NCBI GenBank assembly: GCA_964536865.1
Contig: CAZHYN010000002.1
Span: 608 to 64,607 of the forward strand
Length of the DNA stretch: 64,000 nucleotides
Direction: 5' to 3'
Source of the DNA: an uncultured Planctomycetia bacterium
Lineage (GTDB): Bacteria; Omnitrophota; Gorgyraeia; Duberdicusellales; 4484-171
Shown: in pieces, positions 1 through 64,000 of the stretch
Layout: every line of letters begins with the position of its first letter
Numbering within the stretch: the stretch's first letter is position 1
Translations under genes and position numbers: made by a program
Notes under the pieces: model-generated
Database searches by the model: none
What the model saw: the letters and a program-made list of their open reading frames with translations, nothing else
Told to the model about the DNA's origin: nothing

Positions 1-365
1 AGCTCTTCTTTATTCTTAAACATCCTATGAAGTTTTAACCCATAAGCAATATTCTCAAATATAGATTTAGGGAAAGGGTTGGGCATCTGAAATACCATTC
101 CTATTCTTTTTCTCAAAAACGTCTCATCAATATCATAGATATTCTGGCCATCCAATAAAATTGCACCCTTTACTTTTGCTTCAGGTATTATATCCAGCAT
201 TCTATTTATTGATTTTATAAGTGTGGATTTACCACAGCCTGAAGGACCAATAATTGCTGTAACTTTGTTTTTCTCAACATCAAGATTTACATTTTTTATT
301 ACCTGCATATCTTGATACCAGATATTTAAATTGTGAATAGAAATTTTAATTTTTTTACTGTTCAT
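1..365 (-). CDS. pstB: phosphate ABC transporter ATP-binding protein PstB, partial (C-terminal part runs off the left window edge)
   Basis: The minus-strand translation from 365 reads MNSKKIKISIHNLNIWYQDMQVIKNVNLDVEKNKVTAIIGPSGCGKSTL..., which contains a Walker A motif. Its ATG overlaps the pstA stop (ATGA). It is the last gene of a pstSCAB run. Confidence 0.85.
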   Translation of the reverse strand, partial: MNSKKIKISIHNLNIWYQDMQVIKNVNLDVEKNKVTAIIGPSGCGKSTLIKSINRMLDIIPEAKVKGAILLDGQNIYDIDETFLRKRIGMVFQMPNPFPKSIFENIAYGLKLHRMFKNKEE

Positions 366-1210
366 TTCCTCTTCCTTGCTCTTTTACGTATAACAATAGC
401 AAGCAAATCTATACCCAAAACTAAAAAGAGTAAGACTAAAGCTGTTCCATAAGCAATAGGCACCTGAGTTTCAGGATGTGTTCCTTCAGTCATTAAAGCA
501 TAAATATGATAAGGAAGTGCCTGAACTTCACTAAAGATTGAGGTGGGAAGTTTTGCTGAATAGAATGTAACTGCAGTAAAAAGTATAGGGGCAGTTTCTC
601 CTGCAGCTCTTCCGATACCTAATATTGAACCGGTCAATATCCCTGGGATAGCATTGGGCAAAACAATTCGGTAAATAGTCTGCCATTTGGTTGCTCCTAA
701 AGCTAAGGAAGCTTCTCTCAAAGAGTTTGGAACAGCCAATATCGCCTCTTCAGAAGCGCGAATAATTACAGGCAGAATCAATATTCCCAAAGTAAGTCCT
801 CCTGATAAAATTGACACACCAAAACCAAAGTATTTAACAAAAACTGCTAATCCAAAAAGCCCAAATACTATAGAAGGGACGCCAGCAAGATTGTTTATTC
901 CAATGCGAACTATCCTTACCAGCCTTCCTTGCCTTGCATACTCTACAAGATATATTGCTGCCGCCACCCCCAAAGGCAAAGCAAAGCAAATTGCACAGAG
1001 AGTCAAATAAAATGTCCCCAAAATTGCAGGAAAGATTCCCCCAGAAGTCATTCCTTCGCAAGGCTTGTGGGTTAAAAATTGCCAGTTTATTACTTTTATT
1101 CCCCTGATGATGATAAAGTAAAGAATAATAAAAAGGGCAGAAAGTATTAAAAAAGTAGCCAATCTTAATATTGCAAAGCCTACAAATTCTTTAACCTTTC
1201 TGAAATTCAT
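362..1210 (-). CDS. pstA: phosphate ABC transporter permease PstA
   Basis: 282-aa polytopic protein with the ABC permease EAA-like loop (SLREASLALGATKWQTIYRIVLP). It lies between pstC and pstB. Confidence 0.85.
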   Translation of the reverse strand: MNFRKVKEFVGFAILRLATFLILSALFIILYFIIIRGIKVINWQFLTHKPCEGMTSGGIFPAILGTFYLTLCAICFALPLGVAAAIYLVEYARQGRLVRIVRIGINNLAGVPSIVFGLFGLAVFVKYFGFGVSILSGGLTLGILILPVIIRASEEAILAVPNSLREASLALGATKWQTIYRIVLPNAIPGILTGSILGIGRAAGETAPILFTAVTFYSAKLPTSIFSEVQALPYHIYALMTEGTHPETQVPIAYGTALVLLFLVLGIDLLAIVIRKRARKRK

Positions 1211-2085
1211 CCCAATCTTTTTCTAAATCTTTGAGATAAAATATCAGCAAGAATATTAAAACTTAAAGTAATTACAAAAAGGACTATAGCAATAGCAAAA
1301 AGGGCATAAAAATGTGTGCTTCCTGCAACTGCCTCTCCCATCTCAGCAGCAATAGTAGCTGTCATAGTTCGCACAGGCTCAAAAAAAGAATGTGGAATAA
1401 CCGCCGCGCCTCCTGCAACCATTAATACTGTCATTGTCTCACCATAAACTCTTGCCATACCCAGAATAACAGCTGTAGTTATCCCTCCTCCTGCGGCAGG
1501 AAGAATTACCCTAAGTATAGTCTCCCACTTATTTGCCCCCAAAGCATAAGAAGCTTCTTTAAATTTTTTGGGGACTGCTGAAATTGCATCTTCAGAGATA
1601 CTTGTAATAGTAGGAATTGCCATAATACCCAAAATTAAAGAAGCTGTAAAAGCATTTAATCCTACAGCTAAATTAAAAATTTTTGCTACCTGAGGCGCCA
1701 CAATTACCATCCCGAAAAATCCATAAACTACAGAAGGAATACCTGCAAGAAGTTCAATTACTGGTTTTATAAATTCCTTAATTTTGGGAGAGGCTACCTC
1801 TGAAATATAAATGGCACCTGCTACGCCTAAAGGCACAGAAATAACTAATGCTCCAAATGTAACTAAGAAAGACCCTAAAATGAGAGGCAATATCCCAAAC
1901 TCAGGAGGTTCATAGGTAGGATACCAGAATTTGCCAAATAGAAATTCTTTAAGAGAAGTAACTTTAAAAATTGGCAGCCCTTCTTTAAACAAAACCATAA
2001 CAATCCCTAAAAGAAAGAAAATAGAAAGTGAAGCAGGTAGACAAAAAAATCCTTTAATTAAATTTTCTTTTTGTGTTCTCTTCAT
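1207..2085 (-). CDS. pstC: phosphate ABC transporter permease PstC
   Basis: 292-aa permease (ISEDAISAVPKKFKEASYALGANKWETI). It follows pstS with a 4-bp overlap into pstA. Confidence 0.85.
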   Translation of the reverse strand: MKRTQKENLIKGFFCLPASLSIFFLLGIVMVLFKEGLPIFKVTSLKEFLFGKFWYPTYEPPEFGILPLILGSFLVTFGALVISVPLGVAGAIYISEVASPKIKEFIKPVIELLAGIPSVVYGFFGMVIVAPQVAKIFNLAVGLNAFTASLILGIMAIPTITSISEDAISAVPKKFKEASYALGANKWETILRVILPAAGGGITTAVILGMARVYGETMTVLMVAGGAAVIPHSFFEPVRTMTATIAAEMGEAVAGSTHFYALFAIAIVLFVITLSFNILADILSQRFRKRLG

Positions 2086-2087
2086 AC

Positions 2088-2906
2088 TTACTTTAAAGGG
2101 ACAAAACCCTGCTCTTTAACTATCCTCTGCCCCTCTTTGCTTAAAACAAAACCAACAAAATCCTTAGCTAATCCTTTTGGCTTACCATTGGTGTACATAA
2201 ATAACGGTCTTGAAATAGGATATGTGCCTTTTAATACAGTATCTTCTGAAGGCAAAATCCCCTCAATTTTTAAAGCTTTAACTTCTGAACTCAAATACCC
2301 TAAACCCACATAACCAATAGCACCTTTTGTGCGTTTAATTGTTGAAGCAACTGCTGCATTTGAAGCCTGAAGCAGAGCATCTGGACGCACACGCTGCTTT
2401 TTTAAAACTAACTTGTTAAAGCACTCAAATGTTCCTGAGGCAACATCTCGTGAGATAACAACTATTTTTTGATTTTTTCCTCCGAGCTCGCCCCAGTTAG
2501 ATATTTTGCCGGTATAAATCTCTTTAAGTTGGCTGAGTGTAAGTTCATTAACTGGATTTGAAGGATGAACAATTACTGCAATCCCATCCATAGCTATAAC
2601 ATAGGCAACAGGGTCAACCCCTCTTTCTACAGCTTTTTTGATTTCCTTATCCTTTATCGGCCGGGAAGAGGTAGCAACATCACATATCCCATCAATTAAA
2701 GCAGCAATACCTACTCCTGAACCTCCGCCACGCACTGAAATGTTTGCTTCTGGATATTTCTGCATAAATACTTCTGCACATTTTTGAGCAATAGGCAAAA
2801 CTGTAGTCGATCCCTGAATAACAAGTTTCTTTTCTGCATGGACAGAAGCTATTTTTAAACTCAGAGTAAAAGCCAACGCTACAATTACTAAAATTACTCT
2901 TTTCAT
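2088..2906 (-). CDS. pstS: phosphate-binding periplasmic protein PstS
   Basis: 272 aa with a signal peptide. It has the PBP superfamily fold motifs (GSTTV, RGGGSGVG, ISRDVASGT) characteristic of PstS/PBP. Confidence 0.85.
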   Translation of the reverse strand: MKRVILVIVALAFTLSLKIASVHAEKKLVIQGSTTVLPIAQKCAEVFMQKYPEANISVRGGGSGVGIAALIDGICDVATSSRPIKDKEIKKAVERGVDPVAYVIAMDGIAVIVHPSNPVNELTLSQLKEIYTGKISNWGELGGKNQKIVVISRDVASGTFECFNKLVLKKQRVRPDALLQASNAAVASTIKRTKGAIGYVGLGYLSSEVKALKIEGILPSEDTVLKGTYPISRPLFMYTNGKPKGLAKDFVGFVLSKEGQRIVKEQGFVPLK

Positions 2907-2921
2907 CTTTACACCTCCTCT

Positions 2922-4154
2922 TTAAAATTTAATTTTCCAGTCAACCTGTAAAAGATGCCTTCGGCCAGTTCCTTTAATTCTCTCCATATAGTAATAATCA
3001 ATGCCTAAAGCTACATTTTTTCCTATCCCATAAGTAAACGTAACTTCATGCCCTTTTACATCAGTATGACCACTGTAAGCATCTGAATCAGGGAATATAT
3101 CAATCCAGGCATCCTTCTCTAAGTGTCTATACATATATTTTGCCTGCCACCTGCCTCTTTTTATCTTTTCAGCTCCAAACTTAATACCAAAAAGATACCC
3201 GTTATTTTCCTCTGAAGGGTCTGGGTTGTGCACATAATCACCAAATACAGCTAAATAAGGAATCAAACCGCCAAAAGGTTTCCTAAATCCTATCTCGATA
3301 CTGGGAGCAATAGAATTGTAATTGTATTTTAACAGACCTTTTTCTAATGTATTGTATTTCCCGCTCTCATCGTCTCCGTTAGTCAGAGTAGCTCCTTTCA
3401 CATTATCAAAGATATAACCGGCAACAGCCATCTTAATGTGAGTTCTCTCATCGAATTTGTACTTAAACCCGGGCTGAATTACCCACATAAACGGATCTGA
3501 GGCATCACTAGAACTCTCATCTAATACCCAAAACCCGGTATTCATAAACAAATCGCAGTTATTCATCCTCTTGCTTAATAAAAGTGAGCCACCTTCAGGG
3601 TTTATATCAGAATCCCAGAGAAGGTCAGATGGCCTGAATATTAATTTCTTGATACTTTTTATCTTGCCTGCTTTCAAAGTTAACCAGGGCGTTGCCATCC
3701 ATTCTGCATAAGCATAATCTAATCTGATATCAGGTGTTGAAAATCCATCACACATAGTCTGGTTAGTTGAACGAGCATCATCACCACCTGTAGCAAGTCC
3801 TGCTGCTACTTTTATTGTTTTGTTTACTTTTGTCTCCAATCCTAATCTGAACCTGTAACGACCTCTGTGTCTATCAGAGGCATCGTGTTTATCTTCCCAT
3901 TGATAGCGCAATCTTAAATCACCTTTAATTCTAGTATTCTGAATCCATCTGGGTAGACCTTCTAATTCTCCTTTAGCCAAATCTTTTCTTACTCCCTCTT
4001 TCGTCTCTATTAAAATAGTCCGTGCCTCACCCGGAGAAAGAATTCCTTTTTCTACCAATTTTTCTACCAGAATATCAATCTCACCACTGTAAGCTAAACT
4101 TGGTATAAGTAAAAGCCATGCAAAAACCAGACAAACAATTTCTTTTGACAACAT
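2922..4154 (-). CDS. outer-membrane beta-barrel protein, putative phosphate-selective porin (OprO/OprP-like)
   Basis: 410 aa with an N-terminal signal peptide, alternating beta-strand-like segments and a C-terminal aromatic residue (..WKIKF), as is typical of outer-membrane proteins. It sits directly upstream of pstS in the same orientation. Confidence 0.5.
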   Translation of the reverse strand: MLSKEIVCLVFAWLLLIPSLAYSGEIDILVEKLVEKGILSPGEARTILIETKEGVRKDLAKGELEGLPRWIQNTRIKGDLRLRYQWEDKHDASDRHRGRYRFRLGLETKVNKTIKVAAGLATGGDDARSTNQTMCDGFSTPDIRLDYAYAEWMATPWLTLKAGKIKSIKKLIFRPSDLLWDSDINPEGGSLLLSKRMNNCDLFMNTGFWVLDESSSDASDPFMWVIQPGFKYKFDERTHIKMAVAGYIFDNVKGATLTNGDDESGKYNTLEKGLLKYNYNSIAPSIEIGFRKPFGGLIPYLAVFGDYVHNPDPSEENNGYLFGIKFGAEKIKRGRWQAKYMYRHLEKDAWIDIFPDSDAYSGHTDVKGHEVTFTYGIGKNVALGIDYYYMERIKGTGRRHLLQVDWKIKF

Positions 4155-4177
4155 CCTTCACCTCCTTTTAATTATTT

Positions 4178-4393
4178 CTATAACCATATATTTCTATATA
4201 ATTTCCTAAATCGGTGTAGTTCCTTTTCTACTCGCTTTAAGGATTCTTCTACATAACCACCTTCGAGCCTGTCTGAGTTTTCAATCTCAGCCAATACATT
4301 CTGCAAAGTAGCAAGTTGTGAACGTAAGAAACTGGCGAAAAAATCCCTGTGCCAATCTGATATAGTTTTTATTCCCTTCTGTGTATTACTCAT
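4178..4393 (-). CDS. hypothetical small coiled-coil protein (71 aa)
   Basis: ORF between the porin gene and the sigma-region-4 mini-ORF. It is helical and charged, with no recognisable motif. Confidence 0.3.
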   Translation of the reverse strand: MSNTQKGIKTISDWHRDFFASFLRSQLATLQNVLAEIENSDRLEGGYVEESLKRVEKELHRFRKLYRNIWL

Positions 4394-4417
4394 TTTGTCT
4401 CCTTTTGCTTTTTGTTT

Positions 4418-4603
4418 TTATACACTTAATCTATTAACTGCATATAAATTTTCTGTTAATTTTTGGTTAATTTTCATCTTTCTTAAAAGTAATTGTTTGA
4501 CCTGCCTCATTCTTTCTCTGCGAATCCTCAATTCCTTAGCTATTTGAGATTTGAAAGCAACCGATTCAACCAAAGGCAAATAATTCTGATACAACTTTTC
4601 CAT
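4418..4603 (-). CDS. stand-alone sigma-70 region 4 (HTH) domain mini-protein, or a sigma-factor gene remnant
   Basis: The 61-aa product contains SQIAKELRIRRERMRQVKQLLLRKMK. This matches the sigma-70 region 4.2 consensus (e.g. RpoD [26 protein letters not shown]). No regions 1-3 are present upstream. Confidence 0.4.
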   Translation of the reverse strand: MEKLYQNYLPLVESVAFKSQIAKELRIRRERMRQVKQLLLRKMKINQKLTENLYAVNRLSV

Positions 4604-4664
4604 TTTTCTTTTAGATTTTAGAAAACAGGTGTTAAAGGAGTATAAAGGAAACGTTAATTTTTGG

Positions 4665-6392
4665 TTAAGAAAGGTAGGCAGGGAAAGTAATTGTGAATTC
4701 TGTTCCTTTGTCAGGTATGCTTTTTACATCTATTCTTCCATTGTGTAAAAGCACGATGTGTTTGACAATGGAAAGTCCCAAGCCTGTGCCACCAAGTTTT
4801 TTAGAACGGGATTTATCTACTACATAAAATCTTTCAAATATCCTGTCAAGATGCTCTTCTGGTATTCCGATACCTGTGTCTTTTACCTTAACAATTATTT
4901 CTTTATCAGTTCTTTTTAACAAAATACTAATTTCTCCCTTTTCTGTATATTTAATAGCATTGTCTATCAAATTTATAAACATCTGCTCCAATTTAAAAGG
5001 GTCTCCTTTGATTACAGGCTTGCTTTCACATATTAAATTTAATTTTAAATTTTTTTCTTTTGCTTTCTGCTCAAATATTTTACATACATTTTCTGCCATC
5101 TCTTCCAAATTCATCTTTTCTTTTATCTGGGTTAATCCCTTCTCTTCCAATTCTGAAAGTAAAAGTAAATCACTGACAATATTTATAAGGCGTTCGGTAT
5201 GTTTTTTGATAATATCTAAATAGTGTTTTGAGCTACCTTTTATCTCCTCTTCTAAAGTCTCGACATATCCTTTTATAGCTGTTAAAGGAGTTCTTAATTC
5301 ATGAGAAACATTTACCACAAAGTCTTTCTTTATTTTTTCCAGTTTCCTAAATTCAGTAATATCATGCAAAACAATTATTAACTCTTCTTTAGAAGGCACA
5401 AAAACAAAACTGCACAGGAATACTTTTTCGTTCAACTCTAACTCTTGAGAAGAGATTCTTTTCTCTTCTTTTGCCTTCTCTATCAATTGAGCTATAGTGG
5501 GATTCCTTAAAACCTCCCACCAGAATTTTCCCTCAGGATTTATTTGAACAATTTTTTTAAAACTTTCATTAAAAAGAATAATCCTGCCTTTTTTATCTAA
5601 AACCAAAAGCCCTTCTTCAAGGGAAGTGATAATACTATTTAATTCTTCTTGTTTTAAGGTTAAGTTATCAAATAGACGCTTTAGTTCTTCAGACATTCTA
5701 TTGAAACTTTCTGCCAGTTCTCCTATTTCACCCTTTCTTTTAAAACTTACTCTTGCAGAAAAATCGCCATCAGCTAATTTTTTAGATGCTGAAACTAACT
5801 CTTTTAAAGGATAAGACAAATTCTTTGAAAAAAAGAAAGCCCCTAATAGAGAAAGAAAAGTCATAAAAATTACTATCCCAAAGATTCTGTTTTTTAAGTT
5901 ATTAAGCAATTTATTTATATCTTTCAAAAACAGGCTCACCCTCAAAACACCTAAAAACTTTTCTTTTGATTTAACAGGTATTGCCACATATAGCATCTCT
6001 TCTTTTACTGTAGTGCTAAAGCGTAAAGATTTGCCAAGACCTTTTATTTTAGCTTGCTTAACTTCCGGCCTATCATTGTGGTTTTCCATAAGATGTGGGT
6101 CTTTTTCGGAATCTGCTAAAACTTTTCCTGAAGGAGCAATAATTGTAATTCTTGTTTTTATATTTTTGCCTATTTCTTTTACTAAGGAATCTAATCTTTT
6201 GAAATCTTTTTCTTCTATAAGAGGTAATACTTTAAGTTTAAGTGTGTAGGCTAAATTTTTAAGGCCTAAAGACAGGGTATTTATGTAATGAGACCTTATT
6301 GTTCTAAAAGAAAAGGAAAATATCAATATTGAAAGCAATAAAATAATCAAACAGAAGCTAAAAAAAAATTTAAAGAACAGAGAGTGCTTCAT
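4665..6392 (-). CDS. phoR: phosphate regulon sensor histidine kinase PhoR-like
   Basis: 575 aa. It has N-terminal transmembrane segments, a HAMP/PAS-like segment, an HisKA H-box (SHELRTPLTAIKGY) and HATPase_c motifs (NLIDNAIKYT, DTGIGIP, GGTGLGLSIV). It overlaps the phoB stop. Confidence 0.8.
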   Translation of the reverse strand: MKHSLFFKFFFSFCLIILLLSILIFSFSFRTIRSHYINTLSLGLKNLAYTLKLKVLPLIEEKDFKRLDSLVKEIGKNIKTRITIIAPSGKVLADSEKDPHLMENHNDRPEVKQAKIKGLGKSLRFSTTVKEEMLYVAIPVKSKEKFLGVLRVSLFLKDINKLLNNLKNRIFGIVIFMTFLSLLGAFFFSKNLSYPLKELVSASKKLADGDFSARVSFKRKGEIGELAESFNRMSEELKRLFDNLTLKQEELNSIITSLEEGLLVLDKKGRIILFNESFKKIVQINPEGKFWWEVLRNPTIAQLIEKAKEEKRISSQELELNEKVFLCSFVFVPSKEELIIVLHDITEFRKLEKIKKDFVVNVSHELRTPLTAIKGYVETLEEEIKGSSKHYLDIIKKHTERLINIVSDLLLLSELEEKGLTQIKEKMNLEEMAENVCKIFEQKAKEKNLKLNLICESKPVIKGDPFKLEQMFINLIDNAIKYTEKGEISILLKRTDKEIIVKVKDTGIGIPEEHLDRIFERFYVVDKSRSKKLGGTGLGLSIVKHIVLLHNGRIDVKSIPDKGTEFTITFPAYLS

Positions 6393-7066
6393 TCTTCTAT
6401 TTTGTAACCTATACCTCTTACATTTTTAATAAATTTTGAAGCTTTGCCTAACTTTTCTCTTAAATTTTTAATATGGACATCTATGGTTCTGTCCAAAACC
6501 GCTTTATCATGTCCCCATAAATGGTTTAGAATCTGGTCTCTTGTAAATACCCAGCCTTTTTTAGAAGCCAAGATTTTTAAAATTCTGAATTCAGTTGGGG
6601 TTAAATCTATTTTTTTATTTTCTACAAAGACCTGGAATTTATTAAGATCTATTAAGAGAATATCGCCTATTTTGATCTTTTTGCCAGAATCTTGTGTTTT
6701 TCTTCTTAAAACTGCTTTTACCCTGGCAACTAATTCTCTTGGGGAAAAAGGTTTTGTTACATAATCGTCTGCTCCTAACTCTAAACCTAAAACTTTATCT
6801 GCTTCATCAGCACGAGCAGTAAGCATAATAACAGGAATAAATTTAAAATCCTCTTTTGATTTTAAATATTTGCAAATTTCAATACCATCTGAATCGGGAA
6901 GCATAAGGTCTAAGATTATAAGGTCAGGCATTTTGGAAGATAAGAATTTAAAGAAGCTTTCTGCATTTAGGAATTCTTTAACTTTAAAACCAGATTTAGT
7001 AAGGTGCAAAGATACAAGCTCTAAAATATCAGGTTCATCATCTATTACTGCTATCAATTCATTCAT
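6389..7066 (-). CDS. phoB: OmpR/PhoB-family response regulator
   Basis: 225 aa. It has a receiver domain (VIDDEPDILEL..LDLMLPDSDG) and a C-terminal winged-helix domain (LTPTEFRILKIL...RTIDVHIKNLREKL). Confidence 0.85.
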   Translation of the reverse strand: MNELIAVIDDEPDILELVSLHLTKSGFKVKEFLNAESFFKFLSSKMPDLIILDLMLPDSDGIEICKYLKSKEDFKFIPVIMLTARADEADKVLGLELGADDYVTKPFSPRELVARVKAVLRRKTQDSGKKIKIGDILLIDLNKFQVFVENKKIDLTPTEFRILKILASKKGWVFTRDQILNHLWGHDKAVLDRTIDVHIKNLREKLGKASKFIKNVRGIGYKIEE

Positions 7067-7111
7067 CTTTTGAAGTTAAAATCATTCCATATAAAAATTC
7101 AAACAATTTTT

Positions 7112-7139
7112 GATAACATCATATAATTTTAGATAACAT
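7112..7139. promoter_or_regulatory. candidate operator: direct repeat GATAACAT x2 with 20-bp periodicity, 45-70 bp upstream of phoB
   Basis: GATAACAT occurs at 7112-7119 and 7132-7139. The copies are on the same helical face and flank a TATAAT-like hexamer (7123-7128). Location only; the site is weakly Pho-box-like. Confidence 0.25.
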
Positions 7140-7254
7140 TTGTCAATCTCGCGTTCCTTAGAACGCATAGCCGATTTATCCACAAACATTTGTGAAGATG
7201 TAATATTCATAACAGAAGGCAAAATTATAAAACATCACAAAGATGAAAGTTAAG

Positions 7255-7700
7255 GTGATGGGCGGGGATAGGTTTCTTTTTGTTCCGATGGCAATCTGGA
7301 ACATAGGCTAATATAGACAGGTGCTTGAGGAGGGGTTTTGTTAACCTTACCTATTCTTTAAAATATTTCTCTTAAAAGATTTAAAATTGGTAAGCCAGTC
7401 AGCAAAAAAATAAAAATTTCTATTTTCCCTATTCTTTAATTACAAAAATTCTTTTCTGCCGAAAGGCAGACAAACCCCTATATAAGATGAGTTTTTAAGA
7501 GAAGATTCTTTTAATTAAAGCCTCCTCAAAGCAAGTGCTTGAGGAAGCTATCCAAAAGGGAAACAAACTTCCCGACGAAATGTCGGGATAAACTCCGCGC
7601 AGAAGTCCGCCTGTCCCGATGAGCAATAGCGACATCGGGAAGCACCGACTTGTCCGCCTCTGGAGGAGACTGCGGGGTGGGTGGGGAATTAAATCCTTTT
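7255..7700. ncRNA. GC-rich structured-RNA-like island of unknown class
   Basis: The island has local GC content far above the surrounding sequence. Hairpins are CCCGACGAAATGTCGGG (7571-7587), CCCGATG..CATCGGG (7615-7639) and a GAAA-tetraloop hairpin TCTGCCGAAAGGCAGA (about 7455-7470). There is long-range complementarity between TTGAGGAGG (about 7325) and CCTCCTCAA (about 7521). No conserved motif of RNase P, tmRNA, SRP or 6S RNA was recognised. Confidence 0.35.
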
Positions 7701-8099
7701 TACTTAATATTCTTTTTCTTACATTTATGGATTGTGTTAGGCAGGATTATTGGGATGATAAAGGTTGGTTCTTCTTCAGATGGGGAGCCATTATTATTAC
7801 TACAAACTAAGTTTTTGGGACTTTCTGAATATAAATCTCTCTTTAAATTATTCCATTCCCACTCATCCCAACTATTTAAATCAGAAGAATCTTGAAGTGT
7901 AAAATTCCTTGAAAAATAAAGATTTATCTGGATGTTTTCTTTTGAGTAGATTATTTCTTTGATGAATTTTTTAATGAAAAGATTCTTTTCAATTCCTTTC
8001 TTTTGAGGGAGGGTTTTTTAATACCAATTTTGTTAATAATGCATAAACTAATGCAAGAAGCTTTTATTAAGTTAAGGGGGTGTCTACAGTGATTTTAAG

Positions 8100-8372
8100 C
8101 TAAATCTTTCCCAGAAACATCAATATCCCTATTATCACAAAGAGTATCGCACCAGCATACCGTATTAGTTCTGGTTTAAGATACTCCCCTAGAGCCGCTC
8201 CAATCAAAACTGAAAGAGCTGTTACTACCATATATGCAGAAACCGAACCTAGCCATACAGCGAAGGGCTTACCTGATTTTGCAGACATACCTATTCCAAC
8301 TAATTGAGTTTTATCGGCAAGTTCTGCCAAAAATATTGCTCCAAATGTTACTAGGAATATTTTCCAATACAT
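8100..8372 (-). CDS. UPF0016 (GDT1/TMEM165/MneA-like) family membrane protein, single-domain half-size form
   Basis: 90 aa with 3 predicted transmembrane segments. The family signature E-x-G-D-K-T is present as ELADKTQ in the first transmembrane segment. Confidence 0.7.
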   Translation of the reverse strand: MYWKIFLVTFGAIFLAELADKTQLVGIGMSAKSGKPFAVWLGSVSAYMVVTALSVLIGAALGEYLKPELIRYAGAILFVIIGILMFLGKI

Positions 8373-8469
8373 TAAACCCTCATTGTTTTTCTTTGCTTAA
8401 AAACTCATTCCGTCGATAAATTCAAAATAGTAAGTGACTAAATTACCCGATAGATTTAGTGGTAGTCTC

Positions 8470-9147
8470 TTATCGGCCTCTACCTCTACCTCCAACGGGC
8501 ACCCCTTTAGATCTCCCCACACCTTCTGGCTTGCCAACTCCTTCAGGCTTACCTATACCTTCTGGTTTGCCTATGCCTTCAGGTATACCGATTCCTTTTG
8601 GTATTCCTATTCCTTCTAGCTTGCCAGTAGGGAGTTCACCTCTTTGAATTTTTCTCAAGATACCTAAGGCAGTATTTCTTCCTGTCTTGGATACTTCTAT
8701 TGCATGTCTAATAGCAGACCGTGCTTCTTTGGGGACTTTACCCACAAGATCGCTTAAGACTTCAATATGTTTCTTAGTAGACCTCTCAACTGCTTCTAAG
8801 GCTTCACTTACATCATATCCCTGCGCTTGAGCTTTGTTAATCTGTTCCATTGCTCCATTAATATACTTTTCATAGTCTTTTAAGAGATCATTTACAAACT
8901 CAGGCTTGCCTTTAGAAATCATCGCTTTTACTTCCTTTAATCTTTCTTTGGCGTACTTTGTGTAAAGGTTAGCCTTCTCTAATGGATCAAGTGCAGCCTT
9001 TAATTTTGCTGCCTCCATTTGCCGTTTTGCTTGATAGAGTGGATCATCAGGCAATGTCTCTGGCTCATTTTGAGCAAAGGCTATGCTTGCCAAGAATACA
9101 CATATAAGTGTCAATAGCCACATTCTAACGCTTCGCATTTTCCACAC
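8470..9147 (-). CDS. secreted alpha-helical protein with a C-terminal tandem hexapeptide (G-I/V-G-K/I-P-E) repeat tail
   Basis: 225 aa with a signal peptide (MWKMRSVRMWLLTLICVFLASIAFA) and a helical charged body. The C-terminus reads GIGIPKGIGIPEGIGKPEGIGKPEGVGKPEGVG..GRGRGR. Confidence 0.55.
   Translation of the reverse strand: MWKMRSVRMWLLTLICVFLASIAFAQNEPETLPDDPLYQAKRQMEAAKLKAALDPLEKANLYTKYAKERLKEVKAMISKGKPEFVNDLLKDYEKYINGAMEQINKAQAQGYDVSEALEAVERSTKKHIEVLSDLVGKVPKEARSAIRHAIEVSKTGRNTALGILRKIQRGELPTGKLEGIGIPKGIGIPEGIGKPEGIGKPEGVGKPEGVGRSKGVPVGGRGRGR
8521..8634. repeat. tandem approximately 18-bp repeats (about 6 units) that encode the hexapeptide repeats of the 8470..9147 CDS
   Basis: The plus strand reads ACCTTCTGGCTTGCCAAC / TCCTTCAGGCTTACCTAT / ACCTTCTGGTTTGCCTAT / GCCTTCAGGTATACCGAT / TCCTTTTGGTATTCCTAT / TCCTTCTAGCTTGCCAGT. 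Confidence 0.7.
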
Positions 9148-9348
9148 CTCCTTTGTTAAAATTTGTTATTAAAATTGTTCTGTCTTGTATCTGGAGCTAC
9201 TATAACCCTTTTTGTTTTTTTCTTCATCACCTCCTTTCTCCTTATCTTTAAGCAAAATATATACCAAAATAATGTATCTATCCTTTCTTCCATATATTTA
9301 AACCACTCAAATAATGAAAAGTTTCGGATACCTTATTTTTTACACATA

Positions 9349-9564
9349 TTAATCTTTTATTAGCTCATCTAAGGAAACCCCTAAGGCTTTCGCAATATTG
9401 GCAATTGTTTGGATCGAGGGATTAAGCGTGTAGCCTGATTCAATTTTTAGATATGTACTATAAGGAATATTTGCCTTTCTGGCTAACTGATCTTGGGATA
9501 ATCCTAATTTCTTCCGATATTTTTTGATATTTTTTGCTATAGTTTTGCTTGACATCATATCCAT
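9349..9564 (-). CDS. XRE-family (Cro/CI-type) helix-turn-helix transcriptional regulator
   Basis: The 71-aa product contains LGLSQDQLARKANIPYSTYLKIESG, the classic HTH_3 motif. It is divergent from the recombinase gene across a 44-bp gap. Confidence 0.75.
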   Translation of the reverse strand: MDMMSSKTIAKNIKKYRKKLGLSQDQLARKANIPYSTYLKIESGYTLNPSIQTIANIAKALGVSLDELIKD

Positions 9565-9608
9565 TTTTGGCTATCCTTTTATGGTAAATATATTTTAACT
9601 ATCCAATT

Positions 9609-11192
9609 ATGGATTTTAACAAAGAGGAGGCTAAAATGCAAGAAAAATTAAGATGTGCAATTTATACAAGGGTAAGTACGGATAATCAAGCAGAAGTTGA
9701 GTTTAACTCTTGTGAGGCTCAAGAAGAAAAGATAAGAGCATTTATTAAAAGTCAAGAAAATATGATAATTTATAAAGTTTACTCTGATGCTGGGTCCACA
9801 GGAGTAAATCTTAATAGACCTGCTTTACAGAAATTACTTGAGGATATAAAACAAGGCAACATTAACATTGTTTTGGTTTACAAAATTGACAGACTTACCC
9901 GTTCTCCTAAAGATTTCTACTACTTAATGGAGATTTTTGAGAAATACAAAGTTGATTTTATCTCAATCACAGAAAGATTTGATACCTCTACTCCAGCAGG
10001 AAGACTTTTAAGAAACATAATGCTTACCTTTGCTCAGTTTGAAAGAGAGTTAGCAAGTGAGAGAACAAAAGATAAGATGCTTCAGAGAGCAGAAAAAGGG
10101 TTATGGAATGGCGGTATTTCTCCATTTGGATACAAGACATTAAATAAGAAACTTGTTCCTCATGAGCAGGAAGCTAAAGTTGTTAAGTTAATATTTGAAA
10201 CTTATGTTGATACTGGGTCTATAGCAGAGGTTTATAACACCCTGAAAGAGAAAAATATTTTAAATAGGCATGGCAAAGTTTTTACCAAATCAAGTATTAA
10301 AAATATCCTCTCTAATCCTGTCTATATCGGGAAGTTAAAATATGCTGGGAAAATTTATAATGGACTACATCAGCCTATAATTAGTGAACTTCTCTTCAAC
10401 GAAGCTCAGGAACTGCACAAAAAGAAAATCAGGGAAATGAAACTCTTTAGAAATTATCTTTTTGCAGGTTTAATCACTTGTGAGGAATGCAGATCAAAAA
10501 TGACGCCAACCTATACAAACAAAAAAGCAAAAAGAGGAAGAAAGAGATATTTTTATTATAGATGCACCTCTACCCTAAAAAGAGACTGGCAGGTATGCAC
10601 TACAAAACAGGTAAACGCTGATAGGCTGGAAAGATTTGTTTTAGAAAATTTAGAAAGAGTATCAAAAGATGAGCCTTATATTGAAAATCTTTGTTTTAAA
10701 CTTAACCACAATCCAGATGAGTTAGTTCGAAATTCTCTTATAAAAAATAAGGTATCGGGCGACCGGGCTGGATTCGAACTAAGCAGGGAGCAATTGAAAA
10801 TTGAGCCTAAAGGTTTAATTTTCCAACTTAAAACCTTCCTTAACACTCTCTCCTCCCTCTCCCGAGCCGAGCAGGTTCTTTTAATAAAAGAAAAAATTGA
10901 CTCAATAAAATATTCCAAAAAAAGAATCAGGGTAAACTTCAAATATTCCTTAAAAATCAACAACTTAAACCCCTCTCAACAAGGTTCTGGTCAGGTGGGG
11001 GTGGGTGGTGGGAGTTTAGAGAAAGAAAATCAAAATATCCCTTCCTTTTATTCTTCCGATTTAGTTCGAAAAGAAATAATGGCTCCCCGGGCAGGGCTCG
11101 AACCTGCGACCCGCTGGTTACACCTAATCCCTGAGTTTCCCCAGAGGGTGGACTATCTCTTCACCATATTCCGACGTAATGTCGGAACTTAG
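9609..11192 (+). CDS. large serine recombinase (resolvase domain, recombinase domain, zinc ribbon and coiled-coil); integrase-type
   Basis: The N-terminal catalytic motif is AIYTRVSTDNQ, followed by DRLTRS and the recombinase-domain motifs GISPFGY, NPVYIG and HQPIIS. A Cys cluster CEECRSK..YYYRCTS..C is present. The last roughly 37 codons are antisense to the tRNA and intron, so the true C-terminus may lie a little upstream. Confidence 0.8.
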   Translation: MDFNKEEAKMQEKLRCAIYTRVSTDNQAEVEFNSCEAQEEKIRAFIKSQENMIIYKVYSDAGSTGVNLNRPALQKLLEDIKQGNINIVLVYKIDRLTRSPKDFYYLMEIFEKYKVDFISITERFDTSTPAGRLLRNIMLTFAQFERELASERTKDKMLQRAEKGLWNGGISPFGYKTLNKKLVPHEQEAKVVKLIFETYVDTGSIAEVYNTLKEKNILNRHGKVFTKSSIKNILSNPVYIGKLKYAGKIYNGLHQPIISELLFNEAQELHKKKIREMKLFRNYLFAGLITCEECRSKMTPTYTNKKAKRGRKRYFYYRCTSTLKRDWQVCTTKQVNADRLERFVLENLERVSKDEPYIENLCFKLNHNPDELVRNSLIKNKVSGDRAGFELSREQLKIEPKGLIFQLKTFLNTLSSLSRAEQVLLIKEKIDSIKYSKKRIRVNFKYSLKINNLNPSQQGSGQVGVGGGSLEKENQNIPSFYSSDLVRKEIMAPRAGLEPATRWLHLIPEFPQRVDYLFTIFRRNVGT

Positions 11193-11415
11193 GTGCCGGG
11201 CGCTTCCCCCGATATAACATCGGGGTACTCCCTTTTCGGGATAGTCTCTGCACCTTCCCCGACGTTCCGTCGGGGCTTGGCTCAGGGTTACCATCCCTGA
11301 ACTACAAGAAGTTCAGAGTACAGGCTTCCCTGAATTCACCCGGTTTTTCATCCCGATGTTTCCATCGGGAGCTGCTCTTCACAGCCAGCTGCTCTACCTG
11401 CTGAGCTACCGGGGA
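11080..11415 (-). tRNA. tRNA-Asn(GUU) interrupted by a 260-nt group I intron (exons 11381..11415 and 11080..11120)
   Basis: The exons join to a canonical 76-nt tRNA. The acceptor stem is TCCCCGG/CCGGGGA and the D-arm is GCTC-AGCAGGTA-GAGC. The anticodon stem is GCTGG/CCAGC with loop CU-GUU-AA. The T-arm is GCAGG-TTCGAGC-CCTGC, the discriminator is G and CCA is encoded. The intron lies between positions 35 and 36, after a U as group I splicing requires. Confidence 0.75.
11121..11380 (-). ncRNA. group I self-splicing intron within the tRNA-Asn anticodon loop
   Basis: The P7 core elements are R = CAGAGACUA (plus coordinates 11242-11250) and S = AAGAGAUAGUCC (11150-11161). P1 forms from the exon GGCUGU and the IGS GCAGCU with a U-G at the splice site and loop GAAGA. 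The intron ends in omega-G (complement of 11121). Several GC-rich peripheral hairpins are present. There is no internal ORF. Confidence 0.7.
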
Positions 11416-11652
11416 AGTTATTTTATCTAAGAACTTTCTTCCCTGACCTGATTTAAGAAAACGTTCTCTTTGTCTAGCTTCTTTCACACAAACAAACTCT
11501 TCATAATACACTAAATCAAATGGACCATTCTGCCTAGTCCACTGATTGGAACCTGAATTATGCTCTTTTAGACGCACTTCAACTCTTTTCGAAGTACAAC
11601 CTATATACCTCTTACCATTACGTCTACTTTTTAATACATAAACTATAGCCAT
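11302..11652 (-). CDS. GIY-YIG nuclease superfamily protein (small, YhbQ/Slx1-like catalytic domain only); the ORF reads through into the tRNA
   Basis: The N-terminal 75 aa (MAIVYVLKSRRNGKRYIGCTSKRVEVRLKEHNSG...) carry the GIY-YIG motifs (VYVL..GKRYIG, R..EH, E). The last roughly 38 codons (11302-11415) coincide with the tRNA 5' exon and intron start, so the effective protein is probably about 75-80 aa (11428..11652). Confidence 0.65.
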   Translation of the reverse strand: MAIVYVLKSRRNGKRYIGCTSKRVEVRLKEHNSGSNQWTRQNGPFDLVYYEEFVCVKEARQRERFLKSGQGRKFLDKITSPVAQQVEQLAVKSSSRWKHRDEKPGEFREACTLNFL

Positions 11653-11664
11653 CTTTCTATCTTA

Positions 11665-11790
11665 TTACAGCCCTCGCCTGAGGCGAGTTCGCCTTCGGCG
11701 AAAGCTGCTCCCTGTCTACCAGCAGGTAGGTACCTGCTTAAGCTTCCGCCTGAGGCGGATCAGCCTCTGGCTGAACCGGGGAATAAGTTA
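11665..11790. repeat. cluster of four GC-rich hairpins, with a 9-mer shared with the tRNA 5' end
   Basis: The hairpins are CTCGCCTGAGGCGAG (11673-11687), TTCGCCTTCGGCGAA (11688-11702, UUCG loop), AGCAGGTAGGTACCTGCT (11721-11738) and CCGCCTGAGGCGG (11746-11758). ACCGGGGAA..GTTA at 11775-11790 echoes the tRNA 5' end at 11407-11420. Confidence 0.4.
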
Positions 11791-12368
11791 ATTTACAAAG
11801 AGCTCATCTCTTCCAATTTTGCATACTCATTATACAACCATTGTTCTAATTTATCAACTATATTGTTACTTATCAGAAAGTAGTTATCTTTAACTTTATG
11901 AATAGCAAACGAAGCTTATTTTACCTGGACATTCCCAAAAAATAACCCTGAATTTCTCTAACGCGCTATAATCCAGTGAGTTAAGAAAATTAAAATCTGA
12001 TTAGCTGCAAAGGTGAAATTTTAGGTTAAACCCGGATTTTGCATTAGCAAAATCCGCCCCAAGGGCAGCCCTTTATTCTTCATAAGAAGAAATTCATTCG
12101 TAGAAATAAAGAGCTGGGTTAACCCAGCCCTTTCAAAAGAAAGGGCTTCTCCTTTTTAGACAAATTTTTCCCCGCCTGCTAAAAGTATATGTAAGTATCG
12201 GCGGGCAGGTAATGAAAAATTTGGGTTAAAAAATGAGCAAAGACTTCCCCAAAATTTTGGAAATCTAATGTTTTCAATGCTCTTTTAAGGTGAGAAATCC
12301 CGTTGTAAATTATCCATTTCATAGACAGGAAAACTCCAGGTTTTACAAATTGAAAGTTTATCAATAAG

Positions 12369-13145
12369 ATGGTATATTTATTTGATATGATAAAGATAGG
12401 TGACTTAGTGCTTCTTTATAAAGATGAAAAAAGGAACTACTTACTTAAAGTAGAAAGTAAAAAATTCCATACCGACAAAGGAATAATCGAATTAGAAAAA
12501 CTTGTAGGAAAAACCTACGGAGATAGTGTAGAAACAAATTTAAGAGAAAGATTTTTTGTCTTGAAACCTACTCTCTACGAACTAACGATGAAGGTGAAAC
12601 GTAAAACGCAAATCATTTACCCTAAAGACTTAGGAATAATTCTTACTAAAGCTACACTCTTTCCTGGAGCAAAAGTTATAGAGGTCGGCACAGGAAGCGG
12701 ATCTCTAACTACTGCCTTAGCAAATTTTGTAAGACCTAATGGTAAGGTATACAGCTATGAAAAAAATAAAGAATTTTTAGATAACGCTAAAGCCAACTTA
12801 GAAAAGAATGGATTATCTTCCTGGGTAGAATTTAAACACCGAGAAGTGATAGATGAATTTGAAGAAAAAAATGTGGATTTTATAATGATTGACACTGGTA
12901 GCCCTTGGGAGTTGATTGGGGCTGCCTATAAATCTTTAAAAAGCGGTCACCGGCTAGCTACTATCTGTCCTACTTTTGAACAGGTTACCCAGACAGTATT
13001 TACTTTAGAAAAAAAAGGATTCATACATATAGAAACTATGGAAGTACTTCTAAGGAGAATTTTGGTAAGAAGAGGCAAGACCCGTCCTGAACAAAAAATT
13101 CCTTCCCATACTGGATTTTTAATCTTTGCCTCCAAAATTCATTAA
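12369..13145 (+). CDS. trmI: tRNA (adenine-N1)-methyltransferase TrmI (Gcd14 family)
   Basis: 258 aa with a SAM-binding motif (VIEVGTGSGSLT). It has the N-terminal beta-domain and C-terminal methyltransferase architecture of TrmI. Confidence 0.75.
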   Translation: MVYLFDMIKIGDLVLLYKDEKRNYLLKVESKKFHTDKGIIELEKLVGKTYGDSVETNLRERFFVLKPTLYELTMKVKRKTQIIYPKDLGIILTKATLFPGAKVIEVGTGSGSLTTALANFVRPNGKVYSYEKNKEFLDNAKANLEKNGLSSWVEFKHREVIDEFEEKNVDFIMIDTGSPWELIGAAYKSLKSGHRLATICPTFEQVTQTVFTLEKKGFIHIETMEVLLRRILVRRGKTRPEQKIPSHTGFLIFASKIH

Positions 13146-13217
13146 TGAATTAAAAATCTATAGGAAAAAAGAGAAGATAGTAGCTCTTCATAGTTAAGGC
13201 TCAACAAAAAACCCTCT

Positions 13218-14072
13218 TTAAGCGTTGCCTTCATAGGTTAAGGTATAGGTGTGGGCTAAATAAGAACTTCTCACATAAGGGGAACTTAAAACTTTCTTAA
13301 AACCCATTTTTAAAGCTACTCTTTCCCAGTAAAAAAACTTCTGGATAGGAACATACTCTTTAAGAGTCCAACTATCTCTAGAAGGAGGTAGGTATTGACC
13401 AATACTTAGAAAGTCACATTTTGCCTCTCTTAGGTCTTTTAAAGTCTTTTCTACCTCCTCATCCTTTTCTCCTAATCCTAACATAATTCCTGACTTAGTA
13501 AAAATTCTCTTATCAAAATCTTTTATAAATCTTAATACTCTTAGAGAACGAGTATAATCAGCTTTACTTCTTAAATAAGGATAAAGAGAAGCAACAGTCT
13601 CGATATTATGAGAAACTACATCAGGATATGCTTTTAATACCTCTTCCAGCGAAGATAGATTACCACCAAAGTCAGGAATAAGCACCTCCACTTTTAAAGA
13701 AGGAATGGTCTTTAGCTCCTTCACAGTAAGATAAAAAAGAGTAGCTCCTCCGTCGGGTAGATCATCCCGAGTAGGAGAGGTAATTACCACATAGCTTAGC
13801 TTTAACTTCTCTACGGCTGTCTTTACTAACTCGGGCTCTTTAAAATTAACTTTTTTAGGAATCCCTTTAGTAATAGCACAGAATCTACAGTTACGGGTGC
13901 AAATGTTTCCTAAAATCATAAACGTTGCTACACCTTTAGAAAAACATTCAGATATATTGGGACAACGAGCCTCTTGGCAAACCGTATAGAGACCTAAATC
14001 CTTAAATAGGATCTTTAAATTCCTGCATAGGGATAAATTAACTTTTTTATTTAACCAAGGAGGTTTTTTCAT
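13218..14072 (-). CDS. lipA: lipoyl synthase
   Basis: Radical-SAM CTRNCRFC motif plus the auxiliary cluster cysteines (CQEARCPNISEC). 284 aa. Confidence 0.9.
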   Translation of the reverse strand: MKKPPWLNKKVNLSLCRNLKILFKDLGLYTVCQEARCPNISECFSKGVATFMILGNICTRNCRFCAITKGIPKKVNFKEPELVKTAVEKLKLSYVVITSPTRDDLPDGGATLFYLTVKELKTIPSLKVEVLIPDFGGNLSSLEEVLKAYPDVVSHNIETVASLYPYLRSKADYTRSLRVLRFIKDFDKRIFTKSGIMLGLGEKDEEVEKTLKDLREAKCDFLSIGQYLPPSRDSWTLKEYVPIQKFFYWERVALKMGFKKVLSSPYVRSSYLAHTYTLTYEGNA

Positions 14073-14859
14073 TCCTATTAAAATTCCAGCTTTCGCAAGT
14101 ATACTTAAGGTTAAGGAGAGCCTCTACTTCCTCTTCCTCTTGAGTACTTAGCTTGTCTCGATAAAGAGTTATCTTGAAGGTATTCTTAAATGAGGAAATT
14201 AACTTCTCTCTCAACTCAAAAATATTTAAATGATGGAGAAAATAACTTAATCCTTGTGTCTTTTCCTGGATATCCTGTGGGATATTTTTAAATAACCTTT
14301 TAATTAAAGGAAAGTTTACCTTTAAAGGGATGCTGCCATGTTGAAAGATAAGGTTTTTTCTTCTCTTCTGGGCATTGCCCCCTATTTTTTTCCCTTTAAT
14401 CACTATATCAAAATACTCCCAGGAAGAAAAACAAAAATTATCAAACTTTTTTGTGGGCGAAGATACCTGGTAAGCAAAAGAAGGCTTAAGTCCTATACTT
14501 CGATAAAATTCCACTATAAAGGAAGTAAGAATGGAGTAAGATTGTTTAACAGAAAAAGGAAGAGATAAATCCTCTCTACTTAAAATTAAGCTATAGGTTA
14601 TCTCTTGATGATGAAGAATTGCTCCTCCTCCTGTTAGTCTTCTTACCACAGGAATATTTTCTTCCTCTATCTCTCTTAAATTTAATACCTCCTCTGCTTT
14701 TTGAAAGTAACCCAAGCTAACGGAAGGTTGGGACCAACCATAGATTCTTAAAGTAGGAAGTCTTTTTTGGGAATAGAGATTAAGGAGAGCTTCATCGCAA
14801 GCCATATTATAGTAACCGGAAAGGTTACCATCTAGAATTACTCGCCAGATTCTTCCCAT
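14047..14859 (-). CDS. lipoate-protein ligase / octanoyltransferase (LplA/LipM family, BPL_LplA_LipB catalytic domain)
   Basis: It has the motifs RRLTGGGAILH and the lysine-containing block GKKIGGNAQKR. It sits between lipA and the gcv genes. Confidence 0.7.
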   Translation of the reverse strand: MGRIWRVILDGNLSGYYNMACDEALLNLYSQKRLPTLRIYGWSQPSVSLGYFQKAEEVLNLREIEEENIPVVRRLTGGGAILHHQEITYSLILSREDLSLPFSVKQSYSILTSFIVEFYRSIGLKPSFAYQVSSPTKKFDNFCFSSWEYFDIVIKGKKIGGNAQKRRKNLIFQHGSIPLKVNFPLIKRLFKNIPQDIQEKTQGLSYFLHHLNIFELREKLISSFKNTFKITLYRDKLSTQEEEEVEALLNLKYTCESWNFNRNEKTSLVK

Positions 14860-16292
14860 TTTAAAACTGGATTACGAGCAGCAAAAACTTCATCTACTCT
14901 CTTAGTGAAAGTAGTGTGGGGTGCATCTTTTAAAATAGAAGGTTTGGTCTTAGCTTCCTGATCTATCCTCTTCATAACATCAATAAAATAATCTAAGGTC
15001 TCTTTACTTTCTGTTTCGGTGGGTTCAACCATTAGAGCTTCCTTAACTACAAGAGGAAAATACATAGTAGGGGGATGAATTCCATAATCAAGAAGTCGCT
15101 TGGCAATATCTAAAGCAGTAACTCCATACTCTTCCTTTTTATCTTTACAGGAAAAAACTACCTCATGCATACATCTCTTGGGAGAAGCTAACTGGTAATT
15201 ATCCCTTAGTTTCTCTCTGATGTAGTTAGCATTTAGAAGAGAATTATGTGCCACCCTAACTAAACCTTCTTTGCCCAATCGTAAAAGATAAGCGTAAGTT
15301 TTCACCAATACAGGAAAATTTCCGTAGAAAGAACGCACCTTACCAATGGAGTGCTCTAAATCATAATTTAGGTAGTAGTGAGCTTCTCTCTTATCTACTA
15401 AAGGAACAGGTAAAAAAGGAACAAGGTCTTTTCTTACTCCCACTGCTCCTGCCCCTGGACCCCCACTACCATGAGGTGTAGAAAATGTTTTGTGGAGGTT
15501 AAGATGAACAATATCGAATCCCATAAGGGAAGGCTTTGTTATTCCCAAAAGAGCATTAAAATTTGCTCCATCGTAATAAAGTAGGCCTCCCTGAGAATGA
15601 ATAATCTCTCTGATATCTAAAATCTGCTCTTCAAATATACCTAAGGTATTAGGACAGGTAAGCATCATACCAGCGGTGGATGAATCCACCACCTTCCTCA
15701 ACTTATCTATATCCACCAACCCCTCTTTCGTACTCTCTACTACCACAACCTGGTAGCCACACATACTTGCAGTGGCGGGATTTGTGCCGTGGGAAGAGTC
15801 AGGAACAACTACTTTAAATCGCTTCTCCCTTTTTAGAGAATGAAAAGCCTTAACTATAAGCATGCCGGTTAACTCTCCATGCGCCCCTGCACTGGGTTGG
15901 AAGCTAAATCGCTCCATTCCTGTAATCTCACATAATAGTTTCTCTAGGTTATAGAGAACTTCTAAGGTTCCCTGGATATCCTCCTCTCTCTGATAAGGAT
16001 GGATGCAAGCAAACTCCTCTAAGTTAGCCAAGTCTTCATTAACCTTAGGGTTATACTTCATTGTACAGGAACCAAGAGGATAAAAATTTGTATCTATACA
16101 GTAATTCAATCTAGAAAGGTTGGTATAATGTCTTACTACATCAGCCTCTCCTAAAGATGGTAAGTTTAAATCCTCTCTTAATAACCTCTGAGGTATAAAA
16201 TGGGAAGGTGGAAAAATAGAAATCTGTGGCTTAGTTACATAGTCAGTAAATCTTCCTTTTTGAGATTTTCGAAAGATGATTTTCTCTTTCAT
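14838..16292 (-). CDS. gcvPB: glycine dehydrogenase (decarboxylating) subunit 2
   Basis: 484 aa. It has a PLP-dependent fold with SLNLHKTFSTPHGSGGPGAG around the PLP lysine. Confidence 0.9.
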   Translation of the reverse strand: MKEKIIFRKSQKGRFTDYVTKPQISIFPPSHFIPQRLLREDLNLPSLGEADVVRHYTNLSRLNYCIDTNFYPLGSCTMKYNPKVNEDLANLEEFACIHPYQREEDIQGTLEVLYNLEKLLCEITGMERFSFQPSAGAHGELTGMLIVKAFHSLKREKRFKVVVPDSSHGTNPATASMCGYQVVVVESTKEGLVDIDKLRKVVDSSTAGMMLTCPNTLGIFEEQILDIREIIHSQGGLLYYDGANFNALLGITKPSLMGFDIVHLNLHKTFSTPHGSGGPGAGAVGVRKDLVPFLPVPLVDKREAHYYLNYDLEHSIGKVRSFYGNFPVLVKTYAYLLRLGKEGLVRVAHNSLLNANYIREKLRDNYQLASPKRCMHEVVFSCKDKKEEYGVTALDIAKRLLDYGIHPPTMYFPLVVKEALMVEPTETESKETLDYFIDVMKRIDQEAKTKPSILKDAPHTTFTKRVDEVFAARNPVLKWEESGE

Positions 16293-17632
16293 CTAACTAC
16301 TTCCTTTAAACATATTACAAAATCATCTATCTCCTCCTTGGTTTTTATCTCAGTACAAGAAGTTAAGATACAATCTTTAAGTTGGGGATAAAATTTCTCT
16401 AACATTAATCCGGGAATAATACTCTTACTGTAAAGAGCCTCCCATACTTGGTAAGAATTATTTACCTGCCAAACAAACTCATTAAAGAACGGAGAAGGAA
16501 AAACTAATTTGATCTCTCTTATATCCTCTAAACAGCGATAAAGGTAATAAGCTAAATTTAAGGAGTATAAAGCAACTTTCTTTAACCCTTCCTTTCCTAA
16601 TAAAGAAAGGTAAATTGCTCCTGCTATGGCATTTAAAGAGTGATTAGAACAGATATTACTGGTAGCCTTCTCTCTCCGGATATGCTGCTCTCTTGTTTGA
16701 AGAGTAAGACAGAAACTCTCTTTCCCCTCTCGATCCACAGTTTTTCCTACAATTCTGCCAGGAAGGTGTCTTAAGTAATCTCTTTTAGTAGCAAGCCAGC
16801 CAAAGGTTTCTCCTCCCCAGGCACAAGCTCTTCCTAAAACTTGACCTTCTCCACAGACAATATCTACCCCTAACTTAGCAGGTTCTTTAAGAATAGCTAA
16901 AGATACAGGATTGGTCACTAAAATAACCAAAATCCCTTTCTTTTTTACTATCTCATTTATAGTTTCTAAATCTTCAATTAATCCAAAAAAGTTAGGACTC
17001 TGGATACATACACAAGCTACTCTATCATCTATTTTCTCTTTAAGAGTATCCAAATCTAAAAACCCATCACGGTTAAACTTAATCTCTTCTACTAAGAAAT
17101 CAGAACCTTTAAGATAGGTGTACAGAACAGCTCGATACTCAGGATGGATACTTTCACAAATTAAAACTTTACTCCTTCTCTTAATGCGTAAACTCATAAG
17201 TACTGCTTCCGCTAAACTAGTAGCTCCATCATAGAGAGAAGCATTGCTGACCTCCATTCCTGTTAAAAGACAGATATAAGTCTGGTATTCAAAAATAGCT
17301 TGTAAACTCCCTTGAGAAGCCTCTGCCTGATAGGGAGTATAAGCAGTGTAAAACTCTGCTCTCCCTATAAGGTGATTTAAGGGAGAAGGAATATAGTGAG
17401 GGTAAATTCCTCCCCCCAAGAAAGAATTAAACTTACTGAGAGGCTTATTCTTTTTAGCCAGTCTTTTAACTACCCGAATTAACTCCTCCTCACTTAACCC
17501 CGAAGGCAAAGAAAGTTCTCCTCTAATCCTTAATGAGGGAGGAAGATGAGAAAAAAGTTCCTCTAAGGAGCCTAAACCCACAACTTCTAACATTTCTTTA
17601 ATTTGGGAAGGAGTATTGAGAATATAAGGCAT
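16289..17632 (-). CDS. gcvPA: glycine dehydrogenase (decarboxylating) subunit 1
   Basis: 447 aa. It is the N-terminal half of the P-protein (TAYTPYQAEASQG) and is adjacent to gcvPB. Confidence 0.9.
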   Translation of the reverse strand: MPYILNTPSQIKEMLEVVGLGSLEELFSHLPPSLRIRGELSLPSGLSEEELIRVVKRLAKKNKPLSKFNSFLGGGIYPHYIPSPLNHLIGRAEFYTAYTPYQAEASQGSLQAIFEYQTYICLLTGMEVSNASLYDGATSLAEAVLMSLRIKRRSKVLICESIHPEYRAVLYTYLKGSDFLVEEIKFNRDGFLDLDTLKEKIDDRVACVCIQSPNFFGLIEDLETINEIVKKKGILVILVTNPVSLAILKEPAKLGVDIVCGEGQVLGRACAWGGETFGWLATKRDYLRHLPGRIVGKTVDREGKESFCLTLQTREQHIRREKATSNICSNHSLNAIAGAIYLSLLGKEGLKKVALYSLNLAYYLYRCLEDIREIKLVFPSPFFNEFVWQVNNSYQVWEALYSKSIIPGLMLEKFYPQLKDCILTSCTEIKTKEEIDDFVICLKEVVR

Positions 17633-17634
17633 AC

Positions 17635-18015
17635 TTAAGATTCTTTTTCTATTAGACTCTTATAAGCAGTCTCCTCTAAAAGGTTAACTATCTCATCTCT
17701 GTTATCTACTTTTATCTTTATCATCCATCCTTTGCCGTAGGGATCTTGATTTACCCATTCGGGGTGATTAACTAAGTCATTATTAACTTCAATTACCTCT
17801 CCACTTAGAGGAGAGTATAAATCACTAGCTGCTTTGGTAGATTCTATTGTGCCAAAGTGTGAAAACTGAGTAAGTTTTTCTCCTACCGAAGGCAATTCTA
17901 CAAATACTATATCCCCCAACTCCTTTTGTGCATAATCAGTGATTCCTATAAGAGCACTATCATCTTCCAACCTTACCCACTCATGAGTTTTAGAAAAAAA
18001 CCTATCCGCCATCAC
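17635..18015 (-). CDS. gcvH: glycine cleavage system H protein
   Basis: 126 aa with the lipoyl-lysine motif (ESTKAASD). Confidence 0.9.
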   Translation of the reverse strand: MMADRFFSKTHEWVRLEDDSALIGITDYAQKELGDIVFVELPSVGEKLTQFSHFGTIESTKAASDLYSPLSGEVIEVNNDLVNHPEWVNQDPYGKGWMIKIKVDNRDEIVNLLEETAYKSLIEKES

Positions 18016-18023
18016 TACCTCCC

Positions 18024-19145
18024 CTATCGGTAATACTTATGCTTAATGAATGGTAAATCTTTTACCTTCCCTTGATAAAATTTATCCCTTACCTTTACCT
18101 TTATAGGTGTGCCACTACAGGCAAATTCTGTCTTTACATACCCAATTCCTATGAAAGCGTCTAAGTTAGGAGAGTAAGCTCCGCTGGTTACTTCTCCAAT
18201 CCTCTCTTGGGAATAATTAAAGATAGGATACCCTTTACGAGGGAATCCTCTTTCCTGCATAATAAATCCTACCCTCTTTCTCTCTATCCCCTTCTCCAAA
18301 GCTTTTACCAGACTCTTTTTACCCACAAAATCCTTACTCTTTAACTTTACTACCCAATCTAGAGAAGCTTGGAAAGGATTGGTAGACTCACTTATATCAT
18401 TCCCATAAAGAGGATAACCTGCCTCTATCCGTAAAACATCTCTTGAACCCAAACCCGCTAAAGTAAGACCAAACTCTTTCCCCTTCTCCACAATTAAATC
18501 CCAGAAGTGAATAGCTCTCTCCTTAGGAAGGCACACTTCAAACCCATCTTCTCCCGTATACCCACTTCGAGAAATAATTAAATCAACTCCATCTATTCTC
18601 CTGGTCAAAAAATGCATATACTTAAGCTCACTTAGAGAATCACCAATTACTTTCTGCATCACTTTCCAAGACAAAGGTCCCTGTAAGGAAAGGAAGGCAG
18701 TATCAAAAGTCTCATCCTTGATTACTACCTCTTGACTATTACTTTTAAGCCAGGCAAAGTCCTTCTCTCGATTAGAAGCATTAACTACACATAAAAACTT
18801 ATCCCCTAAGTTGTAAATTATAAAATCATCAATTATTGTACCCTCAGGTGTAGTAAAAAGATTATACTGAAGAGAAAATGCTTTTAGCTTAGAAATATCA
18901 TTAGTGGTAAGTTTCTGAAGAAAATTTTCTCTTCCCTCTCCTTCAATAATAAATCTGCCCATATGAGATGTGTCAAATAACACACAGTTGGTACGAGCGC
19001 ATCTTGCCTCTTTAAGAATACTTTCATACTCTAAAGGGAGTGCCCAACCACTAAAGTTAACGATTTTAGAACTCTTCTCCCGATGCCTATGATAAATGGG
19101 AGTTCTCAGCATAGACGATATTGTCTTCCCAATTAAAAAGATCAA
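18024..19145 (-). CDS. gcvT: aminomethyltransferase (glycine cleavage T protein)
   Basis: 373 aa of the GcvT family. It is the first gene of the gcvTHP run. Confidence 0.9.
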   Translation of the reverse strand: MIFLIGKTISSMLRTPIYHRHREKSSKIVNFSGWALPLEYESILKEARCARTNCVLFDTSHMGRFIIEGEGRENFLQKLTTNDISKLKAFSLQYNLFTTPEGTIIDDFIIYNLGDKFLCVVNASNREKDFAWLKSNSQEVVIKDETFDTAFLSLQGPLSWKVMQKVIGDSLSELKYMHFLTRRIDGVDLIISRSGYTGEDGFEVCLPKERAIHFWDLIVEKGKEFGLTLAGLGSRDVLRIEAGYPLYGNDISESTNPFQASLDWVVKLKSKDFVGKKSLVKALEKGIERKRVGFIMQERGFPRKGYPIFNYSQERIGEVTSGAYSPNLDAFIGIGYVKTEFACSGTPIKVKVRDKFYQGKVKDLPFIKHKYYR

Positions 19146-20245
19146 AGGCCTTTCTTAACTGTCTGAGCAGTAAGATTATCTATCTCTTTCTTCAAAACCT
19201 GAGGTAAAGAGAGAATCTCTGTATCCATAAATCCACGAACGATTATCCCAGTAGCCTCTTCTCTAGATAATCCTCTGGAAGCTAGATATTCAATCTCATC
19301 CTTACTAATTTTACCAATAGCTGCTTCGTGAGACATATCTACATCTTGATAATTTGTCTCTAACTCAGGAATAGCATGGATTACTCCTTGAGGGGAAAGA
19401 AAAAGTCCTCGACATTCTAAATGAGCCTTGACTTGAGGGCTCTCTGCTTTAAGATGCCCCCGGGCAACAATCTCTCCTCCTGTACTTACCCCTCGAGAAA
19501 CAACCTCTGCAGAAGTTTGAGGAGCTCTAAAGATAACTCTTGAGCCTATATCTTGAAAGGAACCTCTACTAGCCAAAAGGAGAGAGGTAAATCTGGCTTT
19601 GGAATTGTTTCCTAAAAGGACAGCGGTGGGATACATACTAACTTTACGCACAGGACGTAAGCATATATAGTTAGATAAAAAAGTAGCCCCCTCTTCTAAG
19701 ATAGCAATGCTTTTGGGCTCTACTACGGTATCCTCTCTCCAAGAGTGAATCATAGTGAAGTTAAGATAAGCTCCTTTTTTAGCAAAAAATTCAGAAATTC
19801 CTAGATGAGTAGAATCTTGGGAAGCATAGGAAGCAGTACAACCTGTAATAATGTAGACTTTAGCTCCTTCTTCTGCAATAATTAGATTATGAACTCTCTG
19901 AAAAAACTTTCTTTTCTTCAAAAAAAGACAAGCTTGAATAGGAAAGTAAGTATGAATCCCTTTTTTAACCCAGATAAAGTACCCTCCTTTAGTATCTTTA
20001 AAAAAGTCCTCTTCTAGAATTTGAAAGGCTTTACCATAAAACTCCTTACTCCAAGGATACTTTTCTAGCGCTTCCTCAATGGGGAGTATCTCTACACCAG
20101 GATTTAATGTTTTGGATATCAAAATTTCATCATCACTTTGGAGGAAAGAAACCAGACATTCCTTCTCACCAACATCTAATCCTGCGTTAGCTAAGCATTG
20201 AATCTCTTTCTCATTTAACTTTTTATCTAAACCTTTCATAGACAC
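19142..20245 (-). CDS. Fe-S cluster assembly protein, SufB/SufD family
   Basis: 367 aa with a SufBD beta-helix core. It is immediately downstream of sufC with a 10-bp overlap. Confidence 0.7.
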   Translation of the reverse strand: MSMKGLDKKLNEKEIQCLANAGLDVGEKECLVSFLQSDDEILISKTLNPGVEILPIEEALEKYPWSKEFYGKAFQILEEDFFKDTKGGYFIWVKKGIHTYFPIQACLFLKKRKFFQRVHNLIIAEEGAKVYIITGCTASYASQDSTHLGISEFFAKKGAYLNFTMIHSWREDTVVEPKSIAILEEGATFLSNYICLRPVRKVSMYPTAVLLGNNSKARFTSLLLASRGSFQDIGSRVIFRAPQTSAEVVSRGVSTGGEIVARGHLKAESPQVKAHLECRGLFLSPQGVIHAIPELETNYQDVDMSHEAAIGKISKDEIEYLASRGLSREEATGIIVRGFMDTEILSLPQVLKKEIDNLTAQTVKKGL

Positions 20246-20952
20246 TTTCTACATCTTTCGTAACCGAACTTTCTTATAGTTTCAAAAATTTCTTGGGGGT
20301 GACCTATACAGTGAATAGCTCCATCTATCATTACACATCCTGTAGTAGCTTGGATATAATCAAGGATGTAGCCAGTATGGGTAATAATCAAAGAAGCAGG
20401 TTTCTGCTCCTTAAGGAAAAAATCCAAAATCCCTCCCATAAGAGAAATATTTTCTAAATCCACACCTGACTCTGGCTCGTCAAGAAGAAGAAGTTTAGGC
20501 TGTTGAAGAATTACCTGAAATAATTCAGAACGTTTCATTTCTCCCCCAGAAAAATCGAAGTTAAGCTCACGGTGGAACATCTTATCTAAATTAAGTTGGC
20601 ATGCTAAACTCTTTATCTTCTCCTCTTGGGAACTCAAAAAATTAGCAATCTGCTCTAACCTCACCCCCCTTACCTTTGGAGGATGTTGAAACATAATTCC
20701 TATTCCTAATCTAGCTCTCTCATGAATAGGTAAACTCTTAATACTCTTCCCCTCAAAGAAAATATCTCCCTTCACAATCTCATATCCACTTATCCCCATA
20801 ATTGTCTTAATAAGAGTGGACTTCCCACTTCCGTTAGGTCCAAAAAGAATGAGTGTAGAATTCTTCTCCACATCCAAGTCTATATCCTTTAAGATCACCT
20901 TCTGGTTAGCTTGGACAGTTAGATTTTTTATTTGGAGAATATATTCAGGCAT
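20236..20952 (-). CDS. sufC: Fe-S cluster assembly ATPase SufC
   Basis: ABC ATPase with a Walker A motif (GPNGSGKST), signature FSGGEMKR, and Walker B motif LLLLDEPESG. Confidence 0.85.
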   Translation of the reverse strand: MPEYILQIKNLTVQANQKVILKDIDLDVEKNSTLILFGPNGSGKSTLIKTIMGISGYEIVKGDIFFEGKSIKSLPIHERARLGIGIMFQHPPKVRGVRLEQIANFLSSQEEKIKSLACQLNLDKMFHRELNFDFSGGEMKRSELFQVILQQPKLLLLDEPESGVDLENISLMGGILDFFLKEQKPASLIITHTGYILDYIQATTGCVMIDGAIHCIGHPQEIFETIRKFGYERCRKCL

Positions 20953-21051
20953 TTTTAGCTATTTTGCAGGAAAACTTATATTAACATAAATTAGTAAAAA
21001 ATAAAGAAAAAAATTAAAAATAATTTATTCTTTGGTAAAATATTCATAGAA

Positions 21052-21513
21052 ATGAAAAAATTAAAAACTCTAGTAAATCTTCTTAAAAAGAGAAAGAAAA
21101 CTATAGCTGTGGCAGAATCAATGAGTGGAGGTTACCTTTCTTATCTCCTCACTAAAATTCCTGGGAGCTCAAATTTTTTTAGATTAGGAGTGGTAGCTTA
21201 TTCTCTACAGGCAAAACACAAATTATTTAATATCCCTTATACCATCCTGAATCCCACACAGGGCGTCTCAGAAAAAATAGCTAAAATTTTGGCTAAAAAA
21301 ATAAAAGGTATACTTGGTACAGACTTAGGGGCTTCTATCGTTGGTTTTGCTGGACCCAAAGCAAAGAAAGGAATGCGAGGAGTAGTGTACTTAAGTTTAG
21401 CTAAACATAGAAAAATAGTAACTAAAAGAGAAAGAATTTCTGGATCACGAGAAGAAGTTAGAAAAAAAGCTAGCTATGCCCTAATAGAATTTATTCTAAA
21501 TAATTTAGAATGA
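21052..21513 (+). CDS. CinA C-terminal-domain protein (nicotinamide-nucleotide amidohydrolase PncC-like)
   Basis: 153 aa. CinA_C motifs are present (AVAESMSGGY, GVVAYSLQAK, VVYLSL). Confidence 0.7.
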   Translation: MKKLKTLVNLLKKRKKTIAVAESMSGGYLSYLLTKIPGSSNFFRLGVVAYSLQAKHKLFNIPYTILNPTQGVSEKIAKILAKKIKGILGTDLGASIVGFAGPKAKKGMRGVVYLSLAKHRKIVTKRERISGSREEVRKKASYALIEFILNNLE

Positions 21514-22058
21514 GGACTTTCATCGCCTTTCCCTTACCTTTGGAAATAAAAGAGAGAATAGCAGAGATCCAAGATAAGTTAAAAGACTGTCACTTAGATG
21601 TAAAATGGGTAAAACCAATTAACCTTCATATAACTCTTAAGTTTCTAGGAGAAATACAAAAAACAGTGGTTAGTAAGGTTAAAGGAATTTTAGAAAATAT
21701 AGGAACTAACTTCTCTTCTATTAACGTAAAACTGAAAGAGTTTGGCTTCTTCCCCAATGAAAAAAGACCTCGTGTATTTTTTATCTCTACGAACCAAGAG
21801 GATTATTTGAGAAGTATCTCTTTAACTTTAGAAGAGAAATTAGAAGAAATTAGCTTTAAAAAAGAAGAAAGATTTAAATCTCACATTACTATAGCTCGTT
21901 TTAGAAGCAAAAAGAACCTGGATTGTTTATTTAGACAAATCAAAAATATAAAAATAGAGGGAAAATTCTTTATTAAAGAAATTGTCTTTTTTAGGAGTAT
22001 CTTAACATCCCAAGGACCAATCTATGAAGAAATCTTTAAAATAAACTTAAAGACGTGA
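21510..22058 (+). CDS. thpR: RNA 2',3'-cyclic phosphodiesterase (2H family, LigT/ThpR)
   Basis: It has two H-x-T-x motifs (HITLKF and HITIARF) in a 182-aa protein. Confidence 0.8.
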   Translation: MRTFIAFPLPLEIKERIAEIQDKLKDCHLDVKWVKPINLHITLKFLGEIQKTVVSKVKGILENIGTNFSSINVKLKEFGFFPNEKRPRVFFISTNQEDYLRSISLTLEEKLEEISFKKEERFKSHITIARFRSKKNLDCLFRQIKNIKIEGKFFIKEIVFFRSILTSQGPIYEEIFKINLKT

Positions 22059-22549
22059 AGGATAATATTTGTATATATCCCTGCGCACAAATCATCTCCT
22101 ACGATGCCATAACCCCCTTCTAATCTTTCTAAATTATTTGCAGGATAGAGCTTTAAAAAATCAAATAATCTAAAAAGTAAAAAAGCTAAAAAGATGAATG
22201 GTCCCTTTTTAGGTAAAAAGAGCAAACTTATGAGCATCCCTGAAAAATCATCAATTACGATTTCTTTAGCATCTTTCTCTTCAAAAATTCTTTCTCCCCA
22301 ACTAGAGAGAGGAAAACTTATAAAAACAACTATAAGCGTAAAGAAAAAAAATGAAAGACTACTTTTAAAAAGGAGAGAAACAAAAACTGCTACCAAAGAA
22401 GCAAATGTGCCTCCTAGAATAGGAAGATAACCTATTCCAAATAGAGTAGAAAGAAGTATCACCGTAGCTCTTAAAAAGTTTTTATAAGTCTTCTGTTTGC
22501 CCATAGGTAGTACACCCCAGAAAAAAGAGTAACTCCTACAATATACCAC
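22022..22549 (-). CDS. pgpA: phosphatidylglycerophosphatase A
   Basis: 175-aa membrane protein of the PgpA family (GGYGIVGDDLCAGIYT). Confidence 0.75.
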   Translation of the reverse strand: MVYCRSYSFFWGVLPMGKQKTYKNFLRATVILLSTLFGIGYLPILGGTFASLVAVFVSLLFKSSLSFFFFTLIVVFISFPLSSWGERIFEEKDAKEIVIDDFSGMLISLLFLPKKGPFIFLAFLLFRLFDFLKLYPANNLERLEGGYGIVGDDLCAGIYTNIILHVFKFILKISS

Positions 22550-23037
22550 ATAAGAAGAGGAATAAATTGGCGAGAAAGTATTCTAACTATGTAATTTTGA
22601 GAGTAAGCTTTCTCTAAAATAAGAATTAGATAAATAATTACTATTCCCAAAATTTGAGAAAATGTTTTATTTTTACCAAACCTTTTTGCTTCTAACACCA
22701 CTCCTCTGTTTAATCCTAAAAATCTAATCCCTGTAACAACAAACTCTCTTAGCATAATCACTACTACCATCCAGGCATTAATTACTCCTAACTCTAAGAA
22801 GGTAAGAAATACACCTATAACAAGGATTTTATCAGCGACAGGGTCAAGAAGCTTACCTAAATCAGAAATTAGATTTTTTCTGCGTGCTATAAAACCATCA
22901 AGATAATCGGTAAGAGAAGCTACTACAAATGTAAAAAAAGCTATAATTAAAGAAATAAAGGTATCTTTTAAAGTTAAACCTATGCAGAGGAAAGAAAGAA
23001 TAATTCTTGAAAAGGTAAGCTGGTTGGCTAAATTCAT
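22471..23037 (-). CDS. pgsA: CDP-diacylglycerol--glycerol-3-phosphate 3-phosphatidyltransferase
   Basis: CDP-alcohol phosphatidyltransferase motif DYLDG..AR..N..S..G...D..ADK. Confidence 0.8.
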   Translation of the reverse strand: MNLANQLTFSRIILSFLCIGLTLKDTFISLIIAFFTFVVASLTDYLDGFIARRKNLISDLGKLLDPVADKILVIGVFLTFLELGVINAWMVVVIMLREFVVTGIRFLGLNRGVVLEAKRFGKNKTFSQILGIVIIYLILILEKAYSQNYIVRILSRQFIPLLMWYIVGVTLFSGVYYLWANRRLIKTF

Positions 23038-24284
23038 TCTCCCACTAAATCGTACTCATAAGCATCAATAATTTTGCTATTATAAAAATCTCCGACTTTT
23101 ATCCTTCTATTCTTGCTCTTTCCTATATAAACTACTCCATCGATCTCGTAACAACTAAACTGGGTGCGAGCTAAGTAAGTATCCTGTGCTTCCTCATCTA
23201 TCAAAACTTCTACTCTCTTACCTAAAAATCTCCTATTGACTTCTAAAGAAATATCTCTCTGAAGCTCCATAAGTAACCTGAATCTTCTTAATTTCCGCTT
23301 ATAATGTAGTTGGCCAGTAAAAGAGTAAGCAGGGGTATTTTCTTCTCGAGAATATAGAAAAGCCCCTAATCTCTCAAACTTTACCTGAGCAACAAAATCC
23401 ATAAGCTCTTTAAACTCCTCCTCTTCTTCTTGAGGAAAACCCACAATTATAGAGGTTCTCAAAAATACTTGAGGAATTTTTTTTCTTATTCTGTCTATAA
23501 GAAGAATTATCTCCTTCTTTGTCACCCCTCTATTCATTAACTTTAGAATTCTATCATTTATATGTTGGATTGGCAAATCTATATATTTACATAATCTTTC
23601 TTCATGAGCAATAAGATCAATTAAAGAAGAGGAAAGATGTTTAGGATGAGTGTAAAGTAAGCGTATCCATCTTATATTCTTAGTCTTTTTTAGGATTCTT
23701 ATTAGAAGATAAACTAAATCCTTGGAAGGATTAAGGTCTTTACCCCAACTGGTTATATCTTGACCTACAAGGTTGAGTTCTTTTACTCCTCTTCTATCTA
23801 AAAATTTTACCTCTCTTAAAATATCTTCAATATTTCTACTTCTATGAGGCCCCTTTATAAGAGGAATAGCACAGTAACTGCAGTTATTGGAGCAACCCTC
23901 AGAAATTTTTAAGAAGTCTAAGTGATAAGGACCAAATCTTTTCTGTCTCACACAAGAAGGAATACCTACTAAATTTTCCCATCTATCTACCTGAGGAAAG
24001 AATTTTTTTAACGTATCCCCGTAGCGTACTACTAAGCAGCCTCGTACTATAAGATTCTTTATCTTTCCTCTTTTTTTTAGTCTTACTGCCTCCTCTATCG
24101 CCGCTATAGACTCCTGCTTAGCTTCTTTTATAAACCCACAAGTGTTAATGATAAGAGTATGAGGGGCATCTATCTTTTCTTGGAAATCAAAACCTTTCTT
24201 GATAAAGCGATTAACTATAACCTCTGAATCGTAACGATTACGGAAACATCCTAAAGAGACAACGGAAAAAGTCCTCCTCATCAA
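23034..24284 (-). CDS. rimO: radical-SAM methylthiotransferase, RimO-like (MiaB family)
   Basis: The N-terminal MTTase domain reads FSVVSLGCFRNRYDSE. A radical-SAM CSNNCSYC motif and a C-terminal TRAM-like domain are present. Confidence 0.6.
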   Translation of the reverse strand: MMRRTFSVVSLGCFRNRYDSEVIVNRFIKKGFDFQEKIDAPHTLIINTCGFIKEAKQESIAAIEEAVRLKKRGKIKNLIVRGCLVVRYGDTLKKFFPQVDRWENLVGIPSCVRQKRFGPYHLDFLKISEGCSNNCSYCAIPLIKGPHRSRNIEDILREVKFLDRRGVKELNLVGQDITSWGKDLNPSKDLVYLLIRILKKTKNIRWIRLLYTHPKHLSSSLIDLIAHEERLCKYIDLPIQHINDRILKLMNRGVTKKEIILLIDRIRKKIPQVFLRTSIIVGFPQEEEEEFKELMDFVAQVKFERLGAFLYSREENTPAYSFTGQLHYKRKLRRFRLLMELQRDISLEVNRRFLGKRVEVLIDEEAQDTYLARTQFSCYEIDGVVYIGKSKNRRIKVGDFYNSKIIDAYEYDLVGE

Positions 24285-24290
24285 GGTAGC

Positions 24291-24989
24291 TTATTTCTCT
24301 ACCGATACTCCTTGAGGGGTAATCTTTAAGCTCTTTATGGGTTGACGTAACCTCGTCAAAGGGGGAAGGAGTTTTCCGTTAACCTCTATTTCCACTGCAG
24401 AACCATCACTAAATTTAAATTCTATCTGGCGCATAGCTCTCCAACTTTCCACTACCCCCTTCTTAAGAGTACCTTCAAAAACTATCTTGCCTTCTACTTT
24501 TGCTATCACAAAGCAATCTCTTTTTGCAGTAATACTTACATAAAGAAGTTGGTTTTTGCCTGAGGAAGGAGAAGTAACTAACATTTTCTTACCTTGAGAA
24601 GGAAGAGGAGGAGAGGTTTTAAAAACCCTCCTTGAGAAAAATAAAATCCCAACTAAAATTATAAAAATGGCAATACTTCCAAATAAGATTCTTCTAAAGA
24701 AACGGTGTTTTTTAAAAGGAGGAGTAACTATAGGGGGAGTGTGTTTTTTCTCTTTCTTTTCTCCCCTGAAGAAAGAATCAAACTTTGCCTCATCAAATCT
24801 AATCTCCAAGAAAGAACAGTAGATTTTTAAGAACCCTTTCAAGTAAGTAGGATTTATCTTATCCCAGTTGCCCCCTTCTAAATCCTTTATTACCGAAGGA
24901 TGTAATTTAGTCTCCTCTACAACCTCCTCAATAGTTAAACCTAACTTCTCTCTCTCTTCTCTTAGTTGTGCAGATAACTCATCCTTCAT
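24291..24989 (-). CDS. RodZ-like protein (N-terminal HTH, one transmembrane segment, C-terminal domain)
   Basis: N-terminal XRE-like HTH (LGLTIEEVVEETKLHPSVIKDLE), a single transmembrane segment and a C-terminal beta-rich domain. Confidence 0.5.
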   Translation of the reverse strand: MKDELSAQLREEREKLGLTIEEVVEETKLHPSVIKDLEGGNWDKINPTYLKGFLKIYCSFLEIRFDEAKFDSFFRGEKKEKKHTPPIVTPPFKKHRFFRRILFGSIAIFIILVGILFFSRRVFKTSPPLPSQGKKMLVTSPSSGKNQLLYVSITAKRDCFVIAKVEGKIVFEGTLKKGVVESWRAMRQIEFKFSDGSAVEIEVNGKLLPPLTRLRQPIKSLKITPQGVSVEK

Positions 24990-27172
24990 ACCAACCCTTT
25001 CTCTTTTAGATAGAGATCTGGATCTACTAGAATCTCTCTTGCTTTACTTCCTGAGAAAGGTCCTACTATACCTGCTTCCTCCATAAGATCAAGGAGGCGT
25101 GCTGCTCTAGTATAACCTACACGTAACCTCCTCTGAAGAAGAGATGCAGAAGCTTGTCGAGCAGTAAGAATAATCCTTACCGCCTCATCAAACAACTCAT
25201 CTTCCTCTATATGCATAGCTGTTGATTTCTCTACTTTAGTAATCTTCTCTTGATATACAGGTGCCCCTTGATTTCTTAAGAAATCTGTTAATTGCTGAAT
25301 ATCTTCATCGTCGATATAAGAACCCTGTGCCCTTATGGGTCGAAATGCTTGCGGTTTTAAAAAAAGTAAATCTCCCCTCCCTAAAAGTTTCTCTGCTCCT
25401 ACGATATCTAAAACAGTACGCGAATCTACCTTAGAGGAAACCTTAAAAGAGATACGTGCTGGGAAGTTAGCTTTTATTACTCCTGTAATAACATCTACCG
25501 AAGGGCGCTGAGTCGCTAAAATAAGATGGATACCCACTGCTCGGGATAGCTGAGCTAATCTCTGGATAGATGCCTCAATACTCTCCTTAGCTACACTCAT
25601 TAAATCTGCCAACTCATCGATAACAATAACTACGTAAGGAAGACGAAATTCCTTCTCATTATAACTGGTAATATTCCTTACTCCCTCTTCAGCCAAAAGT
25701 CGGTATCTTGACTCCATCTCCTCTACCGCCCAGTTAAGAGCAGCGAATGCTTTTTTTGCCTCATAGATTATAGGAGAAAGAAGATGAGGAATTCCGCTAA
25801 AAGGAGCAAGTTCCACCATTTTGGGATCAATAAGAATAAATTTAACCTCATTAGGTTTGGCTTTAAAAAGAATAGAGGAAATTAAGGAATTAACACATAC
25901 TGTCTTACCAGAACCAGTTGTCCCTGCAATCAAAAGATGTGGCATCTCCTTTAAGTCAGCTATCACTGGTTCCCCTTTAACGTCTTTACCAATAGCTAAA
26001 GTTAACTTAGAAGGAGAAGAAACAAATGACTGCTCTTGCAAAACTTCTCTTAGATATACTATATGTTTCTTTTCATTAGGGACTTCTACGCCAATCGTTC
26101 CTCTTACTGGAATAGGGGCAACAATTCGTACACTGGAAGATTTCATAGCTAAAGCAATATCATCAGCTAAAGTAGTAATCTTGGTAATCTTCACTCCAGG
26201 TTGAGGCTCTAACTCATAAAGAGTTACTACAGGGCCTTTTTGAACACTCACTACTTTTGCCGATACCCCGAAATCGGCTAAAGTCTCCTCTAAATTTTTA
26301 ATGTTCTCCTTTATATCCTCCTTCATCTTCCGAGCGTCCAGGCCAGGAGGGACTTTAAGAAGGTCTATATGAGGAAGAGAGAAACTGGATGGCTCAAAAC
26401 TCTTTTTTGCCTGCCTCTCTATATCCTCTATCTTCTTCTTTACCTGAACCTTATCAATAGCTTTTTCCCTCAAAGAAGGGGACTCTCTAACAACTTCCTC
26501 TTTCTTGGGAATAACCTCTTCCTTTCTTTTAGAAGGATAAGGAGGAGGTGTATAAATTCTTATCTGAGGAGTAGTTTTTACCTTCCTCTTAAGCTCCGAG
26601 GTCTTCCTAGAAAGAATCTCTTCTTTAACTACTTTCAACTTAAAGAATGCTCCTTGAAGAAGAGAAACAACATCCAAGAACAAATAACTAAACAAAGCAT
26701 AAATACTCACACCCACAATGGTAGACAAAAATATCAATGAACCCCAAAATCCTAAATAGGTACGGAGGAAATGCGAAATAAAAAATCCTAACCCTCCTGC
26801 TTTTTCATAAACGATTACAGGCTCAGGAAAGAAAATCCCTACTAAAGCAGGAAAGAATATAATTAGGATTAGAAACAAGATAACCTTGACAGACTTTTTT
26901 TGAGAAACTCCATAGGCTCTTATAAGATTTAACTTTTCTAATCCCTTAAATATAAAGTAGAAGGGGAAAAAGTAACTAACCACTCCAAACGTAAAAAAAA
27001 GGAAGAAAGCTAAATAACTCCCTAAAATTCCTACAAGATTATGAGGATTCTTATTATAAGGGGAACTTATCCATTTTATATCCTGAGGCACAAAAGAAAC
27101 CAAACTGAGAAGGAGCATTATCCCTAAAGAGAAAAAAATCACTGCTTGGAGATGAACTATTATCCTTCTCAT
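24986..27172 (-). CDS. ftsK: DNA translocase FtsK/SpoIIIE
   Basis: N-terminal transmembrane segments and a proline/lysine-rich linker. The motor domain has Walker A motif GTTGSGKT. A gamma winged-helix domain is at the C-terminus. Confidence 0.9.
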   Translation of the reverse strand: MRRIIVHLQAVIFFSLGIMLLLSLVSFVPQDIKWISSPYNKNPHNLVGILGSYLAFFLFFTFGVVSYFFPFYFIFKGLEKLNLIRAYGVSQKKSVKVILFLILIIFFPALVGIFFPEPVIVYEKAGGLGFFISHFLRTYLGFWGSLIFLSTIVGVSIYALFSYLFLDVVSLLQGAFFKLKVVKEEILSRKTSELKRKVKTTPQIRIYTPPPYPSKRKEEVIPKKEEVVRESPSLREKAIDKVQVKKKIEDIERQAKKSFEPSSFSLPHIDLLKVPPGLDARKMKEDIKENIKNLEETLADFGVSAKVVSVQKGPVVTLYELEPQPGVKITKITTLADDIALAMKSSSVRIVAPIPVRGTIGVEVPNEKKHIVYLREVLQEQSFVSSPSKLTLAIGKDVKGEPVIADLKEMPHLLIAGTTGSGKTVCVNSLISSILFKAKPNEVKFILIDPKMVELAPFSGIPHLLSPIIYEAKKAFAALNWAVEEMESRYRLLAEEGVRNITSYNEKEFRLPYVVIVIDELADLMSVAKESIEASIQRLAQLSRAVGIHLILATQRPSVDVITGVIKANFPARISFKVSSKVDSRTVLDIVGAEKLLGRGDLLFLKPQAFRPIRAQGSYIDDEDIQQLTDFLRNQGAPVYQEKITKVEKSTAMHIEEDELFDEAVRIILTARQASASLLQRRLRVGYTRAARLLDLMEEAGIVGPFSGSKAREILVDPDLYLKEKGLV

Positions 27173-29253
27173 GAAACTTGTTTCATACTGAGTGTTAATC
27201 TTCCTTGGGAGTCAATATTTATTACTTTTACCCTTACAATATCTCCCTCCTTAACAAAATCTCGAACTTCTTTTACATACTTATCAGAAATCTCAGAAAT
27301 ATGAATGAGCCCTATCTTGCCAGGTATGATTTCGCAAAAGGCGCCAAAATTGACTATTTTAGTAATCTTACCTGTAAAAATATCCCCTACTTGAATCTCC
27401 TTGGTAAGGTTTAAAATCTCCTCCACCGCTCTATTTAAAGACTCCTCAGTTTCAGCTACCACACTAACTGTTCCTGTCTCATCATCGATATCCACAGTTA
27501 CATTATACTCCCTTATGATTCTTCTTATTGTCTTCCCTCCTGGGCCAATGACCTCTCCAATCTTATCCAAATCTATCTTAAATGATTTTATCTTAGGAGC
27601 GTATTTGGAAATTCCCTCTCTGGGTAAGGCCAAAGCATCGTTCATCTTCTTTAAAACTAATAAGCGTGCTTGTTTAGCTTTCTTTAGACTTTCCTCGATT
27701 AACCCATAATCTAAACCATCTATCTTTAAATCCAGTTGAATAGCTGTAACTCCTTCTTCTGTCCCTGCTACTTTAAAATCCATATCTCCATAATGATCCT
27801 CAACCCCAGCAATGTCAGTAAGGATAGCGTAAGAAGAACCTTCCTTAACCAACCCTAAGGCTATCCCCCCCACAGGCTTCTTGATAGGAACTCCTGCATC
27901 CATCAGAGATAAGGATGCGGCAGAAACAGTAGCCATACTAGAAGACCCGTTAGACTCCAATATCTCAGAAACTACTCTGATAGTGTAGGGAAATTCCTCC
28001 TTGGGAGGGATTACACTTAGAAGAGATTTTTCTGCTAATGCGCCATGTCCTATCTCCCTGCGTGTAGGACCCCTTAAAGGCTTGGTTTCACCTACACTAA
28101 AAGGAGGAAAAGTATAGTGAAGCATAAAGTGCTTTGATTTTTCTCCTTCCAAAGCTTCGATGAGCTGCTCATCACTTGAGGTTCCCAAAGTAGTGATGGC
28201 TAAAGCTTGCGTTTGTCCTCTGGTAAATATTGCTGAACCATGAGTGCGGGGTAGTATACTCACTTTACATTCAATGCTTCTTACCTCGTCCAACTTCCTG
28301 GAGTCCGGCCGCTTCTTCTCCTTAAGAATCTTCTCTCTCACAAATCTCTTTTCAATCTCATAGAAAACCACTTTAATTTCTTGAGGAGTAGCTGGAAGCC
28401 CTTTTTCCTCTACTTTTTTAGAAACCTCCTCAACAATCTGGCTGAGTGCTGATTCTCTTTCTTCTTTTTTAACCAACCCATAAATCTCCTCCAGTTGAGA
28501 GAGAGCTACCTCCTTCACCAGATCAGCAAGCTCCTGAGGTGGCTGATAAAAAGGAAAATTTGCTTTTTCCTTCCCTACCTTCTCCCTAATTTTTATCTGA
28601 GCATTAATTATTTCTCTTATAAACGGATGAGCAAACTTTATAGCCTCTAATACCTCTTCCTCCTTAACTTCTCTGAATTTCCCCTCCATCATTATAATTT
28701 TTTCTTCGCTTCCCGCAATAACAATATCCATTGAGGATTTATCTCTCTCTTCATAAGTAGGATTAACAATAAACTCCCCATTTAACTTACCTATTCTTAC
28801 TGCACCAACAGGAGCAGTAAAAGGGATATCAGAAAGAAGAAGGGCACAGCTTGCTCCATTTATCGATAAAACATCGGGATCATTTTTGCCATCACTAGAA
28901 AGAACCATCCCAATAATCTGAACTTCATGAAGAAATCCCTTAGGGAAAAGAGGTCTTAAGGGTCTATCGATCAAGCGGGCACACAAGATTTCTGTATCCT
29001 TAGGCCTACCTTCTCTTTTTATGAATCCTCCAGGGATTTTGCCCATAGCATAGGTTCTTTCTTGGTATTCTACTACCAGAGGAAGAAATTCTAAATTCTG
29101 AGAAGGCTCTTTGGAAACACATACTGTTACCAAAACTACTGTATCAGCATAGGAAACCACTATACTTCCATTAGCTTGGCGAGCTAATTCTCCCCAGGAA
29201 AATATCAGCGGAGCTTTTCCTATATTAGGAAGGGTGAGTTGAAAAGGACCCAT
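27169..29253 (-). CDS. pnp: polyribonucleotide nucleotidyltransferase (PNPase)
   Basis: 694 aa. It has two RNase PH domains, a KH domain and an S1 domain. Confidence 0.95.
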   Translation of the reverse strand: MGPFQLTLPNIGKAPLIFSWGELARQANGSIVVSYADTVVLVTVCVSKEPSQNLEFLPLVVEYQERTYAMGKIPGGFIKREGRPKDTEILCARLIDRPLRPLFPKGFLHEVQIIGMVLSSDGKNDPDVLSINGASCALLLSDIPFTAPVGAVRIGKLNGEFIVNPTYEERDKSSMDIVIAGSEEKIIMMEGKFREVKEEEVLEAIKFAHPFIREIINAQIKIREKVGKEKANFPFYQPPQELADLVKEVALSQLEEIYGLVKKEERESALSQIVEEVSKKVEEKGLPATPQEIKVVFYEIEKRFVREKILKEKKRPDSRKLDEVRSIECKVSILPRTHGSAIFTRGQTQALAITTLGTSSDEQLIEALEGEKSKHFMLHYTFPPFSVGETKPLRGPTRREIGHGALAEKSLLSVIPPKEEFPYTIRVVSEILESNGSSSMATVSAASLSLMDAGVPIKKPVGGIALGLVKEGSSYAILTDIAGVEDHYGDMDFKVAGTEEGVTAIQLDLKIDGLDYGLIEESLKKAKQARLLVLKKMNDALALPREGISKYAPKIKSFKIDLDKIGEVIGPGGKTIRRIIREYNVTVDIDDETGTVSVVAETEESLNRAVEEILNLTKEIQVGDIFTGKITKIVNFGAFCEIIPGKIGLIHISEISDKYVKEVRDFVKEGDIVRVKVINIDSQGRLTLSMKQVS

Positions 29254-29519
29254 TACTTACGAAGGTTAAGCTCTTTTATTACCTCGTCGTACTTTTTGGG
29301 ATCTCTCTTCTTAAGATATTGAAGGAGGCGCCGACGTCTCCCTACAAGCATAAGGAGACCTCGACGAGAATGAAAATCTTTCTTATGCCGTTTCAAATGT
29401 TCAGTAAGGTAATTTATCCTCTCAGTAAGGAGAGCAACTTGTACTGAGGCAGAACCCGTATCTTGAGGATGTTCCTTAAATCTTTCAATTATCTCTTTCT
29501 TTCTTCCTTTATTAGACAT
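29253..29519 (-). CDS. rpsO: 30S ribosomal protein S15
   Basis: 88 aa. It has the S15 signature ([19 protein letters not shown]) and lies immediately upstream of pnp. Confidence 0.95.
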
Positions 29520-29572
29520 AGTATTATTATCTTATCTATTGAAAAAGAGAATGTCAACTAATAAAAGATGAA

Positions 29573-30085
29573 TCACCGCTTATAAAGACCGATTAACTCT
29601 CCTTTATCAAGAATATGACCTTTTATCTTTTTTAAAACCTCTTTTTTAGTAGCTCCTTCTTTAAGGTCTAAGACAGTATCTAAGGCGTAGACTTTGAAAA
29701 AATAACGATGAGTAGCACCAGGAGGAGGGCAAGGACCACCATAACCAATCCTTCTAAAGTCATTTATCCCTTGTAAAGTTCCATCCTCTAATACTCCTTG
29801 GTGGGGAATATTCTCTTCTAATTTTCTCCTATTAGAAGGAATATTGTAAACTACCCAGTGTACCCATACTTTAAAAGGAGCATCAGGGTCATCACAGATA
29901 ATAACAAAACTTTTAGTTTGAGGAGGAACATCTTCCCACTCTAAAGGAGGAGAATAATTTAATGAATCACAACTATACCGAGATGGAATATACTCACCAT
30001 TATTAAAAGCAGAACTTTTAACTTCTAAGGCAAAACTTGATTTTAAAATTGAAAAAAAGAAAATAAAAATAAGAAGTTTCTTCAT
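29573..30085 (-). CDS. YbhB/YbcL-family PEBP (Raf kinase inhibitor-like) protein
   Basis: It has a signal peptide and the PEBP motifs DPDAP, HW and GYGGPCPPPGATHRY. Confidence 0.8.
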   Translation of the reverse strand: MKKLLIFIFFFSILKSSFALEVKSSAFNNGEYIPSRYSCDSLNYSPPLEWEDVPPQTKSFVIICDDPDAPFKVWVHWVVYNIPSNRRKLEENIPHQGVLEDGTLQGINDFRRIGYGGPCPPPGATHRYFFKVYALDTVLDLKEGATKKEVLKKIKGHILDKGELIGLYKR

Positions 30086-30177
30086 TTCTAACTTACTATT
30101 ATATCAGAAAAATTTTAAAAGTAAACCCTTATGTATGTTTTCTTTTAATCCATAATTACATTACAGATAGAGTAAAC

Positions 30178-31782
30178 CTATTTAAAGAACTTATTAACGA
30201 TAGGCATGCGTCTATCTTTTCCAAAAGCACGGGGGGTAATCTTAATCCCAATGGGGGACTGACGGCGCTTATACTCATTAGTATCCACCATTCTGATTAC
30301 TCTCTTTACTAAATCCTTATCAAATCCTCTTCCTACAATCTCTTTAAAAGGTAAATCTTCTTCTATATATAATTTAAGAACGGGGTCAAGAAGAGGATAC
30401 GGAGGAAGAGTATCGGAATCTTTCTGATTAGGTTTAAGCTCCGCAGAAGGAGGTCTCCTAAACACAGAAGAGGGAATAACTTCTCTTTTGTAAACTTTAT
30501 TGATATAGCGAGCAATTTTATAAACCATAGTCTTGGGAACATCTTTCAGTAAGCCAAAACCTCCTACCATATCCCCATAGAGGGTGCAGTAACCACAAGA
30601 GACTTCACTTTTATTTCCCGTATTGAGCACTAGATACCCAAATTTATTAGAAAAAGCCATTAAAAGATTTCCTCTAATTCTTGCTTGAATATTTTCTTCA
30701 GTGTTATCAAATGGTCTATTTCTAAAAAATGGTTTAAGGGTAGAAAGATAAGCCTCGAAAATATCTCTAATATTCACAGTATAGAATTTTATCCTTAAAT
30801 TCTTACAGATTCTTTTAGCATCATCAAAGGCCTGAGAAGAAGTGTACTGAGAAGGCATAATCAAACCAAAAACATTCTTTCTTCCTAAAGTAAGGGTTGC
30901 CAAAGACACCACCAATGCAGAATCTATCCCCCCACTTACTCCTACAATAACTTTTTTAAAACCGTTTTTCTTCACATAATCAAATAACCCTAACTTTAAT
31001 GCTTCAAATACCTCCTCAACATAAGAAACTCTCAACTGCTGGGGGACCAAACGTTTATTTTTATTAAAGTTGAAGATAAGAAAATCTTCTTTAAATCTCT
31101 TAGCAAATTCCACTACTTTACCTGAAGGAGAAACAACCATGCTTGTACCATCAAACACTAACTCATCTTGTCCTCCTACAATATTACAATAGAAGAGAAA
31201 ACAATTAAGATATTGGGAGGCTTGAGAAAGAATACTTTTTCTTAAGGAAATTTTTCCCAAATGATAGGGAGAAGCGGATAGATTTATAATAAAATCAAGA
31301 TTTTTCTTGGAAAGCCTCTCCAGATAACTTTTTTGCCAAATATCCTGGCATATATTTACTGAAAAACTATAATCTCCCAAGAAGTAAAAAGGAATTTTCT
31401 CTCCCGAGGTAAAATAACGCTTCTCATCAAAAACTCCATAATTAGGTAAATAAATTTTGTGATAAATATCTTTTAACTTTCCGTCTTCAAAAAAAGCATA
31501 AGCATTAAAAATCTTGTCTCTCCTCCTATCTACAAAACCCAGAATTACTTTTATCTTCTTAGTATAGCTTTTAAGACGATTGAGGTAACGAATATTTTCT
31601 TCAATAAACTGAGGCTTTAACAATAAATCCTCTGGAGGATACCCGCATAAGGAAAGTTCTCCAAAGACAACTATATCAACTTCCTTCTTTCTTGCTTTAT
31701 CAATATAGTAAAGAATCTTAGAAAAGTTACCCTCAAAGTCTCCTACGCAGGGATTTATTTGAGCTAAACCTATCTTTATCAC
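30178..31782 (-). CDS. nadE: glutamine-dependent NAD+ synthetase
   Basis: N-terminal CN-hydrolase domain and C-terminal NAD synthetase domain (SGGIDSALV P-loop). 534 aa. Confidence 0.9.
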   Translation of the reverse strand: MIKIGLAQINPCVGDFEGNFSKILYYIDKARKKEVDIVVFGELSLCGYPPEDLLLKPQFIEENIRYLNRLKSYTKKIKVILGFVDRRRDKIFNAYAFFEDGKLKDIYHKIYLPNYGVFDEKRYFTSGEKIPFYFLGDYSFSVNICQDIWQKSYLERLSKKNLDFIINLSASPYHLGKISLRKSILSQASQYLNCFLFYCNIVGGQDELVFDGTSMVVSPSGKVVEFAKRFKEDFLIFNFNKNKRLVPQQLRVSYVEEVFEALKLGLFDYVKKNGFKKVIVGVSGGIDSALVVSLATLTLGRKNVFGLIMPSQYTSSQAFDDAKRICKNLRIKFYTVNIRDIFEAYLSTLKPFFRNRPFDNTEENIQARIRGNLLMAFSNKFGYLVLNTGNKSEVSCGYCTLYGDMVGGFGLLKDVPKTMVYKIARYINKVYKREVIPSSVFRRPPSAELKPNQKDSDTLPPYPLLDPVLKLYIEEDLPFKEIVGRGFDKDLVKRVIRMVDTNEYKRRQSPIGIKITPRAFGKDRRMPIVNKFFK

Positions 31783-31825
31783 TTAGACCTCCATCTATGT
31801 TATTATAGTCCTTCTAAAAAATTAA

Positions 31826-32590
31826 TCAAAGATTAGAAGATTTAAACCTCCTCTGAAAAAACAACCAAAGAAATACTCCTATGCCTATCATCCCCAAGGA
31901 AATAATCTGGAAAATAGAAAACTTCCCTAAGTAAGGACGGGGGTCTCCTCGATAAAACTCAATAATGAATCGAAACATACCATACAGAATAAAATAAAGA
32001 GAGAAAATTTCTCCCTTAAAAGAAAATCTTTTCTTCTTACTCCAAAGCATCAAGAACATACATAAGAGAGCTAATGATGAAATAAGTTGAGTGGGAATAA
32101 CTTTTGTTCCCAAACTTCCTGCAGGCGAAGAAGGAGGAAACTTTATCCCTATCCAAGAAGAAGTAGGTTTTCCATAACAACATCCATAAGAAAAGCAACC
32201 TACTCTCCCAATAGCATGACCTAAAAGGAGAGCTAACACCAAAATATCGGCTAGCTTTAGAAAATCTAATTTATGCCTTCTTGTAAGAACATAGAAAGCC
32301 CCTAGACCAAAAAGTACCCCCCCATAAAAAACAAAACCTGCTCTTGACAAACCTATCCTTAGGGGGTCTCTTAGAAAGAATCTGAAATTTAAAAGGATAT
32401 AAAATATCCTTGCTCCTACAAATCCCCAAATTAAAGACCAAAAAGCAATATCGGAAAAACTTTTGGTGTCTATCCCCTCTCTCTTTACTTGAACTAAAGA
32501 GAAAAAATATCCTGCTGTCACTCCTAAAAAGAGCAAGACTCCATAAGTATATATGGTAATAGAGCCAATCTTAAAAAGAATAGGGTGCAT
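31826..32590 (-). CDS. lgt: prolipoprotein diacylglyceryl transferase
   Basis: Lgt signature GxxxGRxGCFxxGCCYG is present as GHAIGRVGCFSYGCCYG. 254-aa polytopic protein. Confidence 0.85.
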   Translation of the reverse strand: MHPILFKIGSITIYTYGVLLFLGVTAGYFFSLVQVKREGIDTKSFSDIAFWSLIWGFVGARIFYILLNFRFFLRDPLRIGLSRAGFVFYGGVLFGLGAFYVLTRRHKLDFLKLADILVLALLLGHAIGRVGCFSYGCCYGKPTSSWIGIKFPPSSPAGSLGTKVIPTQLISSLALLCMFLMLWSKKKRFSFKGEIFSLYFILYGMFRFIIEFYRGDPRPYLGKFSIFQIISLGMIGIGVFLWLFFQRRFKSSNL

Positions 32591-32592
32591 CT

Positions 32593-33030
32593 CTACGTAG
32601 TAAGGATTATATTCACCGGTCCCTCTAACACCAACTCTATCTTCATAAACTCTCCAAACGCCCCTTGTTTTACATCCACATTTTCTCTCTTAAGTAAAGA
32701 TACAAAATCCTCAAAGTATTTACTAGCCTGCTCTCCAGGCATAGATTCCTCAAAAGATGGCCTCCGTCCTCTCTGTGTATCTGCACAGAGAGTAAAATTA
32801 GAAATACATAGAAGCTGGTAGTTTTTATCCTTCAAAGAGTAATTTAACTTACCCTCCCTATCCTCAAACACTCTTAGGTTAACCACCTTGGAAGCCATCT
32901 TAGCTAAGCTGGTTGAAGTATCAGCTCTCTCTATCCCTACAAATATAGCTAACCCTTTACCAATAGAAGCTAATTCCCTCTCTCCTTTAAATACTCTACC
33001 CTGGCTAATACGGACAGCCAATACTTTCAT
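32593..33030 (-). CDS. dtd: D-aminoacyl-tRNA deacylase
   Basis: 145 aa with the motifs SNFTL and GPVN near the C-terminus. Its length matches Dtd. Confidence 0.85.
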   Translation of the reverse strand: MKVLAVRISQGRVFKGERELASIGKGLAIFVGIERADTSTSLAKMASKVVNLRVFEDREGKLNYSLKDKNYQLLCISNFTLCADTQRGRRPSFEESMPGEQASKYFEDFVSLLKRENVDVKQGAFGEFMKIELVLEGPVNIILTT

Positions 33031-33931
33031 ATCTAAATCCTTGGTGGGTGCCTCTTTTTTCTAACTCCTTCTCTATCTGATATAAAACTTTGCTTCTCTG
33101 GTTTATCCATTTAGGGGCAATTAGATAAGCAGGATCAGCAGTAGAGACCAACCTTAAAACAACAAAATGAGGAGGGATTATCTCTAAAAAATCACAGATT
33201 ATCCTTACGAACTCATCTTTAGATAGCAATTCCAATCTACCTTCACGATACCAACTCTCTAAGACAGTATCTTTTAACACATGAAGGATATGAAATTTTA
33301 TTCCTTGGATGTCTAAAGAAGCTAATCTTTCAGCATCTAACATCATTTCTTCATAACTCTGTTGAGGCAGTCCTAATATAATGTGAACTCCTACATTGAT
33401 ACCGTAACTTCTCGTTAACTCCAAAGTTCTTAGAAAATCTTCATAAGTGTGATTACGGTTAATTAACTTTAGGATTCTATTATGGGTAGTTTGGAGACCA
33501 TATTCTATCCACACTAAATACTCTCTTTGGTACTGAGAAATCAATGCTAACTTTTTCTTATCTACACAATCAGGACGTGTAGAAATAAAAAGCCCTACAA
33601 TCTCAGGAAAATCTCTTATGACATTATATTTTTCTCTCAAATCATCCACACTTGCATAGGTATTAGTGAAAGCTTGAAAATAAGCGATAAAACTGGTAAC
33701 TTTCATTCTTTTCTTATAGTAATTTATCGATTGGATTATCTGATCTCTTAAAGGGAGAACTTTACGAGTGTAAATGCTGAAAGCTTTGTTATTACAATAT
33801 ATACAGCCATGTTTACTTAAAATGCCATCAATATTAGGGCAACTAAATCCAGCATCTAAGCTGATGCGGTGGATACGCTTTCCGAACTTCTCTTTTAGGT
33901 ATTGGCTAAAGGAGTAAAACTTTTTTTCCAT
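33005..33931 (-). CDS. TIGR01212-family radical SAM protein (YhcC-like)
   Basis: It has the N-terminal CPN..G....GCIYC cysteine motif typical of the family. 308 aa. Confidence 0.75.
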   Translation of the reverse strand: MEKKFYSFSQYLKEKFGKRIHRISLDAGFSCPNIDGILSKHGCIYCNNKAFSIYTRKVLPLRDQIIQSINYYKKRMKVTSFIAYFQAFTNTYASVDDLREKYNVIRDFPEIVGLFISTRPDCVDKKKLALISQYQREYLVWIEYGLQTTHNRILKLINRNHTYEDFLRTLELTRSYGINVGVHIILGLPQQSYEEMMLDAERLASLDIQGIKFHILHVLKDTVLESWYREGRLELLSKDEFVRIICDFLEIIPPHFVVLRLVSTADPAYLIAPKWINQRSKVLYQIEKELEKRGTHQGFRYESIGCPY

Positions 33932-34461
33932 TTTCTCTCCTGAAAGCTATACACACATCCACAATAGTCCTGACGGTAGAGGTTATACTTTTTAGCAAAC
34001 TCTATCGCTTTTTTGAATCCATCGTTCTTTTTAAAATCTATCTCTAAAAAGCGCTTCTCATCTAATTTCTTACCAACACTAAAAACCATTTCTGCCTTCT
34101 TATGAGGACTTACTGTTAAAGTGGTAGTGAAAAAATTAAAACCAAAACTTTCACAAAGCTTTTGTGTCTGTTTAAGTCTAATCTTGTAGCAGAGAAGACA
34201 GCGTCTACCTCCTTCTTTCTCTTTAGCATACTCTTTGCAAATCTTAAACCATTCTCTGGGATTATACTCTCCCTCAATAATCTCTAAGGAAAATTTCTCT
34301 TTTATAAATTTAAGATTCTCCTTCCTTCGTTGGTATTCTTCAAAGGGGTGAATATTGGGATTGAAGAAAAATCCCACAACGTAAAACCCTTGAGAATGCA
34401 GGTTCTCCACACAAGAAGAAGCGCATACTCCACAACATATGTGAAGAAGAACTTTTTTCAC
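33895..34461 (-). CDS. queH: epoxyqueuosine reductase QueH (DUF208)
   Basis: It has an N-terminal HICCGVC motif and a C-terminal CGCVYS cysteine pair. 188 aa. Confidence 0.8.
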   Translation of the reverse strand: MKKVLLHICCGVCASSCVENLHSQGFYVVGFFFNPNIHPFEEYQRRKENLKFIKEKFSLEIIEGEYNPREWFKICKEYAKEKEGGRRCLLCYKIRLKQTQKLCESFGFNFFTTTLTVSPHKKAEMVFSVGKKLDEKRFLEIDFKKNDGFKKAIEFAKKYNLYRQDYCGCVYSFQERKWKKSFTPLANT

Positions 34462-35264
34462 AATCCGAAGTAATCTTTTAAAGTAATAAACTCTACTTTT
34501 TCTTTAATCTTAGGTAGCTCTTCCTCCAGCACTTTAAAAGTATTTTCTCGAGGATGAGCAATTATAATAACTCTACCTTCTTTATCCGCTTTTGCTAAAA
34601 GACTATAGAGAGTATCTTTTATCTCTTTAGGAGAACTACGGGAATCTAAAAATCCACTGTTTTCTGCACACTTTACTCCCTCTTCTTTAGCTATCTGACA
34701 GGCCAAGGAATTAGGAGATGTCTTAGAATCTACAAATACCATATTTCTAACCCTTATGGCCTTAATAACTGCTCTCATCACCCTCTCATTTTCTGTAGCT
34801 TTGGAACCCATATGGTTATTTGCTCCTATAGCTACCCTTAAAGAATTTAGATGATACTTCAAAAGATAGTTTAATTTTCGCAGAGAAAGATCTGTGGTTA
34901 TAAACTTATTTCTATATCTTAAGAAGGAGGATAAACGCTCTTTGGGTTCCATAGGAAGATGCACTAATACAGAATACCCACAGCGGGAAGCAATGGATGC
35001 TATGTTTTTGGAAAACCTCAAGTGAGGGATTACAGCCACGGTAACTGGAATCTTTAGAGCATAGATTTTTTTAAGCTCTCTTAAATTTTCTCCTAAGTCA
35101 TCAAAGATTAAAACAACTTGGGTCTTTTTTTCTGCCTTCAAAGAAGGAACCCCACCCTTAGTAATAAATGATTTGCCCCTCTCTAAAAAATTAAAGTAAA
35201 AGTAAAACATGACAGGAACAGTTATAATAGTGATTAAAAGAATAATCTTGCCTACCTTATTCAT
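34458..35264 (-). CDS. divergent polysaccharide deacetylase family protein (YibQ-like)
   Basis: N-terminal transmembrane segment and DUF610-like motifs (IFDDLG and NHMGSKATE). Confidence 0.65.
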   Translation of the reverse strand: MNKVGKIILLITIITVPVMFYFYFNFLERGKSFITKGGVPSLKAEKKTQVVLIFDDLGENLRELKKIYALKIPVTVAVIPHLRFSKNIASIASRCGYSVLVHLPMEPKERLSSFLRYRNKFITTDLSLRKLNYLLKYHLNSLRVAIGANNHMGSKATENERVMRAVIKAIRVRNMVFVDSKTSPNSLACQIAKEEGVKCAENSGFLDSRSSPKEIKDTLYSLLAKADKEGRVIIIAHPRENTFKVLEEELPKIKEKVEFITLKDYFGL

Positions 35265-35889
35265 TTAATAAGATATTAAACTGTTGATAAGACTCTTTAG
35301 GGTTAGAACTTTTAAGAATTGCGCTTCCTACACATATATAGTCTATGCCTAACTCCTTCACTAACTTCAAATTATCCTGCTTTATCCCTCCATCGATGCC
35401 TATCCTTTTATTAGGAAACAACTTTTTAAATTGGGCAATTTTTTCCAATACCTGGGGTATAAAATTACTTCCATAAAACCCAGGGTTCACACTCATAAAA
35501 AGCACCATTTCTACTTCCTCTACTAAATTCTTGAACTCATCTATAGAAGTAGAGGGGTTAACTGCTAAACCAGGAGAAAGACCGCTTTTCCTGATTTGTG
35601 AGATTATCTGGTAATGATCTTCAGATATTTCATAGTGATAAATTATCCTTTGAGCTCCAAACTCCTTAAAAGGTTCAATCCACTTGGAAGGATCCTCTAC
35701 CATGAGATGAGCTTCGCTAGCTATAGGAAAGTTTATTTCTTTTAAATCATCTATGGTAATACTACGAGAAGGAACGAACTTACCATCCATAATGTCGATC
35801 TGTACATAATCGGTAAACTCCTTAGTTATTTTAAGCATTTCTAAAAGTTCCTCTCTATTATCGGTAAGGATAGTAGGAATTATCTTCAT
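35257..35889 (-). CDS. rpe: ribulose-phosphate 3-epimerase family protein
   Basis: Motifs DIMDGKFVP, HLMV and GIDGGI are present. The protein is about 210 aa. Confidence 0.7.
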   Translation of the reverse strand: MKIIPTILTDNREELLEMLKITKEFTDYVQIDIMDGKFVPSRSITIDDLKEINFPIASEAHLMVEDPSKWIEPFKEFGAQRIIYHYEISEDHYQIISQIRKSGLSPGLAVNPSTSIDEFKNLVEEVEMVLFMSVNPGFYGSNFIPQVLEKIAQFKKLFPNKRIGIDGGIKQDNLKLVKELGIDYICVGSAILKSSNPKESYQQFNILLNE

Positions 35890-37058
35890 CGTTTACTTCT
35901 TCTAAAATAGCCTTTTAAGAGTTTTACCAAATCATAATTTAACATATAATTTTCTGTCCGCCAAGATTCAATAATTTTCTTGCTTCTCTTACCCCACACA
36001 GTCAAATAGTTCTCCCATCCTAATATTGGACCTTCTCTACATATAAAAGGTAAGTTAGGAACCAACTGAAAAAGGCCATCAGGAAAGGTATAGTTTTTGA
36101 CTGATTTATAAGTCCACAGAGTATAACTAAATCCGAAGGTCTCGAAAGCATCTAATACATCTTTAAGATACTCCTTCTCCCCATAGAAATCATTACGCCA
36201 GTTTATCCCAAATTCCCCTACAAAGATTTCTACTTTATTTTTATTAGAGAATTTATAGTAGCGTTCTAGATACTTATAGACAGTGTTCCTATTCCAAACT
36301 TTTTCTTCTATCCGTCCAGGATAGGTATAGTAAGGTGTAAGATTAAAGACAAAGCTCAAGGGCTGATAGAAGTGAATGCTAACTTTCACGTTAGGTTCTA
36401 TTAAATCCTGTAGAAACTCTATATCCTGCCCCCATAGATTGCCTTCCAGAATAATAAAATGGTTCTTATCAACTTTCTTTATCTTATTAATTAACTTCCC
36501 ATAGAATTTCTTAAGAATATTAAGTTTTCTTTTCTCTATCACAGGTTCATTAATCATATCGTAACCCCAAAGTATTTCTCTGTTTTTAAAGTGAGAGGCT
36601 ATCAACTCCCACAAGGCAATAGTTCTGTTTTGGTAACTTTCTTTCTCCCACAAAAGGGCTAAACCTCTACTATCCGAATGCCAGTCTCTATTCTGTGAAC
36701 CCACAGCAGCATGGAGATCCAAAATCACTTTAAGATTATATTTATCCGCCCAAACCAGTACCTTATCCAGCCAAAAGATACCCTCTTTGTCGTAAGAAAA
36801 ACTATTCTTCTCTATAATACGATAATGGAAAGGAATTCTCACTACATTAGCTCCCCAACTACTTATTATCTTAAAATCTTCTTCCCTGATAAAGTTATCA
36901 CGAAAAGCCTGTTCAAACTTCTCTAATTCCTTTTTTCCCCAAATTTTTCTAAATCTCTCCTTAAATTCTCTCTCGGGAATATTCCTTCCACCCAGAAGAT
37001 ACCCCTCCATTAGGAGCCAACCTCCTAAATTAACCCCTCTTAACTTCTGTTCCTCCAT
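35886..37058 (-). CDS. glycoside hydrolase family 5 protein (cellulase-like), no signal peptide
   Basis: The GH5 catalytic acid motif (MINEP) and the nucleophile region are present. 390 aa, apparently cytoplasmic. Confidence 0.7.
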   Translation of the reverse strand: MEEQKLRGVNLGGWLLMEGYLLGGRNIPEREFKERFRKIWGKKELEKFEQAFRDNFIREEDFKIISSWGANVVRIPFHYRIIEKNSFSYDKEGIFWLDKVLVWADKYNLKVILDLHAAVGSQNRDWHSDSRGLALLWEKESYQNRTIALWELIASHFKNREILWGYDMINEPVIEKRKLNILKKFYGKLINKIKKVDKNHFIILEGNLWGQDIEFLQDLIEPNVKVSIHFYQPLSFVFNLTPYYTYPGRIEEKVWNRNTVYKYLERYYKFSNKNKVEIFVGEFGINWRNDFYGEKEYLKDVLDAFETFGFSYTLWTYKSVKNYTFPDGLFQLVPNLPFICREGPILGWENYLTVWGKRSKKIIESWRTENYMLNYDLVKLLKGYFRRSKR

Positions 37059-37179
37059 CTTTTACTTCCAGTTTAAATTAGCTTCACATTGAGGAGAAGT
37101 TTTCAAAGGTTTATCATTTACCCCTTGAAATTTCTTAAATTTATAATCACAATTTTGGTAAAGATTTCATATGGAGGCA

Positions 37180-37650
37180 TCAGAAAGAAGTTTTAAATTT
37201 CCATTTTCTCCAGAAAGGTAAATAATCAATAATTAATTTCCCATCTAAATGGTCAATTTCATGCTGTAAGACTCGTGCCAGTAACCCTTTTGCTTTTATC
37301 TGAACAAGTTTACCTTTCTCATTTAATCCTTCTACTACAACCTCATAAGCTCTTTTTACCTCAACCTGTGCTTGAGGAATACTTAAACATCCTTCAACTA
37401 ACTTATCCTCTCCTTTAACTTCAAGAACCTTAGGATTGGCAAGTTTAATCTCTTTCTCGCCAATATCAACAACAATTAATCTCTTAAGAAGCCCTACTTG
37501 AGGAGCAGCTAAGCCTATCCCTTGAAAACGTCTCATTGTAAAAAGCATTTTTGAAAAAAGGTCTTTTTCATAAGAACTTATCCCCTCAATCTCTTCACAT
37601 TTTTTTCTTAAAACCTTGTCAGGATATTTTTTAATTTCAAGAATCTGCAT
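37180..37650 (-). CDS. def: peptide deformylase
   Basis: Motifs GIGLAAPQVG, EGCLSIP and HEIDHLDG are present. Confidence 0.9.
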   Translation of the reverse strand: MQILEIKKYPDKVLRKKCEEIEGISSYEKDLFSKMLFTMRRFQGIGLAAPQVGLLKRLIVVDIGEKEIKLANPKVLEVKGEDKLVEGCLSIPQAQVEVKRAYEVVVEGLNEKGKLVQIKAKGLLARVLQHEIDHLDGKLIIDYLPFWRKWKFKTSF

Positions 37651-38515
37651 TAAACAGTAAAATTTTTTCTCCTACTCTAGCTCCTACTTCTTTTGCCACC
37701 ACAGAACATTTTGCCATAAATAGAAAAAAGATACAATCTCTTTTTCTCCATAAAGCCTCAAAGTTTCCCTGCCCTTTACTGATAATCATATCCGCTTTTT
37801 TATAAATTTTTAGAAAATCTTGGGAACATAAACTTAGAACGGTTCCGGGAGCATCACAACCAGAAGAGATAACTTGAGCTACCTTATCAATTCCACAAAA
37901 ATAGGCATCAGAAATTAAAGCATCATTAATTATTGGTCTTTCCCTTACTACATAAATTATTTTTTTATGGGGATACAAACTTTTTATCTCCTCTATCAAT
38001 ACTTTATCAAAAACAACCTCCCCGGCATTATCTGCCAGATATAAAATAGAATGTGCTTCTTTTAAGGCTTTTTTAAACTCTTTATACTTAAAAAATTTAC
38101 TGTTTATTTTGTTTAAAGAAATTTGCTTTTTCATATCTTTCATACTCTCTTTGCCAAAATCAGAACCCACTCCATAATCAATAATATTTCCTGCAATTGC
38201 TAATTCTACAGCTTTCTGTAATCTATCAGAAGAATGACAAACTTTCTTTTTTAAATAAGGATAAATTTTTAAAGCTGAATAATTACTTTTTCTCTTTATT
38301 TGAAAATAAGGGTCTTCTTCTTTTATTATCTTTTTTACAATATTATGAATGGTTTTTCCCATCAAAGGAGGAGGGTTATTTAAAGAAAATTTAATTATTG
38401 CTTTCGCTATCTCATCAAAAATTTCTTTCTGTTTATCCTTTGAAACTTTAAGTATTTTGCTAATTTCTAATGCCTGCCTGAAAAAACAGGGAATGCACTC
38501 AAGATATGTTTTCAT
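37637..38515 (-). CDS. DUF89 (ARMT1-like damage-control phosphatase) family protein
   Basis: The N-terminus ECIPCFFRQAL and the overall length are typical of DUF89. Confidence 0.6.
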   Translation of the reverse strand: MKTYLECIPCFFRQALEISKILKVSKDKQKEIFDEIAKAIIKFSLNNPPPLMGKTIHNIVKKIIKEEDPYFQIKRKSNYSALKIYPYLKKKVCHSSDRLQKAVELAIAGNIIDYGVGSDFGKESMKDMKKQISLNKINSKFFKYKEFKKALKEAHSILYLADNAGEVVFDKVLIEEIKSLYPHKKIIYVVRERPIINDALISDAYFCGIDKVAQVISSGCDAPGTVLSLCSQDFLKIYKKADMIISKGQGNFEALWRKRDCIFFLFMAKCSVVAKEVGARVGEKILLFNADS

Positions 38516-39311
38516 TTTCTAAAAAATTAAGTATTTTCTCCAAAATCTCACCAATTCCAGTCTTGTCTTCTTTAAAATTTAAAAGCTTTCCCTCATCAGA
38601 AAATTTTACTATTAAAGGAGTAAAAGGAATTCTTCCTAAAAAAACAAGATTAAAATCCCTGGCTAATTTTTCTCCCCCTCCTTTCCCAAATAAATCTATC
38701 TTTCTCCCACACCAGGGACATATAAGTGAACTCATATTCTCAATTATCCCTATAATAGGGATTTTTAATTCTTTAGCAAAAGAAATAGCTTTTTTTACAT
38801 CTAAAAGTGCTACTTCCTGAGGCGTAGTAACAATTATTGCTCCACTGATATCAGGAATAAATTGTGCCACACTTAAAGGTTCGTCTCCTGTCCCTGGAGG
38901 AGCATCAATAATTAAAAAGTCTAAATCTCCCCATAAAGTATCTGCCAGAAACTGTCTTATCAAAGTTGTTCTTAAAGGACCTCGCCAGATTACCGGCTGA
39001 CTCTCATTATCTAAAACCAGAGCCATACTTACAATTTTTAAACCAGGCACAACCTCTAAGGGTTTAATTTTTGAATCTACTGCTTCAAGCCTTTCTTTTT
39101 CCCCAAACATCTTGGCAATATTTGGCCCACATACATCCGCATCTAAAATACCCACTTTATAATTTCTCCTCACCAAACCCGTCGCTAAAATCACTGAAAC
39201 TGTGGTCTTCCCTACCCCACCTTTTCCACTGATAACAAGTAATCTATGCTTTATCCTGGATAAATTATCCCTGATTGCCTCTAAAATTGACTCAAAATTT
39301 TTATCTTTCAT
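38499..39311 (-). CDS. apbC: Mrp/NBP35 (ApbC) family Fe-S cluster carrier ATPase
   Basis: Deviant Walker A motif SGKGGVGKTT and the CPWCG motif are present. 270 aa. Confidence 0.85.
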   Translation of the reverse strand: MKDKNFESILEAIRDNLSRIKHRLLVISGKGGVGKTTVSVILATGLVRRNYKVGILDADVCGPNIAKMFGEKERLEAVDSKIKPLEVVPGLKIVSMALVLDNESQPVIWRGPLRTTLIRQFLADTLWGDLDFLIIDAPPGTGDEPLSVAQFIPDISGAIIVTTPQEVALLDVKKAISFAKELKIPIIGIIENMSSLICPWCGRKIDLFGKGGGEKLARDFNLVFLGRIPFTPLIVKFSDEGKLLNFKEDKTGIGEILEKILNFLENENIS

Positions 39312-39357
39312 TTAAAGGGAATTTTCTCCTCAGGCTCTTACCATTTTCATCCCACAC

Positions 39358-39525
39358 TTAGGATAACTTACTGCATAACAAGAAATGTCTCTTTGATAAA
39401 TTAGGAGCATCAACAATTTCTTTACTGAGAACTTTATTATTTTCTATTTCAAAGAAACCAAACTGAAGACATCTTCCAAAATAGAAAGAAATTTTACCAC
39501 CTTCCAGAGGAATTGCAATCTTCAT
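39358..39525 (-). CDS. short (55-aa) NifX/NifB-like dinitrogenase-FeMo-cofactor-binding domain protein, apparently truncated
   Basis: Hand translation gives MKIAIPLEGGKISFYFGRCLQFGFFEIENNKVLSKEIVDAPNLSKRHFLLCSKLS. It matches the N-terminal half of PF02579 proteins (MKIAIP..G.....HFG....F) that commonly sit next to Mrp/ApbC. It is below the ORF-track length cutoff. Confidence 0.35.
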   Translation of the reverse strand: MKIAIPLEGGKISFYFGRCLQFGFFEIENNKVLSKEIVDAPNLSKRHFLLCSKLS

Positions 39526-39945
39526 TTTTTCAAGATATTATCTATTTCTCAATTTCTTTTATCCTTTTCTCAATCATCTCTATCTGCTGCTTTAGGAAAT
39601 TTAATTCTTCTTCTTTTGAAAGAGCTTGACGCTAAGGTGGAAACATATTTTAAATTTTTCAATCGCTCCTTTTAACTTTCAATCCCACTAGTCCAGTAAT
39701 TACTTTTACTTAAGCTTGTTGAAATACAAAAAAGGCATTAGGTCCTACATTTCCTGTAAGCAAAACTTAACTCCTCTCTTCTTCTTTTTCTCGCAGGTAG
39801 GGTTCTAATATTGAAAAGTTTCCACGGTAGGAGTATTATAACAGAAGATTGGAAAAAAAATTAATTTTTTTCTTGAAAAATCCAAAATTTCTGTTTTAAT
39901 ATAATTGAAAATTTATGAATTTAAATATAATATCAGTTAGGGGGG

Positions 39946-40320
39946 ATGAAAAAGGAGTTTTGTTCTACTAACGGATTCGTAAAATTTGCAGGAACCCATC
40001 TCATTATAGAACTCCGAAGGGCAAAAAATCTTTCCTCTCTTTCCACTATAAAAAAAATCTTAGAAGACGCAGTTAAGGCTTGTGGAGCAACCCTCCTAAA
40101 AATAAATCTCCATAAATTTTCTCCCTATGGAGGTATCTCAGGAGTAGCGATAATAAAAGAATCTCATCTTAGTATCCACTCTTGGCCAGAATATGGATAC
40201 GCTGCTATAGATATATTTGTCTGTGGAACAGTAAACCCTTATAAAGCTATTCCTGTAATTAAAAAAGGATTTAATACTGAAGATATTCAAGTAGTAGAAG
40301 TTAAACGAGGTGTCCTTTAG
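39946..40320 (+). CDS. speH: S-adenosylmethionine decarboxylase proenzyme (pyruvoyl-dependent, SpeH type)
   Basis: The processing motif IKESHLSIHSWPE is present, with E-S cleavage and the Ser becoming the pyruvoyl group. 124 aa. Confidence 0.85.
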   Translation: MKKEFCSTNGFVKFAGTHLIIELRRAKNLSSLSTIKKILEDAVKACGATLLKINLHKFSPYGGISGVAIIKESHLSIHSWPEYGYAAIDIFVCGTVNPYKAIPVIKKGFNTEDIQVVEVKRGVL

Positions 40321-41160
40321 ATGTGGTATACAGAGACTTTATATCCAGATATAAAACTCCAACTGAAAGGTAAACTTCTCTATCGAAGAAAAACTCCTTA
40401 CCAAGATTTAAGAATCTATCGCACTCAAAGATTTGGAAATACCCTTGTTCTTGATGGTGCTACCCAAACTACAGAAGGAGACGAATTCATTTATCACGAG
40501 ATGATTACTCACCCTGTAATGCTACTTTCGCCCAACCCTCAAAAAGTCCTAGTTATTGGGGGAGGAGATGGAGGAGTAATAAGAGAAGTAGTAAAGTACA
40601 AAACAGTTAAGGAAGTTTATTTAGTAGAAATAGATCAACATGTAATTACTGCCTCAAAAAAATATCTAAAAACTATCTGTAAAAATTCCTTCCGAGACAG
40701 GCGAGTAAAAATAATAATTGATGATGGAGCAAAATTCTTAAGACAGACGAAAGAGAAATTTGATATTGTTATAGTCGATTCTCCTGATCCGATAGGATGT
40801 GCAAAAATCCTATTCTCTAAGAAGTTTTACCAAGATATATTCTCTGTACTAAAGAATAATGGATTAATGATTAGGCAAGCTGGCTCAACTATTCTTCAGA
40901 AAGAAGAGCTAAAGGAGAATTGGCAAATTCTAAAGAGAATATTTCCTTACTTTTGGCTTCATCTTATTGCTGTGCCTACCTACATCGGGGGGCTATTTAC
41001 CCTCATAGTAGGATCAAAGAAAATAGACCTCTTTAATGTTAGTATTGATCTTTTAGAAAGGAGAATGAGAATTTTAAAGATTAAGACAAATTACTATAAT
41101 CCTTATATCCATATGGGAAGTGCAATGCTTCCTGAATATGTAAAAAAGATACTAAGATGA
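40321..41160 (+). CDS. speE: spermidine synthase
   Basis: Motifs VLVIGGGDGGVIREV and DSPDPIG are present. 279 aa. Confidence 0.9.
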   Translation: MWYTETLYPDIKLQLKGKLLYRRKTPYQDLRIYRTQRFGNTLVLDGATQTTEGDEFIYHEMITHPVMLLSPNPQKVLVIGGGDGGVIREVVKYKTVKEVYLVEIDQHVITASKKYLKTICKNSFRDRRVKIIIDDGAKFLRQTKEKFDIVIVDSPDPIGCAKILFSKKFYQDIFSVLKNNGLMIRQAGSTILQKEELKENWQILKRIFPYFWLHLIAVPTYIGGLFTLIVGSKKIDLFNVSIDLLERRMRILKIKTNYYNPYIHMGSAMLPEYVKKILR

Positions 41161-41513
41161 AGAAAATATACGGTTACGAACTGATAATGGATCTCTTTGA
41201 ATGCAATGAGGAAATAATTACTTCTAAGGTGAAGCTTAAAGAGTATATAGATAGATTATGCAAACTAATAAAAATGGAAAAATATGGAAAGGCTTTAATT
41301 CCTTATTTTGGAGAAAAAAGCCCACATACCAAAGGATATTCGTTAGTACAGCTAATAGAAACCAGTTCCATTACCGGCCATTTTTCTGACATCTGGCGAT
41401 CTGCTTACATAAACATCTTCTCTTGTAAAAAATTCAATCCCGAAATTACTCTCCAATTTACTAAAAAATTCTTCCAAGCCAAAAGAGTAAAACATCGTTT
41501 TATTATCCGTTAA
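41157..41513 (+). CDS. SpeH-like AdoMetDC-fold paralog in which the processing Ser is replaced (ETS instead of ESH)
   Basis: It aligns to SpeH (GYSLVQLIETSSITGHFSD.IWRSAYINIFSC versus GISGVAIIKESHLSIHSWPEYGYAAIDIFVC). It overlaps the speE stop by 4 bp. Confidence 0.5.
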   Translation: MKKIYGYELIMDLFECNEEIITSKVKLKEYIDRLCKLIKMEKYGKALIPYFGEKSPHTKGYSLVQLIETSSITGHFSDIWRSAYINIFSCKKFNPEITLQFTKKFFQAKRVKHRFIIR

Positions 41514-41814
41514 CTATCTTTGCATTCCTTATTATAATTCCCTTAGGAAGATTTTTAGCCAGCTTTATCCTGAACAACTCTTCGTCAACCTTTTCTCTAA
41601 AGTGGAAAGTCACCTCAATATCCCCTCTTTCTCCTAACTTAAGAGCTTTATTAAAACTCATCTTAACCCGAGGATTAAACCCTTGAGTAAAAAATATAGG
41701 TAATTGAGTCCTCCTCAGAGCTCTCTCTAGAATCCTAACTAAATCTAGTTGAGAAAAATACCTCATAATCCCTTCTTTTCTAATAGTTACTCTAATTTTA
41801 AATCTCTTATCCAC
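41503..41814 (-). CDS. DUF2344 (TIGR03936) protein, partner of the TIGR03960 radical SAM protein
   Basis: 103-aa conserved partner ORF immediately downstream of the B12-binding radical SAM gene. Confidence 0.55.
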   Translation of the reverse strand: MDKRFKIRVTIRKEGIMRYFSQLDLVRILERALRRTQLPIFFTQGFNPRVKMSFNKALKLGERGDIEVTFHFREKVDEELFRIKLAKNLPKGIIIRNAKIVNG

Positions 41815-43435
41815 GCCAGCTTATGTGAGACCAACTAAAATTACTAACAAATGGCAATAAATACCATCGATAATCTAACTTTTCTTCTCTAAATGCCTCC
41901 TCCCATGGTCTCCAGTTAAAATGCTCTGTATAGGAATCAAGCTTCGCTCCTTTAAGAAAAGCTCTGTGAATAACTCTAGAGAGTCTTCTATCTCCTCGAG
42001 AAAGCACTGCTTCTATAACTCTCTGCTTAATATTAGAGATAGAAAGTTTTATATTCCCTCTTCTGAGAGCTTTAAGAAGGAGTTTTCTCTTTCTATAAAG
42101 AAGATTCTCTCTCTCCATTGCTACATCTTGGAATGAAGAAAAAGGTCTAGGCACAAACACATTTATACTTACATGAACTCTTATTTTAAGCTCTTTAGCT
42201 ATCTTTCTTGTTAACTCTCCTATAGAAACTAAATCTTCCTCTTCTTCGCCAGGAAGACCAAACATAAAGTAAAGTTTGATGTGTCTTAAATTTAGTGACT
42301 TCAATATTTCTTCAGCTTCCAAGAAAGTATCAACATCAATTCTTTTATTTATCTTCTCTCTTAACTGAGGTGTTCCTGCCTCTATTGCTAGAGTAAGAGA
42401 GGCCTTTTTTACTTTGAGGAGTTTCTTATAGAGCCTAGTTACTAAATCTTCTACTCTTAGAGAAGGTAAAGATATCCCTACCTTTTCCTTATTAAATAAG
42501 CCCTCAGCTCTCTCTACTAACTCCTCTATATGGGAGTAATCGGAAGCGGAAAGAGCTAATAGAGAAAAATTCTCATATCCACTGTTTTTGTAAACTGCTT
42601 CCATAATCTTTAAAATCTTTTCCACTTTCTTCTCTCGGTAAGGATAATAGAAACAACGTGCTTGACAGAAGTGACAACGGTTGGGACAACCACGAGCAAT
42701 TTCTATCTGAGCGCGATCGTGAATAATTTCGGTATAAGGAGTAAGCCAATTTACAGGATAATAAACGCTATTTAAATCTTTTACATAAATCTTCTTTAGA
42801 GGGAGTTGAGCGTACTTATACTTCTTAGAAAAGTAATAATTTCTTCCTTTTACTTCTACATAATAAAATTTTGGTACATAAAACCCCTCTATTTCCCCTA
42901 AGGCTCTGAGACGTGATTCCTTGTCTCTATATTTTCTTAGAATAGAAACAAATTCTGTCAATTTCTCCTCAAATTCTCCTAAGAAAAACACATCTACAAA
43001 TTCTGCCAGAGGTTCGGGGTTAGATATACCTCCTCCCAGAACAATAATTCTTTTTCTCTCCTCTCCTCTAAGAGGAACTCCTCCTAACTTAAGCATATAG
43101 AGAAAGTTGGTAAAATTTAATTCATAACTAAGATTGAATCCTATAACATCGAAACTAGATAAAGGTAACTTACTCTCTAAAGAAAACAACTTCTTTTTCC
43201 TCCTCTCTAAATAACCTCCTAAATCCAAACCCGGGAAAAATACCCGCTCGCAGACTACGTCGCTGAATTCATTAAACATAGCATAAAGTATTCTCACCCC
43301 TAAATTACTCATTCCTACTTCATATAGATCAGGAAAACAAATAGCTACTTTTATTTTTCTCCAATGTTTCTTCCTGATAACATTCCACTCATTATCCAGA
43401 TACCTCTGAGGCTTCTGGAAATGTAACCAGTTCAT
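41807..43435 (-). CDS. B12-binding-domain radical SAM protein (TIGR03960 family)
   Basis: N-terminal B12-binding-like domain followed by radical-SAM motif ARGCPNRCHFCQA. 542 aa. Confidence 0.75.
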   Translation of the reverse strand: MNWLHFQKPQRYLDNEWNVIRKKHWRKIKVAICFPDLYEVGMSNLGVRILYAMFNEFSDVVCERVFFPGLDLGGYLERRKKKLFSLESKLPLSSFDVIGFNLSYELNFTNFLYMLKLGGVPLRGEERKRIIVLGGGISNPEPLAEFVDVFFLGEFEEKLTEFVSILRKYRDKESRLRALGEIEGFYVPKFYYVEVKGRNYYFSKKYKYAQLPLKKIYVKDLNSVYYPVNWLTPYTEIIHDRAQIEIARGCPNRCHFCQARCFYYPYREKKVEKILKIMEAVYKNSGYENFSLLALSASDYSHIEELVERAEGLFNKEKVGISLPSLRVEDLVTRLYKKLLKVKKASLTLAIEAGTPQLREKINKRIDVDTFLEAEEILKSLNLRHIKLYFMFGLPGEEEEDLVSIGELTRKIAKELKIRVHVSINVFVPRPFSSFQDVAMERENLLYRKRKLLLKALRRGNIKLSISNIKQRVIEAVLSRGDRRLSRVIHRAFLKGAKLDSYTEHFNWRPWEEAFREEKLDYRWYLLPFVSNFSWSHISWRG

Positions 43436-44499
43436 TGCTTACTAATATTAAAAACAACTCCTAAAAGAAAAAAATTGAAGAAAAGGTGGGTCCCTCCATA
43501 GCTTAAGAAAACTAAAGGGAGTCCAACTATAGGTAACATCCCTATGCTCATTCCTATATTTATGAAGATATGCAGAAAAAATAGATAAGCTGTACCTATC
43601 AAAATATATCGGCCAAAATCGTCTTTGACTTCTTTAGTAATAGCAAGTATGTTTTTTAATATTAGATAGTAGATAATTAAAAGAAAAAGAGAACCTACCA
43701 ACCCCCACTCTTCTGCCACAACCGTAAAGATGAAATCCGTATGACGCTCAGGGAGGAAGTTAAACTGATTTTGAGTTCCGGAAAGAAATCCCTTACCTAT
43801 AATCTTTCCTGAACCAATAGCAATCTTTGACTGTAAAATTGTATATCCCGCTCCTAAAGGTTCACAGTTAGGATTCAAAAAAACAAGAAGTCTTTTTTTC
43901 TGATAGTCCTTAAGGAAATGCCACCCCAACGGTGTAATAAGTAGACCTGTAATTAGACAAAGAGTAAAGTATTTCTTCTTTATGGAAGAAGAAAAACCCA
44001 TAAGAAAAAATAGAAAAATACATATAAGAGCAGTACCTAAATCAGGCTGTTTAAAAATGAGGAAAGAACTTAACAGGACTAACCCCAAAGGAAACAATAC
44101 TTTCTTAGTAAAAATATTTTTATCAGAACTCTGGGAGAAGAATCTTGCTAAGATAAGCACTGTTACTACCTTAGAAAACTCTGAAGGTTGAAAATTCACA
44201 CCGAGAAAGGAAAACCACCTTCTTGCTCCCATAACCTCTCTACCTAATAACTTCACTCCTATAAGAAGCGCTAAGTTCAATATATAAAGAAAAATGCTTA
44301 AGTCAAAGTATAGTCTGTAGTTTACAAAAGAGAAAGAAAATAAAACCACCCATCCAATAGTTATCCAAGCTATCTGTCGATAAAGAATGTGTTCATTTGT
44401 GAACTCCCCCGCCTGATGAAGGGAACTGTAAAGAGAAAGAATACTCCATACATTGAGAGTAACTATACAAATGACAATCACCAATCTTATTCGACTCAT
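43432..44499 (-). CDS. rodA: rod shape-determining protein RodA (SEDS family)
   Basis: 355-aa polytopic FtsW/RodA family protein. It is adjacent to mrdA. Confidence 0.85.
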   Translation of the reverse strand: MSRIRLVIVICIVTLNVWSILSLYSSLHQAGEFTNEHILYRQIAWITIGWVVLFSFSFVNYRLYFDLSIFLYILNLALLIGVKLLGREVMGARRWFSFLGVNFQPSEFSKVVTVLILARFFSQSSDKNIFTKKVLFPLGLVLLSSFLIFKQPDLGTALICIFLFFLMGFSSSIKKKYFTLCLITGLLITPLGWHFLKDYQKKRLLVFLNPNCEPLGAGYTILQSKIAIGSGKIIGKGFLSGTQNQFNFLPERHTDFIFTVVAEEWGLVGSLFLLIIYYLILKNILAITKEVKDDFGRYILIGTAYLFFLHIFINIGMSIGMLPIVGLPLVFLSYGGTHLFFNFFLLGVVFNISKQ

Positions 44500-46187
44500 A
44501 TAAGATTCTCTTCCCTCAATCTTTTAAGAAGTTGATAGGTAACTTTTACTGCCTGATAACTGGAACCTCCATTCTCTAAAAAGACACATACAGAATACTT
44601 TGGATTTTGATAAGGGAAGAATCCTGCAAACCATCCATGAGCTTTACCTCTGGTCTGTGCAGTTCCTGTTTTCCCAGCAATATTTAATCCCAGAAAGCTT
44701 AAAAGATGAGCGGTTCCATCCTCTCTTGTCACTGCTTCTCTTAGACCTTCCCTTACTACCTCTATACTTTTTTTAGATACTCCCAAACTTAGCTTCTTTT
44801 CTGGAACAAAGTTGGTTTCTTCCACCTTTTTAAGAAGATGGGGCCAAACTAAGTAACCTTGATTAGCAAAAGCAGAAATAAATACCACCACTTCAATAGG
44901 AGTGACTTCTATATATCCCTGGCCAATGGATAGATTTACCGTATCACCACCATACCACTCTCTCTTTTTAACTTTTCTCTTCCAAATTCTTGTTGGTACC
45001 AATCCCTTACCTTCAAAAGGAAGATCTATCCGTGTTTTCCTATCCAAGCCAAAAATTTTTGCCCACTTAGCTATTCTCTCTACCTTAAGACGCAAGCCTA
45101 AATTATAGAAGTAGATATTACAGGAGTGAGCTAAGGCATCATAAAGATCCTCTTGATTATGCCTACGCCAACAGCTAAACTCTGTATCGGCTAAAGTAAA
45201 TTTACCTGAACAGAAAAAAGTTGTATGAGGATTAATTACTTTCTCTTCCAAACCTGCTACAGCTACTATTGACTTAAATACCGAACCTGGTGGATAGCGA
45301 GCTTGGATAGCTCTATTAATTAAAGGGTTTCTTCTATCTTTTAATATATACTCTACATCTTTACCTTCTATAAAACTATTGGGATCGAAAGAAGGCTTAG
45401 AAACCAAAGAAAAAATCTCACCTGTATGAGGACTCATAATAATAATTGCTCCTCTAAAATTGCCTAAACTTTGATAGGCTATCTTCTGGAATCGAGTATC
45501 TACAGTAAGATAAATATCACTACCTTTCCTTTTACTCCTCTTACCTAAGAATCCCATCACTTGACCTCTTGAATCCACCTCTATAAGTTCTACCCCATCT
45601 TCTCCTCTTAAGAAATGATCATAGAATCGTTCTATTCCATTTATACCTACCCTCTGAGAAGGGGAATAGCCGTACCTTTTTATATCCCGATAAATCACCT
45701 CTGCTTTCTTCACATAACCAAGCACATGGGAGTATAAATAACTAAAAGGATAGTAACGTTGAGGGATAATTCTTATAAGAACATTATCCTGGAGAACTTC
45801 CTTAATCTTTAAAGCTTTAGATTTATCTACATCTATCAACACTTCTACGGGAGAGAAAACGTTTTGAAAATTTTTCTGATAATTAATAGTGATAATCTCT
45901 TTATCCACATCTGCAACTTCAGCTAACCTTTCAAAGATAAATTCTTTTTTACCTTCTATCTGGTAAGGTATCACTGCTATATTAAAGATGGGTTTGTCCT
46001 GAGCAATGAGAATGCCTCTTCTATCAAAAATAGAACCTCTGATAGAAGGAAGATTGATTATCTTCACATAGTTGCTTTTTGCTCTCCTCAGATAATAATT
46101 TCCTCTTACAACTTGAAGATAGAAAAGACCAAAAATAATTATCAAAAAACCTCCAATTATTACTCTCACAGTTAATCTGCTACCCAT
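44496..46187 (-). CDS. mrdA: penicillin-binding protein 2 (transpeptidase)
   Basis: Transpeptidase motifs SVFK, SCN and KTGT are present. 563 aa. Confidence 0.85.
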   Translation of the reverse strand: MGSRLTVRVIIGGFLIIIFGLFYLQVVRGNYYLRRAKSNYVKIINLPSIRGSIFDRRGILIAQDKPIFNIAVIPYQIEGKKEFIFERLAEVADVDKEIITINYQKNFQNVFSPVEVLIDVDKSKALKIKEVLQDNVLIRIIPQRYYPFSYLYSHVLGYVKKAEVIYRDIKRYGYSPSQRVGINGIERFYDHFLRGEDGVELIEVDSRGQVMGFLGKRSKRKGSDIYLTVDTRFQKIAYQSLGNFRGAIIIMSPHTGEIFSLVSKPSFDPNSFIEGKDVEYILKDRRNPLINRAIQARYPPGSVFKSIVAVAGLEEKVINPHTTFFCSGKFTLADTEFSCWRRHNQEDLYDALAHSCNIYFYNLGLRLKVERIAKWAKIFGLDRKTRIDLPFEGKGLVPTRIWKRKVKKREWYGGDTVNLSIGQGYIEVTPIEVVVFISAFANQGYLVWPHLLKKVEETNFVPEKKLSLGVSKKSIEVVREGLREAVTREDGTAHLLSFLGLNIAGKTGTAQTRGKAHGWFAGFFPYQNPKYSVCVFLENGGSSYQAVKVTYQLLKRLREENLI

Positions 46188-46615
46188 TTAAATAAAAAGC
46201 GCTCCATGATAAAAAATGTAAATAGTGATTGCATAAAAAAAAGAAAAATCAAAAAGAAAGGAATTTGCTCTATCTCAATGCTATTAAGTAAAGCATAAGA
46301 AATTATAGCTAAACCTACAGCAATATTTTTTATGATGTTTCTACCATGAAAATATTTAAAAGCTAATGTAAAAAATATATTTATAAGAATAAAAATAAAT
46401 GTATTGGAAAGCAAAGATTGGGAAGATAGTAAATCCTTAAATAACCCGAAAACAAGAGCGAATCCTAAACTATAGGGAAATGATATATTCACAGAAACAA
46501 AAAGAATACCTAGAAAAAGAAGTTCACTACAGAAATAGAACCCAAAAGGCTTTAAGAAGTCAACTAAAAAAAAGATAAATAAGACTATACTTAGTTTTAG
46601 AAGAGTAATTCTCAC
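46172..46615 (-). CDS. mreD: rod shape-determining protein MreD
   Basis: 147-aa polytopic protein in the mreBCD position. Confidence 0.6.
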   Translation of the reverse strand: MRITLLKLSIVLFIFFLVDFLKPFGFYFCSELLFLGILFVSVNISFPYSLGFALVFGLFKDLLSSQSLLSNTFIFILINIFFTLAFKYFHGRNIIKNIAVGLAIISYALLNSIEIEQIPFFLIFLFFMQSLFTFFIMERFLFKWVAD

Positions 46616-47325
46616 TTTAGAAGAAAAACCTCATTTACAGAATACACGTTAGATTCAGGTTTAACCTCTATATCTAAGAAAAAATCGTTCTTTGTCTCCC
46701 TAACTTGTTGAACTCTACCTACAGTAATAGGAAGGTCACTATACTTTAGCCAAACCTTGTCACCGATAGTTATATCCTTATCTCCCTCTACATATAGAAT
46801 TTTCAAGGATCCAGAAAGCGTTCCTTTAAGGAGTCCGGCAGTCTTATTTTCTATCAATACAGGAAGAGAGAAATAAGGATCGTCAAGAAGAATTAGCTCA
46901 GAATACTCGTTAAAAGATTGAGAAACCTTCCCTAAAAGATACCCTTGATTATCTATAGCTAATGTTCCTTTAACTACTCCGTCATTTTTACCTAAATCAA
47001 TGAATGCTACTTTTCTAAACCCTGAAGGATAAAATCCTAACACCCTAGCATAAGTTAAATCAGGCCTTCTCTCCTTAATGCTTAAAGCTCTTCTTAAACG
47101 TCTATTTTCCTCATCTAACTCTTTCATCCTTTCTAAAGTGAGACGGAGATCTAGGTTTTTTTTCTTTAACTCCTCTATACGCAAAGAAACCATAGAAGGA
47201 AATAAAATATTATTGGGAAGAGAAAGGAATAGAACTAGAAGAATTCTTTTAAAAGTCAACAGAAATAAGACTACCAAGAGAGTATAACCAAAGAATTTTA
47301 GCCTGGATTTAGAAGGTAGATACAA
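46612..47325 (-). CDS. mreC: rod shape-determining protein MreC
   Basis: N-terminal transmembrane segment and coiled-coil followed by a beta domain. 237 aa. Confidence 0.8.
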
Positions 47326-48370
47326 GAGAGATTTTCTTTAAATATCGGGGCTCCTCTAAAATCTTACCTGTTCCTTGAGCTACCGCAGTTAGAGGATCGT
47401 CAGCGATAAAACAAGCTAGCCCTGTCTCTTCTGAAATCAACTTGTCTAATCCTCTCAGAAGAGAACCACCTCCACACAGAACAATTCCTCTCTCAATCAA
47501 ATCAGCAGCTAACTCAGGGGGTGTTCTTTCTAAGGTAACCTTTGTAGCTTCCACTATATCTTTTAAAGGTGCCTGAAGAGCATCTCTTATTTCCTCAGAG
47601 TTGACACGAATAAACTTTGGTAACCCAGTAATTAAATCTCTACCTCTTACTTCTATAACCATCTCTTCTTCCAAAGGATAAGCAGAACCTATCTTTATCT
47701 TTATCTCTTCAGCAGTTCTCTCCCCAATCATCAAATTGTAGTTCTTCTTCATATGTTCAACTATTGCTTCATCCATCTCATCTCCACCTACTCTCATAGA
47801 ACGAGCATAAACTATTCCTCCTAAAGAGATGACTGCAATTTCCGTAGTACCTCCTCCAACATCTATGATCATATTCCCTTGTGGTTCAGCGATAGGGAGA
47901 CCTACCCCAATGGCAGCAGCAATAGGTTCTTCTATAGGAATCACCTCTCTTGCTCCTGCACGAAGAGCTGAATCCTTCACTGCTCTCTTCTCAACCTCAG
48001 TGATCCCTGAAGGGACTGCTACTACAATGCGAGGGCGAGTAAGGATTTTATGAGAATGAACCTTCTTTATAAAGTAGCGAAGCATCTCTTCAGTAATATT
48101 AAAATCAGCGATTACTCCATCCTTCATCGGTCTTATTGCCACAATGCTCCCGGGAGTTTTGCCTAACATCTTCTTCGCTTCTTCCCCCACTGCTAGTACT
48201 TGGTGGGTGTTTTTGTAGATAGCTACTACCGAAGGTTCACATAGGACTATCCCTTCCCCTTTTACATAGACTAGGGTAGTAGCGGTACCTAGATCTATAC
48301 CGATATCGTTAGAGAATCTTCCTAAAAAGTTGCTCCCTATACTGGAGAGAAACCTAAGAATATTCATCAC
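47309..48370 (-). CDS. mreB: rod shape-determining protein MreB
   Basis: Actin-fold motifs are present ([13 protein letters not shown] and DIGGGTTE). Confidence 0.95.
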
Positions 48371-48421
48371 TTTTAGTATAAGAAATCATAACAAAGGGTT
48401 AAAAAAATGTCAACAAAAAAC

Positions 48422-48721
48422 CTAAGTCAAAAATTGGAGGCCTGCTAAGTATCCGTTCTCCGTCTCCCGACACCACACTATTTTCCCTACAGTCTCAATA
48501 GGTTCTGCCTGTTCATCTTCGGGAAGGGTAAATTTAACTTTTATAATCGTTTGAGGGGGTAAATACTTATCGAGGAGAAGACCTAACCCCCCTTCGCTTA
48601 TATTCTTTATGAGTCCTGATCCTTTAGGTGCTAGAAGAATAACGTACTCTACGGGGGTAATACATCTTTTCCGAGGATATTTTCTCTTCTCTTCATAGGA
48701 AGGGGACTCCCCAAAATTCAT
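48422..48721 (-). CDS. PilZ domain protein
   Basis: c-di-GMP-binding motifs RKYPRKR and D.SEGG are present. 99 aa. Confidence 0.65.
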   Translation of the reverse strand: MNFGESPSYEEKRKYPRKRCITPVEYVILLAPKGSGLIKNISEGGLGLLLDKYLPPQTIIKVKFTLPEDEQAEPIETVGKIVWCRETENGYLAGLQFLT

Positions 48722-50226
48722 AATTTCTTCCTTATTTTAGCATTATCTAAAATAAAAATAAAGGAAAAAATAGAAAGAAGAAGATAGATATACTTAAAGG
48801 GAATCCTTGCAGGAATAGGAGAGACGGTTAATTTAACGTGGGAATTCTTAAACACATAGGCAATCTCATTCTCATATATGTTTTCCCAGTCATATCTATT
48901 CCTCAGCAGATTAAGTTCCTTATTCGGTGGTTTCAGCCAGATAATTACCTTAGCAAATTTGTAAATGGCCTCCGAAGGTAAGTGAGTCTTTACTTCCCAG
49001 AGAAGAGAGTTAGATGTAGGTCTTTGAGCAAGAGAAGAGAAAATCTGAGCAGTAATCTTTAGATTAGAGGAGATAATTTGGAAAGATTCGGTATTTTTTT
49101 TAATCACATCCACAATAGGATAGTAGTATTGAGGCCAAAATAAGAACCGAGCCTCCAAAAGAGCATAAGGCCTCCCTGTAAGGAAATTATAGTAAGTAGA
49201 ATTAAAGAGATTGATTCGAGGTTTCCCTCCCTCCAAATCTACAGTTGTATGGGAGAAGAAAAGAAAAAAAGATAAGGTAAAGATAAACGCTCTTTTAGCC
49301 AAATTACTTTTAATTAAATTAAAATACTTCTCACACAGCAGAGAGGAAAATAGAGCCAAACCAATTGCTCCCTGGGCAGAGAAAAAACGAAAAGGATACT
49401 TTACAAATACTATTATACTTCCTACTAAGTAACCTAGAAAAAGGAACGTGCCAAAATCCTTCCTCACATTAATAAATAGAGAAAATAAACCTACCGCTAT
49501 TAAGAAAATACTGAAGTGAAGAAAGTATATTTCCTTAGTAAAAGAGAACTGCAGATAAGAAGCATATTTTACCTGATGGACTAACAAAGGAAGGATGCCT
49601 AAGACTACCCCTGAAATTATTCTTATAAGTTCGCTTCGGTAGGAAGCCAACCCCAAAAGGAAAAAAAGAGAAACAAAGAAAATCAAAAAAACTCCCGCAT
49701 GAGTATAGAAACATAGCGTCAGAAAAAGTGCACAAGATACCCATCTTTTTTTCTTTAGAAAATACCAACAAAAAAAACCAAAAATTAATCCAAGGCTAGC
49801 AGGAACATTACAGGAAATAGAGGTGTAGAAGGAGAAAAAACTGCTTAAAGTTAAAAGGTTGATAAAAGAAAAGAAAGAAGAAACAATATTTCTTAAAACA
49901 TACCAAGCCACTAAGAAAAAGAGAGGAGGAATGATTACCTCGGTTACCCTTACCGCATTGATAGAAGAAACTCCTCCTTTTTTTAGAAAAGCTAATAGAA
50001 AGTGATAGAAAGGTGGATAAACTTGAGGTCTACCCCAAGGAGCGTAATCCCACCAACTCCATCCTACCCATCCTCCACTCTCTATGTATCCATTAGCACA
50101 GGAAAGATGCCACCAGGCATCTATGTATTGAGGAAGATAGTTAAACCTTATTAAAGAAAGAATAGCAATAAAAACAATCATACCTAAACTTAGCAGGTCA
50201 AAGTGCTGGGTTCTACTCTTATCCAT
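48718..50226 (-). CDS. polytopic membrane protein with a C-terminal extracytoplasmic domain (possibly GT-C-like glycosyltransferase); hypothetical
   Basis: 502 aa with at least 10 predicted transmembrane segments and a roughly 150-aa C-terminal soluble domain. It overlaps the PilZ gene start by 4 bp. Confidence 0.4.
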   Translation of the reverse strand: MDKSRTQHFDLLSLGMIVFIAILSLIRFNYLPQYIDAWWHLSCANGYIESGGWVGWSWWDYAPWGRPQVYPPFYHFLLAFLKKGGVSSINAVRVTEVIIPPLFFLVAWYVLRNIVSSFFSFINLLTLSSFFSFYTSISCNVPASLGLIFGFFCWYFLKKKRWVSCALFLTLCFYTHAGVFLIFFVSLFFLLGLASYRSELIRIISGVVLGILPLLVHQVKYASYLQFSFTKEIYFLHFSIFLIAVGLFSLFINVRKDFGTFLFLGYLVGSIIVFVKYPFRFFSAQGAIGLALFSSLLCEKYFNLIKSNLAKRAFIFTLSFFLFFSHTTVDLEGGKPRINLFNSTYYNFLTGRPYALLEARFLFWPQYYYPIVDVIKKNTESFQIISSNLKITAQIFSSLAQRPTSNSLLWEVKTHLPSEAIYKFAKVIIWLKPPNKELNLLRNRYDWENIYENEIAYVFKNSHVKLTVSPIPARIPFKYIYLLLSIFSFIFILDNAKIRKKL

Positions 50227-50986
50227 AGTTTACCTTGTAAAGATATAAACCACAGGCAGGAGCAGGTTTATTAAAGTAAGATATTTTTCTCTCTAAAATA
50301 GCATTTACCTCATCCAAATTTATTTTATCTTTGCCTACTCTTACTAAAAACCTCACAATGTTTCTTGCCATGTTCCTTAAAAAACCATCAGCCTCTATAT
50401 CAATATAGACAAACGAACCTCTTTTGGTAATCTTAATACTCTTAATCTTTCTTTTACAACTTTTATATCTTTTAGCTTCCTTAGCAAAGCAAGAAAAATC
50501 TTTGCTACCTACTAAAAGATGAGCTGCCTTCCTCATTACTTCCAGATCTAACTTCTCAGGTAAATGCCAAGTATAATACCTTAAGAAAATATTAAATTTC
50601 TTTCTATTAAGAATTATATAACGGTAAATTTTAGATTTAGCATTGAAACGGGCATGGAAATCTAAAGGAACCTTCTTAATTCTTTTTACAGAGATATCTG
50701 AGGGAAGAAGACTGTTTAAAGCTAATCTTATATTCTTTAGAGGGATGTTAGTATCTATCTTAAAGTTAATGCACTGACTGTAAGCATGAACACCTCTATC
50801 AGTCCTGCCAGCGTAGTTAATTTTTACCTTTTTATTAAAAAGCTTCTCCAGAGCTTGTTGAATTTTCTCTTGAATCGTCCGACCTTTTGCTTTTTTCTCT
50901 TTACTCTGTATTTGCCATCCAAAGTAATTCGTCCCATCATATTCAATCTCTAAGAAAATATTCTTAACCATCGCTGTTTTAAGCAA
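50219..50986 (-). CDS. truA: tRNA pseudouridine(38-40) synthase TruA
   Basis: Motifs YDGTNYFGWQ and the catalytic region RTDRGVHA are present. Confidence 0.85.
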   Translation of the reverse strand: MLKTAMVKNIFLEIEYDGTNYFGWQIQSKEKKAKGRTIQEKIQQALEKLFNKKVKINYAGRTDRGVHAYSQCINFKIDTNIPLKNIRLALNSLLPSDISVKRIKKVPLDFHARFNAKSKIYRYIILNRKKFNIFLRYYTWHLPEKLDLEVMRKAAHLLVGSKDFSCFAKEAKRYKSCKRKIKSIKITKRGSFVYIDIEADGFLRNMARNIVRFLVRVGKDKINLDEVNAILERKISYFNKPAPACGLYLYKVNYG

Positions 50987-51084
50987 CTTTTTATCTGTGC
51001 CATTATATTAAAACTAAAAGTTAGTATCAAGATAAAACTTCAAAGGAAATAGGCAGGTAAATTTTTCAGAAAAATCAGAATTAT

Positions 51085-52134
51085 CTAAAAGAGCCTAACT
51101 ATATTTTCCTTTATGAGCTCCTCAGCTATTTGGATGGCATTTAAGCTCGCACCCTTGCGTAAGTTATCAGCTACAGACCACACCCAGAAAGAATTTTTAT
51201 TAAAGGGGTTCTCTCTCAACCTTGATACGTAAACTAAATCTGTTCCCTCTACATCTAAAGGTAAAGGGTAATTACTATCTCTGTCGATAAACTCTACACC
51301 TTGAGAGTTCTTAAAGATATTCTTTATCTCCTCTATGTTTGTATCTTTCTCTGTTTCAAAATAGATTGCTTCACAGTGAGAAGTAAACGTAGGAACCCTT
51401 ACACAAGTAGCAGTAACTTTAACGGAGGAATCATCTAAAATTTTATGAGTCTCTTTTACTACTTTCCACTCTTCAGTAGTGTAGCCGAGTTCTTTAAAAT
51501 CTCCTATCTGAGGAATAACATTAAAAACGATCTGATTCCCAAAAACATCGAATTTTTTCTCCAACTTCTTGCTTAAGGAATTAAAATCACTCTCTTTATT
51601 TTTCTCTACAATTTCTTTAGTCTCTTCCCATAGAGTGGAAGCTGCTCTTCTCCCTGCACCACTAGTAGCCTGAAAACTGGTTAATATTACTCTCTTTAAC
51701 CCTACCTTTTTATAAATTTCAGCTAAAGTTACAACCATCTGGATAGTAGTACAGTTAGGGTTAGCGATTAAGCCTTTATGCTCACGAATCTTTTCTTTGT
51801 TAACTTCGGGAACAACCAAAGGAACGTCTTCCTGTAAACGAAAATCAGAACCATTGTCAATTACTACTGCACCTTCTTCTATAAATTTATGTGCATATAA
51901 TTTACTTGCTCCTTTAGCTCCTTCCGTCCCTGCAAAAAGAGCAATTTCTGTGCCAGCGAAATCTTCCTTCTCTATAGATTCCACATGGTAAAGATTACCA
52001 TCAACTCTTATATCCCTTTCTGAGCGAGCAAATACTTTGAGATTATCTATAGGAAATTTCCTTTGCTTCAAAATGCGTAAAAGCTCAACCCCTACTGCTC
52101 CTACACCTATCACCGCTACGTTATACTTCCTCAT
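51085..52134 (-). CDS. asd: aspartate-semialdehyde dehydrogenase
   Basis: Start placed at MRKYNVAVIGVGAVG (Rossmann motif). The ORF-track N-terminal extension to 52308 overlaps leuB and is rejected. Active-site region CTT is present. Confidence 0.85.
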   Translation of the reverse strand: MRKYNVAVIGVGAVGVELLRILKQRKFPIDNLKVFARSERDIRVDGNLYHVESIEKEDFAGTEIALFAGTEGAKGASKLYAHKFIEEGAVVIDNGSDFRLQEDVPLVVPEVNKEKIREHKGLIANPNCTTIQMVVTLAEIYKKVGLKRVILTSFQATSGAGRRAASTLWEETKEIVEKNKESDFNSLSKKLEKKFDVFGNQIVFNVIPQIGDFKELGYTTEEWKVVKETHKILDDSSVKVTATCVRVPTFTSHCEAIYFETEKDTNIEEIKNIFKNSQGVEFIDRDSNYPLPLDVEGTDLVYVSRLRENPFNKNSFWVWSVADNLRKGASLNAIQIAEELIKENIVRLF

Positions 52135-52136
52135 CT

Positions 52137-53201
52137 CTAACTTCCTATGTAGTTTACTACCAAATCTCCAACTTGAGTAGTAGAGTATCCCATCCTGCCA
52201 GCAGCTAACCCCTCTAATTTTTCTCTCACTACTCTCTTTACCGCCTCCTCTACCTTTAAACCTGCTTCTTCTTCCCCCAAAAAATCTAGCATCATCGCTA
52301 GAGCGCATATCGCTGCTAGAGGATTTATAACGTCTTTGCCAGTGTATTTGGGGGCACTACCTCCGATAGGCTCAAACATACTCACTCCTTGAGGGTTAAG
52401 ATTAGCTCCTGCAGCAATTCCCATCCCTCCCTGAATAATTGCTCCCAAATCAGTAATTATGTCTCCAAACATATTATCGGTAACTATTACATCAAACCAT
52501 TCAGGACTCTTCACCATCCACATACAGGTTGCATCCACATGGGCGTAGTCAGTTTTAACATCAGGATAGGCTTTGGCTATCTTATAGAAGACTCTCTCCC
52601 ATAAATCAAAAGCGTAGGTTAATACATTAGTTTTCCCACATAGAGTAACTTTCTTTTTCTTATTTCTCTTCCTTGCATAATCAAAAGCAAACCTAACCGC
52701 TCGCTCTATACCCTTATAAGTGTTGATGCTTTCTTGTATTGCTACTTCATCTGAAGTTCCTTTTTTTAAAAACCCTCCTGCTCCACAGTATAGTCCTTCG
52801 GTATTTTCTCTCACTACTACGAAATCTATATCTTCTTCGTTTTTATCTTTTAAGGGAGAAAATCTTTTATCATAAAGGACCACTGGCCTTAAATTTATGT
52901 ACTGATCAAGCTCAAACCTCAATCTTAAGAGAATACCTCGCTCTAAAATTCCTGGTTTTACCCGAGGGTCACCGATAGCTCCCAAATAAATAGCATCTAC
53001 TTTCTTAAGTTCCTCCAAAACAGAGTCGGGAAGGGCTTCTCCTGTTTTTAAATAATTCTCCCCTCCTAAGTTGTAGATTATCTTCTCATATTTAAAATTA
53101 AATTTTTGTGAAGCTGCTTCTAAAACTTTCAAACCTTCCCTTATTACTTCTGGCCCTGTACCATCTCCAGGAATAACCGCTATTCTGTAAGATTTACTCA
53201 T
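52137..53201 (-). CDS. leuB: 3-isopropylmalate dehydrogenase
   Basis: Motifs [13 protein letters not shown] and NMFGDIITD are present. Confidence 0.9.
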
Positions 53202-53360
53202 AACTAATCCTCTCTTTAACTTATCTCTAAAATTATTATACGTCTAACCTCACTTACCTTTAAGATACCTTACCACTTTTTTCTCATCTGTAAAGAATAA
53301 ACCCCAAACCCCGCCTTTTCAAGGAAAGGGCGGAATGGCTTTCTGTGGTTCGGGGTAAAA

Positions 53361-53846
53361 CTACTTTTTCCTCTTTATCCAATTAACCAACCCTCCACTT
53401 TTTATAATCTCCTGCATAAATTGGGGAAATTTCTCACAAAAGTAAATCTCCCTCTTAGTTACATTCTTGACTACTCCTTTATCCAAATCTGCTTCCAAAA
53501 TATTAGCTTCCTCTATTTTCTCGGGATGAGAGAAAGTCAAAATAGGCAAACCAATATTTATGGCATTTCGATAAAAAATACGGGCAAAGCTCTTAGCTAT
53601 AACTAAACTTATCCCACATCCTTTAATTGCTAAGGGCGCATGTTCTCGAGAAGAACCACAACCGAAGTTCTTACCTGCCACTATTATGTCGCCCTTTTTA
53701 ACCTTTTTGATAAATTGGGGAGTAATGTTTTCCATACAATGAGCTCCTAAAAATTCAGGGTCTTGTGAATCTAAGTAAGAAGCGGGAATGATATCATCGG
53801 TATTTATATCGTCAGCGAATTTATGCACTCTTCCCTTAATAACCAT
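53361..53846 (-). CDS. leuD: 3-isopropylmalate dehydratase small subunit
   Basis: 161-aa aconitase swivel domain ([13 protein letters not shown]). Confidence 0.9.
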
Positions 53847-53847
53847 T

Positions 53848-55113
53848 TTAACTTACCTCCTGGGGATGAGTAATTCTACCTTTAATTGCAGAAGCTGCTG
53901 CCACAGCAGGAGAACTTAGATAAACTAAACTCTGGGGATGCCCCATTCTTCCAATAAAATTTCTGTTAGAAGTAGCTAAAGCTACTTCCCCCTTACCTAT
54001 TACTCCCATATGTCCTCCTAAACACGGACCGCAGGTAGGAGGACAGATAATACAACCTGCTTCTAAGAATACCTTAAGTAACCCTTCTCTTTCTGCTTCC
54101 CTATAAACCCTGTAAGTAGCAGGTATAACTATTACTCTTAACCCTCTTTTCACCTTTTTCCCTTTAAGGATACTGGCTGCCATTCTCAAATCAGAGATTC
54201 GTCCATTGGTGCAGGACCCAATAAACACCTGATTTAATTTAACTCTCCTAAAGTTAGCCACTGGCTTTACATTACTAGGAAGATGAGGGTAAGCAACCTG
54301 AGGCTGCAGTCTGCTTACATCAATCTCAATTATATCCTCGTATTTGGCATCTTTATCTGATGTTAAGTTACTTATATTTTTAAGATTGAGATTTGCTACT
54401 TTTTTTAAATAACTTAACACTTTTTCATCGGGTTGAATTATTCCTGTTTTAGCTCCGCACTCTATAGCCATATTAGTTATAGTCAGCCTATCTTCCACGG
54501 AAAGTTTCTTTATAACTGGGCCTGCAAATTCCATAGCTTTGTATAAAGCCCCGTCTACTCCTAATTTGCCTAAGGTAAACAGAATAATATCCTTTCCTGT
54601 AATCCACTTGCCTAACTTTCCTCTATAGATAATCTTAATTACTGGTGGGGTTTTTAACCATACCCTTCCCTCTTTCATAGCGCAGGCTAAATCTGTAGAA
54701 CCCACTCCAAAAGCAGCGCATCCTATCCCTCCAAAAGTACAGGTGTGAGAATCTGCCCCAATAATGAGAGTGCCGGGAGTTATAAGCCCTTCCTCTAACA
54801 AAAATATATGTTCAATCCCACACCTATTTATATCAAAAAAGTTTTTTATTTTATATCTCTTAGAAAAATTCTTTAATAACTGGACATTATTAGCAGCTTT
54901 TAAATCGCGAGCAGGAAGAAAATGGTCACACACAAAGCCTATCTTTTTAGGATTGAACACTGAATTAAAACCAGCATGGGTAAATATTTTTACTGCTAAA
55001 GGTGCGGTTACATCATTGCCAAAACAGAAGTCTACTTTAACATAAAGAAAATCCTCCAAAGTTTTCTTAGAAGAATGCCTTAATAAAATCTTTTCTATTA
55101 GAGTTAGCCCCAT
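53848..55113 (-). CDS. leuC: 3-isopropylmalate dehydratase large subunit
   Basis: Aconitase catalytic domain with Fe-S cysteines (GSCTNGR and CPPTCGPC). Confidence 0.9.
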   Translation of the reverse strand: MGLTLIEKILLRHSSKKTLEDFLYVKVDFCFGNDVTAPLAVKIFTHAGFNSVFNPKKIGFVCDHFLPARDLKAANNVQLLKNFSKRYKIKNFFDINRCGIEHIFLLEEGLITPGTLIIGADSHTCTFGGIGCAAFGVGSTDLACAMKEGRVWLKTPPVIKIIYRGKLGKWITGKDIILFTLGKLGVDGALYKAMEFAGPVIKKLSVEDRLTITNMAIECGAKTGIIQPDEKVLSYLKKVANLNLKNISNLTSDKDAKYEDIIEIDVSRLQPQVAYPHLPSNVKPVANFRRVKLNQVFIGSCTNGRISDLRMAASILKGKKVKRGLRVIVIPATYRVYREAEREGLLKVFLEAGCIICPPTCGPCLGGHMGVIGKGEVALATSNRNFIGRMGHPQSLVYLSSPAVAAASAIKGRITHPQEVS

Positions 55114-55119
55114 ACTTTT

Positions 55120-56361
55120 TTAGCTTAGTTCTTTAATAAGAAGAGTAGCGTTGTGCCCTCCAAAACCTAATGAATTGGACAGGGCAACTTTGACATCTTC
55201 TTCGCGAGCTTTATTAGGAGTGTAGTCTAAATCACATTCAGGGTCTGGTAGTTCATAATTCACCGTGGGAGGAATTATCTTGTACCTTAAGACCAAACAG
55301 CAGATAATAAACTCTATAGCTCCTGCAGCTCCTAAAGTGTGACCTGTCATTGATTTAGTAGAACTTATAGGGACTCTTTTAGCATACTCACCGAAAACTC
55401 TCTTTATTGCTTTGGTCTCCATTTTATCGTTTAACTGGGTAGAGGTTCCATGAGCGTTTATATAAATACTCTCATCCAAACTAACACCTGCTTCCTTCAG
55501 AGCTAACTCCATAGCCACACTAGCTGGTTCTCCTTCCGGTGAAGGAGCAGTGATATGGTAAGCATCGCAAGTAGCTCCATACCCACATATCTCTCCATAG
55601 ATAGGAACACCTCTTTTTAAAGCATGATTTAACTCTTCTAAAACAACGATCCCTGCGCCTTCGGCAATGACAAATCCATCTCTTTCCCGGTCAAAAGGTC
55701 GACTTGCTTTCTCAGGTTGGTCATTGCGAGTAGATAAAGCTTTTAAAGCACAAAAGCCTCCCACTCCCAAAGGAGTGATACAGCTTTCTGTGCCTCCACA
55801 AATAACTATATCTGCCTTATCCTGTTGAATAAGACGGTAAGCTTCTCCTATAGCGTGTGCTCCTGAGGCACAAGCAGTAACTGTGCAAAAATTTACTCCT
55901 TTTAAATTAAAGCGGATAGCTATACGCCCTGCAGCTTCATTAGTAATAAGCATAGGTATGAGAAAAGGAGAAATCTTTTTAGGTCCTCGCTCAAGTAAAA
56001 TGCTATGTTCCCTCTCTACCGCTCGCAAACTTCCTATACCTGAACCAACAATAACACCCCCTCGATAAGGATCTATTTGAGAGAGATTAAGCCCTGCTTC
56101 TTTGAGAGCCTCCTCAGCAGCAGCAATAGCGAATTGAACAAAACGAGGAGTTCTTTTTATCTCCTTAGAATTAAAATACTGGGAGGGCTCAAACTCTTTA
56201 ACTTCTCCAGCAATTTGAGAATCGAAATCTTGAGGATCGAACTGAGTTATCCTTACGATGCCACTCTTACCAGCAATGAGATTTCTCCATACTTCCTCCT
56301 TTCCTGTCCCCAGAGGAGTTACAACACCACACCCTGTAACCACTACACGTCTTATAGTCAT
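55120..56361 (-). CDS. fabF: beta-ketoacyl-ACP synthase II
   Basis: Active-site region TACASG with His-His positions and GHTLGAAG. 413 aa. Confidence 0.95.
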   Translation of the reverse strand: MTIRRVVVTGCGVVTPLGTGKEEVWRNLIAGKSGIVRITQFDPQDFDSQIAGEVKEFEPSQYFNSKEIKRTPRFVQFAIAAAEEALKEAGLNLSQIDPYRGGVIVGSGIGSLRAVEREHSILLERGPKKISPFLIPMLITNEAAGRIAIRFNLKGVNFCTVTACASGAHAIGEAYRLIQQDKADIVICGGTESCITPLGVGGFCALKALSTRNDQPEKASRPFDRERDGFVIAEGAGIVVLEELNHALKRGVPIYGEICGYGATCDAYHITAPSPEGEPASVAMELALKEAGVSLDESIYINAHGTSTQLNDKMETKAIKRVFGEYAKRVPISSTKSMTGHTLGAAGAIEFIICCLVLRYKIIPPTVNYELPDPECDLDYTPNKAREEDVKVALSNSLGFGGHNATLLIKELS

Positions 56362-56379
56362 TTATTTTAAAAGAGCTGT

Positions 56380-56631
56380 TTATTGGGACTCTTTAGCTTT
56401 CACTTTTTCTTCAATATACTTTATCGCTTCTCCTACTGTAGCCATCTTTTCAGCATCCTCATCAGGAATCTCTATTCCAAATTCTTCCTCCAACGCCATA
56501 ACTATCTCTACAGTATCTAAGGAGTCTGCACCTAAATCATCAACAAAAGAACTCTCTGGTTTTATCTCCTCTTTCTTAACTCCTAACTGCTCAGCAATTA
56601 TCTCTTTTACCCTTTCCTCTAAGTTTGCCAT
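56380..56631 (-). CDS. acpP: acyl carrier protein
   Basis: Phosphopantetheine attachment site DLGADSLD. Confidence 0.95.
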
Positions 56632-56655
56632 CGCCTTACCTCCTTTTTACCATCT

Positions 56656-57387
56656 TTAACTCATCCCGCCATCAACAACCAAAACTTGCCCAGTTATATA
56701 ATCAGCTAAGGAAGAAGCCAAAAAAAGTACTGCTCCTGCTACATCTGCAGGAGCACCAAACCTATTTAAAGGAATTCTCTCCAACATCTTCTCCTTTACT
56801 TTATCACTAAGACGATCTGTCATTGCTGTTTTTATAAACCCTGGAGCTACACAATTTATACAGATATTCCTTGAACCAAGTTCTCTGGCCAAAGATTTAG
56901 TAAACCCAATCAACCCTGCTTTGGAAGCAGCATAGTTAGCCTGCCCTACATTACCTATGAGACCAATAATAGAAGAAATATTGATTATTTTACCGTAGTG
57001 TTGTTTGAGCATGTATCTTAACACTGCTTTTGTGCAGTTAAATGCACCTTTTAAATTTACCTCCAAAACTTTATCCCAATCAGCCTCAGATAACCTTAAG
57101 ATCAGATTATCTCTAGTTATCCCTGCATTGTTAACTAATATATCAACTTTACCTGCCTTGTCAATAACTTTGTTAACATTATTTTCTACCTCTTCTAACT
57201 TAGTAACATCTACACAGAAAGTCAAAAGATGAGAAGAATTTAACTCCTCCTTCAGCTGAGTAAGAAGAGCATCGTTAACATCGAATACTGCCACATAAGC
57301 CCCTCTACTTAGGAAATTTCTACTAATTTCTTTACCAATACCTTGTGCACCACCAGTAACAATGGCTACTTTCTCTTTAAACTCCAT
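56656..57387 (-). CDS. fabG: 3-oxoacyl-ACP reductase
   Basis: SDR motifs TGGAQGIG, NNAG and YAASK are present. Confidence 0.9.
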   Translation of the reverse strand: MEFKEKVAIVTGGAQGIGKEISRNFLSRGAYVAVFDVNDALLTQLKEELNSSHLLTFCVDVTKLEEVENNVNKVIDKAGKVDILVNNAGITRDNLILRLSEADWDKVLEVNLKGAFNCTKAVLRYMLKQHYGKIINISSIIGLIGNVGQANYAASKAGLIGFTKSLARELGSRNICINCVAPGFIKTAMTDRLSDKVKEKMLERIPLNRFGAPADVAGAVLFLASSLADYITGQVLVVDGGMS

Positions 57388-57388
57388 A

Positions 57389-58306
57389 CTAAGCCTCCTT
57401 CTCTAATTGAGAATAATCTTTGGCACTCTCGAAATTGATCACTTTACTCTGGGGAGAAATCTTTCTTATTAACCCTCGTAAAATCTTAGAGGGCCCTATT
57501 TCCACGAAGGTAGTAACCCCTTTCTCTACCATAAATTCGACACATCTCCTCCACATTACGGGAGAAACTAACTGATTTAGAAGATTCCTCTTTAGCTCCC
57601 AAGCATGGTAATGAGAAGTAGCTGTGAAGTTGCTTACAATAGGAATCTTTGCATTCTTAAATTTTAGGTTTTCTATAACTTTTTCCAGCCTTTTTCTGGC
57701 AGATTCCATAAAAGGAGAATGAAAACCCCCACTTACTGCCAATTCTACTATCCTTGCTCCTAAATTTTTTAGCTCTCTTTTTACTCTTTCCTTATTCTCT
57801 TTACTCAAAGAAATAACCACCTGGTGAGGGGAATTAATATTAGCAATGTAGAAACCTAATTCTCCTTCTTTCTTCCTTAAATCCTCCTCCTTCATCCCAA
57901 TCACAGCTAACATTGATGAAGGATTCTCTAAACTAGCTTCCTCCATAGCTAATGCTCTTTCCTTAACCAAATATACTAACTCCTCCCACGCAAGAACCTC
58001 TGCAGGATAAAGACAAGTATACTCTCCTAAGCTTAATCCGGAAAGATAACTTATCTCTTTTAATATATTCATTCTCTTTTTTAATACCTCTAATCCAGCA
58101 ACAGTTACTACTAAAATCGCTAACTGCTGGATGTTGGTTTTTTTTAGCTCTTCTGGAGGACCTTGAAAACACACCTTAGCTAAATCAATACCTACAACTC
58201 CCTCGGCAATAGAAAAAATTTGCTTAGCTTCGGGGAATTCCTCATAGAAACTTTCCCCCATCCCTAAATACTGAGCTCCTTGTCCAGGAAAAACCAATGC
58301 CTTCAC
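57389..58306 (-). CDS. fabD: malonyl-CoA:ACP transacylase
   Basis: Motifs FPGQGAQ and GLSLGEY (active Ser) are present. Confidence 0.9.
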   Translation of the reverse strand: MKALVFPGQGAQYLGMGESFYEEFPEAKQIFSIAEGVVGIDLAKVCFQGPPEELKKTNIQQLAILVVTVAGLEVLKKRMNILKEISYLSGLSLGEYTCLYPAEVLAWEELVYLVKERALAMEEASLENPSSMLAVIGMKEEDLRKKEGELGFYIANINSPHQVVISLSKENKERVKRELKNLGARIVELAVSGGFHSPFMESARKRLEKVIENLKFKNAKIPIVSNFTATSHYHAWELKRNLLNQLVSPVMWRRCVEFMVEKGVTTFVEIGPSKILRGLIRKISPQSKVINFESAKDYSQLEKEA

Positions 58307-58307
58307 T

Positions 58308-59288
58308 CTATACCCACTTTATCACACTACTTCCCCAAACCAAACCCCCACCAAAAGCATCTAAAACTACCACATCTCCTTTTTTAATCCTACCTTCCTC
58401 CCAAGCTTCACATAAAGCCACTGCAGAAGAAGCACTAGACATATTTCCATAACGTTCAATGTTAACATATACTCTCTCTTCAGTTAATCCTAATCGTTTA
58501 GCTACTGCCGTGATTATCCTTATATTTGCCTGATGAGGGATAAGTAAGTCTATATCTTTTCTTCTTAACCCTGCCCTTTTTAAAGCTTTCTGAGCAGCTT
58601 CGACCATTATCCGTACCGCTATACGAAACAACTCATTACCCTTCATCTTTATATAATGGAGTCTCTCTTTTACTGTATCTGGAGAAGCAGGGCACCGGGA
58701 ACCACCGCCGGGAAGTATGAGAAGATCACTCTTAGAACCATCCCCTCCTAAATAAGCACTTAAGAAACCATCCCGATTGCTAGGCACTAATACTGCTGCT
58801 CCTGCACCATCTCCAAAGAGGACACAAGTAGAACGATCCTCCCAATCAGTAATAGAAGTGAGAACTTCGCTACCTACCACTAATGCATTCTTATAAAACC
58901 CGCCCTTTAAGAACTGCCAAGCACAGGTCAAAGCATAGACAAATCCAGCACAGGCAGCAGAGACATCGAAACAACAGGCTCTCTTTGCCTTTAGAGAATC
59001 TTGTAAATAACAAGCAGTGGAAGGGAACTGAGTATCAGGGGTAATAGTAGCAACGATTATTAAATCCAAATCTCTAGGCTTTAACCCTGCTCTCTTTAAA
59101 GCTATCAAAGAAGCTTCTTTGGCTAAAACAGAAGCAGGAGTGTTATTTTCCACTACGTGGCGCGTTTTTATTCCAGTTCGAGTAGTAATCCACTCATCAG
59201 TAGTATCTACCATCTTCTCTAAATCAAAATTGGTAAGAATCTTAGAAGGTAAGTATTTGCCTAATCCTACTATCTTGGCAGACCTCAT
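58308..59288 (-). CDS. fabH: beta-ketoacyl-ACP synthase III
   Basis: N-terminus AKIVGLGKYLP and active Cys region ACAGF are present. Confidence 0.9.
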   Translation of the reverse strand: MRSAKIVGLGKYLPSKILTNFDLEKMVDTTDEWITTRTGIKTRHVVENNTPASVLAKEASLIALKRAGLKPRDLDLIIVATITPDTQFPSTACYLQDSLKAKRACCFDVSAACAGFVYALTCAWQFLKGGFYKNALVVGSEVLTSITDWEDRSTCVLFGDGAGAAVLVPSNRDGFLSAYLGGDGSKSDLLILPGGGSRCPASPDTVKERLHYIKMKGNELFRIAVRIMVEAAQKALKRAGLRRKDIDLLIPHQANIRIITAVAKRLGLTEERVYVNIERYGNMSSASSAVALCEAWEEGRIKKGDVVVLDAFGGGLVWGSSVIKWV

Positions 59289-60273
59289 CCACCCTCCTCT
59301 TTATCTCTCTATTTAAGTCTCGGTTCAACTCTTGAATAGCTACTTTTATAGCATTCTTAACTGCGTAAGCATGAGAACGTCCATGGCCAATAATTACCAC
59401 CCCATCTATTCCCAAAAGAGGAGCTCCCCCGTACTCTGCATAGTCAGTAATTTTTTTAAACCCCTTTAGACTCTGTTTAACGAAAAGGAGTCCTAACTTA
59501 CCTAAGAACTCCTTCCTAGTATTATCTAATAGAAATCTCTCCATAGCTTCAGCAAATCCTTCAGAGACTTTCAAAACAGCATTACCTATATATCCATCAC
59601 AGACAATACAATCACATTTTCCTAAGAATATATCTCTTGGTTCTAAATTCCCTACGAAGTTTAAAGGAGCCTGAGTAAAGAGGCGGTGAGTACTCTTTAT
59701 AAGATCTGGACCTTTAGTAGCCTCCTCTCCTATACTAAGGAGACCTACACTGGGATTATTTTTCCCTAAAACTAAAGAATAGTAAACCGAAGCCATTATC
59801 CCATATTGAAAAAGGTGAAGGGGTCTTGGATCGATGTTTGCTCCTACATCTATAATTAAGCATACTCCTTTTAAAGTAGGAACTAATACAGCAATTCCTG
59901 CCCGCTCAATCCCCTCAATTAAACCTACCTCTAAAGTAGCAGCACACACTACAGCCCCAGTATTCCCACAAGAGACAAAAGCATCAATTTTACCTTCCTT
60001 TAGAAGAAGTATCCCTTTCACTATGGAAGAATCCCGCTTCCTCCTCACAGAAGAAACTGGAAAATCATTCATATCTATCTTCTCCTTTGCCTCCACTATG
60101 GAAAACTTACTCAGATCTATTCTCTCCTTTACTGCTTCTCTCTCTATCTCATCTTTATCTCCTATTAAAACCAAAGGAACGTCCAGTTCTCTAGCAGCTA
60201 AGTAAGCCCCTTTAAGAGGTTCTAGAGGTGCGTAATCTCCTCCAGAAATATCCAAACCTATTCTATACCCCAT
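59242..60273 (-). CDS. plsX: phosphate acyltransferase PlsX
   Basis: 343-aa PlsX family protein upstream of fabH, in the conserved order. Confidence 0.9.
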   Translation of the reverse strand: MGYRIGLDISGGDYAPLEPLKGAYLAARELDVPLVLIGDKDEIEREAVKERIDLSKFSIVEAKEKIDMNDFPVSSVRRKRDSSIVKGILLLKEGKIDAFVSCGNTGAVVCAATLEVGLIEGIERAGIAVLVPTLKGVCLIIDVGANIDPRPLHLFQYGIMASVYYSLVLGKNNPSVGLLSIGEEATKGPDLIKSTHRLFTQAPLNFVGNLEPRDIFLGKCDCIVCDGYIGNAVLKVSEGFAEAMERFLLDNTRKEFLGKLGLLFVKQSLKGFKKITDYAEYGGAPLLGIDGVVIIGHGRSHAYAVKNAIKVAIQELNRDLNREIKRRVDEVCQDSRIRQILTF

Positions 60274-60461
60274 TATTTTTTCTCTTTTTCTATAACTACT
60301 ATTTCTTTACCTCGGTAATACCCACAAAAGGGACAGACCATATGAGCTGGTTTTAGTCTTCCACACTCCTTACAAGGAACAAGGGTAGGGATACTTAATT
60401 TCTGATGCGTTCTCTTTTTTCTCGTGCGAGAGTGAGAATGTCTTCTCTTAGGGTGAGCCAT
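60273..60461 (-). CDS. rpmF: 50S ribosomal protein L32
   Basis: The N-terminus MAHPKRRHSHSRTRKKR and a C-x-x-C zinc ribbon are present. Confidence 0.85.
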   Translation of the reverse strand: MAHPKRRHSHSRTRKKRTHQKLSIPTLVPCKECGRLKPAHMVCPFCGYYRGKEIVVIEKEKK

Positions 60462-60482
60462 CTCCTCCTCCTCCTCTTCTTC

Positions 60483-60902
60483 TTAATTTGATTTTTTTGC
60501 ACACTGACATTGAGAATAATTTAAGTTTGCTCCACATCCTGGACATAATCCTTTACAGTCAGGACGACATAGTACTTTCATAGGAAATTCCAAGAGAATC
60601 TGCTCTCTTATTCTCTCGTCCATCTCTAAATAATCTCCAAGTTGAGAGATAGGATAGTAAAAATCAAATTTTTGGACTACCTTCTGACCTACCTCTTGGA
60701 GACATCGAGAGCAAGTTATTATACGGTGAGTAGTAACTTCTGTCTTTACTAAAATATCCTTACCTACTTTGAAAAACTCACAAACCATATGAATATCATC
60801 TACGAATTTTATATCAAAACTATCCATATCCCAACTCTGAGCAGAAATATCTTCTTCTACAAGGAGACCTTCCTGGGGAATTTTATTTATCGCTACTTTC
60901 AT
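60483..60902 (-). CDS. yceD: YceD/DUF177 family protein
   Basis: Conserved position upstream of rpmF-plsX and a C-terminal Cys-rich motif. Confidence 0.7.
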   Translation of the reverse strand: MKVAINKIPQEGLLVEEDISAQSWDMDSFDIKFVDDIHMVCEFFKVGKDILVKTEVTTHRIITCSRCLQEVGQKVVQKFDFYYPISQLGDYLEMDERIREQILLEFPMKVLCRPDCKGLCPGCGANLNYSQCQCAKKSN

Positions 60903-61374
60903 TAATCTTTCTCTTTAAAGCACGAAGAGAAACCAAAGGTAAAAATGCCTTTAGGTCCGCTCCCAAGCCAGCTGCTTCCTTGATTAAGCGAGAAGAAATA
61001 TAAGAATACTGAGGGTGAGGCATAAGAAATACTGTTTCTATTTCTGGAGCAAGCTTCCTGTTAGTTAAAGCCATCTGGAATTCGTACTCAAAATCAGAAG
61101 TCATCCGTAACCCTCGCAAAATTATCTTAATCTTCATCCTCTTAGCGAACTCTACCACTAAACCATCAAATCCTACTACTTTCACATTTCTTAAGCCCCT
61201 CACTGCTTTCTTCACCATCTCCTCTCGCTCAGGATAAGAAAAAAGGGTAGGTTTAGAAGGAGCCTTTACTACCGCCACGATGAGCTGAGAGAAAATAGAT
61301 GCGGCTCGTTTTATGATATCCAGATGACCTAAGGTAATAGGATCAAAAGTTCCAGGATAAAGAACCTTCTCCAT
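60883..61374 (-). CDS. coaD: phosphopantetheine adenylyltransferase
   Basis: Motif PGTFDPITLGHLDI (HxGH class nucleotidyltransferase). Confidence 0.9.
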   Translation of the reverse strand: MEKVLYPGTFDPITLGHLDIIKRAASIFSQLIVAVVKAPSKPTLFSYPEREEMVKKAVRGLRNVKVVGFDGLVVEFAKRMKIKIILRGLRMTSDFEYEFQMALTNRKLAPEIETVFLMPHPQYSYISSRLIKEAAGLGADLKAFLPLVSLRALKRKINESSDK

Positions 61375-61915
61375 TCTTTTTATAAATCAAAAGAAGAGTC
61401 TGACCATACTTTTTAGAGAGAACCTTAGAAAAACTCTTAAATATTCTATCTATGTTATCTTTGTAATAACAGACTGTTATTACCAAACCGTGAGAAGCTA
61501 ATATATCATATTCATCTAAGGTTTGCAAGGATTTTGTAGAAAGACCCTTATAGTAAGGAGGATCTAAGAAGATAATATCGAATTTCTCCTCTTGAGCGTA
61601 AAAATCCTTTATCGCCTTAAAAGCATCTTTAAGAACAAGAGTAGCTTTTGTGGAAGCCTTCAAGGTGGCCAGGTTCTTATAAATAGTATCTATGGAACTC
61701 TTTTTTATATCTACAAATACAACCTCACTTGCTCCTAAAGAAAGAGCTTCTATCCCTAAGGACCCTGACCCACTAAAAAGATCCAATACTTTAGCCTCAG
61801 CTACTTCCTCTCTTATTAAGTCAAATAGAGACTTCTTTACTCTTAGGGAAACGGCTCTTATCCCTTTAGGCACAGTCAAATACCGATTTTTAAAAATTCC
61901 TCTAATTACCTTCAT
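61343..61915 (-). CDS. rsmD: 16S rRNA (guanine966-N2)-methyltransferase RsmD
   Basis: Motifs VLDLFSGSGSLGIEALS and DPPY are present. Confidence 0.8.
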   Translation of the reverse strand: MKVIRGIFKNRYLTVPKGIRAVSLRVKKSLFDLIREEVAEAKVLDLFSGSGSLGIEALSLGASEVVFVDIKKSSIDTIYKNLATLKASTKATLVLKDAFKAIKDFYAQEEKFDIIFLDPPYYKGLSTKSLQTLDEYDILASHGLVITVCYYKDNIDRIFKSFSKVLSKKYGQTLLLIYKKNGEGSLSWNF

Positions 61916-63954
61916 TTTCCTATCAAAAAATCAAGGTATTCTTTTATACATCTATGGTAAGGTTTCCTAAGATGGGGGTCATTTTTTACTACCTGGTAAG
62001 CTAATTTCCTTGCCCATCTAAGATTATCTAGATCCTCCAAAGGGTTGGCTATCTTAAGATGAGGAAAACCCCACTGCAGGTGTCCAAAAAAATCCCCTGG
62101 GCCCCTTAATTTAAGATCATCCTCAGCAATTTTAAATCCATCGCTGGTCTCCTTGATAACCTCTATCCGCTTACGAGCATTCTCTCCTATATTTTCAGAC
62201 ATAACAACAATAAAGTAAGGTTTGTAAGTAGAGCGGCGAATTCTACCTCGTAGCTGGTGTAACTGAGAAAGACCAAATCTTTCGGGGTTCTCTACTACCA
62301 TCACCGTAGCATTCTCAATATTTATCCCTACTTCAACTACAGTAGTGGCAACTAAAATATTGATACGATTCTTCCTGAAATCTTCTACTATCTCCAACCG
62401 TCTTTTTTTAGGCATCTGTCCATGAAAGACTTCTATACGGAATTGAGTAAATATTTTTTTTAATCTCTCATACATCTGATTCAAAGAATGAATATCCTGA
62501 AGTCTGGATTCCTCAATAACAGGGTAAATTATGTAAGCTTGCCTGCCTTCTCTCAATTTATCTTTGATGAACCTGTATACCCACTCTCTATTTCCTTGAC
62601 TTACAACAATAGTCTGAGGCTGGTAACGGTTAGGTGGTAGTTGCTTTATGAGGGAAAGATCTAAATCCCCATAGAGGGATAAAGCTAAGCTACGAGGAAT
62701 GGGGGTAGCACTCATAATCAAACAATCGGGATTTTTACCCTTTTTAGGTAAAAGGGTACGTTGAGCTACTCCAAACTTATGTTGTTCATCTATTACTACC
62801 AAACCTAAATTTTTGAATTCTACATTCTCGTCAAGAAGAGAATGGGTACCTATAACAATGTTAGTTTTCCCTTCCTTTAAAGAAGTTACTACTTTTTTTC
62901 TCATCTTTTTAGAGAGGGAAGAAACTAAAACATCTATTCTAAATCCTAAAGGAGCTAGAATACTCTTGAAAGTCTGATAATGTTGAAAAGCCAAAACTTC
63001 AGTAGGAACCATAACTGCTGCTTGATACCCTGAATAAACACATACTCCTATAGCGAAGATAGCTACAGCAGTCTTACCTGAACCTACATCTCCCTGAAGG
63101 AGGCGGTGCATAGGATAGGGTTTTTTCATATCCTCAAGAATTTGAATAAGTGCCTCTTCTTGGGAAGAGGTAAGAGAAAAATCAAACCTTCTTCTAATCT
63201 TCTCTATAAAATCTTTATCTACCTTAAATGGTATTCCTTTAGTTAAAACTCTCCTTGCTTTTCTTAAGTAAACCATGATTTGAGAAAAGAACAGTTCTTC
63301 AAATATAAATCTTTCTCTGGCTAAATTAGCATCTTGAAATGTAGGAGGGTAGTGGATATTTTCTAAAGCCTCTCTTATGTTAGGAATTTTTCTCTCCTCT
63401 CTTATGTAGAAAGGAAGAGAATCGAAAAGCTGAGATGAAAACTTCTTTAGCCCCTCAAAGATTATCTTCCGCATCCTTTTCTGAGTAATTCCCTCTACAA
63501 GGCGATAGAAACCAACAATTCTCCCAAAGTTAAAGGAATCCACTGAAGAAAACTTCTCATATTCGGGAGAGATAAACTGAACATTCCCTTTAAAGAGAGT
63601 AGCTTTCCCATAAAGGAGAAGTTCGTCTCCCACATTTATATAATTTCTAAGATAAGGTTGATTAAACCATACACAGTTTAAGAAACCACTTCCATCGGAA
63701 ACAATTGCCTCAAAGATCTTTCTACCAAATAGGAAACGCCTAACTCCCCTTACATTCCTTGCCATAACTTTCCCTTTTACTAAAAAATAAGCACCTTCTC
63801 TTATGTCTTTAATGGGAGTTACATAGCGCCTATCTTGATAACGCAAGGGAAAATAATAAAGTAAATCTTTCCCACTATAAATCTTCAATTTTGCTAAAGC
63901 ATTAGCTAACTTAGGACCTATCCCTTTTATGTAACGCAAAGAAAGATCCTGCAT
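61912..63954 (-). CDS. recG: ATP-dependent DNA helicase RecG
   Basis: Wedge domain plus SF2 helicase motifs (GDVGSGKT, DEQH, SATPIPR and QLRGRIRR). Confidence 0.9.
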   Translation of the reverse strand: MQDLSLRYIKGIGPKLANALAKLKIYSGKDLLYYFPLRYQDRRYVTPIKDIREGAYFLVKGKVMARNVRGVRRFLFGRKIFEAIVSDGSGFLNCVWFNQPYLRNYINVGDELLLYGKATLFKGNVQFISPEYEKFSSVDSFNFGRIVGFYRLVEGITQKRMRKIIFEGLKKFSSQLFDSLPFYIREERKIPNIREALENIHYPPTFQDANLARERFIFEELFFSQIMVYLRKARRVLTKGIPFKVDKDFIEKIRRRFDFSLTSSQEEALIQILEDMKKPYPMHRLLQGDVGSGKTAVAIFAIGVCVYSGYQAAVMVPTEVLAFQHYQTFKSILAPLGFRIDVLVSSLSKKMRKKVVTSLKEGKTNIVIGTHSLLDENVEFKNLGLVVIDEQHKFGVAQRTLLPKKGKNPDCLIMSATPIPRSLALSLYGDLDLSLIKQLPPNRYQPQTIVVSQGNREWVYRFIKDKLREGRQAYIIYPVIEESRLQDIHSLNQMYERLKKIFTQFRIEVFHGQMPKKRRLEIVEDFRKNRINILVATTVVEVGINIENATVMVVENPERFGLSQLHQLRGRIRRSTYKPYFIVVMSENIGENARKRIEVIKETSDGFKIAEDDLKLRGPGDFFGHLQWGFPHLKIANPLEDLDNLRWARKLAYQVVKNDPHLRKPYHRCIKEYLDFLIGK

Positions 63955-64000
63955 AGTTAGGAGATACTCTTTACTAAATTATCCTCCACAAAAAACTTTT

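Follow-up and report, generated by a model that had tools for sequence, protein, structure and literature searches.

A GC-rich hairpin element beside phoB as a candidate relic of an intron-containing tRNA-Asn(GUU) gene

GC-rich hairpins between two genes of an AT-rich genome raise the question of whether they belong to a working RNA gene, to a family of repeats or to the remains of something older. Such hairpins are found between phoB (6389-7066, minus strand) and the GDT1/UPF0016 gene (8100-8372, minus strand) of the window, the name used here for the whole stretch of 64,000 nucleotides that was analysed. The sequence-only reading of this intergenic gap, whose limits were confirmed, had considered the remains of a second group I intron or of the RNA hosting it, an unrelated structured RNA, and a member of a dispersed hairpin family. 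Here, the composition, the native context and the resemblances of the element are examined.

Composition and layout of the element

The gap had been described as holding one stretch of about 450 nt with strong local GC enrichment. The enrichment is real, since the mean GC fraction of the window is 0.36 and the peak at 7520-7715 reaches 0.66, the maximum of the window. However, it is two-lobed rather than continuous: GC is 0.44 at 7250-7349 and only 0.21 in the middle (7350-7449), so that the island consists of two GC-rich lobes flanking an AT-rich core. Another GC island, of up to 59%, was observed at 8441-8596, within a DUF5667 ORF (8470-9147, minus strand).

A direct check of the window letters found all the quoted sequences in place. 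The hairpins CCCGACGAAATGTCGGG (7571-7587) and CCCGATGAGCAATAGCGACATCGGG (7615-7639) belong to the 3' domain of the element, and the GAAA-loop hairpin TCTGCCGAAAGGCAGA (7455-7470) lies inside the AT-rich spacer. The long-range pairing of TTGAGGAGG (7326-7334) with CCTCCTCAA (7521-7529), around 186 nt of AT-rich DNA, is also present, but it is specific to the window, and relatives pair other sequence. All of this, hairpins, GC enrichment and long-range pairing alike, goes beyond chance expectation. For the pattern CCGAYG-N3-14-CRTCGG, three matches were counted versus none in 100 shuffles, and the folding z-scores of the element are -3.4 on the plus strand and -3.8 on the minus strand, both better than shuffles. 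Perfect GC-rich hairpin matches are only eight in 64 kb, some nested in one another, and all of them fall in the element, the intron described below, the leader region of a GIY-YIG gene or a terminator-like site (12113-12128) a few hundred bases from that leader.

From left to right on the plus strand, the element begins with the G-rich motif GGTGATGGGCGGGGA (7254-7268), its left boundary; similar motifs are found at 7671-7687 and 10995-11013. Directly 3' of phoU sequence there is a conserved hairpin, GUUCCGAU-GGCA-AUCuGGAAC (7282-7302), whose stem survives substitutions in three related contigs (L006, with GUUUUGAC/GUCAAAGC, L013 and L012) and whose G-U pairs point to the plus strand. The following segment, ATAGGCTAAT-ATA-GACAGGTGCT-TGAGGAGGGG (7303-7335), provides the 5' arms of long-range helices predicted by RNAalifold and pair tables. 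Then comes an AT-rich, fast-evolving spacer (7336-7530), which contains the 7455-7470 hairpin and CCTCCTCAA. Finally, the GC-rich 3' domain (7536-7683) carries the hairpins at 7570-7588 and 7615-7639, ends at G7683 and resembles the 3' half of a group I intron, from P7 to the terminal G. An invariant core of 85 nt (7568-7652) lies within this domain.

It should be noted that a direct repeat, GTGCTTGAGGAGG / GTGCTTGAGGAAG, is present at 7323-7335 and 7536-7548, and that its first copy reads CACCTGCCTTGAGGAGG in relatives. From these letters, the 5' arm of the window looks as if it had been converted by the 3' copy of the repeat, with the ancestral long-range helix destroyed.

Native context and copies in related contigs

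Related contigs (L numbers) were obtained from look-ups of the flanking proteins, one metagenome scan and one genome scan. They come from hydrothermal and sediment metagenomes, and the best-matching genomes are labelled Candidatus Omnitrophota (Guaymas) and Atrimonadaceae. In its native site (L007, L011), the element closes the pst-phoU operon, starting immediately behind the phoU stop codon, and there it is probably co-transcribed as the 3' untranslated tail. Its hairpins could act there, at most, as a barrier to 3' exonucleases.

In the window, the element keeps this native left neighbour only as a fragment (7146-7253, plus strand), which ends in ..ISRSLERIADLSTNICEDVIFITEGKIIKHHKDES with the stop codon at 7251-7253, is preceded by an in-frame stop (7134-7136) and shows 93-95% identity to the 3' end of full-length phoU in L001 and L007. 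The homology upstream of phoB stops at 7166 in L001, L002 and L003. Hence, only the last 108 nt of phoU stand before the element, fused to the phoB-upstream region at 7146-7166, which indicates that a rearrangement put the element beside phoB. The letters of the window would fit an inversion of the pho cluster as well as an inverted duplication of it.

Several observations were made around this junction. At 7126-7166, a sequence of 22-40 nt is common to the phoB-upstream and phoU-3' regions in inverted orientation. L003 carries the junction sequence twice (1-41 and 859-899), as an inverted repeat around a segment of 817 bp, and L001 runs from 11 nt outside the phoB/phoU junction to the stop codon of phoU. 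Inversion between strains, either of the entire pho cluster or of the segment concerned, is suggested by these observations.

The element, of about 430 nt, is complete in the window and in L007. In L006 it is found in another, unrelated gene context, in a contig that stops inside it. L011, identical in sequence to L090, L091 and L093, has a 19-nt deletion and broken stems; L003 keeps the 3' domain only, after a 293-nt deletion that removed 7248-7540; L013, L096 and L012 keep only a 5' stub; and in L092 the element is cut off beside transposase-like sequence, which, judged by eye, is presumably an IS element. In L095 and L097 the element is absent and a single G-rich motif, GGTGGTGGGTAGGGTAAAT, is kept after phoU; the PhoU proteins of close relatives without the element are 90-96% identical. 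Decay is independent among relatives, with damaged copies in L003, L011, L013, L092 and L096 and none in L095 and L097.

Conservation along the element is very uneven. Between the window and L007, identity is 84% in the 5' domain, about 50-60% in the AT-rich part, about 85% at the edges of the 3' domain and 100% at 7568-7652. This 85-nt core is identical in four copies (window, L003, L007 and L006), without change across at least three genomic contexts; a fifth, partial copy (L008) covers 7587-7652, and L011 has about 85% identity over the core. As for the hairpin at 7455-7470, its position is kept across copies while its stem differs (CUGCC vs CCCGAU). In addition, L092:1225-1250 and L007:3566-3591 share the same hairpin stem with the loop reverse-complemented (GAAA vs UUUU), as if the palindrome had been flipped.

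With four copies, RNAalifold gave nested long-range helices on the plus strand. The helix GACACCUGCC:GGCAGGUGUC shows a compensatory change from C-G to U-A in L011, and the window substitutes TTGAGGAGG:CCTCCTCAA for it. G-U pairs, compared with the A-C mismatches that the other strand would have, favour the plus strand roughly two to one.

The tRNA-Asn(GUU) gene, its group I intron and the element

On the minus strand of the window there is a tRNA-Asn(GUU) gene (11080-11415) with a group I intron of 260 nt (11121-11380), the functional paralogue with which the element is compared here. The Rfam search returned this known intron as its only match (Intron_gpI, 83 bits, 11129-11464, minus strand) and none on the element. 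The default mode of ARAGORN missed the gene, but the exons joined in silico give a perfect tRNA-Asn(gtt). The intron splits the anticodon between positions 35 and 36, and its stretch from P7 to P3' carries two additional hairpins that recall P7.1 and P7.2; L105 has an allele of the gene without the intron. In bacteria, tRNA genes with group I introns are known for Leu, fMet, Ile and Arg, and for this reason a group I intron in tRNA-Asn may be unusual.

Searches for known RNAs in the element were negative. Intron_gpI did not match it at the gathering threshold, nor at E values up to 10 (6900-8200 of the window; L007:3300-3800). ARAGORN detected no tRNA or tmRNA, and ARAGORN and the Rfam models gave no match for tmRNA, RNase P RNA, SRP RNA, 6S RNA or T-box; this agrees with the sequence-only reading, which had noted neither an R/S-like core nor RNase P, tmRNA or SRP motifs. 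Comparison by eye with tmRNA, RNase P P4, SRP helix 8, the T-box motif, group II domain V and the ssoA CS-6 loop yielded short resemblances only, and these candidates were rejected. An exact 22-mer scan of GTDB genomes and three scans of viral contigs found no match, and a long, spurious minus-strand reading frame had no matches in the protein database.

The hairpins of the element had been thought to resemble the antisense of two intron hairpins (11171-11185 and 11352-11369). These hairpins exist and correspond to P8 and P2 of the intron, but the alignments favour the opposite orientation. Smith-Waterman alignment of the plus strand of the element with the intron sense gave scores of 56 (window) and 61 (L007), versus 30+-5.5 for dinucleotide shuffles and only 36-37 in antisense orientation. 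The apparent antisense resemblance is explained by the palindromic stems of the hairpins; in fact, the 7571-7587 hairpin is closest, in sense, to the intron hairpin CCCGACGGAACGUCGGG (11274-11258, minus strand). The score of the element was reached by 0/300, 0/200 and 2/500 shuffles (p about 0.002-0.004). Moreover, the intron was the top non-self match of the element among 11,386 sequence windows (about 870 kb), and in the reciprocal search the top matches of the intron 3' half were all copies of the element.

Covariance models pointed in the same direction. With a model built from the element (R1), the intron was the best non-self match (13 bits, E 3.1). With a model built from the single sequence of the intron 3' half (R2; P7, P7.1, P7.2, P8 and P9), the best non-self match was 7539-7683 on the plus strand (14.9 bits, E 0.14), which spans the whole model and ends with G7683 opposite the terminal G of the intron; a chance match to R2 reached 12.5 bits, and for the covariance models the noise matches lie only 2 bits lower. 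Similarly, nhmmer gave E values of 2.2 and 2.6 between element and intron, and chance Smith-Waterman scores of 50-54 occur in GC-rich coding DNA. Each single score is thus near noise and none would be significant in a blind search; they carry weight because the target had been named beforehand and the context agrees. The mapping helix by helix is ambiguous, as the alignments differ in which hairpins they match. Two further comparisons were discarded: an alignment of the whole locus with cheap gaps was uninformative, the antisense control being equally high, and L025, with a high score against the intron 5' half, turned out to be a histidine-kinase coding region.

Regarding the flanks, 7303-7335 weakly resembles the tRNA-Asn 5' exon, the 5' splice site and the intron start (..CAGCTGGCTGT, followed across the splice site by GAAGAG), with p about 0.01-0.2, which is not significant. 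About 100 nt downstream of the element, GGGGAGCCATTAT (7787-7799) reproduces the tRNA-Asn 3' end and four bases of its flank without a mismatch over 13 nt. Together with a diverged downstream flank that includes a C-rich motif, this remnant occupies 7787-7872 on the plus strand, in the same orientation as the element, and its alignment with 11091-10990 (minus strand) has a Smith-Waterman score of 41 versus 26.8+-4.5 (reached by 5/500 shuffles, p about 0.01). Of the 3' exon, nothing beyond its last 7-9 nt was found in the spacer. After the element, L003 and L011 continue with GGGGAGC fused to a GIY-YIG cassette, and L105 has the same GGGGAGC/GIY-YIG junction behind an intact tRNA-Asn, which argues that tRNA-Asn once stood at the element's place.

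Among the origins first considered, that of a relic, whether of a second group I intron or of the RNA hosting it, is therefore the best supported, given the colinear similarity, the covariance model and the tRNA remnant, although on the plus strand and not on the minus strand as had been supposed. The preferred reading, in which confidence and doubt weigh about the same, is that the island is a decayed second copy, on the plus strand, of the intron-containing tRNA-Asn(GUU) gene, in a recombination-prone spot, and not a working intron. In this process, a copy of the tRNA-Asn(GUU)::intron locus would have decayed while its GC-rich helices survived. What is left would be a stub of the native phoU 3' flank, with the G-rich motif and the conserved hairpin, then the segment that weakly recalls a 5' exon with its splice site, an AT-rich insert that evolves fast, a domain of 150 nt colinear with the intron from P7 to the terminal G, a spacer of about 100 nt and, at the right, the last 9 nt of tRNA-Asn with its downstream flank. 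Together with the final 108 nt of phoU, the element would then have been carried by the rearrangement to a place upstream of phoB.

Splicing by the element is unlikely: the search for a P1 or guide was negative, the P7 equivalent contains a U-U mismatch, another hairpin stands in place of P8, and no host gene is present. Inspection revealed no P1 guide sequence complementary to about 7250-7270; a P1-like role is conceivable for the 10-bp helix GACACCUGCC:GGCAGGUGUC of L006, L007 and L011, whose pairing is broken in the window. A catalytic core was not recognised: the P7 equivalent pairs only three to four of its five positions, with a central U-U in every copy, and in the covariance-model alignment a 39-nt insert takes the place of the intron's P8, the mapping of P4-P6 being ambiguous. 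The correspondence of G7683 to the last G of the intron comes from alignment only (Smith-Waterman and covariance model). In addition, no gene could be restored by splicing: the flanks are the phoU stop codon and an AT-rich spacer, and 9-13 nt of the tRNA-Asn 3' end are left. A full group I fold, with P2 at 7282-7302, P3 as AUAGGCUGAC:GUCCGCCUGU and P4 as the long-range helix, was tried and rejected; its topology is right, but the substitutions are too few and a second alignment maps the hairpins otherwise.

Compared with bacterial tRNA group I introns (RF00028), the element shares with the intron 3' half the order of its segments between P7 and the terminal G, a pair of hairpins separating P7 from P3' in the manner of P7.1/P7.2, GNRA loops and A-rich joiners, and a 3' end ..GGGUG opposite ..AGGUG of the intron. 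It differs from them in the features of P1, P7 and P8 just mentioned, in having no Rfam match, in an AT-rich insert of about 190 nt and in flanks that are not the exons of a working gene. The element is also comparable to tRNA pseudogenes and to the tRNA remnants that integrated elements leave at their ends: mobile-element genes (serine recombinase, GIY-YIG cassettes) adjoin an exact remnant of the tRNA 3' end and its flank, and gene content varies between strains. Unlike those remnants, this one would include most of an intron, and it is inverted with respect to the intact tRNA.

The mobile-element genes of this region show some features of their own. The large serine recombinase ORF (9609-11192, plus strand; Resolvase, Recombinase and Zn_ribbon_recom domains in Pfam) reads through the G-rich motif at 10995-11013 and overlaps the tRNA-Asn 3' exon on the opposite strand; truncated homologues are found beside phoB in L002 and L003 and beside phoU in L007 and L092. 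At L007:1295-1310, a 9-nt remnant of the tRNA-Asn 3' end (TGGCTCCCC) adjoins a fragment of the recombinase C-terminus, an arrangement that points to another old integration or deletion at tRNA-Asn. The small GIY-YIG genes (85-90 aa) form a cassette with a conserved GC-rich leader, GCGCUAAACCACGUAGGGUUUAGCG... (L098:2340-2510, L105:1-140, L003:349-436; cf. window 7787-7793), which may form a pseudoknot and matches no Rfam family. The insertion point of the cassette is precisely one C beyond the discriminator base, behind tRNA-Gln in L098-L104 and tRNA-Asn in L105, and its family is 70-80% identical across records labelled as several different phyla. A second GIY-YIG ORF of the window (11652-11302, minus strand, 116 aa as listed) runs into the tRNA-Asn 5' exon and is preceded by a GC-rich hairpin island (11660-11815, 62% GC) unlike the cassette leader in sequence.

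Alternative readings and significance of the locus

The invariant 85-nt core is not accounted for by a neutral fossil. Simple decay leaves it unexplained, and this allows for an exapted role as well as for a functional RNA of unrelated origin. The latter option stays in consideration because the scores linking the element to the intron all lie near noise (E about 2 with nhmmer, 0.14-3 with covariance models). It would be an independent, lineage-specific RNA of the plus strand, of about 430 nt or limited to the 150-nt 3' domain, with CCCGAY-type hairpins whose likeness to the intron would reflect only the reuse of GC-rich stems in an AT-rich genome, and it is considered possible but rather unlikely. 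The core is invariant while the other parts are 50-85% identical, the loops are of GNRA type, the folding z-score is -3.4 to -3.6, the copy in L006 stands in an unrelated context, and the compensatory change in GACACCUGCC:GGCAGGUGUC of L011 is accompanied by a helix of different sequence at the same place in the window. However, against this reading stand the colinear similarity to the intron together with a tRNA-Asn remnant on the same strand, as well as the many losses and truncations among relatives and the absence of the element where PhoU is 90-96% identical. Moreover, four full-length sequences offer minimal covariation, and compensation within inverted repeats can arise at the DNA level.

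The other option opened by the core is that, with the rest of the 3' domain, it is an exapted RNA derived from a group I intron and maintained by selection in this Atribacterota-like lineage, either a ribozyme without P1, like the lariat-capping ones, or a regulatory or stabilising 3' tail of pst-phoU. This is thought improbable. Lariat-capping (GIR1) ribozymes derive from group I introns, have no P1 and lie upstream of a homing-endonuclease gene, and a GIY-YIG gene or pseudogene does follow the element in L003 and L007. On the other hand, the element has no Rfam match, any catalysis by it would be hypothetical, the GIY-YIG cassette is an independent unit that is also found behind ordinary tRNAs, and the copy in the window has no endonuclease gene.

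The G-rich motifs are central to a further reading, held to be quite improbable: the neighbouring large serine recombinase would mobilise small islands, with the element as their end module or attachment-site region and these motifs as recombination sites. A target-site duplication at the motifs was considered along with it. The motifs flank the element (7254-7268, 7671-7687), with a further one at the end of the recombinase ORF (10995-11013), and the empty site of L095 and L097 retains one of them; recombinase genes or fragments occur near the element in the window, L003, L007 and L092, and contigs break inside the element. Nevertheless, the motif match at 7256 has three mismatches, a level at which chance alone would give six matches in the window. 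Neither an excised nor an alternative junction turned up, the look-up found the recombinase protein nowhere else on record, and a recombination site needs no 150 nt of stable hairpins.

The conserved block could also be read on the other strand, as a minus-strand small RNA gene running from about 7691 to 7553, with a C-rich 5' end (CCCCACCCACCCC) and intrinsic terminators, although this is judged more improbable still. A hairpin followed by a U run is seen at 7588-7570 and 7573-7558, with a strong one in L007, and the terminator scan gave four versus 1.1 expected, in both loci; the conserved block stops at the U run, and the deletion in L003 spares exactly the 7691-7553 unit. However, the alignment has no conserved promoter to the right of 7691, the counts of G-U versus A-C favour the plus strand, where the similarity to the intron also lies, and the U runs are the complement of A-rich joining segments, typical of intron-like RNAs.

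Finally, the dispersed hairpin-repeat family put forward earlier is very improbable: the element shares with REP/BIME palindromes the presence of GC-rich hairpins in intergenic DNA of an AT-rich genome, and the stem CCCGAY..RTCGGG recurs in element and intron, but the element is single-copy, 150-430 nt long and internally heterogeneous, the covariance model found nothing but the element, with no second copy of the 3' domain, in the window and 95 related loci (871 kb), perfect GC-rich hairpins are confined to a few structured islands near the intron, and the pattern matches in related loci are copies of the element or unrelated coding DNA.

If the island is indeed a decayed copy of the tRNA-Asn(GUU) gene and its intron, it would record the duplication, the carriage by mobile elements (GIY-YIG cassettes and a large serine recombinase) and the erosion of a tRNA intron together with its host gene, and it would show GC-rich helices outliving everything else in an AT-rich genome. 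The GC islands of AT-rich genomes would then not always be working RNA genes. Within this locus, the invariant 85-nt block is the sole part that may lead to something new, namely a domesticated intron fragment.

Follow-up and report, generated by a model that had tools for sequence, protein, structure and literature searches.

Can a tRNA gene whose anticodon is interrupted still give rise to a normal tRNA, and what is the interrupting element? These questions are raised by a locus on the minus strand of a 64-kb window, by which we mean the whole stretch of DNA analysed here. The first-pass annotation had claimed a split tRNA-Asn(GUU) gene whose flanks join into a 76-nt tRNA with an encoded CCA once a 260-nt group I intron is removed from between positions 35 and 36, and had suggested a search with the Intron_gpI covariance model as a check. 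We find it very probable that tRNA-Asn(GUU) is split at U35/U36 by an ORF-less 260-nt group I ribozyme of the Asn.4Ug class, which would be spliced in five steps.

Layout of the split gene and structure of its intron

The whole gene runs from 11415 to 11080 on the minus strand, with the split between nucleotides 35 and 36. The 5' exon (nucleotides 1-35, 35 nt; 11381-11415) ends in ...GGCUGU, in which U35 is the U-1 of the splice site, and is identical to the intronless alleles of the metagenomic relatives L248, L246, and L244. The 3' exon (nucleotides 36-76, 41 nt; 11080-11120), with the encoded CCA at 11080-11082, was delimited by sequence, ARAGORN, and intronless alleles. Between them lies the 260-nt intron (11121-11380), which begins and ends with G, the last base being omega-G (11121), and which contains no ORF and hence no internal homing endonuclease gene. 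ARAGORN folded the joined exons into a 76-nt tRNA-Asn(GUU), in agreement with the tRNA first proposed. Its acceptor stem has 7 bp and its D stem 4 bp; the anticodon stem reads GCUGG/CCAGC, the T arm reads GCAGG-UUCGAGC-CCUGC, and the discriminator is G73. The tRNA body shares U1-A72 and G73 with 50 other tRNA-Asn 35/36 members; judged by sequence, the gene is tRNA-Asn(GUU) by its body as well as by its anticodon. The GC content was 53.8% for the intron and 67% for the exons, against 35.9% for the window, so the intron is GC-rich relative to its AT-rich surroundings, as had been noted. Structured RNAs encoded in AT-rich genomes usually have raised GC, which by itself is no mark of foreign origin.

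The suggested covariance-model search gave a full-length match to Rfam Intron_gpI (RF00028; 11129-11464, minus strand; model positions 1-253 of 253) with 83.4 bits and an E value of 9.8e-20, above the gathering score of 50 bits, and this was the sole Rfam match in the 64 kb. The intron plus 6 exon nucleotides folded at -127.9 kcal/mol (z = -9.7 versus shuffles). Both P7-forming elements, R (CAGAGACUA) and S (AAGAGAUAGUCC), were found, as were the P1 helix and the terminal G described earlier.

All helices lie on the minus strand. P1 (11370-11386) pairs the exon sequence GGCUGU (11386-11381) with the internal guide GCAGCU (11375-11370) across the loop GAAGA, and its U35·G wobble stands at the 5' splice site in 45/45 homologues. 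The P2 hairpin CCGAUG-GAAA-CAUCGGG (11352-11368) showed compensatory changes in 6/6 pairs. The 5' strand of P3, CCGGGUG (11337-11343), was paired with the 3' strand CGCCCGG (11196-11202) from the alignment and the fold. P4 (11328-11332 with 11283-11287) encloses P5/P5a (11291-11324), and the P6/P6a hairpin (11252-11281) had compensatory changes in 8/9 pairs. The 5' strand of P7, GAGACUA (11242-11248), lies within the R element and pairs with UAGUCC (11150-11155) within the S element; it was invariant in the alignment, as the search pattern partly demanded. Two extra hairpins, P7.1 (11229-11241) and P7.2 (11207-11225), occupy 11207-11241 between P7 and the 3' strand of P3. Hairpins of this type are a subgroup IA feature, and the same insert occurs in Williams's Asn, Lys, Phe, and Leu.1 seeds. 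P8 forms a hairpin at 11162-11195. At the 3' end (11121-11149), P9.0 (ACC 11147-11149 with GGU 11122-11124) encloses the P9 hairpin (11129-11146) and is followed by omega-G. Every core helix is intact, including the P3-P8 domain, the P4-P6 domain, and the P7 pseudoknot with its G-binding G-C pair. P10 has at most 1 bp, so that exon alignment must depend on the anticodon stem. The covariance-model match, the P1 wobble, omega-G with P9.0, and the conserved core together assign the insert, in its predicted structure, to group I.

The intron aligned throughout with the 44 others in an alignment of 45 tRNA-Asn introns. Pairing was found in 97.3% of cells across the 45, compared with 80.4% in shuffles and at most 44% in slid controls, and 32 of the 56 pairs, located in P2, P3, P4, P5, P6, P8, and P9, showed compensatory changes. 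P7 and part of P3, whose invariance was partly required by the search pattern, contribute no covariation support. Just before the terminal G, P9.0 formed 2 bp or more in all 51 introns examined for it and 3 bp in 35 of them; over 10 different pair combinations covaried in this set.

Other alleles of the gene were found in metagenomic relatives. The contig L248 carries an uninterrupted tRNA-Asn that equals the ligated exons over nucleotides 1-74, and L246, L244, L247, and L257 have one difference each from the ligated exons within the same nucleotides. The independent metagenome contig L255 has the same intron and differs by a single mismatch over 336 nt. In L243, a 599-nt intron at the same site contains an ORF whose match to Pfam HNH (E 0.0022) was below the cut-off and which is labelled HNH-like only. 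Relatives with the same exons thus comprise empty, HNH-ORF-intron, and ORF-less-intron alleles. Such an allele set at one tRNA is the classic homing cycle, in a compact natural bacterial example. The intron most likely originated from an HNH-endonuclease-carrying mobile intron, as in L243, and has since lost the ORF.

Four lines set the predicted splice sites: U35·G in P1, P9.0 with the terminal G, covariation across the 45 introns, and the empty metagenomic allele. The P1 wobble, P9.0 with omega-G, and the empty alleles place the insertion between anticodon nucleotides 35 and 36, the site that the first-pass annotation had given.

Proposed splicing pathway and rival readings

According to the model, a precursor would be transcribed in step 1 through the GIY-YIG ORF upstream of the tRNA, with the promoter at 11857-11829 as the probable start. 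In step 2, the P3-P8 and P4-P6 domains would fold and be joined by the P7 pseudoknot, and the guide GCAGCU would pair with exon nucleotides 30-35 (GGCUGU) to form P1. With this pairing, the U35·G wobble would mark the 5' splice site, and the last two anticodon-stem pairs would have to open. An exogenous guanosine held in P7 would attack after U35 in step 3. In step 4, P9.0 (ACC/GGU) would move the terminal G (11121) into the guanosine site, and the free 3'-OH of U35 would attack after G11121, giving the ligated ...CUGU/UAA... and restoring the 7-nt loop CU-GUU-AA. RNase P and 3' processing would yield the normal tRNA-Asn in step 5. Direct observation covers the sequence and structure, the covariation, the exact position of the boundaries, and the occurrence of uninterrupted alleles that match the ligated exons; catalysis by this RNA is expected because homologous introns of its class self-splice in vitro (Nakagawa et al. 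2026).

ARAGORN -i reports the locus as Thr(tgt) with an intron at 33/34, and a tRNA-Thr(UGU) with an intron between 33 and 34 is formally possible, as this register (..CU/GU/GAAG...UAGG/UG/UAA..) also has U as the last base of the 5' exon and G as the last base of the intron. We consider it very improbable. In P1, U33 is part of a Watson-Crick U-A pair; the U·G wobble closing the helix is formed by U35. The Thr register (register 2) offers only a 3-bp 'P1' located 42 nt into the intron, compared with the 6-bp P1 at intron nucleotide 5 in register 4, the Asn register. P9.0 (ACC/GGU), which covaries in 51 introns, ends right before the last G rather than two bases short of that point. At about half of the homologous loci, register 4 is the only one with U-1 and omega-G. 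The tRNA body (U1-A72, G73) also equals that of uninterrupted tRNA-Asn genes exactly. A two-base mis-call by ARAGORN and tFind has been documented, and sequencing of the spliced product favoured Asn (PMC13011429). The Thr(UGU) 33/34 call was rejected as this documented artefact, being excluded by P1, P9.0, and the empty alleles.

The intron might also be a dead remnant within a pseudogenised or redundant copy of the tRNA gene, with Asn decoded by another, uninterrupted gene and the precursor unspliced or unmade. Mobile DNA crowds the locus (recombinase elements, the GIY-YIG cassette, and the decayed half of a tRNA), the intron carries no endonuclease gene, and the analysis spans 64 kb of the genome. 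However, all core helices are intact and fit the class covariation, the exons are identical to uninterrupted alleles, the independent metagenome contig retains the 336-nt precursor with a single substitution, and the published intron-containing tRNA-Asn genes are sole genomic copies (PMC13011429). A relic is therefore a quite improbable explanation. It is hardly credible that the similarity is due to chance or that the intron belongs to another gene, as an IStron or an intron of a protein-coding gene would. Default tRNA finders are silent at the locus (default ARAGORN reported zero tRNAs over the 64-kb window), and the sole further point in favour is that most core-motif matches in viral contigs lie outside tRNA genes. 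But the Rfam E value is 1e-19, the exons flank the ribozyme without a gap and together make a perfect tRNA, the same arrangement is found in fifty other species, and empty alleles exist; by the Rfam match, the exon joining, the homologues, and the empty alleles, this reading is already refuted. We retain a tRNA-Asn gene with a spliced group I intron as the preferred reading.

Putative mobile elements on both sides of the gene

A large serine recombinase ORF (9609-11192, plus strand; Pfam Resolvase, Recombinase, and Zn_ribbon_recom) is convergent with the tRNA gene, and its last ~37 codons run antisense across the 3' exon and into the intron. At other loci, large serine recombinase genes repeatedly adjoin the 3' end of intron-bearing tRNA genes. 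No direct repeats of the tRNA 3' end delimiting a classical tRNA-integrated island were found. A 14-nt inverted copy of the tRNA 3' end at 7782-7795 is part of a recombinase relic.

Upstream of the tRNA lies a mini GIY-YIG nuclease ORF with a 79-aa core (11416-11652, minus strand; Pfam PF01541, E 2e-14). It has no stop before the tRNA and as read extends to 11302 (116 aa); members of the mini GIY-YIG family, which counts 148 clusters, are typically 80-81 aa. Farther upstream is a decayed duplicate of tRNA-Asn nucleotides 1-35 (TCCCCGGU ... GAGCAGCU ... GGCUGU; 11667-11782, minus strand), which is interrupted by GC-rich hairpins and ends exactly at position 35. A sigma-70-like promoter, TTGATA-17-TATAAT (11829-11857, minus strand), stands upstream of this old 5' half and is probably the native tRNA promoter; the same layout leads directly into the intact tRNA in L244 and L243. 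The mini GIY-YIG cassette appears to have been inserted at the same 35/36 position, together with a replacement 5' half-tRNA. In this design, the cassette would consist of a leader, the GIY ORF, and a fresh copy of tRNA nucleotides 1-35 (~290 nt) and would regenerate the tRNA. Its insertion would strand the old 5' half, full of GC hairpins, downstream of the native promoter, and the cassette would then use this promoter. That 80-aa mini GIY-YIG genes are undescribed, widespread homing cassettes invading tRNA genes, with a real mobile cassette of such design, is a tentative proposal that we hold slightly more apt to be wrong than right.

In many copies, the conserved tRNA U8-A9-G10 doubles as the stop codon of the GIY ORF. 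The cassette hairpins were considered as a genome-wide REP-like repeat, which was rejected, as within the 64 kb they occurred at this locus only. A permissive Rfam scan of 7000-12400 returned only sub-threshold chance matches in GC-rich hairpin regions (PsrR1, anti-hemB, and SodB thermometer). A Logan contig reached through LipA stops near position 12141, before the locus, and adds no context. In L042 and L100, where GIY ORFs lie downstream of the intron-bearing tRNA-Asn, no half-tRNA duplicates were found beside them; this arrangement differs from the upstream-cassette design.

The GIY ORF and the intron are adjacent and have a coincident insertion point. If the proposal is taken furthest, the mini GIY-YIG nuclease and the ORF-less intron would form a collaborative homing pair, in which the intron would shield the regenerated target. 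We rate such a pair as improbable, given that the cassette occurs in L246 and L248 with no intron; in L248, the uninterrupted tRNA-Asn sits behind a GIY ORF of 96-99% identity. With the cassette beside an uninterrupted tRNA in both contigs, pairing with the intron is not obligatory. In the known collaborative pairs S-PM2 F-CphI/psbA (cyanophage) and T4 mobE/I-TevIII, a free-standing endonuclease lies beside an ORF-less intron, and T4 SegB, a GIY-YIG endonuclease, is encoded within a cluster of tRNA genes. In the cassette studied here, the insertion point of the cassette itself coincides with the intron site, and the 80-aa GIY protein, a putative nuclease, is without a DNA-binding domain. For the association of GIY-YIG genes with tRNA genes, only T4 SegB and general reviews were found in the literature. 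These neighbours hold the larger potential value of the locus: if the proposal is true, mini GIY-YIG cassettes would represent a novel strategy by which selfish nuclease genes reside in an essential RNA gene without an intron.

Distribution of the class and comparison with known introns

A split tRNA-Asn at 35/36 is an already described class, and the novelty here is an added member, from a host that is probably Omnitrophota. The earlier view that an Asn host with insertion at 35/36 is unusual is outdated: the 'Asn.4Ug' class was named in a preprint (Williams 2020, bioRxiv 10.1101/2020.01.27.920355), experiments appeared in 2026, and our intron-core motif scan gave at least 50 tRNA-Asn 35/36 loci among the first 120 species-level genome matches listed. 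Among the matches listed, these loci bore more than 15 phylum-level labels, which suggests that the class is far wider among uncultured phyla than the complete-genome survey indicated. Nakagawa et al. (2026, mSystems, PMC13011429) demonstrated precise in-vitro self-splicing at 35/36 for one tRNA-Asn and one tRNA-Asp intron and included an omega-G->C control. In that paper, 25/28 published 35/36 introns were classed as IA, not IC, and 35/36 introns were found mainly in Patescibacteria, with no mention of Omnitrophota; four Patescibacteria examples carry HNH, unlike the ORF-less intron studied here. The main weight of the intron concerns annotation. Such genes are overlooked by standard tRNA finders or misnamed as Thr(UGU), so that genomes seem to be without tRNA-Asn and completeness estimates drop.

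The studied intron has in common with the Asn.4Ug class the host tRNA, the phosphodiester 35/36, U-1, omega-G, the extra hairpins between P7 and P3', and the ARAGORN mis-call as Thr(UGU) 33/34. Its length of 260 nt equals the class median in our sample (260), and the published tRNA-intron mean is 257 nt (PMC13011429). Within the genome sample, the closest homologous intron is only about 65-70% identical, and the Williams seed Pam37.Asn.4Ug is 69% identical to the studied intron and 93-97% identical to cyanobacterial alignment members.

Classical IC3 introns are located at 34/35 in Anabaena/Nostoc tRNA-Leu(UAA), at 33/34 in cyanobacterial tRNA-fMet, and at 36/37 in Azoarcus tRNA-Ile(CAU) and Agrobacterium tRNA-Arg(CCU). 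Like the studied intron, they are small ORF-less ribozymes in the anticodon loop, with P1 formed from anticodon-loop and stem nucleotides; J3/4, J6/7, P7, and J8/7 are almost identical (AAUUC..., GCAGAGACUA, GAGAUAGUCC), and P9.0 precedes omega-G. However, the studied intron differs in insertion site and host tRNA, and its two P7-P3' hairpins are absent from IC3 seeds. Classical IC3 membership was rejected, the site being 35/36 and P7.1/P7.2-type hairpins being present.

T4 td is an example of a phage subgroup IA intron. The core motif AGAGACUA...AGCGCCC...GAGAUAGUCC matches at least 120 viral contigs (IMG/VR), with only 2 of the 120 matches listed in tRNA genes, and published phage introns are located in protein-coding genes. 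Phage subgroup IA introns carry a P7.1/P7.2-type insert, as does the studied intron.

Organization and splice register of the split tRNA-Asn gene

Read on the minus strand, the tRNA-Asn gene consists of a 35-nt 5' exon ending in GGCUGU (11415-11381), a 260-nt insert (11380-11121), and a 41-nt 3' exon running from UAACC to the encoded CCA (11120-11080), in line with the first-pass annotation. ARAGORN folded the joined exons as a canonical 76-nt tRNA-Asn(GUU), as had been claimed for the flanks, and called no tRNA across the whole 64-kb window under default settings. The proposed group I identity was confirmed with the Rfam model Intron_gpI, which covered the entire insert at 83.4 bits (gathering score 50, E 9.8e-20) and was the sole Rfam family match within the 64-kb window. 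Together with 6 exon bases, the intron folded at -127.9 kcal/mol (z = -9.7 vs dinucleotide shuffles). The intron had a GC content of 53.8%, compared with 67% in the exons and 35.9% in the window; it is GC-rich in an AT-rich genome, as remarked earlier, a contrast expected for structured RNAs in such a genome. The split tRNA-Asn is real and was correctly interpreted, and its intron belongs to a known, experimentally validated class.

Two registers end the 5' exon in U and the intron in G because the sequence is ..CU|GU|GAAG...UAGG|UG|UAA... The 33/34 register, called by ARAGORN -i, yields Thr(UGU), and the 35/36 register yields Asn(GUU). Five lines of evidence settled the register as 35/36 and led us to reject Thr(UGU). 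Pairing of exon GGCUGU with intron GCAGCU in P1 places U35 in the terminal U·G wobble and U33 in a U-A pair. P9.0, in which ACC after the P7 3' strand pairs with GGU before the last G of the intron, was found in 51 of the 51 tRNA-Asn introns examined, reached 3 bp in 35 of these, and covaried in more than 10 combinations, such as AAG/CUU, GAG/CUC, ACC/GGU, GCU/AGC, and GUG/CGC. Since this pairing is conserved and covaries directly before the last G, the terminal G is omega-G, and both the U·G P1 and the terminal G of the first-pass annotation were borne out. At about half of the homologous loci, U-1 and omega-G could be obtained in the 35/36 register only. Among uninterrupted alleles on metagenome contigs, L248 matched the ligated exons at every position of nt 1-74, and L246, L244, L247, and L257 differed within this range solely at position 60. 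Moreover, the two-base mis-call by ARAGORN/tFind is documented, and experiment decided for Asn (Nakagawa et al. 2026, mSystems, PMC13011429).

On the basis of sequence, structure, covariation, and empty alleles, the insert is a complete group I ribozyme whose removal restores CU-GUU-AA. By homology to the experimentally spliced class members, exon nt 30-35 and the guide GCAGCU would form P1, opening two anticodon-stem pairs; exogenous guanosine would then attack after U35, P9.0 would bring omega-G (11121) into the P7 site, and the exons would be ligated. As P10 of the window intron comprises at most 1 bp, it is presumably the tRNA body that keeps the exons together. Zaug et al. are said to have reported in 1993 that the tRNA body holds the exons of the Anabaena tRNA-Leu intron.

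Intron structure and breadth of the class

RNAalifold on an alignment of 45 tRNA-Asn introns from other species (alignment A1) recovered P1, P2, P3, P4, P5, P6, P8, and P9. When P7 was added as a pseudoknot for scoring, standard pairs occupied 97.3% of the cells, compared with 80.4% for shuffles and at most 44% with partners slid. Compensatory changes were present at 32 of the 56 pairs, P7 included, and the covariation score was 0.479 vs at most 0.089 with partners slid. P7 and the central P3 were invariant but were fixed by the search pattern, and so carry no independent weight. The fold of the window intron includes two extra hairpins (11229-11241 and 11207-11225, minus strand) that separate the P7 5' strand from the P3 3' strand, where subgroup IA introns have P7.1/P7.2. 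Classical IC3 tRNA-intron seeds have no hairpins at this position, whereas the Asn, Lys.2, Phe.2, and Leu.1 seeds of Williams 2020 (bioRxiv 10.1101/2020.01.27.920355) have them, like the window intron. Membership in subgroup IA is consistent with these data but not proven; 25 of the 28 introns at 35/36 were classed IA in the 2026 survey (Nakagawa et al. 2026).

The intron-core pattern AGAGACUA-N20-50-AGCGCCC-N15-45-GAGAUAGUCC was scanned over a one-genome-per-species collection and matched at least 120 loci, which were sorted by ARAGORN -i and a test of eight loop registers (U-1, omega-G, P1, P9.0). Among the 120 matches listed, a sample biased by the core pattern that shows breadth and not prevalence, tRNA-Asn at 35/36 accounted for 50 loci, Met/Ile2(CAU) at 36/37 for 18, Phe at 33/34 for 11, Leu(UAA) at 33/34 for 6, and Tyr at 35/36 for 2; five further registers had 1 locus each, and 27 loci were unclassifiable. 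Record titles of the listed tRNA-Asn 35/36 matches named cyanobacteria (Phormidium, Floridaenema, Hormoscilla), Nitrospira, Acidobacteriota, Aminicenantes, Binatia, Rokubacteria, delta-proteobacteria, Eubacteriales, Saccharibacteria, Peregrinibacteria, Elusimicrobia, Margulisbacteria, Gemmatales, Bacteroidota, Anaerolineales, Actinomycetota, and Bdellovibrionota. Their introns were 231-361 nt long, with a median of 260 nt, the length of the window intron. An intron of the same family at tRNA-Asn 35/36 was also seen in contig L114 (CAMBFS010000088.1), which bears a Klebsiella pneumoniae MAG label and is probably mis-binned. In IMG/VR viral contigs (L122-L241), the core motif had at least 120 matches; 2 of the 120 listed lay inside tRNA genes, and the others are presumably in protein-coding genes.

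The earlier view that an Asn host at 35/36 would be unusual no longer holds. Williams 2020 extended the classification of bacterial tRNA introns from 4 classes to 21, and the seed Pam37.Asn.4Ug in that work denotes Asn, loop position 4 (= 35/36), U-1, and omega-G. This seed showed 93-97% identity to the cyanobacterial members of alignment A1 and 69% to the window intron. Nakagawa et al. 2026 demonstrated precise in vitro self-splicing, with the product sequenced and an omega-G->C control, and found 28 such introns in 4,934 complete genomes (Patescibacteria 19, Cyanobacteriota 3, Nitrospirota 3, and three other phyla 1 each), as well as HNH endonuclease genes inside four tRNA-Asn introns.

Allelic states and the serine recombinase at the tRNA 3' end

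When metagenomes were scanned with a 26-nt query from the 5' exon, 16 contigs were recovered, and those with the same or near-same exons fell into three allelic states. The tRNA was uninterrupted in L244, L246, L247, L248, and L257; in L248, it was preceded by a GIY-YIG ORF with 96% amino-acid identity to that of the window, and in protein cluster P0123 (12 member sequences, GIY 99% identical) the ORF continued through an intronless tRNA-Asn. The ORF-less 260-nt intron was shared by the window and L255 (1 mismatch over 336 nt). L243 carried a 599-nt group I intron (159-757) at the same 35/36 site between exons near-identical to those of the window (one difference, position 60). Its P1 loop contained an HNH-like ORF with the motif CxxC...HH...N...CxxC..H (Pfam HNH E 0.0022, below the cut-off), and the 3' 270 nt of its ribozyme showed 74% identity to the window intron. 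The three states form the pattern expected from a homing cycle, with endonuclease-intron invasion, ORF loss, and then intron loss or absence. The presence/absence polymorphism between near-identical contexts confirmed the intron boundaries.

A large serine recombinase ORF (Resolvase, Recombinase, and Zn ribbon; 9609-11192, plus strand) converges on the tRNA and overlaps the 3' exon in antisense. The layout recurred in L036, L040, L081, L107, L091 (a tRNA-Phe), L243, L255, and L258, with the recombinase stop codon inside or at the 3' end of an intron-bearing tRNA gene, and spanned unrelated phyla and divergent recombinases. Between L255 and the window, the GIY-tRNA-intron module was 97.5% identical and the recombinase just 35-53%. 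Past tRNA position 74, the flanks of loci that have an abutting recombinase diverged from those of loci that lack one. These observations suggest an attachment site at the 3' end of the tRNA. At 7782-8018, we also found the remains of another recombinase C-terminal coding region (88% nucleotide identity to the recombinase end of L244), fused to 14 nt that repeat the tRNA 3' end plus flank in inverted orientation (GGGGAGCCATTATT, which also occurs at 11075-11088).

The flanking genes have ordinary chromosomal functions (glycine cleavage, lipoate, Suf, and a two-component system). Among named relatives, the best matches to GcvPB came almost exclusively from Candidatus Omnitrophota (62-69% amino-acid identity), and the GIY protein likewise had its closest named homologue there. 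Elsewhere, an AT-rich, ORF-poor gap contains a GC-rich stretch (7540-7680) with several perfect hairpins (e.g. CCCGACGAAAUGUCGGG, CCCGAUGAGCAAUAGCGACAUCGGG), for which Rfam gave nothing above threshold and a sole sub-threshold match, anti-hemB. A DUF5667 protein (8470-9147, minus strand) carries C-terminal 18-nt tandem repeats (6 aa, PEGIGK-like) at 8501-8626.

A mini GIY-YIG ORF 5' of the tRNA

A mini GIY-YIG ORF (Pfam E 2e-14) immediately precedes the window tRNA and belongs to a family with a normal length of 80-81 aa. Upstream of it, at 11782-11667 (minus strand), we found a decayed copy of tRNA-Asn nt 1-35, TCCCCGGU...GAGCAGCU...GGCUGU, interrupted by GC hairpins; in the window and L246, its 3' end falls exactly at position 35, the intron insertion site. 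ACCGGGGAA occurs just twice in the window, once per tRNA-Asn 5' copy. A near-consensus promoter precedes the decayed half. In the empty alleles L244 and L243, the homologous promoter region leads directly into an intact tRNA, whereas in the occupied allele L246 the old half and then the GIY ORF lie between this region and the full tRNA.

In ten independent family contexts, the ORF lay immediately 5' of a complete tRNA gene (Asn, Val-GAC, Val-UAC, Val-CAC, Thr-CGU, or Pro-UGG). Such units lie at 11416-11857 of the window (minus strand), L246 8650-9180, L258 1925-2340, L259 1935-2470, L260 1960-2414, L262 440-816, L263 1040-1466, L266 1140-1510, and L267 470-875. An 8-17-nt prefix of the abutted tRNA recurred upstream of the ORF in 8 of the 10 contexts, and a conserved pair of GC hairpins, TTCCGCCnnAGGCGGA CCAGCCTTCGGCTGG, adjoined the partial copy in most contexts examined. 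In 6 of the 10, the GIY stop was U8-A9-G10 (TAG) of the tRNA, 10 nt inside the gene (L246 9104-9113; L259, L260, L262, L266, and L269). The window ORF has no stop codon before the tRNA: the junction is out of frame in this lineage, so the ORF reads through the tRNA (11302-11420), continuing to 11302. Read-through ORFs are 116 aa long with the intron (cluster P0121) and 106 aa through the intronless tRNA (P0123), and after RNase P cleavage their mRNA would carry no stop codon.

Downstream of the units in L259 (2375-2470) and L269 (~1511-1560), tRNA-Val-like sequences without a proper 5' end bear the same hairpin pair at the D-loop position; these may be displaced remnants of the invaded gene. 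The Logan contig SRR7517633_71655 (L001), an independent assembly of the same organism, ends at window ~12141, about 490 nt upstream of the GIY ORF, and many family members are on contigs shorter than 1.5 kb, which fits multi-copy or polymorphic DNA at these loci.

The unit has the appearance of a small homing cassette supplied with a replacement half-tRNA of its own. Our literature searches found no description of this GIY-YIG ORF/half-tRNA arrangement; the nearest precedent is T4 SegB.

Follow-up and report, generated by a model that had tools for sequence, protein, structure and literature searches.

What a minimal nuclease gene of the GIY-YIG type is doing directly 5' of an intron-containing tRNA gene, in a reading frame that runs on into the tRNA, is the question raised by a locus in a 64-kb stretch of DNA (64,000 nt, hereafter the window). 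Few sequences are as highly conserved as tRNA genes, which are also classic integration sites for mobile DNA. The initial annotation of this locus had considered either a free-standing homing-endonuclease-like gene associated with the intron or a YhbQ-type housekeeping gene that happened to be adjacent. We compared the locus with related loci, cited below as L001 and so on, and arrived at a reading in which the gene belongs to the tRNA rather than to the intron.

The GIY-YIG gene, its reading frame and its tRNA

The gene, the tRNA and their immediate surroundings were mapped as follows:

11857..11829, minus strand: sigma-70-like putative promoter (TTGATA, 17-nt spacer, TATAAT; 11/12 matches)
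11652..11302, minus strand: GIY-YIG ORF of 116 aa, ATG start, TAG stop at 11304-11302
11652..11419, minus strand: residues 1-78 of this ORF, homologous to the family
11415..11381, minus strand: 5' exon of tRNA-Asn(GUU), nt 1-35 (35 nt), from reading of the sequence, matching the intron-less tRNA-Asn called by ARAGORN in L001 and L002
11408..11406, minus strand: TAG of tRNA nt 8-10, the canonical stop of the family, out of frame here after a 1-nt longer spacer
11380..11121, minus strand: group I intron (260 nt) interrupting the anticodon between nt 35 and 36 (Rfam RF00028)
11120..11080, minus strand: 3' exon of tRNA-Asn, nt 36-76 with encoded CCA (41 nt), followed by a T-rich run, from reading of the sequence
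9609..11192, plus strand: large serine recombinase ORF, outside the cassette (Pfam Resolvase, Recombinase and Zn_ribbon_recom)

The minus-strand ORF matched Pfam PF01541 over aa 2-68 (E 2e-14, 54 bits, cut-off 22.6), which bears out the GIY-YIG gene first annotated at 11652..11302. Its family-conserved sequence ends in ..FLD at aa 76, 10 nt before tRNA nt 1, close to the 12 nt originally given, and codon 80 (TCC) coincides with tRNA nt 1-3. Members of the family are typically 80-81 aa long with nothing beyond the catalytic domain, and an I-TevI-type C-terminal DNA-binding domain is absent from them; the gene had thus been rightly described as catalytic-domain-only. It had also been rightly described as free-standing, as it lies upstream of the tRNA and outside the intron, and no endonuclease ORF was found in the 260-nt intron. 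A 56-aa ORF inside the intron (11294..11124, same strand) lies within GC-rich structured RNA.

Residues Y5, Y16, R27, H31 and E63, which we assign as the putative catalytic set, are invariant in 46 family sequences; one cluster member carries H31R. Compared with L004 and L005, the window ORF has similar numbers of synonymous and non-synonymous codon differences (roughly 25 each), while near-identical cassette copies hold too few differences for an informative dN/dS. An AlphaFold model of the protein (pLDDT 96.7) has a beta-beta-alpha-alpha-beta-alpha-alpha topology. Because the catalytic set is invariant, the codon differences follow this pattern and the GIY-YIG fold is confident, the protein looks functional and would be expected to act as a nuclease.

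Foldseek searches with the model placed UPF0213 and Slx1 at ranks 1-6 (best matches 1ZG2 and Slx1 6SEH, the latter with TM 0.67 and 2.1 A), and the GIY-YIG domains of I-TevI and UvrC were also matched. In a profile search of the PDB, 1ZG2 (E 6e-8) and 1YWL (E 2e-7) were matched far better than I-TevI (E 0.13), and against NCBIfam TIGR01453, 'group I intron endonuclease', the protein reached 19 bits, below the cut-off of 56.05. By profile and predicted fold, the window protein is therefore assigned to the UPF0213/Slx1 clade and not to the I-TevI clade, in agreement with the YhbQ/UPF0213 type that had been suggested. Proteins of the UPF0213/YhbQ group (1ZG2 is BH0048, 1YWL is EF2693) and Slx1, the best matches by sequence profile and by fold, are likewise single GIY-YIG domains of ~80-100 aa. 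In contrast to UPF0213, the window clade has an invariant C-terminal motif of its own, FLKSGQGRKFLD, beyond the aligned region, and its gene is joined to a tRNA gene and comes with pseudo-tRNA fragments and a 30-nt module. We know of no tRNA-fused, pseudo-tRNA or module context for yhbQ. PADLOC gave no match on the cassette, and PHROGs gave a weak 'homing endonuclease' match only.

Among 46 related loci, the ORF extends into the tRNA in 30, and in 23 it stops at the TAG formed by tRNA nt 8-10 (U8-A9-G10). The FLKSGQGR motif lies 21 nt from the tRNA in the window, L001 and L002, versus the usual 20 nt. Because this one extra base shifts the TAG out of frame, the ORF has no stop before 11302, as had been noted, and its absence is, by this comparison, not a matter of chance. 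Read-through of the tRNA 5' exon and of intron nt 1-76 contributes the last 38 aa, and intron nt 77-79 form the stop. The frame had been said to cover the 5' exon and the P1-P2 part of the intron; it does span the entire exon, but in the Rfam alignment its intron nt 1-79 take in P1, P2 and also the 5' strands of P3-P5. A window-lineage ORF without its proper stop could be a copy drifting toward inactivity.

On the minus strand, the sigma-70-like site is the only promoter-like site upstream of the unit, and L001, L002 and L003 each carry a promoter-like TTGAC..TATAAT, likewise putative, just 5' of the pseudo-tRNA described below. A separate promoter and terminator, which the initial annotation had thought might isolate the ORF from the tRNA, were not found: between the two there are no promoter-like or terminator-like sites, and the intergenic distance is zero. 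With a single promoter-like site before the unit and nothing separating ORF and tRNA, the parts are apparently co-transcribed from the tRNA promoter.

Pseudo-tRNA fragments, hairpin modules and the distribution of the cassette

The region between the putative promoter and the ORF was resolved into the following parts:

11782..11667, minus strand: pseudo-copy of tRNA-Asn nt 1-35 (a pseudo-5' half) with three hairpin inserts, from alignment with the real 5' exon, L001 and L002; its pieces are nt 1-8 (11782-11775), nt 9-21 (11744-11731), nt 22-29 (11710-11703) and nt 30-35 (11672-11667)
11774..11745, minus strand: Module A, a 30-nt double hairpin (TCAGCCAGAGGCTGA + TCCGCCTCAGGCGGA) exactly after pseudo-copy nt 8
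11730..11711, minus strand: Insert B, a single 20-nt hairpin-like insert (CCTACCTGCTGGTAGACAGG) after pseudo-copy nt 21
11702..11673, minus strand: Module C, a 30-nt double hairpin (TTCGCCGAAGGCGAA + CTCGCCTCAGGCGAG) exactly after pseudo-copy nt 29
11666..11653, minus strand: linker AATAAGATAGAAAG from pseudo-copy to ATG, conserved in L001-L003

This GC-rich block has a very stable predicted fold (z = -4.0). As a known RNA (SRP RNA, 6S and the like) it returned no relevant Rfam match at permissive thresholds, the best score being RT-17 with 17 bits (E 3.6). It is demonstrably a broken copy of the adjacent tRNA. The linker possibly contains a ribosome-binding site. The end of the pseudo-copy at nt 35 coincides with the intron site in the real tRNA; this was given no weight because Asn pseudo-copies elsewhere end anywhere from nt 33 to ~45.

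The inserts differ in their distribution. An identical copy of Module A stands 3' of the tRNA in L006, and the module is absent from the 99%-identical L003. Insert B occurs in L002 in a perfect form (CCTGCCTGCC/GGCAGGCAGG) and is absent in L001 and L003; a similar insert occupies the matching position in a tRNA-Arg locus (L007). Module C, which belongs to repeat family D2 and sits in the 5' strand of the anticodon stem, is shared by the window, L001, both cassettes of L002, and L003.

We found 111 occurrences of the 30-nt module, with 82 distinct sequences. It was confined to cassette neighbourhoods in the 422 kb of loci and the whole window that were searched, occurring nowhere else in the 64 kb, and in the loci inspected by eye it was embedded in duplicated tRNA sequence. 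Its length is fixed at 30 nt and its GCC..GGC core is invariant across bacterial phyla. Compensatory changes back the two hairpins, with a score reached by 0 of 500 shuffles. Insertions are exactly 30 nt long, with contiguous tRNA sequence on both sides and no target duplication, and were found after tRNA nt 8, 12, 17, 29, 36, 43, ~55 and ~61; the tRNA arm to the right of the module is short, typically ~5-12 nt by eye. In several Asn loci the module follows nt 29, 6 nt from the intron site. An RNA-only structure was considered for the module and rejected, as G·T and A·C mispairs on the sense strand are equal (7 vs. 7) and the pattern is alike on both strands. A phage origin was also rejected: the module pattern matched a single viral contig (L083), as a solo module without ORF or tRNA.

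The family comprised 88 GIY domains in 83 loci from Omnitrophota, Patescibacteria, Chloroflexota, Elusimicrobiota and others. A same-strand tRNA is abutted by 76 of the 88 ORFs (67 directly upstream of it, nine directly downstream), and the linked tRNAs represent 13 anticodon types. Adjacency to a tRNA is a defining, conserved property of this clade and not accidental. In nearly all of 46 loci, whatever the tRNA identity, the tRNA of the locus is duplicated in part upstream, with a copy of its 5' portion that begins at nt 1. Most family ORFs adjoin such a partial dead copy, split by the 30-nt module; downstream pseudo-3' copies were found at some loci. The order seen in the window, with pseudo nt 1-35, then the ORF and then the intact tRNA, is general across the 46 loci. 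As read from these alignments, the cassette is composed of a module-split dead tRNA copy, a nuclease of ~80 aa and an intact tRNA to which the ORF is fused at its 3' end.

We take as signs of mobility that intact cassettes stand in tandem in L002 and L072, that cassettes have decayed in L003, L014 and L038, and that modules are stacked in L078. The acceptor stem is identical in pseudo-copy and real tRNA at most loci. At L070, the sequence of the pseudo-5' piece is that of the real tRNA-Ile in a related genome (L013), and the functional tRNA linked to the ORF has a different acceptor stem; a foreign functional copy beside a native pseudo-copy is also suggested at L007/L053, L009 and L061. The nearest-neighbour ORF was on the same tRNA type in 53 of 76 cases, against 18 expected.

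The closest relatives, L001, L002 and L003, are 97-99% identical to the window cassette, with 98-100% amino acid identity in the ORF, and their tRNA-Asn is intron-less. These near-identical units differ in cassette number, in module content (A/B/C) and in the presence of the intron. Similarity between the window and L001 extends from pseudo-tRNA nt 1 to 2 nt past the CCA, beyond which the flanking genes are unrelated, and the flanks of L003 are likewise unrelated to those of the window. L003 carries a D-loop variant in both its pseudo-copy and its real tRNA. A BLAST comparison of the window region with the full set of 200 loci returned no empty site, and the exact neighbouring methyltransferase was traced to a contig that breaks 228 nt before the cassette.

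A probable selfish cassette and its possible relatives

The ORF is probably, though far from certainly, one copy of a widespread selfish element of the homing type that lives in bacterial tRNA genes. Under this explanation, the nuclease would break the DNA of a tRNA gene, and recombinational repair within the conserved tRNA sequence would copy the ORF, together with the tRNA linked to it, into the resident gene. The part of the native tRNA that is displaced would be left behind as a pseudo-fragment, and the hairpin module, at the former break point, may serve to destroy both the target and the repeat homology. A stop codon inside the mature tRNA makes processing by RNase P and proper termination mutually exclusive for any one transcript, which should hold nuclease levels low. 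In the window lineage, an extra base before the tRNA puts the UAG out of frame, and the ORF continues across the exon and into the first 79 nt of the intron. The group I intron would be an independent mobile element that also uses tRNA-Asn.

Several points tell against the homing interpretation. No empty site turned up among the loci compared; the intact tRNA linked to the ORF would keep any sequence that serves as target, which leaves self-cleavage unexplained; an 80-aa domain without a DNA-binding domain is unlikely to be a sequence-specific homing enzyme; and the many module positions find no explanation in the specificity of a single protein. The tendency of ORF lineages to track tRNA type also fits a long vertical association.

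The general layout has a counterpart in fungal mitochondria, where mobile endonuclease ORFs (mORFs) bring a replacement terminus for the host gene while the native one stays behind as a pseudo-copy, for example in Allomyces atp6 and in Glomus atp6, atp9, cox2 and nad3 (PMC3630166). In both systems, an endonuclease ORF abuts or is in frame with the host gene, and a functional duplicate stands beside the ORF while a pseudo-copy is displaced. The functional part can be foreign in mORFs and may be so at L070. Unlike in mORFs, the host of the cassette is a bacterial tRNA gene in which the 5' rather than the 3' part is usually duplicated, the enzyme is a minimal 80-aa GIY-YIG protein and not a full homing endonuclease with a DNA-binding domain, and the displaced copy carries a conserved double-hairpin insert.

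The module itself resembles, as far as secondary descriptions go, the GC-rich double-hairpin elements of Allomyces mtDNA (Paquin et al. 2000, cited in PMC2800124). Those are described there as short, GC-rich pairs of adjacent hairpins in an AT-rich genome, inserted precisely without flanking duplication, variable between close relatives and found near tRNA genes; GC-rich palindromes are cited in the same source as flanking mitochondrial tRNA genes in Neurospora (Yin et al. 1981, cited in PMC2800124). In contrast to the Allomyces elements as so described, the module is of a fixed 30 nt and stays beside one nuclease family rather than being dispersed through the genome.

Among bacteriophage enzymes, T4 SegB is a free-standing GIY-YIG gene among tRNA genes, as in the window, and homes within a tRNA gene cluster; it was shown to cut DNA in the cluster and to drive the inheritance of the region (PMC2330249). 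GIY-YIG homing endonucleases of this kind have, by general description, a C-terminal DNA-binding domain (PMC3664794), which the window protein lacks, and SegB is reported neither as tRNA-fused nor with a pseudo-tRNA or hairpin module.

The cassette, of ~400 bp, is apparently undescribed. In the openly accessible literature searched, we found no published account of it and no description of a tRNA-fused GIY-YIG cassette or of the 30-nt module. It appears to be a compact element of many uncultured phyla that colonises tRNA genes on their 5' side and leaves the tRNA functional. We found no described precedent for a stop codon taken from the tRNA itself, for a nuclease ORF apparently co-transcribed with its tRNA, for a conserved 30-nt double hairpin inside duplicated tRNA pieces, or for a nuclease that lacks a DNA-binding domain yet is associated with precise positions in 13 different tRNAs. 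If the selfish-element explanation is true, this would be a new kind of homing element, and it would account for 'GIY-YIG family protein' calls and for N- or C-terminal extensions such as PPEADQPLAG in metagenome-assembled genomes, as well as for contig breaks at tRNAs and ghost tRNA calls.

Other readings and the place of the intron

An unlikely but credible alternative is that the pseudo-tRNA arms around the module are a guide or template and not debris. As tRNA-promoter RNA or as extruded DNA, the arms would guide the minimal nuclease to the position in a tRNA gene that they match, with the module as a protein-binding scaffold or an inserted payload. The resident tRNA would be disabled by the module and replaced in function by the ORF-linked tRNA ('cleave-and-rescue'), such that the host could not lose the element, and the target could be reprogrammed simply by changes in the arms. 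The locus's own tRNA sequence does stand on both sides of the module, the right arm is short, and the position of the module varies while the protein stays 60-70% identical, which is hard to reconcile with protein-only recognition by 80 aa. Pseudo-copy and real tRNA also co-vary within a genome, as in the D-loop of L003, but such identity is equally expected from recent duplication or gene conversion. At L070, disruption has affected the native gene and the tRNA linked to the ORF is functional, and type-D loci carry the module in the opposite copy, as if whichever copy is redundant were struck. Set against this, the even split of mispairs and a quasi-palindromic module that is alike on both strands argue against an RNA-specific scaffold; the arms in the window, cut by three inserts into 8, 13, 8 and 6 nt, would be poor guides; and literature searches returned no precedent for guided GIY-YIG enzymes. 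If arm-directed targeting were true, the cassette would amount to a programmable nuclease system of very small size, with a minimal enzyme of a new, nucleic-acid-directed class, and, with the rescue, to a new addiction strategy resting on an essential RNA gene.

A host function for the gene appears quite improbable. It would be a YhbQ-like nuclease co-expressed with tRNAs and acting in tRNA or nucleic-acid metabolism, with the structured upstream block as a regulatory leader and the arrangement inherited vertically. Its closest relatives by sequence and fold are indeed the UPF0213 proteins, which stand alone and have no known function, purifying selection acts on the ORF, its lineages largely track tRNA type, and expression from a tRNA promoter would suit a tRNA-related role. 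However, the distribution is patchy over unrelated phyla and the 13 anticodon types, nearly identical units lie within unrelated flanks, and tandem, truncated and decayed copies occur, with pseudo-tRNA fragments on either side. The supposed leader is a broken copy of the adjacent tRNA and not a conserved regulatory RNA, it belongs to no Rfam family, and its module content differs among 99%-identical copies. The version put forward initially, a housekeeping gene adjacent by chance, fails because the adjacency is conserved and is accompanied by fragments of pseudo-tRNA, by tandem copies, by decayed copies and by units that recur identically within unrelated flanks, all hallmarks of mobile elements; the ORF end, moreover, overlaps the tRNA 5' end.

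The intron bears on the other initial suggestion. By its Rfam RF00028 score (83.4 bits, cut-off 50), its P1 helix GCUGU/GCAGC with a U-1·G wobble, its 3' end ..GGUG with terminal G and its location in the anticodon loop, it is a standard bacterial tRNA group I intron. In contrast to the classical cases (Leu, Arg, fMet, Ile), it interrupts tRNA-Asn(GUU) at 35|36, and it may be among the 17 newer tRNA intron types mentioned in a preprint (bioRxiv 10.1101/2020.01.27.920355). ARAGORN called no tRNA at the window locus in normal mode; in intron mode it called a 76+260-nt split tRNA, misnamed Thr because the splice site was placed 1 nt off. An intron at the same position of tRNA-Asn was present in L004, L012, L014, L038, L058 and L062 and in at least 120 metagenome loci.

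Free-standing endonucleases that collaborate with ORF-less introns are known in phages. It is nonetheless highly improbable that the window gene is one, cutting intron-less tRNA-Asn near 35|36, with joint spread of intron and ORF and an intron that shields the host copy: the ORF does abut an ORF-less intron, an intron, always at 35|36, is present in seven of the 34 tRNA-Asn genes linked to a cassette, and the module of several Asn loci is near that site, but the 97-99% identical cassettes of L001, L002 and L003 stand on intron-less tRNA-Asn, the family occupies 12 other anticodon types at which no intron was seen (Rfam on 20 loci), and pseudo-copies never run into intron sequence. Of the family ORFs upstream of a tRNA, 60 of 67 have no intron and seven have one; conversely, among 80 intron-containing tRNA-Asn loci from metagenomes, a GIY-YIG ORF lies upstream in three and a module in none. 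Group I introns in tRNAs are in any case common in candidate-phyla genomes, at 0.49 per genome according to the same preprint. The intron-associated homing gene first proposed, taken as an obligate coupling of intron and ORF, is largely refuted by the metagenome sample and by the intron-less L001-L003, the kind of neighbourhood that the initial annotation had named as evidence against it. With these and only three of 80 intron loci holding the ORF, the intron is therefore best regarded as a separate, polymorphic occupant of tRNA-Asn and not a partner of the GIY-YIG gene. A residual statistical link between intron and cassette is a possibility, given the seven of 34 cassette-linked tRNA-Asn genes that carry one.

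The serine recombinase converges on the tRNA from the other side and reads antisense into the 3' exon and the intron without a stop. A direct repeat of the tRNA 3' part, as the far end of an element integrated by a serine recombinase, was sought and not found within the 64-kb window. A recombinase occupies the corresponding place in L002 and is just 53% identical to that of the window.

Reading frame, tRNA-Asn and intron

The initial annotation had described a catalytic GIY-YIG ORF adjoining an intron-bearing tRNA on the same strand. This was confirmed by an ORF scan, a Pfam GIY-YIG match over aa 2–68 (E = 2e-14; 54 bits, cut-off 22.6) and an Rfam group I intron match (83.4 bits, cut-off 50), the sole Rfam match in the 64-kb window. 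ARAGORN reported no tRNA at the locus by default and a 76+260-nt split gene in intron mode. The locus, with exons and intron read from the sequence, comprises:

11652..11302, minus: GIY-YIG ORF, ATG start, 116 aa
11415..11381, minus: tRNA-Asn(GUU) 5' exon, directly behind the ORF
11380..11121, minus: group I intron, 260 nt
11120..11080, minus: tRNA-Asn 3' exon, CCA encoded
9609-11192, plus: large serine recombinase (Resolvase + Recombinase + Zn_ribbon), converging on the tRNA-Asn

Nucleotides 1–3 of the tRNA form codon 80 of the ORF, and the frame stays open across the 5' exon and intron nt 1–76, up to a TAG at intron nt 77–79. The annotated run through the 5' exon and P1-P2 therefore stands, but the actual reach is greater, into P3-P5. 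ORF and tRNA overlap in 30 of the 46 loci analysed, by exactly 10 nt in 23, where tRNA U8-A9-G10 serves as the stop codon. In the window this TAG (11408-11406) is out of frame and the ORF is left without its stop because the ORF-tRNA spacer is 21 nt instead of 20 nt, as it also is in L001 and L002, two contigs with near-identical relatives (spacer end AAAATAACT in all three vs. AAAATAAT in locus L005, each followed by TCCCCGG).

A strong promoter-like site (11857-11829, 11/12 matches) precedes a partial tRNA copy upstream of the ORF, no element separates ORF and tRNA, and a T-run lies 3' of the tRNA, so a single transcript from promoter-like site to tRNA is likely. A stop codon within the mature tRNA would mean that an RNase P cut leaves a non-stop mRNA, making tRNA maturation and full translation mutually exclusive on any one RNA molecule.

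The annotation had also offered the ORF as a possible homing-endonuclease-like gene associated with the intron. A 98%-identical homolog found by protein search ends in a C-terminal tail that is translated intron-less tRNA-Asn; the same ORF is joined to an intron-less tRNA-Asn in its contig (L001), in L002 (two tandem cassettes) and in L003 (a MAG contig with a cassette 99% identical to the window's). Metagenomes scanned for the junction of the window intron 3' end with the tRNA-Asn 3' exon showed the tRNA-Asn(GUU) intron between nt 35 and 36 to be very common (at least 120 loci, L084-L203); genomes of candidate phyla frequently carry group I introns in tRNAs (0.49 per genome; bioRxiv 10.1101/2020.01.27.920355). 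ARAGORN intron mode gave a split tRNA in 53 of the 120 junction loci among the matches listed, mostly Asn or a Thr mis-call; tRNA-Thr(tgt) is often reported for intron-split tRNA-Asn genes, the window's included, because the splice site is placed 1–2 nt off. Eighty of the listed matches extended 650 nt or more upstream; a GIY-YIG ORF was present in only 3 of these 80 and the hairpin module described below in none. Seven of 34 cassette-linked tRNA-Asn genes hold the intron, always between nt 35 and 36 (a raw count, which may or may not mark an enrichment), and in the loci aligned the partial tRNA copies never reach intron sequence. Given the intron-less relatives, the few ORF-bearing junction loci and the intron-free copies, we conclude that the intron occupies the cassette's tRNA-Asn independently and polymorphically rather than as the ORF's partner; partnership is the less likely reading.

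A tRNA-linked nuclease family

The ORF belongs to a family of ~80-aa proteins with 60–73% identity across Omnitrophota, Patescibacteria, WOR-3, Chloroflexota, Elusimicrobiota and others. Our survey covered 83 loci, drawn from 80 species-representative genomes together with L001, L002 and the window, and containing 88 GIY domains.

Position of the 88 GIY domains
Directly upstream of a same-strand tRNA without intron: 60/88
Directly upstream of an intron-split tRNA-Asn: 7/88
Directly downstream of a tRNA: 9/88
At a contig end: 5/88
In tandem or decayed arrays: 7/88

Chance adjacency, as once suggested for a housekeeping gene, was not borne out: 76 of the 88 domains lie directly beside a tRNA (67 upstream, 9 downstream), and this adjacency is the family's defining property. 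The linked tRNAs comprise thirteen anticodon types, with Asn-GTT at 34 and others including Val, Ala, Ile, Lys, Pro, Met, Arg, Phe, Thr and Asp. Of 76 ORFs, 53 have the same tRNA type as their nearest neighbour (18 expected); ORF lineages are mostly, not always, faithful to one tRNA.

Among the invariant residues are Y5, Y16, R27, H31 and E63, the putative catalytic set, and a C-terminal motif specific to the family, L66-K-S-G-Q-G71. Compared with L004 and L005, the window ORF has about as many synonymous as non-synonymous codon differences (~25 each), which is indicative of purifying selection. AlphaFold models the protein with confidence (pLDDT 96.7). Among solved structures, UPF0213 proteins and the Slx1 nuclease domain come closest, in keeping with the proposed YhbQ/UPF0213 type; the I-TevI-like alternative fell away, with I-TevI and UvrC farther off and the TIGR01453 cut-off missed. 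PADLOC gave no match, and PHROGs a weak one to 'homing endonuclease'. A host function for such a protein is less likely than the mobile reading developed below.

Several family members have peculiarities: P0004 fuses two GIY-YIG domains in tandem, P0123 is a variant of the window ORF with H31R at an invariant, putatively catalytic position, and P0081 is annotated from a Helarchaeota archaeon MAG, which could reflect either wrong binning of a bacterial contig or true presence in an archaeon. In an Omnitrophota MAG, an RNase P RNA gene (L008, 55-394) lies ~2 kb from a cassette within a tRNA cluster.

Pseudo-tRNA and double-hairpin module

Nucleotides 1–35 of the tRNA-Asn align to the structured block at 11782..11667, interrupted by three inserts; the block is, on this alignment, a broken tRNA copy.

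11774-11745: module A, 30 nt, after nt 8
11730-11711: insert B, 20 nt, after nt 21
11702-11673: module C, 30 nt, after nt 29

Nearly all of the 46 loci carry such a 5' copy of their own tRNA, from nt 1, upstream of the ORF; in some, a partial 3' copy follows the real tRNA, additionally or alone, and nine have the order tRNA, ORF, pseudo-tRNA. Insert B is of a second, single-hairpin type (CCTGCCTGCC/GGCAGGCAGG), degenerate in the window; such 20-nt inserts after D-loop nt 21 of the pseudo-tRNA occur in Asn and Arg loci (window 11711-11730, minus; L002 ~198-217; L007 ~2437-2456).

The module is a pair of directly adjoining 15-nt hairpins (6-bp stem and 3-nt loop in each), with an invariant GCC..GGC core and covarying outer pairs. 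Across 111 instances (82 distinct sequences), 98.9% of cells were paired, 128 cells had both-side changes and none of 500 shuffles reached the covariation score, figures to be read knowing that extraction demanded at least 5/6 Watson-Crick pairs per hairpin. Of the 51 loci with the ORF 5' of the tRNA and enough sequence, 38 had modules upstream only, five had them on both sides and three downstream only; in the remaining five none was detected by a strict definition. Insertions are exact, the target being neither duplicated nor lost, and fall after tRNA nt 8, 12, 17, 29, 36, 43, ~55 or ~61; T precedes in ~90% of cases, and the core CAGTT^GGCT is common to sites in the D-loop and in the Asn anticodon stem. 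Because G·T mispairs are as numerous as A·C ones and the loops (RRA, then TYY) make both strands look alike, a DNA-level role (hairpin or cruciform) is no less likely than one as RNA.

Modules were confined to cassette neighbourhoods within 422 kb, with none elsewhere in the window. A solo module lies in an IMG/VR viral contig (L083, 4944-4973), just after an 809-aa ORF, with no GIY-YIG gene or tRNA nearby and flanks not obviously tRNA-like. Translated modules give PPEADQPLAG-type strings, spurious extensions on many database proteins; artefactual extensions from tRNA and module DNA (e.g., GPVAQFPPEADQPLAGA) occur on P0004, P0012, P0021, P0069, P0106 and P0123.

Proposed mobility of the cassette

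The window and L001 resemble each other exactly from pseudo-tRNA nt 1 to 2 nt beyond CCA; outside these limits their flanks are unrelated (TrmI-like methyltransferase vs. RecR), and so are those of L003. Copy number, module set and intron all vary among 97–99% identical cassettes. Intact cassettes stand in tandem in L002 and L072, decayed ones occur in L003, L014 and L038, modules are stacked in L078, and many MAG contigs break at cassette loci. The pseudo-5' piece of L070 has exactly the sequence of the real tRNA-Ile in L013, a related Nomurabacteria genome, while the ORF-linked functional tRNA of L070 has a different acceptor stem.

The best-supported interpretation is that the cassette would be a selfish, homing-type element of tRNA genes. 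Mitochondrial mobile endonuclease ORFs supply a gene with a replacement terminus, its native terminus persisting as a pseudo-copy (PMC3630166); the cassette is analogous in pairing a putative endonuclease ORF with a linked gene and a pseudo-copy, and its module recalls mitochondrial double-hairpin elements (Paquin 2000, as cited in PMC2800124). A more speculative arms-as-guide or cleave-and-rescue reading would address how an 80-aa domain reaches tRNA genes at many different positions, why the intact tRNA is spared and what the module is for. A full-text literature search found no published account of a tRNA-fused GIY-YIG cassette; we consider the architecture undescribed, provisionally, because subscription-only papers lay outside the search.

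Beside this cassette, the serine recombinase ORF meets no stop before it reads antisense across the tRNA 3' exon and on into the intron. No second copy of the 3' part of the tRNA was found in the window. The 3' side of the tRNA-Asn looks like an integration hot spot, since the L002 recombinase, in the same place, is only 53% identical to the window's. The stretch that separates the cassette promoter from the divergent methyltransferase gene holds GC-rich palindromes and terminator-like hairpins (12054-12147 and 12108-12133; e.g., AAAGAGCTGGGTT/AACCCAGCCCTTT), with a weak sub-threshold Rfam match to the SodB thermometer (24 bits vs. 98).
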